From a virus (taxonomy: Duplodnaviria > Caudoviricetes): 25,000 nucleotides of DNA. Of the stretch, positions 1-25,000 are shown piece by piece. The notes beneath the pieces were generated by a model. It made no database searches. It was not told where the DNA came from and was given only the letters and a program-made list of their open reading frames with translations. The translations under genes and the position numbers were made by a program. Position 1 is the stretch's first letter. Every line of letters starts with the position of its first letter. The stretch is from IMG/VR virus record IMGVR_UViG_3300038675_000977, positions 1-25,000 of that record, one strand, 5' to 3'.

Positions 1-63
1 CGGTTGTCAGAAAAAGTAAAAGGGTATGGAGCTAAAAAAAATATCTGTTTATATTATAACCGC

Positions 64-106
64 AAATTCATTTTGTACACAAATCTAAAACAATTTGTAC
101 AAAAAT
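64..106. repeat. Tandem imperfect direct repeats, candidate transposase-binding sites at the prophage end
   Basis: CATTTTGTACACAAAT (69-84) and CAATTTGTACAAAAAT (91-106), 14/16 identical with a 22-bp period, directly after the stop of the last phage gene. Confidence 0.55.
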
Positions 107-107
107 T

Positions 108-884
108 TCAGTAGTTCATCACAATTACCTCTGTTTGCTTGCGGCGGCTTGTTTTTGAGGCCGAGATAGTGCGCTCTACTTCCACCTGGCGCCAGCCATA
201 CTGCAGCACGTATTCGTTCAGCACCGCGTGAGGGAACATGGTCAGCATGAATTTTCCCTTAACGGTTGAAAGCAGTTGTAGCAGCTCCTCAAAGTCCTGC
301 AGGTTAAATGTGCCCGAATAATGTCCGCAGTCGCTGTTGATGTAGGGCGGATCGACAAAGTGAAACGTCTCCTCCGTATCGCGGCTGGCGATGATGCGCA
401 GCGCCCCGGTGCATTCAATCTGTGTGTTTTCAATGCGCTTCGAAAGGTCTTCCGTAAACAACTCTTTAGCCCCGCCCAGCTTTTTGGCTATCGAATTGCT
501 GGTTTTGTCGTACCCAAAAGTGCCGTCGAGCTTGCTGGCAAAGCCCATTTTACTTTTTACCCACAGCGCCCAGGCACGGGTCACCGGGTCGAAAAACTGC
601 GGGAAATCGTAAACCACGCAGGCAAAATCGAACATTTCGCGGCTGTGTAGCGTGTTTTTAATCATCGCTTTAAGCTCGTTAAAACGGCTTTTAAGCACCC
701 TGTAAAAGTTGATTAAATTGCCGTTAATGTCGTTCAGTACTTCAACGGCTGCCGGTTCTTTTGCCCAGTAGAGCGCTGCCCCGCCGGCAAAGCTTTCGGT
801 GTAAACCACATGCGGTGGAACAAGCGGCAAAATGTGCTTCAACATGGTTTGTTTCCCTCCGTAATAACTCACAGGCGTTTTCAT
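108..884 (-). CDS. DNA adenine methyltransferase, Dam-like (D12 class N6-adenine MTase)
   Basis: N-terminal YYGGKQ, SAM-binding ESFAGGAA, EVLNDIN...NFY and catalytic DPPY. Start placed at MKTPVS (884), preceded by an A-rich stretch, not at 953. Confidence 0.93.
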   Translation of the reverse strand: MKTPVSYYGGKQTMLKHILPLVPPHVVYTESFAGGAALYWAKEPAAVEVLNDINGNLINFYRVLKSRFNELKAMIKNTLHSREMFDFACVVYDFPQFFDPVTRAWALWVKSKMGFASKLDGTFGYDKTSNSIAKKLGGAKELFTEDLSKRIENTQIECTGALRIIASRDTEETFHFVDPPYINSDCGHYSGTFNLQDFEELLQLLSTVKGKFMLTMFPHAVLNEYVLQYGWRQVEVERTISASKTSRRKQTEVIVMNY

Positions 885-900
885 TGTTTTATTTTTTTGA

Positions 901-1030
901 TAAATTTGCAATCTCACCACGTAAAAAATGCGGCCCGGTACAACAGAAGGCATATTGCCCCCGGTTGTGCGCCGAGCCGCATTTTTGTTCGTACGTGGTG
1001 AGATACTACGAACAGCCGGGGGCTACTTTT
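901..1030. ncRNA. Putative structured RNA (antisense sRNA or cis-switch) in the methylase leader
   Basis: Inverted repeats 911-923/992-1004, 924-934/976-986, 957-968/1012-1023 and 987-993/1007-1013. TAAATTTG (Bacteroidota -7 consensus TAnnTTTG) at 901-908 on the + strand. Confidence 0.6.
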
Positions 1031-1367
1031 CCCCGAAAAGCCGCCTCAAAAATCCTTTTTTCTTTTCGGCTACCTTAACGCTGTCGGGCGGGGTGGACAC
1101 GTCGAGGCGGTTGTCGATGTCGAGGGCAATGGTGCTGCCGTCTTTTGGCTTCATCTTTCCGAAATCGTTTTGAATGGCGTATTTCGGGTCTTTTGCGAGC
1201 GCTTCGATTAGCTGGTTCTGCTGTTCAACTAATTGCTGCATCATGCGGTTTTGGGCTTCATAAACTGGCCTCACGAATTTTGCCTGGTAAAACCAAAAGC
1301 CTACGGCCATCACCAGCGCGGTTCCAATTACCAGTACCCGGTTTTCCAATTGATTTGACCAGTTCAT
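1023..1367 (-). CDS. Single-TM plus coiled-coil membrane protein in the lysis cassette (spanin-like candidate)
   Basis: Hydrophobic VLVIGTALVMAVGFWFY then a Gln-rich helical segment. ATGA overlap with the upstream gene at 1364-1367. Confidence 0.55.
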   Translation of the reverse strand: MNWSNQLENRVLVIGTALVMAVGFWFYQAKFVRPVYEAQNRMMQQLVEQQNQLIEALAKDPKYAIQNDFGKMKPKDGSTIALDIDNRLDVSTPPDSVKVAEKKKGFLRRLFGEK

Positions 1368-1579
1368 CCCTTCCCTCCTTTTGCCTGTTCGCGCCACCAG
1401 GCGGTGTAATACATATAGAAGGCCAGAACGAAGGTGCAGGTGGCCACACCGCCACGCATGTCGGTAAACAGTTCGGCCAGCGACACCACCACGAAGAACA
1501 ACAACAGCCCGGTATTTCCCACGCTGGATTTGAGCACCAGGGCGTAATAGCGCCCGAAAAATTTCATCATGCTTTTCAT
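1364..1579 (-). CDS. Small two-TM membrane protein (holin/antiholin-like)
   Basis: 71 aa from MKSMMKFF with two hydrophobic segments; starts directly after the endolysin stop. Confidence 0.55.
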   Translation of the reverse strand: MKSMMKFFGRYYALVLKSSVGNTGLLLFFVVVSLAELFTDMRGGVATCTFVLAFYMYYTAWWREQAKGGKG

Positions 1580-1580
1580 A

Positions 1581-2207
1581 TCATTTATTTTTTTGTGAAT
1601 AATTCCCGTACAATTCAACAAATTCGTGTGGCGTGACGCAGTAATCGGCAAGGGCGGCGATGCTCTTTTTGCTGCGTATTTTGCGGTACACGCCGTCGCC
1701 TTCGCGCGAACCCGCGCCGTTGGTGTTGCCCTCGATGGTGTAGTAGTTGTTGGCATCTTCGCCTACTATCAGGAAAATATGGCCCAGCCGCCCGAGGTTC
1801 TGATAATAGAGCGCCCCCACCATTCCGGGGCGGGCTTCCACATGCCGGGCGCCGAATTCGCGTTTCCAAACCACGTTTGTTTTGAACCAATCGACCACCC
1901 GCGCCGAGCGCGGGGCGGGAACATCGGCTTTCTGGTGAATGTAGGCCTGGAATGCCGCGCACCACGGGTAACCTTCATCCAGACCGGTTACACGCAGATA
2001 GCGGCGCACCCACACGCCGTCGTTGCCGCCGGTGGCCTCGCGCACGTTCAGGTGCTTTTCGGCCTCGGCTATGAGGTTGGCGCTGGCTGCTTCGCGTATC
2101 TTTTCGGCTCTTACAGGCCGTTGAGAATGAGCGCGAAAACAAACAGAAAGGCTGAGAACAAGGCAGAGGCATAGATAAGCCGCTGCTTTCCGCTTAATTC
2201 GTACCAT
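1581..2207 (-). CDS. CHAP-type peptidoglycan hydrolase (endolysin) with N-terminal signal peptide
   Basis: YPWCAAF (catalytic Cys), GHIFLIV (His) and TIEGNT motifs. Basic then hydrophobic N-terminus ending AHS-Q. Confidence 0.85.
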   Translation of the reverse strand: MVRIKRKAAAYLCLCLVLSLSVCFRAHSQRPVRAEKIREAASANLIAEAEKHLNVREATGGNDGVWVRRYLRVTGLDEGYPWCAAFQAYIHQKADVPAPRSARVVDWFKTNVVWKREFGARHVEARPGMVGALYYQNLGRLGHIFLIVGEDANNYYTIEGNTNGAGSREGDGVYRKIRSKKSIAALADYCVTPHEFVELYGNYSQKNK

Positions 2208-2443
2208 GCTGATTTTGCATTATTGAATGACAAATCGAAATACCGGTACATCACCGGAAACATAAACAGGAACACTATCCTGACAAACCCCAGGGCTACA
2301 AGGAACAGCAGGAAGGCGACGAACACCTTGCCAAACATTTCCCACGTGAAGGTGTACAGGCCGAGCCATCCGGCCACGGCATTGTAGGCTACCAGCAGCG
2401 CCACGGCCACCGGTATAGTAATCAATTCGAAATACTTTTTCAT
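2111..2443 (-). CDS. Holin-like protein with three TM segments
   Basis: 110 aa, three long hydrophobic stretches, immediately upstream of and overlapping the endolysin. Confidence 0.6.
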   Translation of the reverse strand: MKKYFELITIPVAVALLVAYNAVAGWLGLYTFTWEMFGKVFVAFLLFLVALGFVRIVFLFMFPVMYRYFDLSFNNAKSAWYELSGKQRLIYASALFSAFLFVFALILNGL

Positions 2444-2447
2444 TTTT

Positions 2448-2801
2448 CTATCCTTTTATGAAAATTTGTAATACTCCCACAATCAACCCGGCAATGCCGC
2501 CGGATATGCCGCCAATTAACAGCAGAAATTTCACCACGGCTTTCCGCGACAATTCCTTTTCTTCGAGCGACTTTACCCGCCCGATGACCGGGCAGTTGAC
2601 CACATGCAGTAATTCTTCCCTTTTCACGGTTTCCATCTCATTTTCGAGCGAGGTTACCCGCCCGTTTGTTTTGGTGGTTTGTTCCTTAATCTGAATTAAG
2701 TTGGTGTGAATTACGTTAAACCGGCCTTTCATTTCCTCGGTATGTCCCGAAAGAATGTCGGTGAGCATTTGCCTGATTTCGGCACGATCTGTTGTCGTCA
2801 T
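2448..2801 (-). CDS. Coiled-coil protein with C-terminal TM anchor (XhlA-like architecture, lysis module)
   Basis: Helical N-terminus with TTKTNGRV and C-terminal FLLLIGGISGGIAGLIVGVL; first gene of the lysis cluster. Confidence 0.55.
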   Translation of the reverse strand: MTTTDRAEIRQMLTDILSGHTEEMKGRFNVIHTNLIQIKEQTTKTNGRVTSLENEMETVKREELLHVVNCPVIGRVKSLEEKELSRKAVVKFLLLIGGISGGIAGLIVGVLQIFIKG

Positions 2802-2838
2802 CTTCTATTCGTTTTATCGGTTCACTGAACCGGGTTCG

Positions 2839-3087
2839 TTAATAATTTTCCTTACACACCATCAGTGCTGCATTAATGCGGCTCAACCTCCTTTTGCCGG
2901 GTTCGTCCGCTTGTTCATATTGCTGAACAATCTGCTGCATTTCGGCGGTTTGCAGTTTGCGTATTACCTCAATGGCCTTTTGCAGCCCCGACCCGTACAA
3001 ACACAAATCGTACAGCGGTATTTTCTCCCGGTCGCCCTCGGGCTTCTGGTAGCGCTGAAGTATTCGTATAATGCGGTCGGTTTCCAT
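2839..3087 (-). CDS. Hypothetical protein (82 aa)
   Basis: ATG at 3087 (METDRII) follows the stop of the upstream mini-ORF; helical composition. Confidence 0.55.
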   Translation of the reverse strand: METDRIIRILQRYQKPEGDREKIPLYDLCLYGSGLQKAIEVIRKLQTAEMQQIVQQYEQADEPGKRRLSRINAALMVCKENY

Positions 3088-3089
3088 GG

Positions 3090-3209
3090 TTACCAGTTTA
3101 TGTAAGCTAATCCGTTTCCTGAGTTGTATAATTCGGTAACTTCTGAGGCTGAAAGCGCTTTTCCCCACAGGCACGCCCACCGCTCGCGTAATGTTAATTT
3201 TGCTTCCAT
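3090..3209 (-). pseudogene. 39-aa mini-ORF resembling the C-terminal end of a LamG/ConA-like domain (tail-gene relic)
   Basis: Manual translation MEAKLTLRERWACLWGKALSASEVTELYNSGNGLAYINW. The W..ALS..EV..LYNSG pattern is typical of LamG domain ends. Not in the ORF track. Confidence 0.55.
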
Positions 3210-3220
3210 TTTATTTCAAT

Positions 3221-3254
3221 TTATTATTTTTATCAACTTATTATTTTTATCAAC
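3221..3254. repeat. Perfect 17-bp tandem duplication
   Basis: TTATTATTTTTATCAAC at 3221-3237 and 3238-3254. Confidence 0.9.
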
Positions 3255-3331
3255 CTCAGAAACCCGTCTATCAGGGTTTGTGCTTCGAGCCGTAATGTTG
3301 TAGCCTGTATCATTTCGTTTTCATTCTTTAA

Positions 3332-4876
3332 TTAAGCTCCTAAAACTGTCCAGCCTTTTGCCTGCGCTATAGAAGGAGTACAGGAGGAAAATCCAGGATT
3401 ATAGTTAACTCTTATTTGTTGACCATCAGAAACAACAGGTAGTAATCCGAAAATTCTGTCAATTTCACTCGAACTCATATTTCCATCCAAAATAATTCGA
3501 GGGTTATTCTGGCTTATGTAAGTAGAATTTGCCCAATCAATATCGACTGATTCAAGTTTTCCACCTACAGCCCCAAGCTGAACAGATTCCGCCCGAAGAC
3601 CAGGACAATTAACTGTTTTCAAAACAATAGATTGACATCTGAATAGAGTGACCGGCGTATTTGTCAAACATGTGCCTGAAATCTTTTCAATACTATTGAA
3701 TGTACCCGGTTGAATAGCGTTTGAACTTGATAAAATTTCTGGCAATATCAATTCTTTAAATTTCAAACTGCCTGATGATAATTCTGGAACAACACAAATA
3801 TTAATTCCACTTGCCGAATTCCACATTTTTAAATATTCTAACGATGGAGTTGTTGTTGCAACTGTTGGTGGACTCTGATAAACATTAATATCGCCTCTAA
3901 GTGTCACCTCCTTTAATTTTATACAACCAACAATCGCATTATTAAAACTTAATGATGATGTTTTCAATTTAAAATTAGGAGAGATAAACTTCTCAACATT
4001 TGGGCTATTTTGTAAAAACCCAGTCGATACAACAACGGCTGAGTTTTCTTCCACATCAAAATCACAAACAATTTCTTTCGCAAGCCCTACTGTATTCATC
4101 ATGTTTGTAAACACTGTGCATTTAGGCACATACATTTTCATATTTACATATCTTAAATATTGAGTAGTATGTATAAAACTTTGCAATGAAGTTACTTTAG
4201 GCAACAAACAATTGTTCATGTTTAAAGTTTTTATTCCGGCTCCAAAAAACATATAAGCAAGAGTTGTTGCTTCAGCCATGCTTTCAGGAAATACAAACGA
4301 ACCAACATCTGTGTAAGAAAAGGAATAAGAGCAATTTGTAACAACATCTAATGTGCTCAAAAATTTACATGCTTTTAGAAATCTTACATTTCGAAACATA
4401 TCCTGCATCGAAGCGAGATGCGGAGTATTAAACGAAGCAGATAAAATTGGATAATTAACCTCGTAACCACTGAACATGTTTCTCTTAAATGCTGTTATAT
4501 TTTGACCGGATTGTGGAAATATTCTTACAATAAAATATTCAAGATTTATGCCCGGAAAAGAATAATCAAACAATCCGTTTGAAGCTAAATTCTGTGAATA
4601 TATGATGTTATTATTTGAATTATATATTTCAACGACGTGGTCTCCTTTAACATTGAATCGAATTCTTCCAAGTCCTTCGTTTGAACACAGAAGGACAATT
4701 TCATCTGTTCCCGGCTCAGGTACTGTTATCGGTTCAACAAACGTTCCATCATCTATTTTTTCATACCCCGCAGCAGGGCAAATCAGTTCCGGTGTATAAC
4801 CCACTGCGGGGCAAACAATGTCCATCAACTCCTGATCAAATTTCAGTTTTCCTACCTGTATATAATGACTTCCCAT
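3332..4876 (-). CDS. AT-rich putative receptor-binding/tail-associated protein with BspA/DUF285-like leucine-rich repeats
   Basis: Repeats such as LASMQDMFRNV, ATTLAYMFFGA and CTVFTNMMN; C-terminal IAQAKGWTV; lies at the end of the tail module; visibly lower GC than its neighbours. Confidence 0.6.
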   Translation of the reverse strand: MGSHYIQVGKLKFDQELMDIVCPAVGYTPELICPAAGYEKIDDGTFVEPITVPEPGTDEIVLLCSNEGLGRIRFNVKGDHVVEIYNSNNNIIYSQNLASNGLFDYSFPGINLEYFIVRIFPQSGQNITAFKRNMFSGYEVNYPILSASFNTPHLASMQDMFRNVRFLKACKFLSTLDVVTNCSYSFSYTDVGSFVFPESMAEATTLAYMFFGAGIKTLNMNNCLLPKVTSLQSFIHTTQYLRYVNMKMYVPKCTVFTNMMNTVGLAKEIVCDFDVEENSAVVVSTGFLQNSPNVEKFISPNFKLKTSSLSFNNAIVGCIKLKEVTLRGDINVYQSPPTVATTTPSLEYLKMWNSASGINICVVPELSSGSLKFKELILPEILSSSNAIQPGTFNSIEKISGTCLTNTPVTLFRCQSIVLKTVNCPGLRAESVQLGAVGGKLESVDIDWANSTYISQNNPRIILDGNMSSSEIDRIFGLLPVVSDGQQIRVNYNPGFSSCTPSIAQAKGWTVLGA

Positions 4877-4878
4877 AA

Positions 4879-4994
4879 GGCCTCCCCAACCCTCCCACGG
4901 AAGGGCTTTATTTTTAGTTAATATTTAAAATTTTACTTCTCATTTTTATTTTTTCCCTCTCTTTTCCTCCCCTTCGGGGAGGTCAGGAGGGGCT
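4879..4994. repeat. Inverted pair of REP-like GC-rich palindromes around an AT-rich spacer
   Basis: GGCCTCCCCAACCCTCCCACGGAAGGGCTT (4879-4908) and CCTCCCCTTCGGGGAGGTCAGGAGGGGCT (4966-4994); the reverse complement of the second resembles the first. Confidence 0.55.
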
Positions 4995-5725
4995 TATACA
5001 TATTCGCCGTAGAGCGAGACCAGGCCCGCGGCGGTGGCGGTAATGGTTAATTTCGTGTAGCGCGGCAAAGTGGTGTTCAGGGCAATGTCTAATGTGGCGT
5101 CGCTGGTTTCGCTCACCTGCGAGGTGAATTTCATGTCGTAAGGCACGTTGTACACAAACTCGTCGCCGGCCTCTTCAAAATCGAGGTGCAACTCCGGTAA
5201 ATCAGCACCAGTTCCGCCGCCGCCATCTTCACCATCGTCGCCTAAGTACTTCACCCATGTTGCCCCGGTAAAATCACCGGACACAGGCGGCGTAAGCGGA
5301 GCGGTAACGTGTATTTCAGCACGGTATTTCAGCAAATCCGTTGGCGTAAGCGAAAAACCTGTCCCAGCATTATCCGTGGCATAGGCCACGTACACGTAAG
5401 CATCAGCGCCATCGGCTCCGGGTGTTCCAGGTGCGCCATCTTCGCCATCGGCTCCTGCGGGGCCGGTTGCGCCGGTTGCGCCAGGTTCTCCCTGCGGGCC
5501 TTGCGGACCGGTGAGGGTTGAAAGCGCCACGAGGTTTGTCCAGCTTTCGTCGCCCACGTAGCGCCAAACAATGTAGCCGCCCGAGGTGCTGAGTTCCACT
5601 TCGCGGCCATCGTCGCCGTCGAGCACCGTTACCCAGGTGTTGTCTTTTCGGGCGTATTTGCTGCCATCGGCGGGCGCATCGGAAAATGGTTTCACATTTC
5701 CCCAAAGCATACTGGCATGTCTCAT
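4994..5725 (-). CDS. Collagen-like tail fibre protein
   Basis: Gly-X-Y run GPQGPQGEPGATGATGPAGADGEDGAPGTPGADG; DAPADGSKYARKDNTW and DGREVEL...YIVWRY fibre motifs; ATGA-coupled to the hub gene. Confidence 0.8.
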   Translation of the reverse strand: MRHASMLWGNVKPFSDAPADGSKYARKDNTWVTVLDGDDGREVELSTSGGYIVWRYVGDESWTNLVALSTLTGPQGPQGEPGATGATGPAGADGEDGAPGTPGADGADAYVYVAYATDNAGTGFSLTPTDLLKYRAEIHVTAPLTPPVSGDFTGATWVKYLGDDGEDGGGGTGADLPELHLDFEEAGDEFVYNVPYDMKFTSQVSETSDATLDIALNTTLPRYTKLTITATAAGLVSLYGEYV

Positions 5726-8109
5726 ATTGCGTCCTCCTCTCCTGCTGAAATGTTACCTAATTTGTACCACAAATAACCTGTGGCCGTTTCGTTCACGTAA
5801 TCCACCTTCACCTCCTGGTGCGTGGGCAGCGCGACAATGGTGCAGGCGGTGCTTTCGGCGGTCATGTCGAGCTTCGCGTAGATGAAATACCCGTCTTTTG
5901 TGGGCAGTTCAATGGTGGTGGCGGCAATATTCCATGTGCGGGTTGGGTCGTACACTTCATCGTTGCTGCGCAGGTTGTCGATGGCGGCGCGCTGCATGGT
6001 GTAAGGCCTCCAGTTGGTGATTGAAATTGTGCCGGCGGTGACGGAAATTTTGTCTTCATCGCCGTCAACATTGCATTCAACCAGCGCACCTTTCAGAAAG
6101 AATTGCGGTACTCCGGCATCGTAGGCCAGCATGCGCGGGTCGATGCTTTCGGAGCGGACGAGCAGGTCGGCGCGCAGCTTTTCATCTTTCGGGTCGATAA
6201 TCTTGTTTTCCACTTCTTTCACCGACACGGTGCTGCGGCGCTGGTCGGCCACATCGGAAATGGCTACCTTCTCGACCACCGTTTCCACCTGTTTTACCCG
6301 TTTTTCAAGCAGTTGCCGGTTACTGATGCGCACCATGTCGCTCAGGAAGATGGTTCCGGCGCCGGTGTAAAGGTTGCGGGTGATTTCGGTTACACGCAGC
6401 AGTTCGTTCACAAAGTCGGCGTCGGTCACCTGCACACGGTCGCCGGCGCGAAGCGTGGCAGCAAAGCCGGGCTCGGTTTCTACTGAAAAAGTTGTTTTGG
6501 GCGAATACCAGTAATCGAGGTACTCCTGAGCACGGGCGGCCAGGCGCGTTTCGGCGTCGTCGATGTAGCTCTGCGGCAGGTTGATGTCGATGAGCACATA
6601 CTCGTCGCCCGCCTGCGGATAGAGCGTGGCGTTGGGATAACGCACATCGTTCACCTCGGTGAGCGGTATCAGCGAAAAGGTTTTGGTGGCATGGTTGTAT
6701 TTTTCAATTTCGAATTCGAACCCGGCGAGGTCGCCGCTGTTGAAATGAATTTTTGGCGAAGTTCCGGGAATGAGGTAAACCGTTCCGAATTCGTCGGATT
6801 CATTCAGGTCGAAAGGCATGAGCGAATCTTCCACCTCGAATTTCTCGCGTTCGGGGTACACGTCGGGGTCGTCGCTGGGCGTGTAGGTGTAGCCGCTCAC
6901 GGTTCCGGTGCGTTCGGGGAAAATGTCGTCCCAAACTTTGGTGGCCTCGCGTATAACCGAATAGAACGGTTTTACCAGGGGTTGCGTGGCCGGTTGCAGG
7001 CGGTTGCAGCCGTAGGTTGACGGCAGGTTTTTTTCCGCGCCGTAGGCATACAGGTGGGTCATCATCTTGTCGCGGGTGGTCGAAATGCGGTTAATGGTGT
7101 ACATGCCGTTTCCCTTGCCGTAGCCGAGCGACAGGCTGGTTTCCACGCCCACCTTTTCCACCACATTGATATAGATAACCCCTTCGGCGACGTGATAATT
7201 CCATTCCAACTCGTAATCTTCGGCAATGCGGGTAAGCACATCGAAACAGCTTTCGTTGCTGAACTGGTGGTTTTTGAAAATAGTACTTTCCACGGTTCCT
7301 GCGGCAAACAGGCCGGGAAACTGCCGTCCGGCATTTGCCACCACGGCGTCAACAATGCCCTGCATGGTGGTGTGCAGGTAGGTTTCGGCGTAGCCGTTCA
7401 GGCGGAACTGAATGTCTTTCAGCTTAAAAAATTCGTGCTGAAAGGTGAGGCGGAAGATGAACTTGTTGCTGCCGTATTTTTTCCGTTCGGGGTACTCAAA
7501 CGAGATGTACTTTTCACTGCCGAGCATGATGTAGTCGTCGCGTCCAAGGGCGTTGTTGGTGGTGGCTTCCAGGTCGAAAGTCACCTGGTCGTCGCCCATG
7601 AGGCGCTGGCTGAGTTTGGCGTCTTTACGGAAGTTGTACACGCCGCGCACCCCGCCCAGGGTGTCGTAAATGGTAATGGGCAGGCTTTCGTCGTCGCCGG
7701 GCACGGTGAGGGTGAGGCTGAAAAATCCCACCTGGAGGGCGCTGAGGTACGACGATTTACGTGCGATTTCAACGGGGCGCTGCACAAATACGTCGGCAAT
7801 GGCGGTGGCGTTGTATTTCAGGGCGCGAAGCCCCGGCGCCGTAATGGCGTCGTAGAAATTGGCCACGGCAGCGCAAAAATTCTCGTAACCGGTAAAATCG
7901 TCATCGGCACGGGCGGCAATCCAGCAATGCAAAACAATGTCGCGCTCGCGGTAGCGGGCTTCGCTGTCGGCCTGCCAGTAGTCGGGGCCGTCGGCATCGG
8001 GCCAGTCGTGCGGCTCAATGGCCAGCCGGGGCATGTCGAGCAGCCCGGCCACGCGGCGGACGCCCACGCCGTAGGTTTTCAAATCAATATTGTCAAGATA
8101 CCAGCTCAT
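5722..8109 (-). CDS. Tail tip/hub protein (prophage tail endopeptidase-like) with N-terminal distal-tail-like domain
   Basis: Hub motifs LGYGKGNGMYTINR, THLYAYGAEKNLP, DDIFPERTGTV, FNSGDLAGFEF and LIDINLPQSYIDDAE; lies downstream of the tape measure. Confidence 0.8.
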   Translation of the reverse strand: MSWYLDNIDLKTYGVGVRRVAGLLDMPRLAIEPHDWPDADGPDYWQADSEARYRERDIVLHCWIAARADDDFTGYENFCAAVANFYDAITAPGLRALKYNATAIADVFVQRPVEIARKSSYLSALQVGFFSLTLTVPGDDESLPITIYDTLGGVRGVYNFRKDAKLSQRLMGDDQVTFDLEATTNNALGRDDYIMLGSEKYISFEYPERKKYGSNKFIFRLTFQHEFFKLKDIQFRLNGYAETYLHTTMQGIVDAVVANAGRQFPGLFAAGTVESTIFKNHQFSNESCFDVLTRIAEDYELEWNYHVAEGVIYINVVEKVGVETSLSLGYGKGNGMYTINRISTTRDKMMTHLYAYGAEKNLPSTYGCNRLQPATQPLVKPFYSVIREATKVWDDIFPERTGTVSGYTYTPSDDPDVYPEREKFEVEDSLMPFDLNESDEFGTVYLIPGTSPKIHFNSGDLAGFEFEIEKYNHATKTFSLIPLTEVNDVRYPNATLYPQAGDEYVLIDINLPQSYIDDAETRLAARAQEYLDYWYSPKTTFSVETEPGFAATLRAGDRVQVTDADFVNELLRVTEITRNLYTGAGTIFLSDMVRISNRQLLEKRVKQVETVVEKVAISDVADQRRSTVSVKEVENKIIDPKDEKLRADLLVRSESIDPRMLAYDAGVPQFFLKGALVECNVDGDEDKISVTAGTISITNWRPYTMQRAAIDNLRSNDEVYDPTRTWNIAATTIELPTKDGYFIYAKLDMTAESTACTIVALPTHQEVKVDYVNETATGYLWYKLGNISAGEEDAI

Positions 8110-8467
8110 CTTCTATCAGGTGAAAAGTGATGGTTATTTCGGCCAGTTTTTCGCGCATCCAGGTGCGTGCAGAAAAGCCGTCGGCAGCCACGGCAGTGAA
8201 CAGGATGTTCCGTTCGGTAACGTCAACCAGGTGTTTTAACTGGCTTTTAAGCAGTGTTTCAACACCTTTTGAAGCGGCCACCAAAGCCGCTGTGGTGGCA
8301 AATTTACCCCGTACCACCGCTGTGATTTTTCGCCCGCGGAACACGATTTCGGCTGCCGAAGTACCGGCAACTGAAAGCACGGTTTTTCGTGCGGGAAGGT
8401 CGTGGCGGTTTTCAAGCTTAACCAGCCGGAAACCCAGGGTTTCGATATCGGTTCCGTCGATGGTCAT
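8093..8467 (-). CDS. Distal-tail-like (Dit) minor tail protein
   Basis: MTIDGTDIETLGF...DLPARK start, 124 aa, beta-rich, between the tape measure and the hub. Confidence 0.55.
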   Translation of the reverse strand: MTIDGTDIETLGFRLVKLENRHDLPARKTVLSVAGTSAAEIVFRGRKITAVVRGKFATTAALVAASKGVETLLKSQLKHLVDVTERNILFTAVAADGFSARTWMREKLAEITITFHLIEDELVS

Positions 8468-9252
8468 TTTATTGTTTTCAAAAAGTCAATAATACTTTTT
8501 TCTTCGCGTTCCTCTTCGTTGCCCGATGGCTGGCCGATGCGCCCCGATGCGCTGATAAGCTGCATCACCTGCTGCCCCTCGGGGAAGTGGCTGCAAAGGC
8601 TTTCGGCCGTAAGGTCGCTGGCGGTGAACGGCACAATGCTGTTAATGTTCACATCGCTTTTCATGTCGAGCGTGAGGACTTCCGGCACTTCAATAAGGGT
8701 GTTGCCAATACCGCGCGCCTGGAGGTTCTTCCACGAGCAGGTGTCCATGCCGCGGTTGAGTTCGGGCGTCCAGAGGCGGAACCCCACGTTGCGGAACTGC
8801 TCGATGGCCTGGCGGTGAATGAGCCGCCCCAGCCCGAGCACCTTGTCGGTTTTCCAGGTAGCGGTGGCGCCGGTGTTCACATCGACAAACCACACACTTT
8901 CGGGCGTAATCTGCATGGTTTTCTTTTCCATCCAGGGCTCCACCAGGTCGAGGTAGGCGTTGGACAGCAGGTCGTCGGAGCCGACTTCGAGAATGTAGTC
9001 GAAATCGAACTGCTGCATGATGTAGCGCAGCCCGGCATTTTTTTTGGCGCCCAGTGGCCGGTTTTCAAAAAATATGGAATGGAAGCCATAGCGGTCAATC
9101 TGCGCGGCGGCTTCGGGTTCCGACACGATAAAAAACGGGGTGATACAAAAGCGCTCCGGGTTGTAATTTTGCAGGCGTTGTAAACCCTGCAAACAAATTT
9201 CGAATACTTCGGGGCGGCGCCACACGGGCGTAAAAGTGATAATTTTAATCAT
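8464..9252 (-). CDS. Glycosyltransferase, GT-A fold (GT2-like)
   Basis: IITFTPVWRRPEV start, LGAKKNAGL, DYILEVGSDDLL (DxD-like) and RGMD; ATGA overlaps at both ends. Confidence 0.8.
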   Translation of the reverse strand: MIKIITFTPVWRRPEVFEICLQGLQRLQNYNPERFCITPFFIVSEPEAAAQIDRYGFHSIFFENRPLGAKKNAGLRYIMQQFDFDYILEVGSDDLLSNAYLDLVEPWMEKKTMQITPESVWFVDVNTGATATWKTDKVLGLGRLIHRQAIEQFRNVGFRLWTPELNRGMDTCSWKNLQARGIGNTLIEVPEVLTLDMKSDVNINSIVPFTASDLTAESLCSHFPEGQQVMQLISASGRIGQPSGNEEEREEKSIIDFLKTIK

Positions 9253-12200
9253 AATCTTTCCTTTAAGATTCGGTTTGTTTCGGTAATGTTTTCCTCAATG
9301 TTTTTCAGGCGTGCATTGTGGCGGGTGTTTTCCTCGATGGTTTTCATCACGGCGAGGCTGTCGGCCATATCCTGGTTACCTGAGATTATAGCCGACACGA
9401 TGGCTTTCATATCGACGCGGATACCCATCATTTGCCCGGAAATGAGGCCGGCAGTTTCTTCTGTGATGCTTTTCACCGCGCCGCTCATGGCGCTTTGCTT
9501 TCCGGCGTCGTCGCCCAGGCTGATACCCACGCTTTCGAGGGCCTGACGTGCCGCGCCGAAAGCGGGGCCCACCGATGCCGACAGGTCGGCAATGGTGTCG
9601 CGGAAGCGGGCGGCTTCGTCGGTGGTGAGGTCGCCGCCGGTGTCGCTGATGAGCTGGTTGATGGCATTCTGAATGGGTTCGGTGAGCAACTGGGCGGTGA
9701 GCTGTTTCACCATCACGTTGCGGATGATGTCGTTCACGCGTTCGCCCCAGGCTTCGGCTGCATCTTCGCCGGCTAAAAACGCCGAGGCGATGCCTTCGGC
9801 AAGGTCTTGCACAGTGGTGCCGGTAAGGTCTTGCGTGATGCTGTCGATTTCGTTTTTCAGTTCGTTGTAGCTGTTCAGCAGCGCCTCTATGGATTGCCGC
9901 TGGGCGTCGCTGATGTTGCCTTTGAGCAGGCGCTGGGTGAGATTGTCGATTTGCTCGTCGAGGGTACCCACCTGGCGGATAAGGTCGCCGTAAATGATGG
10001 CCGACGAACCGGGACGGCGGCGGCCATAACCGGCGCTGCCCAGCTCCTTGTTCAGCGTGGCGGCATCAGAGGCCAGTTCGTTTAATTGGCTTTTCACCAC
10101 GCTCAGGGCGGTGGTGACATCGGGGTTGTTGAGGTTTGAAAACACATTGCGCGCCACCTCCACGCTGTTGATGACTTTTGTTACATTTTCCTCAATTTCC
10201 TCAAACCGCACATTGATTGCTTCGGGAACTTCGAGGAATAATTTCATAGAAGCTTCGAGCAGTTTGGCGGCTCCCTGGAAGTAGTTTCCCGAGGCGATAT
10301 CGGCCAGTGCGCTCATGGCTTCCAGCCCTCCGTCGATAACCTTGGCCTGCTCTTCGGTGAGGCCTAACTGTTCGCGGTATTGCTGCGTAAGCTGGCCGGC
10401 CATGTCGAGCAGTTGCGAGGTACTGTCGAGCAGTTTCTGAAATTTTTCATCGTCGATTTCGCCCTGCCATATGGCGACGTTCTTTTTGTTCTGCTCAATT
10501 TTTTTATTGATTTTGTCTATTTCGAGGCCGGTGGATTTGACCTCTGTTTTTGCTTCTTTGAACGTTTCGGCAAGGGTGTTGTCTTTCGGGGTTATTTTTG
10601 CGGGCACCACGTCGTTTCCGTAGTAGGCGTTGCGGGTGGCGCGCAGCGCTTCATCGGCAATCTGCATGCGAATGGAAAGCTCTTCCTGGAGCATGACGAT
10701 GCGCTGGGCAATGGATTTCTGCTGGTCGCCTTCGGCATCCAGTACATCCTTTTGAAGGATTTCAATCTGCTTTTGAATTTCTTCGGTAGTCTTCCTTACC
10801 GCAGCAGCACCTGAACCACCGTCGGGTGTGGCCGAACCGGAAACGGTAGCTGTAAGCACCTGCCGGTATAACTCTTCCAGTTTTTTGCGGACATCCTCAT
10901 TAATTTTGATGTCATCCTGAATGATTTCAAGCTCCTTCTCCTTTGTTCTGCCCGGCGTTGCCCATGCTCCCATCCCGATACCTGCATTGAAAGCTTCAAC
11001 TCCGCGTTGCAGGGACGAAGGCTGTTGTTTTTTCAAACGGTTTTCTTCCTGGCGCAGCTTGTCGGTCTCGTTGCGCATTTCAATCATGCGCCCGGTGATT
11101 AATTTCAGCTTACTTTCGCGGTCGCCTAACCCGTCGAGTTCTGTCGAAATTTCGTTTATTTTTTCGGCAACGCCAGGGGCCACAATGTCGGTGTCGCGGT
11201 CAGTGAGCAATTCGTTAAGCTTATCGGCCAAATTGAGTGAACCCTGATTAATAAGGTCACCTATTTTTTTAAGCTCGCGCTGCCATTTGTTGTGAACAAC
11301 GCTCCATTTATTGTCGGCTTCCTGCATCATACGGTTGTATGCGTCGGTCATCGAACCGGTAGCCGTTTGCATGGCAGAAAGGTCGTTCGACGCTTCTTTT
11401 GCTTTTGCACCGGTGAGCGCCAGCACTGCGTTTACCCCTTCAATTTCAGGAATCAGTTTTTTTAATTCATTCTGGCTTCCGCCGGCTTTTTTCGAAATGG
11501 CTTCAAGGCCTTCCTGGTAGGTCATTGAATTCGACCAGCCGTCGCCCAGCACTTTGTTCATGCCGACCAAAGATCCGCGAATCTGCGTCATTGCCTGGGC
11601 GGTGGGTGTACCCTGTTTTGTTATGCTTGCAATGGCGGCGGCAATTTCTTCGAGCGGAATACCCATAGCCGCTGCCATGGGCGCTACCTGGGCAATGGTT
11701 TGCGCCAACTCCGGAAATGTGGTTTTCCCTTTTTCAACAGTTTTGAAAAGGACGTCAGCCACTTTCGTTGCCTGGCTGGCATCTTTTCCCCAGGCGTTCA
11801 GCACGGTTGTCAGCCCGTCGGCAGCAATTTTGGTGTCGGTAACGCCTGCTGTTGCCGCCTTGCTCGACACTTTTAGCAGTTCGAGGCCTGCGGCGCCGTC
11901 GTGTCCGGCTGAAACAATCTGGTAGTAGGCCTGCGCGAGCCGTATGGCATCATCGGGGCCATTGGCGGCAACATTGGTAATTTCTTTGCTGATGCCTTCG
12001 AAATTGGCCTTCACGGCAGTGGAAATGGTTTCCACTTCGCGCATGGCTTTCGAAAAGTCTTTTGAAAAATTATAAGCTTCGGTGGTTAAATTTTTCAACG
12101 CCAGGGCAGCCGCCGTAAAGGAGGCAATGGGCAGCATGGTTTTCACGGTTTGCCCGATGGCCGAAAATTGTTTGTCCAACGAAAAAGATTCCTTTTTCAG

Positions 12201-12320
12201 TCGCGTCATCTGTTGCGTCATCTCGGCGCTTTCGCCCTTTACGGTGCGTCCTACCTTTTGAAGCTGGCGGTCGATATCGCCTTTGACAATGAATTCTATA
12301 TCTACCGGGCCTATTGCCAT
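9249..12320 (-). CDS. Tape measure protein (TP901-family core)
   Basis: 1023 aa, Ala-rich and helical; LAQAYYQIVSAG, VADVLFKTVEKGKTTFPELA and C-terminal SITEETAGLISGQ. Confidence 0.95.
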   Translation of the reverse strand: MAIGPVDIEFIVKGDIDRQLQKVGRTVKGESAEMTQQMTRLKKESFSLDKQFSAIGQTVKTMLPIASFTAAALALKNLTTEAYNFSKDFSKAMREVETISTAVKANFEGISKEITNVAANGPDDAIRLAQAYYQIVSAGHDGAAGLELLKVSSKAATAGVTDTKIAADGLTTVLNAWGKDASQATKVADVLFKTVEKGKTTFPELAQTIAQVAPMAAAMGIPLEEIAAAIASITKQGTPTAQAMTQIRGSLVGMNKVLGDGWSNSMTYQEGLEAISKKAGGSQNELKKLIPEIEGVNAVLALTGAKAKEASNDLSAMQTATGSMTDAYNRMMQEADNKWSVVHNKWQRELKKIGDLINQGSLNLADKLNELLTDRDTDIVAPGVAEKINEISTELDGLGDRESKLKLITGRMIEMRNETDKLRQEENRLKKQQPSSLQRGVEAFNAGIGMGAWATPGRTKEKELEIIQDDIKINEDVRKKLEELYRQVLTATVSGSATPDGGSGAAAVRKTTEEIQKQIEILQKDVLDAEGDQQKSIAQRIVMLQEELSIRMQIADEALRATRNAYYGNDVVPAKITPKDNTLAETFKEAKTEVKSTGLEIDKINKKIEQNKKNVAIWQGEIDDEKFQKLLDSTSQLLDMAGQLTQQYREQLGLTEEQAKVIDGGLEAMSALADIASGNYFQGAAKLLEASMKLFLEVPEAINVRFEEIEENVTKVINSVEVARNVFSNLNNPDVTTALSVVKSQLNELASDAATLNKELGSAGYGRRRPGSSAIIYGDLIRQVGTLDEQIDNLTQRLLKGNISDAQRQSIEALLNSYNELKNEIDSITQDLTGTTVQDLAEGIASAFLAGEDAAEAWGERVNDIIRNVMVKQLTAQLLTEPIQNAINQLISDTGGDLTTDEAARFRDTIADLSASVGPAFGAARQALESVGISLGDDAGKQSAMSGAVKSITEETAGLISGQMMGIRVDMKAIVSAIISGNQDMADSLAVMKTIEENTRHNARLKNIEENITETNRILKERL

Positions 12321-12325
12321 TGTTA

Positions 12326-12529
12326 TTACATTAAAAAGGTTGCCAAATCGGTTTCCGATTCGATGGGTTTGCCTCGTTTCACCTCTTCGCCGGTTACGTA
12401 GCGGGGTGCGTCGGCAATCATCATTTCAAGGTTCATCCAGCTAATGCCCCACAGGATGTAGTCGAGTGTCCAGCCGGTTGCTGCGGCAATGCTCCAAATG
12501 GTTCCCCACGGGCTATGGAGGCCGGTCAT
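12326..12529 (-). CDS. Second tail assembly chaperone segment (gpT-like), in the -1 frame relative to the upstream chaperone
   Basis: HSPWGTIWSIAAATGWTLDYILWGISWMNLEMMIADAPRY; sits immediately before the tape measure; its frame is open across the upstream stop. Confidence 0.75.
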   Translation of the reverse strand: MTGLHSPWGTIWSIAAATGWTLDYILWGISWMNLEMMIADAPRYVTGEEVKRGKPIESETDLATFLM

Positions 12530-12537
12530 GCGGCCTG

Positions 12538-13020
12538 TTAACTCCCGCTTTCGTCGTGGCTCAAATTGCGCGGCGCTGTGGCTTTCATCCGCATGGCGCC
12601 TATCAATCTGATAGTAGTTGTGAAATCCTCGTACCCGGCGAATGCAACGGCCAGGAGGGCAATTTCGGCCATTTTTCGCGGGGTGAGCTTCCACATGAGC
12701 CAGCGGGCCACGGGGCGGGCAAACAACCTGATTTTCCATTTCCCGTTCAGGAACAGCACCGCCATGATGCGCGACAGCGGCATGATGTTCCGGCGCAGCA
12801 GTTCGTGCACTTCGCCCAGTTCGCCGCTTTCGAGCTTCGACACGTCGAACCCGGCTTTCAGGCTGATGCGCGACACGTACAGCAGTGTGCCGTATTTCGG
12901 CTGGCGCAACACCAGGCCAATTTCGCGGCAGAACAACCGCAGAAAAAAAGGGGCGGGCAACTTCACCCTTACCCCTTTTTCAAGAATTGTATCGGCAGCA
13001 TTCTGCTCTGTTGGTTTCAT
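12538..13020 (-). CDS. Tail assembly chaperone (gpG-like)
   Basis: 160 aa between the tail tube and tape measure, the canonical siphovirus order. Confidence 0.7.
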   Translation of the reverse strand: MKPTEQNAADTILEKGVRVKLPAPFFLRLFCREIGLVLRQPKYGTLLYVSRISLKAGFDVSKLESGELGEVHELLRRNIMPLSRIMAVLFLNGKWKIRLFARPVARWLMWKLTPRKMAEIALLAVAFAGYEDFTTTIRLIGAMRMKATAPRNLSHDESGS

Positions 13021-13021
13021 T

Positions 13022-13516
13022 TTACGTTGTTTGAATCCACGAAATGGGCGGCGTGTCAGCTTTGCTCGGGGTCAGAATTCTGGCCTCGATGTCAATCAGC
13101 AAAACGCCTTTTTTGCGGAACTGGAAATTTTCTTTCGCGTAAATTTTCGCGCGGGGGATCTGAATTTTCAGCCCTGTTTTGGTTAAGATTTCAATCGATT
13201 TCTCGATGGGGTCTTTCGCCAGCGGGCTTTCGTAGGTGCTGCCCGACACTTCGCCGCCGAGGATGCGCACCGCCGTTGCCGGGGTGACGTCCATAATCGA
13301 CCAGCGCAGTTTGGCGGCGCCTTTCACTTCCACCACTTCCTCGGGTTCGTCGTTTTCCTCCGAAAAGATTTCGGTCACTTCGGGGTCGTCGCGCACCAGC
13401 TCGGCAGTGTCCTGATAGGTGACGCCGAGAATGGAAAGCGATGTTCCCATTCCGCCGTCGCCGGCAATGTCGCCCAGTTTGATGTGGGTGAGGCCTATGC
13501 TTCGAATTTCGCTCAT
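13022..13516 (-). CDS. Major tail (tube) protein
   Basis: 164 aa, beta-rich and acidic (LGVTYQDTAEL, EENDEPE, IQIPRAKI); upstream of the chaperones and tape measure. Confidence 0.75.
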   Translation of the reverse strand: MSEIRSIGLTHIKLGDIAGDGGMGTSLSILGVTYQDTAELVRDDPEVTEIFSEENDEPEEVVEVKGAAKLRWSIMDVTPATAVRILGGEVSGSTYESPLAKDPIEKSIEILTKTGLKIQIPRAKIYAKENFQFRKKGVLLIDIEARILTPSKADTPPISWIQTT

Positions 13517-13650
13517 GTTACTGTTTTTTTAAGGTTGAAAAAAGGGCCCGTTCGTGTTCCAAAGCGGTGTGCCAATTCCGGTCGTCATAACTCCGCGAAG
13601 CGGTTCAGTACCAGGAATTCCTGTTTGTCAAGTTCAGGCCCGTTGAATTT

Positions 13651-14709
13651 CTATTCCGAAGTATCCTGAACGATGGCCAGTAAGCCTTCCACGCCATTGC
13701 GCATAGGCCGTCCGCCGGCACGTACCAGGAATGAGTAGATGTCGCCGTAGTAGGTTGGGTCGTTCTCGTTGTCGAACATGTTCACTTCGCCCAGGGCGCG
13801 GCAAACACTGTCGATATGCCATGCCAGCACAGCGCCGTGGTCGGTGGTGGCGCCTGCCGAAGTCCATGCTTTCGGGGCCAAAGCTGAGGTATAGCGTGCA
13901 GCTTTCGAGCGCATCATAATGTTGAACGACCACAGTTTACCCATAATTCCCTGGGCAATATTGGCTGTGGAATGGAAAGCCAGGCTGTCCTTGTCGGTAA
14001 GGCTGGCCAGCAACTGGCCGTACATTACGGCGTCAATCAGCATGTAGCGGCCTTCCTGCGGGATGTTTTGTTCGTTAAAATAGTTCATGGCAGCCAGCAC
14101 GTCGGCAGTTACCAGCGCTTTGCGGTTGCTGGTTGCAGAAGGCACGTGTGCAGCCACAGCGCTTCCGGTGGTGCGTTTGGTATAGGCGGCAGCGGGCGAC
14201 CAGTTGTAAATAAAGTCGTTGGCCACTTCTTCAGCCAGTTTTCGTTTATCGCCCCCCAGCACACTTTCGCGTTTGTTGTAACTCAACTCCACGGTGTCGG
14301 CATGTGGAATGCGAATCGGGTCGGTGGTAAATTCATCCAGGTTAAAAGTTAAATCAACGTCGGTGCGGTGTTTCACCGTGGCCGGGAATTGCAGCCTGTT
14401 TTTGGTTACCGAACTGGGCGCACCCGCATTAGGGATATGCACGGTTTTACCGGCATTCACAAACTCGTCGGCATTGAAGGCTTTGCTTAAAAATGAATTA
14501 TCGGCAAACAAACCTTCCACAATACTGTTCATCCAGATTTCCTTTTGCACAGCCATGGGCAGGGCGCCGGAAACATTGGGGAGAACGAACGAGAGGGCCG
14601 AGCCCACGCCAATTACGGCCAGGGGGTTCAACCCGGAGGCGACGGCCACAGCCCCGCCCACCACGACGTTGAATAACAACGCCATCAAAAAGAAGAGTAC
14701 TTTTTTCAT
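13651..14709 (-). CDS. Major capsid protein with hydrophobic N-terminal extension
   Basis: AVQKEIW...GKTVHIPNAG, NIPQEGRYMLID and GIMGKLWSFNI motifs of HK97-fold capsids; follows the protease/scaffold gene. Confidence 0.85.
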   Translation of the reverse strand: MKKVLFFLMALLFNVVVGGAVAVASGLNPLAVIGVGSALSFVLPNVSGALPMAVQKEIWMNSIVEGLFADNSFLSKAFNADEFVNAGKTVHIPNAGAPSSVTKNRLQFPATVKHRTDVDLTFNLDEFTTDPIRIPHADTVELSYNKRESVLGGDKRKLAEEVANDFIYNWSPAAAYTKRTTGSAVAAHVPSATSNRKALVTADVLAAMNYFNEQNIPQEGRYMLIDAVMYGQLLASLTDKDSLAFHSTANIAQGIMGKLWSFNIMMRSKAARYTSALAPKAWTSAGATTDHGAVLAWHIDSVCRALGEVNMFDNENDPTYYGDIYSFLVRAGGRPMRNGVEGLLAIVQDTSE

Positions 14710-14734
14710 TGTATCCGTAGTTTTCAGTTAATAC

Positions 14735-15175
14735 TTAAGTTAAAAGCTCAAGGGCAGCTACGCGGGCTTCGAGAGCCGAAGTGCTGAACACAGGCACGAA
14801 AGCAGTGCCGTCGTAAGCCCAGGTTACAAACTCAACTCCGTTTGCCGGAACAGTGATGTTGGCGGCGTCGGTATCGTAACCGGTTCCGAGAGTCACGGTG
14901 CGGTCGGTGCCATCGGCAGTGAACTTGCCGTAAATTTTGGCGCCCTTGGTCACCTGGGCGTCAACGGTGAGGTTCACGGTGACATTACCGGTAAGTTCGG
15001 CAGGCTGCAGGAATGTTTCCATCTGGTTGATGGCAACGGCCAGCGTGGCGGCGTAGTCAGGTTCCTGAACTTCGCCAATAGGGAACAATACTTCTTCGGC
15101 GGCAGCGGCGTTGGCCGGTGCCACGAAATTGAACTCCTTGTGAGTTCCGTTGGTTTCTTTTTTAATCCAGGTCAT
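14735..15175 (-). CDS. Head accessory/decoration-like protein
   Basis: Thr/Ala/Val-rich beta protein between protease and capsid genes; C-terminal LEARVAALE trimer-coil motif. Confidence 0.55.
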   Translation of the reverse strand: MTWIKKETNGTHKEFNFVAPANAAAAEEVLFPIGEVQEPDYAATLAVAINQMETFLQPAELTGNVTVNLTVDAQVTKGAKIYGKFTADGTDRTVTLGTGYDTDAANITVPANGVEFVTWAYDGTAFVPVFSTSALEARVAALELLT

Positions 15176-15178
15176 GGT

Positions 15179-16177
15179 TTATGCTTTTTTTGGTTTCACG
15201 CCAAAACGCTCGCTGAACTTCTGTTCGTAGAGGTCGTAATACTTGTCTTTCAACAAGGTGAGTTTCCCGGCTTTGTCGAGTTCGTTCCACGACAATTTTT
15301 GGAGGTCGGCCAGTTCGGTGGCATTCTGCCCGTCGGCAGCTTCAATCTGCGCGGCAACGCTCTGGCGTTTAGGCAGGGCTTCAATCATTGCTTTGGCGCT
15401 TTTGTAATCGGCGTCGAACAATTTCAGGGTGCTTTCTTTTGCTTTCGCGTCGAGGCGCCCTTCCTTAATGGCAGCATCCACCAACTGAATGGCTTCGGCT
15501 TTTTGTTTGTCTTTCTCGGCCTGGTTAATGGCGTCGATGCGCTCCGTGAGGGTCACATTCTCGCTTTTCAGGCGGTCGCGGTCGCTCAGCACGAGCCGCA
15601 TGGCGGTAGCCACCTCGCTTTCGGAAGCAGTATCCGCCAAATTCAGAATCTTTGCGAGTTCCTTCATTTTTTCATTATTAATTAAAATTGGTTGCTTGTC
15701 GAAAAGCCGAACGAGGTTTTTCCCGTCGTTCAGGTCGATGGGCTTTTGGGTTTGCCGGTCGTAGAACACCAGGGCATTGTGGTTTGCTCCAATGGTGACA
15801 ATGGAAGCTTCGCGCATAGTCCATTTGGTAACGGTTGGGCCGCGTTGCCCTTCCGCTTTCAGTTCGGGGGTATCGAGCACTTCGTCGGGCGGCCAGGCGC
15901 CCACGCTGGCCATGCGCAGGAAATCGCGCTCCACTTTCCCGGCCACGAAATTGCCGCCTTCGGGGCGCATGTCCTGAAGGTCGAAAACCGGGTCGGCTAA
16001 AATCTGCGTGCCTTCCACGCGGATGTTTTCCCAGCGCCCGATGGGCAGGCTCCAGTCGTTATGGTTCAGCAACATCACCGGGTTTTTGCGGAACTCGTCG
16101 AGGTTGCACCCCGATGTGAGCATCCGGAACCCGTAAGTGTTGACCGTTTCATCGTGAAGGACAAATGATTTTGCCAT
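15179..16177 (-). CDS. Prohead protease fused to scaffold domain
   Basis: DETVNTYGFR, NPVMLLNH, PIGRW, MASVG and EASIVTIGAN; charged helical C-terminal half. Confidence 0.9.
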   Translation of the reverse strand: MAKSFVLHDETVNTYGFRMLTSGCNLDEFRKNPVMLLNHNDWSLPIGRWENIRVEGTQILADPVFDLQDMRPEGGNFVAGKVERDFLRMASVGAWPPDEVLDTPELKAEGQRGPTVTKWTMREASIVTIGANHNALVFYDRQTQKPIDLNDGKNLVRLFDKQPILINNEKMKELAKILNLADTASESEVATAMRLVLSDRDRLKSENVTLTERIDAINQAEKDKQKAEAIQLVDAAIKEGRLDAKAKESTLKLFDADYKSAKAMIEALPKRQSVAAQIEAADGQNATELADLQKLSWNELDKAGKLTLLKDKYYDLYEQKFSERFGVKPKKA

Positions 16178-16322
16178 GTTTTTGGTTCAAATTTCAACCA
16201 AAACAAAGGCAAATTATTCAATTACACAAAATTCTGTTCTTTCCATAAACATTTTAGTTTCAAGCATATACAGAAATTATATAAAGTGGATTTTAAGGGT
16301 TAGTTTAGCCGAAAAATCGAAC
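16178..16322. promoter_or_regulatory. Divergent AT-rich control region of the two late operons
   Basis: 145-bp AT-rich gap between oppositely oriented ATGs at 16177 and 16323; no perfect TAnnTTTG seen. Confidence 0.55.
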
Positions 16323-16769
16323 ATGGCCACACTAACAAACAAGCAAAAAAAAGAGTGGGCACAATTGCTTTTCACGCGCGAAAACATCACCCAAAAGGAA
16401 GTGGCCGCCCGCGTGGGCGTATCGGTACAAACCATGACCAAGTGGGTTGCCGAGGGAAAATGGGAGGAACTACGCATATCCATCACTATCACAAAGGAGG
16501 AGCAGTTGAAAAGCCTCTACCGGCAGTTGGGCGAAATCAACAACCTGATAGCCGAGCGCGAGGAAGGGCGGCGCTATGCCACCAGCGCCGAGGCCGACAT
16601 CATCAGTAAGCTGGCTTCGGCCATCGAAAAAATGGAAAGCGACATCGGCCTTGCCGATATCATCTCAACGTTCCGCGGTTTCCTGGTATGGATGCGCGGT
16701 TTCGACCTGGTGGAAGCGCAACGCCTTTCGCCGGTTTTTGATGCTTACATTAAAACACGCGTTAAATAA
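16323..16769 (+). CDS. Small terminase-like HTH protein (DUF1804/Mu gp27-like)
   Basis: ITQKEVAARVGVSVQTMTKWV HTH; its stop overlaps the large terminase start. Start placed at MATLT (16323). Confidence 0.75.
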   Translation: MATLTNKQKKEWAQLLFTRENITQKEVAARVGVSVQTMTKWVAEGKWEELRISITITKEEQLKSLYRQLGEINNLIAEREEGRRYATSAEADIISKLASAIEKMESDIGLADIISTFRGFLVWMRGFDLVEAQRLSPVFDAYIKTRVK

Positions 16770-18295
16770 TGGTAAGGCTGAAAGTAAATGAACGCGAGGC
16801 GCTGCGGCAGTGGGATGAGTTCCGCCGCGAAATTGCCGAAGCCACCACGGTCGACAACTTCGAAAGCCATGGCGACAAGCTGGCGCGTATTGCCCGCCTG
16901 GAAGCCAACCCCGAAGCCTGGTTCAAATATTACTTTCCGCACTATTATAAAAGCGAACCCGCACCGTTTCATAAACGCGCCACACGGCGGCTGTTTGCCA
17001 ACCCGCGCTGGTACGAAGTGCGGGCATGGAGCCGCGAGCTTGCCAAGTCGGTGCGCTCCATGTTCGAAATACTGAACCTTGCCATGACCGGCGAAATTCG
17101 TAACATCCTGCTTATTTCGAACAGCCAGGACAATGCCGAACGCCTGCTGCTGCCTTTTCAGATTGAACTGGAAAGCAACCTGCGCATCCGTAACGACTAC
17201 GGCACACAGGAGAAACCTGGGAGCTGGGAAACCGGCGAGTTTACCACCCTCAAAGGGGTTTCGTTCCGTGCATTGGGTGCAGGGCAAAGTCCGCGTGGTA
17301 CGCGCAACGAAGCCATTCGCCCCGACTTTATTTTAATCGACGACATTGATACCGACGAGGAAACCCGAAACCCCGAGCGTATAAAAACAAAGTGGGCATG
17401 GATAGAACAGGCGCTGATACCAACGGTATCGGTGTCGGGAAATTACCGCATCCTTTTTAACGGCAACATTATTGCCCGCGACTGCTGCATTACCCGCGCC
17501 ATTGAAAAGGCAAACCATGCCGACATTATCAACATCCGCGACAAAAATGGGAAGTCGGTGTGGGAAAAAAACTCGGAGGAAGACATCGACCAGATACTTG
17601 CGATGGTGAGCACCGCCAGCGCGCAGAAGGAGTTTTTTAATAATCCGTTGAGCGAGGGCGACACGTTTAAGGAAATGACCTGGGGAAAGGTTCCCGACAT
17701 GAAATACCTGCGCTTCCTGGTAGCCTATGGCGACCCCGCGCCCAGCAACACGAAAAACGGAAAAGGGAGCTACAAATCGCTTTTCCTGGTTGGCTCGCAC
17801 GGCGGAAAATTCTACGTGTTTACCGGTTACTTAGACCACGTGGTGAACGACGAATTTGTAAACTGGTATTACTACCTGAAAACATACGTGAACGAACGCA
17901 CACAGGTGTACAATTATATTGAAAACAACACCCTGCAAGACCCGTTCTACGAGCAGGTGTTTATCCCGCTGTTTGCGCAAAAAGCAAAGGAAAACGGTTT
18001 TATCGGCATTTTGCCCGATAACCGCAAAAAGCCCGATAAGTTCAGCCGCATTGAAGGAAACCTCGAACCGCTAAACCGGCAGGGATTATTAATACTGAAC
18101 GAAGCTGAAAAAGACAACCCGCACATGAAAAGGCTGTTCGAGCAGTTCCTTTTGGTGAACGCGCAGATGAAAGCCCCTGCCGACGGCCCCGACTGCGTGG
18201 AAGGCGCCGTATGGATTATCAACGAGAAAATGGCAGCCCTGACGGCTGGAAATTATACCATTGGAAAAACTGGCTTAAACAAAAAACGTTTTTAA
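16769..18295 (+). CDS. Terminase large subunit
   Basis: Variant Walker A WSRELAKS, GQSPRG, Walker B RPDFILIDD, nuclease YGDPA and DGPDCVEG. Confidence 0.92.
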   Translation: MVRLKVNEREALRQWDEFRREIAEATTVDNFESHGDKLARIARLEANPEAWFKYYFPHYYKSEPAPFHKRATRRLFANPRWYEVRAWSRELAKSVRSMFEILNLAMTGEIRNILLISNSQDNAERLLLPFQIELESNLRIRNDYGTQEKPGSWETGEFTTLKGVSFRALGAGQSPRGTRNEAIRPDFILIDDIDTDEETRNPERIKTKWAWIEQALIPTVSVSGNYRILFNGNIIARDCCITRAIEKANHADIINIRDKNGKSVWEKNSEEDIDQILAMVSTASAQKEFFNNPLSEGDTFKEMTWGKVPDMKYLRFLVAYGDPAPSNTKNGKGSYKSLFLVGSHGGKFYVFTGYLDHVVNDEFVNWYYYLKTYVNERTQVYNYIENNTLQDPFYEQVFIPLFAQKAKENGFIGILPDNRKKPDKFSRIEGNLEPLNRQGLLILNEAEKDNPHMKRLFEQFLLVNAQMKAPADGPDCVEGAVWIINEKMAALTAGNYTIGKTGLNKKRF

Positions 18296-18297
18296 TT

Positions 18298-18597
18298 ATG
18301 ATTTTAATACGAATCAAACTGTATTTAAAAGCCCTTTTTATTCGTTTTAAAGGGCGGCCTGCGGCGCTTAAAAAAGCCATACGCCGGGCAGATAAACTGT
18401 GCCGTAAAAACCGCAAGCGCTACCGTGTACTTTTCCTGGAACAAAAATACCAGGCCATAAGCCGCCCCGAGGTGCAGCAGAAAAAACACCGCGGCGAGTG
18501 GGGCCGTAACGTTAACGTTACCAAATTAGACCCGCTCTGCTTTTACGACACCCTCACCGGACTTTCGCCGGAAGGACAGCGAATTATTAATCATTAA
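18298..18597 (+). CDS. Basic hypothetical protein
   Basis: ATG 2 nt after the terminase stop; Lys/Arg-rich, 99 aa. Confidence 0.6.
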   Translation: MILIRIKLYLKALFIRFKGRPAALKKAIRRADKLCRKNRKRYRVLFLEQKYQAISRPEVQQKKHRGEWGRNVNVTKLDPLCFYDTLTGLSPEGQRIINH

Positions 18598-18614
18598 TCA
18601 ATAATCATTAATCA
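18587..18614. repeat. Heptamer tandem repeat (TTAATCA x4, one variant)
   Basis: TTAATCA TTAATCA ATAATCA TTAATCA. Confidence 0.85.
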
Positions 18615-18620
18615 ATTAAA

Positions 18621-19037
18621 ATGGCTTTTCTAACCATCACAGAACTCAAAACCCACCTCTACAACGAAAACGTAGATGTGATAAGCCGCAGCGACGATAC
18701 CATTGTTCAGGCAGCCATCGACGCGGCCATTGCCGAAGCCAAAGGCTACCTTGCCGCGTTTGATGTTACCACGGTGTTTGCCGCCACCGGCAGCAGCCGC
18801 AACGCCCTGCTGCTCGTGTTTGTGAAAGACATTGCCACGTGGCACTTTATTGTGCTGTGTAATGCAGGCGTTGAAATGGAACTGCGGCAAGACCGCTACG
18901 AGCGGGCAGTGGCATGGCTGAAAGCCGTGCAGAAAGGCGACATTGCGCCCGACCTGCCCGCCGCCATCGAAGCCGACGGCGAAACACGCGGCGTAATCAT
19001 TTTTGGAAGCAACACCAAACGGGAACAACATTTTTAA
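18621..19037 (+). CDS. Mu gp36-like (DUF1320) head-tail adaptor
   Basis: AIAEAKGYL, DIATWH and RYERAVAWLKAVQKGDIAPDLP. Confidence 0.85.
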   Translation: MAFLTITELKTHLYNENVDVISRSDDTIVQAAIDAAIAEAKGYLAAFDVTTVFAATGSSRNALLLVFVKDIATWHFIVLCNAGVEMELRQDRYERAVAWLKAVQKGDIAPDLPAAIEADGETRGVIIFGSNTKREQHF

Positions 19038-19039
19038 CG

Positions 19040-19091
19040 GGGTGGCGCGGTTTTTAACCGCGTTAAATGGCGGTTGAAAACCGCCACACCC
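19040..19091. promoter_or_regulatory. Double-hairpin (three-way junction) element upstream of the portal gene
   Basis: CGCGGTT-ttt-AACCGCG (19046-19062) and TGGCGGTT-gaa-AACCGCCA (19068-19086), enclosed by GGGTG/CACCC. Confidence 0.55.
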
Positions 19092-19111
19092 GAAGCTCAA
19101 AGCTAAATAAT

Positions 19112-21571
19112 ATGGCAACAAAAAAACCAGTAACAAAAAAAAGCGAGGCCACGGTAATCAACCAGCTGATTGTGAAAGCGCCGACGCGCAAAACACACGA
19201 CATAGGCGAGTGGCGTAATGCCCTGAAAAGCGCCGACATGGGCCGCACCAAAACGCTGTACGAACTGTTCGACGACCTGCTCATAGACGGGGTGCTGAGC
19301 GACGCCGTTGAAAAACGTATCCTTGCCGTGCTCAACTCGGAGCTTACCTTCCAGGATGCTTCGGGAAAAGACAACGAGGAAATGACAGCCGTTATCGACA
19401 CGCCCGCGTTCGAGGAGATGCTGCGCACCATTATGAACGTGCTGCTGTGGGGCCGTGCAGGCGGTGAGTTAGATTTTGCCAACGGCTTCGGCTTTGTGCC
19501 GTTCGACCCGCGCCACATCTCGCTCGAAACAAAAAATATACTGCTCAACCCAACCGATACAACCGGCATTCCCTACGAGGGCGACGACCACCTGCTGGTT
19601 CTGGGCAAGCCCCGTAACTTTGGCCTGCTGCTGAAAACAGCGCCGTTTGCCATCTGGAAACGCGGTGGCTTTGGCGATTATGCCCAGTGGCTCGAAATCT
19701 TTGGCATGCCGCAGCGCGTGGGCAAATACAGCAGCTACGACCCCGAAAGCCGCAAGCTGCTCGAACAGGCATTAGAACAGGCCGGTTCTGCCCCTTATGT
19801 GGTAATACCAAAGGAAAGCGAGGTGGAAACCACCAACAACACCGGCAGCGGCAGTTCAGGCGTTTCGTACAACGATTTCCGCAAGGCGTGCAACGAAGAG
19901 ATATTGATTACGCTGCTGGGGCAAACCCTCACCACCACGCAGAACGACACCGGTGCCCGCTCGCTGGGCGAGGTGCATAAAGAGGTGGAGGAAAGCAAAA
20001 ACAAGGCCGACATACGCATGGTGCAACGGGTGCTGAACACGCAGGTGCTGCCCCTGTTGGAAAGCCGCGGCTTCCCGGTGTCGGGCGGAAAATTTGTTTT
20101 TCCGGATGCCGCGGTTGACCTTACCGTTACCGACATCGTTCAGCTGAGCGACATCCTTGAAATTCCGCAGAGCTACCTGCACGATAAGTATTCCATTCCG
20201 GTTCCTGAAAACGGCGAACCCATTGCCCGCAGGGCAGCAAGCCCGGCGCCGGTATTACCCGGTGAGGACGACGACGAAGGCGACGACATTAAAAATGCCG
20301 ACCGGACGGTCTTCAGGAGGCTATTCAATTTTTTCGCATTGGCCCCGGCCTCTTTGAGCGCCGGGGCTGGCAGTCACCCCATAAAACTGAATGACGAAAC
20401 GCTGAACGACCGGATTATCAGCCATGCCATTGAACAGGGCGGATTTTTCCCGGAGCTGTTTGAATTCATCAGCGACGACCTGCTTACGGCGCTCACCCGG
20501 AAAGCTGCCCAGCTGGCCGACCTTGGTTTTGAATACGGCTACCAAAGCGATGCTTTCCGCACGGCGCAGGAACTGAACATCTTCCAGTTCAGCGCGGCAA
20601 AGTCGCTGGCCGAAGTGCAGCGCCTGAACGAGCTGTACCGCGAAAGCAAATCGTTTGAAGATTTCTACGCCAAAGCTTCGGCAGAAGTTGACGTGTTCAA
20701 CAAAACATGGCAGCGCACCGAGTGGCAAACGGCTAACCTGCTGAACGAAAGCGCCGAAAACTACAACCGCCTGAACAGCAAAACGCGGCTTTTCCCTTTC
20801 TGGGAATACCGCACCGTGGGCGACGACAAAGTGCGCAAGGAGCACCGCGACATTAACGGAATTATACTTCCAACCGACGACCCGCGCTGGCAAAAGATAT
20901 GGCCGCCCAACGGCTGGAAATGCCGCTGTTATGTGGTAGCCCGTATGCGCCACGAAGTAACCGACACACAGGTGGCCGAAAGCCGCGCCCGGGTGGATGC
21001 CTTTTTTCAGACCGACGAATGGAAACGCGCACAGGCTTCGGGCTTTGGCGTGAACCGCGCCTCGATGCCAGAGGTGTTTGCCGAAAATCAGCAGTACATC
21101 CGCAAGTTTCCGAATCAGGCGAGCAAGCTGCTGAAAGATGTGAACTACCACAGCTACGGCCTGAAAAATTACGAAACGAACCGCAAGGCTGCTACTACGG
21201 CGTTGCCGGTGTACGAAAGTAAACCTGCCGACTTTGTGGCTGCCCTGAAACAGGAAAACGGCGTTTCGCTGGCGACAGACTACAAAGGGCGCACGGTTGA
21301 ATTCGACCTCACCGCCAAAGGCGACAGCCAACTGCTGAAAGCGGCATACGAAACCCTGAAACTACCCGACGAGGTGTGGATAAATGAAGGCAACACCAAA
21401 GTGTTCGACCAGATTATTACGCTGAAATACTACACCGACAAGGTAATGACCGTTACTTCCAGCATAAAAGGCGGGAAGGTGTATAAGGTGAGCCGCTTTG
21501 AAGTGGCAAAGGAAACGGGCGAAAAATACCGCTACCGCCACGGGCTTTTAATTAAAAAACCGCAGCCATGA
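19112..21571 (+). CDS. Portal (DUF935/Mu gp29-like) fused to MuF head-morphogenesis domain and C-terminal nuclease-like extension
   Basis: Portal: EIFGMPQRVGKY, LLGQTLTT, SLGEVHKEV. MuF: EYRTVGDDKVRKEH...PPNGWKCRC. C-terminus: ETLKLPDEVW...KYY...RHGLLI. Start placed at MATKK (19112). Confidence 0.9.
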   Translation: MATKKPVTKKSEATVINQLIVKAPTRKTHDIGEWRNALKSADMGRTKTLYELFDDLLIDGVLSDAVEKRILAVLNSELTFQDASGKDNEEMTAVIDTPAFEEMLRTIMNVLLWGRAGGELDFANGFGFVPFDPRHISLETKNILLNPTDTTGIPYEGDDHLLVLGKPRNFGLLLKTAPFAIWKRGGFGDYAQWLEIFGMPQRVGKYSSYDPESRKLLEQALEQAGSAPYVVIPKESEVETTNNTGSGSSGVSYNDFRKACNEEILITLLGQTLTTTQNDTGARSLGEVHKEVEESKNKADIRMVQRVLNTQVLPLLESRGFPVSGGKFVFPDAAVDLTVTDIVQLSDILEIPQSYLHDKYSIPVPENGEPIARRAASPAPVLPGEDDDEGDDIKNADRTVFRRLFNFFALAPASLSAGAGSHPIKLNDETLNDRIISHAIEQGGFFPELFEFISDDLLTALTRKAAQLADLGFEYGYQSDAFRTAQELNIFQFSAAKSLAEVQRLNELYRESKSFEDFYAKASAEVDVFNKTWQRTEWQTANLLNESAENYNRLNSKTRLFPFWEYRTVGDDKVRKEHRDINGIILPTDDPRWQKIWPPNGWKCRCYVVARMRHEVTDTQVAESRARVDAFFQTDEWKRAQASGFGVNRASMPEVFAENQQYIRKFPNQASKLLKDVNYHSYGLKNYETNRKAATTALPVYESKPADFVAALKQENGVSLATDYKGRTVEFDLTAKGDSQLLKAAYETLKLPDEVWINEGNTKVFDQIITLKYYTDKVMTVTSSIKGGKVYKVSRFEVAKETGEKYRYRHGLLIKKPQP
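20329..20368 (+). promoter_or_regulatory. Candidate programmed -1 ribosomal frameshift signal
   Basis: In-frame T_TTT_TTC (20329-20335), 5-nt spacer, then hairpin GGCCCCGGC-CTC-ttt-GAG-c-GCCGGGGCT (20341-20368); the -1 frame stops at 20392-20394. Confidence 0.65.
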
Positions 21572-22080
21572 CATTCGACGAACTGGGCGACTACTTCCTG
21601 CAACTGCCCGACGAGATTATGACCGACGTGCCCGATATTATTGCCGAAACGGCAACGGAATATTTTAAGGAAACCTTCACAAAAAAAGGGTTCGACGGTA
21701 ATGCGTGGCCGCAGGCAAAAACAACAAAACAAACCGGCTCGCTGATGGTGCAGAGCGGCAACCTGGTAAACAGCATACAGCCCAGCTACATTGGCCGCGA
21801 CAAAGTGGTGATTTCAGCCGGAAACGAGAAAGTGCCTTATGCACAAATTCATAACGAGGGCGGTGAAACCCACCCTACCGTAACGCCAAAAATGAGGAAA
21901 ATGGCGTGGGCAAAATACAAGGCTACCGGCAACGAAACATGGAAGGGTTTGGCAATGACGAAAAAACAAAAACTCGACGTGAAAATTCCGCAGCGCCAGT
22001 TTATGGGCAACAGCAAGGAACTCGCCGCCCGCCTGGTGGAACGAATTGAAGGATTAATTAAAAGTATAATAAACGCTTGA
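21568..22080 (+). CDS. Mu gpG-like virion morphogenesis (tail completion) protein
   Basis: LMVQSGNLVNSI, VPYAQIHNEGG and IPQRQFMG. Confidence 0.9.
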   Translation: MTFDELGDYFLQLPDEIMTDVPDIIAETATEYFKETFTKKGFDGNAWPQAKTTKQTGSLMVQSGNLVNSIQPSYIGRDKVVISAGNEKVPYAQIHNEGGETHPTVTPKMRKMAWAKYKATGNETWKGLAMTKKQKLDVKIPQRQFMGNSKELAARLVERIEGLIKSIINA

Positions 22081-22123
22081 AGCTTGCAGCCAAACACTTG
22101 CAGCTTGCAGCTTGAAGCTAACA
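22075..22123. repeat. Degenerate heptamer tandem repeat (GCTTGCA-like x7)
   Basis: GCTTGAA GCTTGCA GCCAAAC ACTTGCA GCTTGCA GCTTGAA GCTAACA. Confidence 0.85.
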
Positions 22124-22132
22124 GCTATTATT

Positions 22133-22561
22133 ATGAACAAAGAAATTATTGCAGCCATATGCGACCGCCTCGAAGCTGAGGTGGAAGCGCTCCGCTGGAT
22201 TGACATCGACAGCGGACAACTGGAAGTTACCCAACGCCCGGCAGTGGCTTTTCCGGCCTGCCTGGTTGATATGGCCTATCCGCAGTGCGACGACCTTGGC
22301 GGCGGCGCCCAGACGGTTACGGCAAACATTACCCTGCGGCTTGTGTTCGATTCGCCGGGAGCCACCAGCGCAGCCTCGCCGGTGCGCGAACAAAGCCTGG
22401 CTTTTCTGGATACCATAGAGGCTGTGCACGAAGCCCTGCAAGGGTGGAGCACCACGGCGCTGAGCTCCTTCAGCCGCCTAAACGCCCAGCCCGAAAAAAA
22501 CAAAAGCGGCCTGAAGGTGTATCGCATCACCTACCAGACCGCTTTCACAGAGAGCGTATAA
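22133..22561 (+). CDS. Tail terminator/completion-like protein (Mu gp37-like)
   Basis: LRWIDIDSGQLE...RPAVAFPACLVD and VHEALQGW; follows the gpG-like gene. Start placed at MNKEI (22133). Confidence 0.65.
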   Translation: MNKEIIAAICDRLEAEVEALRWIDIDSGQLEVTQRPAVAFPACLVDMAYPQCDDLGGGAQTVTANITLRLVFDSPGATSAASPVREQSLAFLDTIEAVHEALQGWSTTALSSFSRLNAQPEKNKSGLKVYRITYQTAFTESV

Positions 22562-22589
22562 GAGTTGGCAGTTTACAGTCTCAGTTGGC

Positions 22590-22628
22590 AAAAAAAAAGC
22601 CCTGACGCTACGGTCAGGACTTTTTTTT
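22590..22628. terminator. Bidirectional intrinsic terminator between converging operons
   Basis: A-run, GCCCTGAC-gctacg-GTCAGGAC, T-run. Confidence 0.85.
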
Positions 22629-22779
22629 AGTTGAGGTACAACTTTCGTTTGTTGATTTTCACCACCGACTTCGGCGGCTGCAACTGCCGCTGAATTTCGT
22701 CGATACGGCTTTCGAGCCGCTGCCGCTCCTGTATTACCCTCACGAGGCGGCCTAACAGGGTTTCGATAACCGAGTTCAT
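22627..22779 (-). CDS. 50-aa coiled-coil protein coupled to the antirepressor (not in ORF track)
   Basis: MNSVIETLLGRLVRVIQERQRLESRIDEIQRQLQPPKSVVKINKRKLYLN; ATGA overlap with the antirepressor stop; ends at the terminator. Confidence 0.7.
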   Translation of the reverse strand: MNSVIETLLGRLVRVIQERQRLESRIDEIQRQLQPPKSVVKINKRKLYLN

Positions 22780-23426
22780 AAGATGTCCCCTTTCTGCAAG
22801 CCAATAGGTTCGCCAAAACCAAGCGGCAAAACAGGCTGCATGTGCCGTATGGTTTCGCGGTGGTTAACCGTGCTGCGGTGCATGGCCAGCAGGTTGGCCA
22901 TTTCTTCGGTGCAGTACCACAGTTTGTCGAGCTTAACAAAGTGGTTGGGGTAGCGGCTGCGGCGGCTGTAAAGCGTGCCCCCGCCGGTGTAGCCCAGTTT
23001 TTCGGCAATTTTTTTAAAAGGGTACAGTTTGCGACCGTTTAACTCGGTGCTTTTTACCCCTTTAGGTAGAATGCGCCCGGTTTTGTAAGCCTCGCGCATT
23101 TCTTTTTCAACTGCAATAAAGTAACGGCGCACCTGGCGGCCTACATCGTTGCGCTCAATCATGGCTAATTCTTTGGCCATGTCCATGGTGAGGTGGTAAT
23201 CAACTTTGTTTTGACCACCTAATTTGCTTCCCAAAAATGGGAAGCGGTTAGTTTTTCCCAAAATTGGGAAATAGTCTTTTTCTTCTTCAAACCCGAATTC
23301 TTCAATGCGCCGGGTTATCCAGGTAGCAAATTTTGTGGATACTTGTAACTGTGTGTGCAAAAGTCTTGCATCGATTAAAAGGTTATCACCGTTACTTGTG
23401 ATGACCAGTTCGTTTTTATTTTCCAT
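22776..23426 (-). CDS. AntA/AntB-family phage antirepressor
   Basis: IDARLLHTQLQV.TKFATWI.RRIEEFGF...DY and DYHLTMDMAKELAMIERN..GRQVRRYFI.VEK. Confidence 0.92.
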   Translation of the reverse strand: MENKNELVITSNGDNLLIDARLLHTQLQVSTKFATWITRRIEEFGFEEEKDYFPILGKTNRFPFLGSKLGGQNKVDYHLTMDMAKELAMIERNDVGRQVRRYFIAVEKEMREAYKTGRILPKGVKSTELNGRKLYPFKKIAEKLGYTGGGTLYSRRSRYPNHFVKLDKLWYCTEEMANLLAMHRSTVNHRETIRHMQPVLPLGFGEPIGLQKGDIL

Positions 23427-23452
23427 TTGTAAGACATTAAATGGTTAAAAAG

Positions 23453-23542
23453 AACACTGCCCACTTTAGGTGTGTCTTACAATCTTTCGCAGGGCGAAAA
23501 ACCAGCCTAACTTTCGTTTTGGCCACCATAGCAGGCAGTGCC
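23453..23542 (-). ncRNA. Putative C4/CI-like cloverleaf antisense RNA in the antirepressor leader
   Basis: 13-bp closing stem fully paired only on the minus strand (four G-U pairs), internal GAAA-capped hairpin, and a segment complementary to sites at 23588-23603 and 23427-23436. Confidence 0.7.
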
Positions 23543-23607
23543 TTTATTTTTGTTTTAAAAAACTCTCAGTGGATTTGCCCCTGAGTTGAAAGAATGTAAG
23601 ACAAGGG

Positions 23608-23615
23608 CAAATATA
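23608..23615 (-). promoter_or_regulatory. Bacteroidota -7 promoter element for the antirepressor operon
   Basis: Minus strand TATATTTG matches TAnnTTTG, just upstream of the structured leader. Confidence 0.7.
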
Positions 23616-23622
23616 TAAATTT

Positions 23623-24177
23623 TTAATTAAAAACACATTTCCATGTTTTTATTTCCCATTCCTGAAAACCTTTTTTTGTAATGTCGCCACCCATTACCTT
23701 TTCAAGGTATAGAGTTTCACCTGGTTTTACATCAATATATTTAGCGGCATACTTATTTGTGTAGGCAAAATAGTTGTTGTTTGAAAAGGCATTGTATTCC
23801 TTAAAAATAACTATCAAATATCTGCCTGGTGCTACGTTTTTGAATTCACCGTAATTATAGGGTGAATTCAATTCATCGGAAAAATATTTGTAATGTTCTT
23901 TTTCACCTGTATTTAACTCTGCCCATCCTTCTTTTATACTGTAATTAACAGGGTCGCCCATTACATCAGATGGTTGGTAATCGTATGTATTTAGTATGAA
24001 TTCCTTTTCATTGCTGGCGTCGTATAAATAGGCAACCGATAAAACTTCGTCGGGTACATCACCAGGACAAAGGGCTGTGCTTAAACTCCAATATATTGTA
24101 GCAGTGGTTTCGTTATCTTTATTGCACCCAGCCAGCAAAAATAATGCTGTCACTAATATTAGAATAGATTTTTTCAT
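23623..24177 (-). CDS. AT-rich lipoprotein (moron)
   Basis: MKK plus hydrophobic core plus lipobox LAGC, followed by NKDNE. Confidence 0.8.
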   Translation of the reverse strand: MKKSILILVTALFLLAGCNKDNETTATIYWSLSTALCPGDVPDEVLSVAYLYDASNEKEFILNTYDYQPSDVMGDPVNYSIKEGWAELNTGEKEHYKYFSDELNSPYNYGEFKNVAPGRYLIVIFKEYNAFSNNNYFAYTNKYAAKYIDVKPGETLYLEKVMGGDITKKGFQEWEIKTWKCVFN

Positions 24178-24229
24178 GTTGAAATGGTTTTTAAAGGTTA
24201 TTAAAATGTGTAAAATGAGTATTTAGGGT

Positions 24230-24247
24230 GCCGGGTATAACCCCGGC
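24230..24247 (-). terminator. GC hairpin after the 138-aa gene, possible weak terminator
   Basis: GCCGGG-tataac-CCCGGC; no immediate U-tract. Confidence 0.35.
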
Positions 24248-24251
24248 CAAA

Positions 24252-24668
24252 TCAGGCTCCAATGTTGAGCAGAAAGTTATTGAGATTTTTGTACAGTTGA
24301 AGTTTGTCGGCGCGCTCGGCGGCGCTCGCAAAGTCATTACGCTCATTGGTTATCCAGCATTCCCACATTTTAGTGAGGGCCTCGCTGTAGGCTTTTGGTT
24401 CGGAGTAGGCAAGCAGGTTTTCAACCGCTTCACCCGGTTCAGATTTAATCATAACATAAAAAAAAGAATAGGGTTGTAAAAAATTAATAAATTTTGCCTG
24501 CGGAGCAAAGCCGCCGTAGGTGTTGACTACAATTTCACCCTGCAACGCAACGCGAACCAGTCCCGCGCTTTCGCACGGGGCCACCATAGCGGCCTTGCTG
24601 AATTTTCGCAACAAGGCGGTCCGGAGCGTTGCATTATTAAAATTGTAGTCGGAAACAAATTTATTCAT
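24252..24668 (-). CDS. Hypothetical protein
   Basis: 138-aa ORF co-oriented with its neighbours; no motif recognised. Confidence 0.6.
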   Translation of the reverse strand: MNKFVSDYNFNNATLRTALLRKFSKAAMVAPCESAGLVRVALQGEIVVNTYGGFAPQAKFINFLQPYSFFYVMIKSEPGEAVENLLAYSEPKAYSEALTKMWECWITNERNDFASAAERADKLQLYKNLNNFLLNIGA

Positions 24669-24728
24669 TATTCCACCTTCTGATACCCGCTGCAGGTATT
24701 TTTTATTGATTAGTTGAGATTTGATAAT

Positions 24729-24947
24729 TTACAAATGGTCGTTTACCACCGGAAATTTACGGCCATTGAACTGGAACACCAGGTATTTCCCGGCCTCAAT
24801 GCGGTCGAGTATGGCCCGCTTGCTAACCTGCTCCATGGCCGCCAGTTCAGCCGGGCTAACCGGGGCAAGCAGATCTGCACAGTCGTGAAGTATTTGGAGC
24901 AAATCGGCGCTGTGCAGGCGGCTAAGCTTTTTGTAATATATGCTCAT
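24729..24947 (-). CDS. Small HTH DNA-binding protein (excisionase-like)
   Basis: VSPAELAAMEQVSKRAILDRIEAGKY...FNGRKF winged-HTH pattern; start placed at MSIYY. Confidence 0.6.
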   Translation of the reverse strand: MSIYYKKLSRLHSADLLQILHDCADLLAPVSPAELAAMEQVSKRAILDRIEAGKYLVFQFNGRKFPVVNDHL

Positions 24948-25000
24948 AATTAAAGGATTAGAGTGGTTCACGGTTGTGAATTGCGTTTATAAGGTAGTTA

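Follow-up and report, generated by a model that had tools for sequence, protein, structure and literature searches.

The window, a linear virus record of 25 kb, belongs to a Mu-like phage of Bacteroidota; its head and tail genes are ordered as in a Mu-like siphophage, with the terminase, adaptor, portal, neck and tail-terminator genes on the + strand and the protease, capsid, tape-measure and tail genes on the - strand. The portal gene is an open reading frame on the + strand (19112..21571) with a frame-0 product of 819 aa (92 kDa), in which profile matches delineate a Portal_Mu domain (PF06074, aa 50-362, 19259..20197, E 1e-69), a Phage_Mu_F core (PF04233, aa 554-608, 20771..20935, E 5e-11) and a PBECR2-like C-terminal cargo (aa 736-813, 21317..21550). 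The initial annotation had described this product as a portal-MuF-effector fusion, of which the portal and MuF domains are upheld, while the 'effector' corresponds in the window protein only to a weak PBECR2 match below the Pfam cut-off (21.2 versus 27.1 bits), the match being clear and above the cut-off in many relatives. Among 69 C-terminal regions scanned, the cargo of the relatives varies between PBECR2, CdiA_C-like, LPD3 and Hint domains. An alternative upstream ATG at 19067 would extend the protein to 834 aa; M1 at 19112 is invariant among 65 homologues.

An AlphaFold model based on 65 homologues displays a portal fold, a linker (aa 372-428, with a pLDDT <50 across most of it) and a folded MuF-cargo half, the helical MuF region of which begins near aa 431. 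The best structural matches of the portal part are the JBD30 and Mu portals, and fold and PF06074 profile both place the protein among the Mu-type portals. The MuF domain adjoins the portal, as in the MuF polymorphic toxins. A candidate for an adjacent immunity gene is not found, because no small open reading frame is located between the fused gene and the next head-neck gene; the next open reading frame (21568), a virion morphogenesis/neck gene, overlaps the stop codon.

It is within the low-confidence linker joining folded portal and MuF, which also contains the acidic stretch EDDDEGDD (20264..20287, read from the sequence), that a sequence with the layout of a frameshift cassette is located, all on the + strand. 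Frame 0 reads AAT TTT TTC at 20327-20335 and encodes Phe407-Phe408 by the slippery heptamer T_TTT_TTC (20329..20335) in X_XXY_YYZ phase. A spacer follows (20336..20341), variable in sequence in the family comparison except for its first G, and then a predicted stimulatory hairpin (20341..20368), which is 5 nt away when counted to its closing G-U pair and 6 nt when counted to the conserved GCCC core. The hairpin consists of 9 bp, a 1-nt bulge, 3 bp and a 3-nt loop, with the core formed by GCCCCGGC (20342-20349) and GCCGGGGC (20360-20367) and the inner part by CTC/GAG. Translation shifted by -1 would append the tail FFRIGPGLFERRGWQSPHKTE (20329..20394), dual-coded with the frame-0 linker and carrying a WxxPH motif (20368-20382), before terminating at TGA 20392-20394 with a predicted product of 427 aa (47 kDa). 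The phased heptamer at the portal/MuF boundary, the 5-nt spacer with a 9 bp plus 3 bp hairpin and the -1 stop that yields about 427 instead of 819 aa were put forward in the initial annotation and are present in the window as described there. An SD-like AGGAGG (20315..20320) lies 8 nt upstream of the heptamer; its role is doubtful, and GAGG/AGGAG occurs upstream in only 9/85 fused relatives (described below) and is not conserved as a stimulator.

The predicted hairpin has a free energy of -23.3 kcal/mol (z -4.3; 0/200 shuffles as stable) and, among the 41 in-phase X_XXY_YYZ heptamers with Y = A or T in 24 open reading frames of the window, T_TTT_TTC at 20329 is followed by the most stable downstream fold. 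The cassette pattern of the family occurs once in the window and in 0/100 shuffles, which is a sanity check only, as the pattern was derived from the family itself. An Rfam search with the element retrieved no match at E up to 1. An intrinsic terminator was considered and rejected, as the element is absent from the terminator scan and no hairpin followed by a U run lies on the transcribed strand; since the T run precedes the hairpin, the element does not constitute a terminator on either strand.

Relatives were collected by protein similarity (382 loci) and by DNA pattern (120 loci). Clustering at 90% portal identity took in 463 sequences, namely the window, all loci of the protein searches and the first 80 of the DNA pattern, the 40 with short flanks being omitted, and gave 189 clusters; classification had excluded 16 loci with no match, 3 in which the portal was broken and 2 in which the match was weak. 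Two arrangements predominate. In type A, represented by 89 clusters including the window's own arrangement, MuF is fused in frame 0 with the in-phase T heptamer, while type B (77 clusters) has the same heptamer, a portal stop shortly behind it and, for MuF, an open frame only at -1. The remainder comprises 8 clusters fused without the T heptamer, 6 without MuF near the portal and 9 that are short, +1 or otherwise odd. The cassette is kept in about 160 diverged lineages of Bacteroidota phages; the relatives in named genomes belong nearly all to Bacteroidota, a few MAGs carrying names of other groups.

The protein searches are blind to the cassette and contributed 140 clusters (88 type A, 30 type B), whereas 47/77 type-B clusters derive from the pattern scan, which selects for it. 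Among the 96 fused clusters of these 140, T-site plus hairpin are found in 89, namely 86 heptamer sites and 3 that keep only a T_TTT tetramer at the same spacing; the seven others are L190, L191, L194 and L219, with an in-phase A-run instead, and L133, L146 and L218. L239, counted with the heptamer sites, has a variant stem missed by the anchor rule used for counting pairs. The four A-run clusters were set aside before codon alignment (96 to 92), and L218, L146 and L371 before the analyses of tail selection, hairpin strength and SD-like sequences, and tail RNA structure. Four sequencing runs were compared as contigs, which bear on sequence and not on slippage or expression: contig X3, from an independent study, is a diverged relative across the junction with several changes in the hairpin and none in the heptamer among the 40 of 58 differences listed. 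Another contig, X1, shows 0 differences to the stretch and may be the window's own source.

The codon alignment of the 92 fused clusters, 85 of which are, the window itself excepted, 38-80% identical to the window, contains 125 columns with a conserved degenerate amino acid. Ranks 1-5 for codon fixation are all occupied by cassette codons, with Phe407 as TTT in 88/88, Ala411 as GCC in 89/90, Phe408 as TTC in 83/90, the stem-closing Gly as GGG in 69/80 and Pro412 as CCG in 61/83 clusters. The first non-cassette column reaches 0.71, other conserved Phe columns 0.52-0.71, against medians of 0.57 for 2-fold and 0.38 for at least 4-fold degenerate columns. As all columns share one history, relatedness affects this ranking little. 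The base preceding the first Phe is T in 92% of the rows regardless of the amino acid, and just 4/75 other Phe-Phe pairs are spelled T TTT TTC.

Covariation of the stem was counted by anchoring the 5' arm 6 nt past the heptamer and the 3' arm on its GGGC and not from the MAFFT alignment, because variable loop lengths had misplaced the 3' arms; stem pairs 1-4, used as anchor, are consequently uninformative. Pair 5 is paired in 79/85 fused (shuffle mean 70.9) and 72/75 opposite-polarity clusters (54.3) and pair 6 in 85/85 (54.1) and 64/75 (29.4), with G-C, C-G, A-U and U-A all represented and the observed pairing reached in 0/2000 shuffles. Pairs 5-7 covary in types A and B, with <=1/2000 shuffles reaching the observed pairing, counts which, like the p-values given below, overstate independence because clusters and pairs are related. 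The fold is stronger than synonymous recodings at z < -2 in 45/88 clusters as compared to 9/252 control segments. The type-A hairpin measures 17, 20, 23 or 26 nt in 68/85 clusters, so that indels in the loop mostly keep the frame. Both the conserved TTTTTTC and a compensatory hairpin beneath FFxxAP had been predicted for the homologues and are observed, whereas the synonymous changes breaking heptamer or hairpin that were to speak against a frameshift are not the pattern seen.

FFxxAP is nearly invariant also at the protein level, lies, according to the model, in an exposed linker and has a protease-like gene in the same window, and fused portal-MuF genes have been published without recoding (PMC7302621). 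The cassette might be a relic or a protein motif, with FFxxAP..GA serving cleavage or binding, for example by the prohead protease, and free portal arising by proteolysis with no frameshift. A protein motif, on the other hand, does not fix synonymous codons and covarying pairs. The opposite-polarity clusters speak against it as well: in 39/77 of them the frame-0 stop lies inside the spacer, before the AP codons (FFD-stop and similar), yet the stem is kept.

This opposite arrangement, predicted as relatives with MuF in the -1 frame, came to light in L142, L156 and L157, where the portal stops 15 codons past the site and a -1 open reading frame of 426-443 codons contains MuF with no Met before the MuF core. 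In the 77 type-B clusters the portal stops 3-19 codons after the site, and the -1 frame opens with FFRxSP in 57/77. The first ATG of the -1 frame lies >40 codons in for 57/77 clusters and early in the remaining ~20, and it is at or beyond the MuF core or absent in 21/77. Some type-B members could, given the early ATG in ~20/77, start MuF independently; these include Hankyphage jmh43, in which an ATG at codon 14 of the -1 frame overlaps the portal stop. Elizabethkingia phage TCUEAP3 is also type B, its annotated MuF starting with a Met that lies 100 codons into the -1 frame. Type A is represented by P. gingivalis phage007a, and Flavobacterium fF4 combines type-B geometry with an A-run. In Hankyphage virions, Table S6 of the mass spectrometry study lists 20 peptides for the portal and 3 for MuF, both in the 250-85 kDa slice, which also holds small proteins (Gam, adaptor), the spectra having been searched against the annotated genome (PMC12135933); these data accordingly speak neither for nor against frameshifting.

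The DNA pattern scan was phase-blind, that is, the reading frame was not used in the pattern. It gave 120 matches, 85 with a portal match upstream, of which 84 are in X_XXY_YYZ phase. As the first 80 matches, which have full flanks, comprise 57 type B and 4 type A besides 2 short loci and 17 without portal, type B is probably the commoner form overall. The phase also bears on transcriptional slippage, in which RNA polymerase would slip on the T run and add a U, so that a share of the mRNAs would encode the short portal while the ribosome remains unshifted. The T run is short, six T and then a C, keeps one phase relative to the codons in those 84/85 loci, and is followed by a conserved structure at the distance of a ribosome stimulator. 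A structure 3' of the run is untranscribed while the polymerase crosses the run, which counts against transcriptional slippage. The same products would come from either mechanism, a few relatives (L218, L184) have longer runs and no hairpin, and T. thermophilus dnaX makes use of transcriptional slippage (PMC5009743); for the portal cassette we consider it exceedingly unlikely.

The -1 tail of the short product, about 20 codons long, is itself under selection as a coding sequence. In the stretch from hairpin to -1 stop, 73 disjoint pairs (671 codons) differ at frame-0 positions 2/3 in the ratio 185/202, as compared to 170/452 in the control just downstream (924 codons; Fisher p 6e-11) and 324/645 in the upstream control (Fisher p 1e-6), such that position-3 differences are suppressed and position-2 differences raised. 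Amino-acid conservation in the tail is equal between the -1 frame and frame 0 (0.39 versus 0.40), while the controls favour frame 0 (0.34 versus 0.56 downstream). W..PH ends 41/88 tails, its Pro being encoded by all four codons while frame 0 varies between L, R, P and H, and a second group, 22/88 by a loose pattern, terminates in a helix such as ELRNQINRQYY. By eye, the ELRNQINRQYY-type helix resembles the start of type-B MuF extensions (LIDSLY, VNTLY). Tails shorter than 5 codons past the hairpin occur in 4/84 clusters (null fraction 0.27) and tails longer than 25 codons in 1/84 (null 0.23). A second RNA structure, pseudoknot or loop pairing gave no signal in the tail region of the fused clusters. 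Most simply, these findings would mean that type-A phages translate the -1 frame. A relic would not maintain this selection across fused lineages, and a cassette that is a relic or protein motif in place of a frameshift signal is altogether very unlikely, while proteolytic cleavage could occur besides frameshifting.

With respect to the evolution of the two polarities, types A and B require at least 4 changes on the portal tree (121 rows) and 3 on the MuF tree (114 rows); as both are quick and unrooted FastTree trees, support for the number of switches is modest. Rows of type B that fall within type-A portals have MuFs grouping with those of type B, and the type-A MuFs form two lineages. These groupings suggest that the fused polarity had more than one origin and that MuF-cargo modules have been exchanged near the cassette. 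Polarity follows the MuF module better than the portal (3 changes as compared to 4), which may also speak for a DNA or RNA regulatory or recombination site, be it a terminator, a processing site, a protein-binding inverted repeat or the point of module exchange itself, that lies in the gene by chance. Such a site, to which the empty Rfam search lends no support, leaves phase locking and the MuF open reading frames without early ATG unexplained, and we regard it as the most improbable of the three alternatives.

The locus presents an in-phase heptamer, a covarying 3' structure 5-9 nt downstream, conservation beyond amino-acid need and a selected -1 frame, by which programmed -1 frameshifting is recognized. 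Because of the phase, the fixed spacing, the synonymous fixation, the stem covariation, the selection on the tail and the cassette of opposite polarity, the sequence at 20329-20368 is with high probability a programmed -1 ribosomal frameshift signal. That the slip occurs, and that it is ribosomal, we infer from these sequence comparisons. Tandem slippage of two tRNA-Phe stimulated by a hairpin is the standard -1 frameshift mechanism. At the hairpin, ribosomes holding two tRNA-Phe on UUU UUC would pause, and some would re-pair one base back (UUU UUC to UUU UUU) and then stop at 20392, U_UU.U_UU.C being among the efficient motifs in E. coli (PMC4066793). One gene would thereby give rise to a 427-aa portal with a short selected tail and to an 819-aa portal-MuF-PBECR2-like fusion. 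We infer more weakly that the two forms assemble together into one portal ring of mixed composition, through which MuF and cargo would enter the head tethered to some subunits only.

It is plausible that recoding sets the number of ring subunits bearing MuF and cargo, as proposed in the initial annotation, an idea which is attractive because SPP1 gp7 binds the portal at 1-2 copies per capsid (PMC5576092). Hairpin strength is alike in both polarities (medians -12.3 versus -12.7 kcal/mol, p 0.31), although the window hairpin is unusually strong in this comparison (-21 against a median of -12 kcal/mol). Equal hairpin strength would therefore entail opposite ratios of free portal to fusion in the two polarities, unless the efficiency is near one half. 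A low-efficiency signal would consequently leave the window type mostly with fusion, a poor fit with the 1-2 copies of gp7 (PMC5576092). Either the efficiency is near one half, or the types tolerate opposite ratios, or assembly selects the subunits. An efficiency near one half, as in dnaX, would explain the flip of polarity without a change in hairpin strength; at such an efficiency roles are easily reversed according to a review, and a reversal has been predicted for some dnaX genes (PMC5009743). The fuller picture, put forward tentatively as somewhat short of probable, is that in Mu-like phages of Bacteroidota the portal ring is built from two products of one gene by high-efficiency frameshifting, the polarity of which would have flipped repeatedly with exchange of the MuF-cargo module at the cassette, that this doses the number of portal subunits bringing MuF and a nuclease-like cargo into the head, and that the short form ends in a selected motif of its own (WxxPH, or a helix similar to the N-terminal one of MuF).

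Among the known systems, the tau/gamma pair of E. coli dnaX is, together with copA and the carboxysomal csoS2, similar to the window in that an internal -1 shift to a near stop shortens the product of a long in-frame gene, and a reversed dnaX arrangement has been predicted in some bacteria, as reviewed in PMC5009743. The cassette described here differs from dnaX in its location in a phage portal gene, in U_UUU_UUC in place of A_AAA_AAG, in lacking a conserved upstream SD-like stimulator and in a -1 tail of about 20 codons that is under selection. The G/GT frameshift of the tail assembly chaperones of long-tailed phages (Xu, Hendrix and Duda 2004, as cited in PMC7302621 and PMC7911831) likewise employs a conserved slippery site between adjacent morphogenesis functions to produce a short and an extended product; in contrast, the site in the window lies in a head gene, the portal gene, rather than in the chaperone gene preceding the tape measure, translation without a shift gives the extended product, and only the opposite-polarity relatives share the G/GT geometry. 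In T7/T3 gene 10, A2 and PSA, frameshifting likewise adds a C-terminal extension to part of the subunits of an oligomer in the virion; the proteins concerned, however, belong to the capsid or the tail tube, and the extensions are Ig-like or small (PMC5009743). The word 'portal' is absent from the examined part of that review.

MuF is located after the portal also in the MuF polymorphic toxins, with a variable C-terminal domain (PMC5576092, PMC3482391, PMC11699363), and in the single-ORF portal-MuF fusions of Microbacterium phages (PMC7302621), but these papers describe it either as a gene of its own or as a fixed fusion. The word 'frameshift' is absent from the examined main text of PMC5576092, PMC3482391 and PMC11699363 and refers in PMC7302621 to the tail chaperones. 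Microbacterium phage Dismas possesses only C_CCG_GGC near the junction, a poor motif according to PMC4066793, and the record of phage Pikmin has a protease-MuF fusion instead. Phage Mu (gp29/gp30) and Pseudomonas phage LPB1 share portal family and gene order with the window, but their portal and MuF genes are separate, with starts annotated for them, and the final 240 nt of the portal contain no slippery heptamer; in FPSV-S4 the two genes are separate as well, with no heptamer near the portal end. No description of frameshifting at the portal/MuF junction was found in searches of an open-access library; the supplementary cluster tables of PMC4066793 or the GeneTack study cited there could list the family. 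Very likely, the cassette represents a known mechanism in a gene for which no published case was found, with the two polarities and the selected alternative C-terminus as its new features.

If the frameshift reading is correct, the portal gene would be added to the few phage genes in which recoding is programmed, and a portal ring made of two products would be the head-assembly counterpart of the tail-chaperone frameshift. Existing annotations would be incomplete, as 'portals' of 850 aa would come in a second, shorter form and MuF genes regarded as 'separate' would in fact extend the portal, their starts having been chosen wrongly. Recoding would offer a concrete answer to two questions, namely by what means MuF toxins reach the capsid in a set dose and how a large fusion at the C-terminus can be accommodated in a portal ring. 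Hankyphage, TCUEAP3 and phage007a all carry the cassette, and this recoding would reside in common phages of the gut and oral cavity; with its two opposite polarities, the one cassette would also be a natural experiment on how efficiently Bacteroidota ribosomes shift frame.

Upstream of the slippery heptamer T_TTT_TTC in the window's fused portal-MuF gene, two AGG arginine codons compose an AGGAGG motif (window 20315-20320), which ends 8 nt before the heptamer, a spacing equal to that of an SD stimulator; an AGGAGG-type motif before the heptamer is present in few relatives. The usual tail-chaperone position of the window, before the tape measure gene (12326-13020, minus strand), is occupied by a 160-aa ORF followed by a short -1-frame ORF. 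The latter possesses its own ATG 10 nt past the stop of the 160-aa ORF, at the end of which there is no canonical slippery heptamer.

Among the related loci, frame and run length vary at or near the site. In two diverged loci, L215 (2499-2530) and L220 (2499-2530), MuF lies in the +1 frame at CTT TTT TCG and the downstream structure differs from that of the cassette, an arrangement that is possibly a +1 shift variant, while their relative L218 is fused and carries a long T run. Homopolymer runs differing by one base are found at the site or close by in L309 (2217-2270), L235, L186, L195 and L237, with an additional T bringing an RGWQSPH tail into frame 0 in L309; such one-base differences could either stem from errors of assembly or represent variants that are hard-wired.

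With respect to gene content, a Hint-like domain (1921-2283) is located C-terminal to the MuF core in the fused relative L135. Another fused portal-MuF gene is that of Microbacterium phage Dismas (L508:2572-4596). Its linker contains C_CCG_GGC in phase near aa 440, followed by a -1 stop after 34 codons; the motif is a poor one, and the genome is rich in GC. The portal gene stops directly after the portal domain in six loci (L143, L148, L152, L153, L155 and L159), where neither linker, cassette nor a nearby MuF was found and another ORF is situated directly 3' of the portal gene. Three matches of the pattern scan (L437, L441 and L449) share a similar context without a portal hit, with open upstream ORFs and a -1 frame open for about 80 codons, and possibly represent an unrelated gene or chance.

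In one clade of fused genes (L190, L191, L194 and L219), the T cassette has been lost. At the same portal/MuF junction, its members have an in-phase A_AAA_AAG or A_AAA_AAA (for example L191:2494-2530), with a -1 stop 3-17 codons past the A-run and weak hairpins. The A-run is possibly a convergent replacement of the T cassette. An A-run is equally located at the portal end of Flavobacterium phage fF4 (L511:3298-3319), where the gene after the portal stays open in the -1 frame over 434 codons. In this named phage, the site is a candidate for an A-type frameshift.
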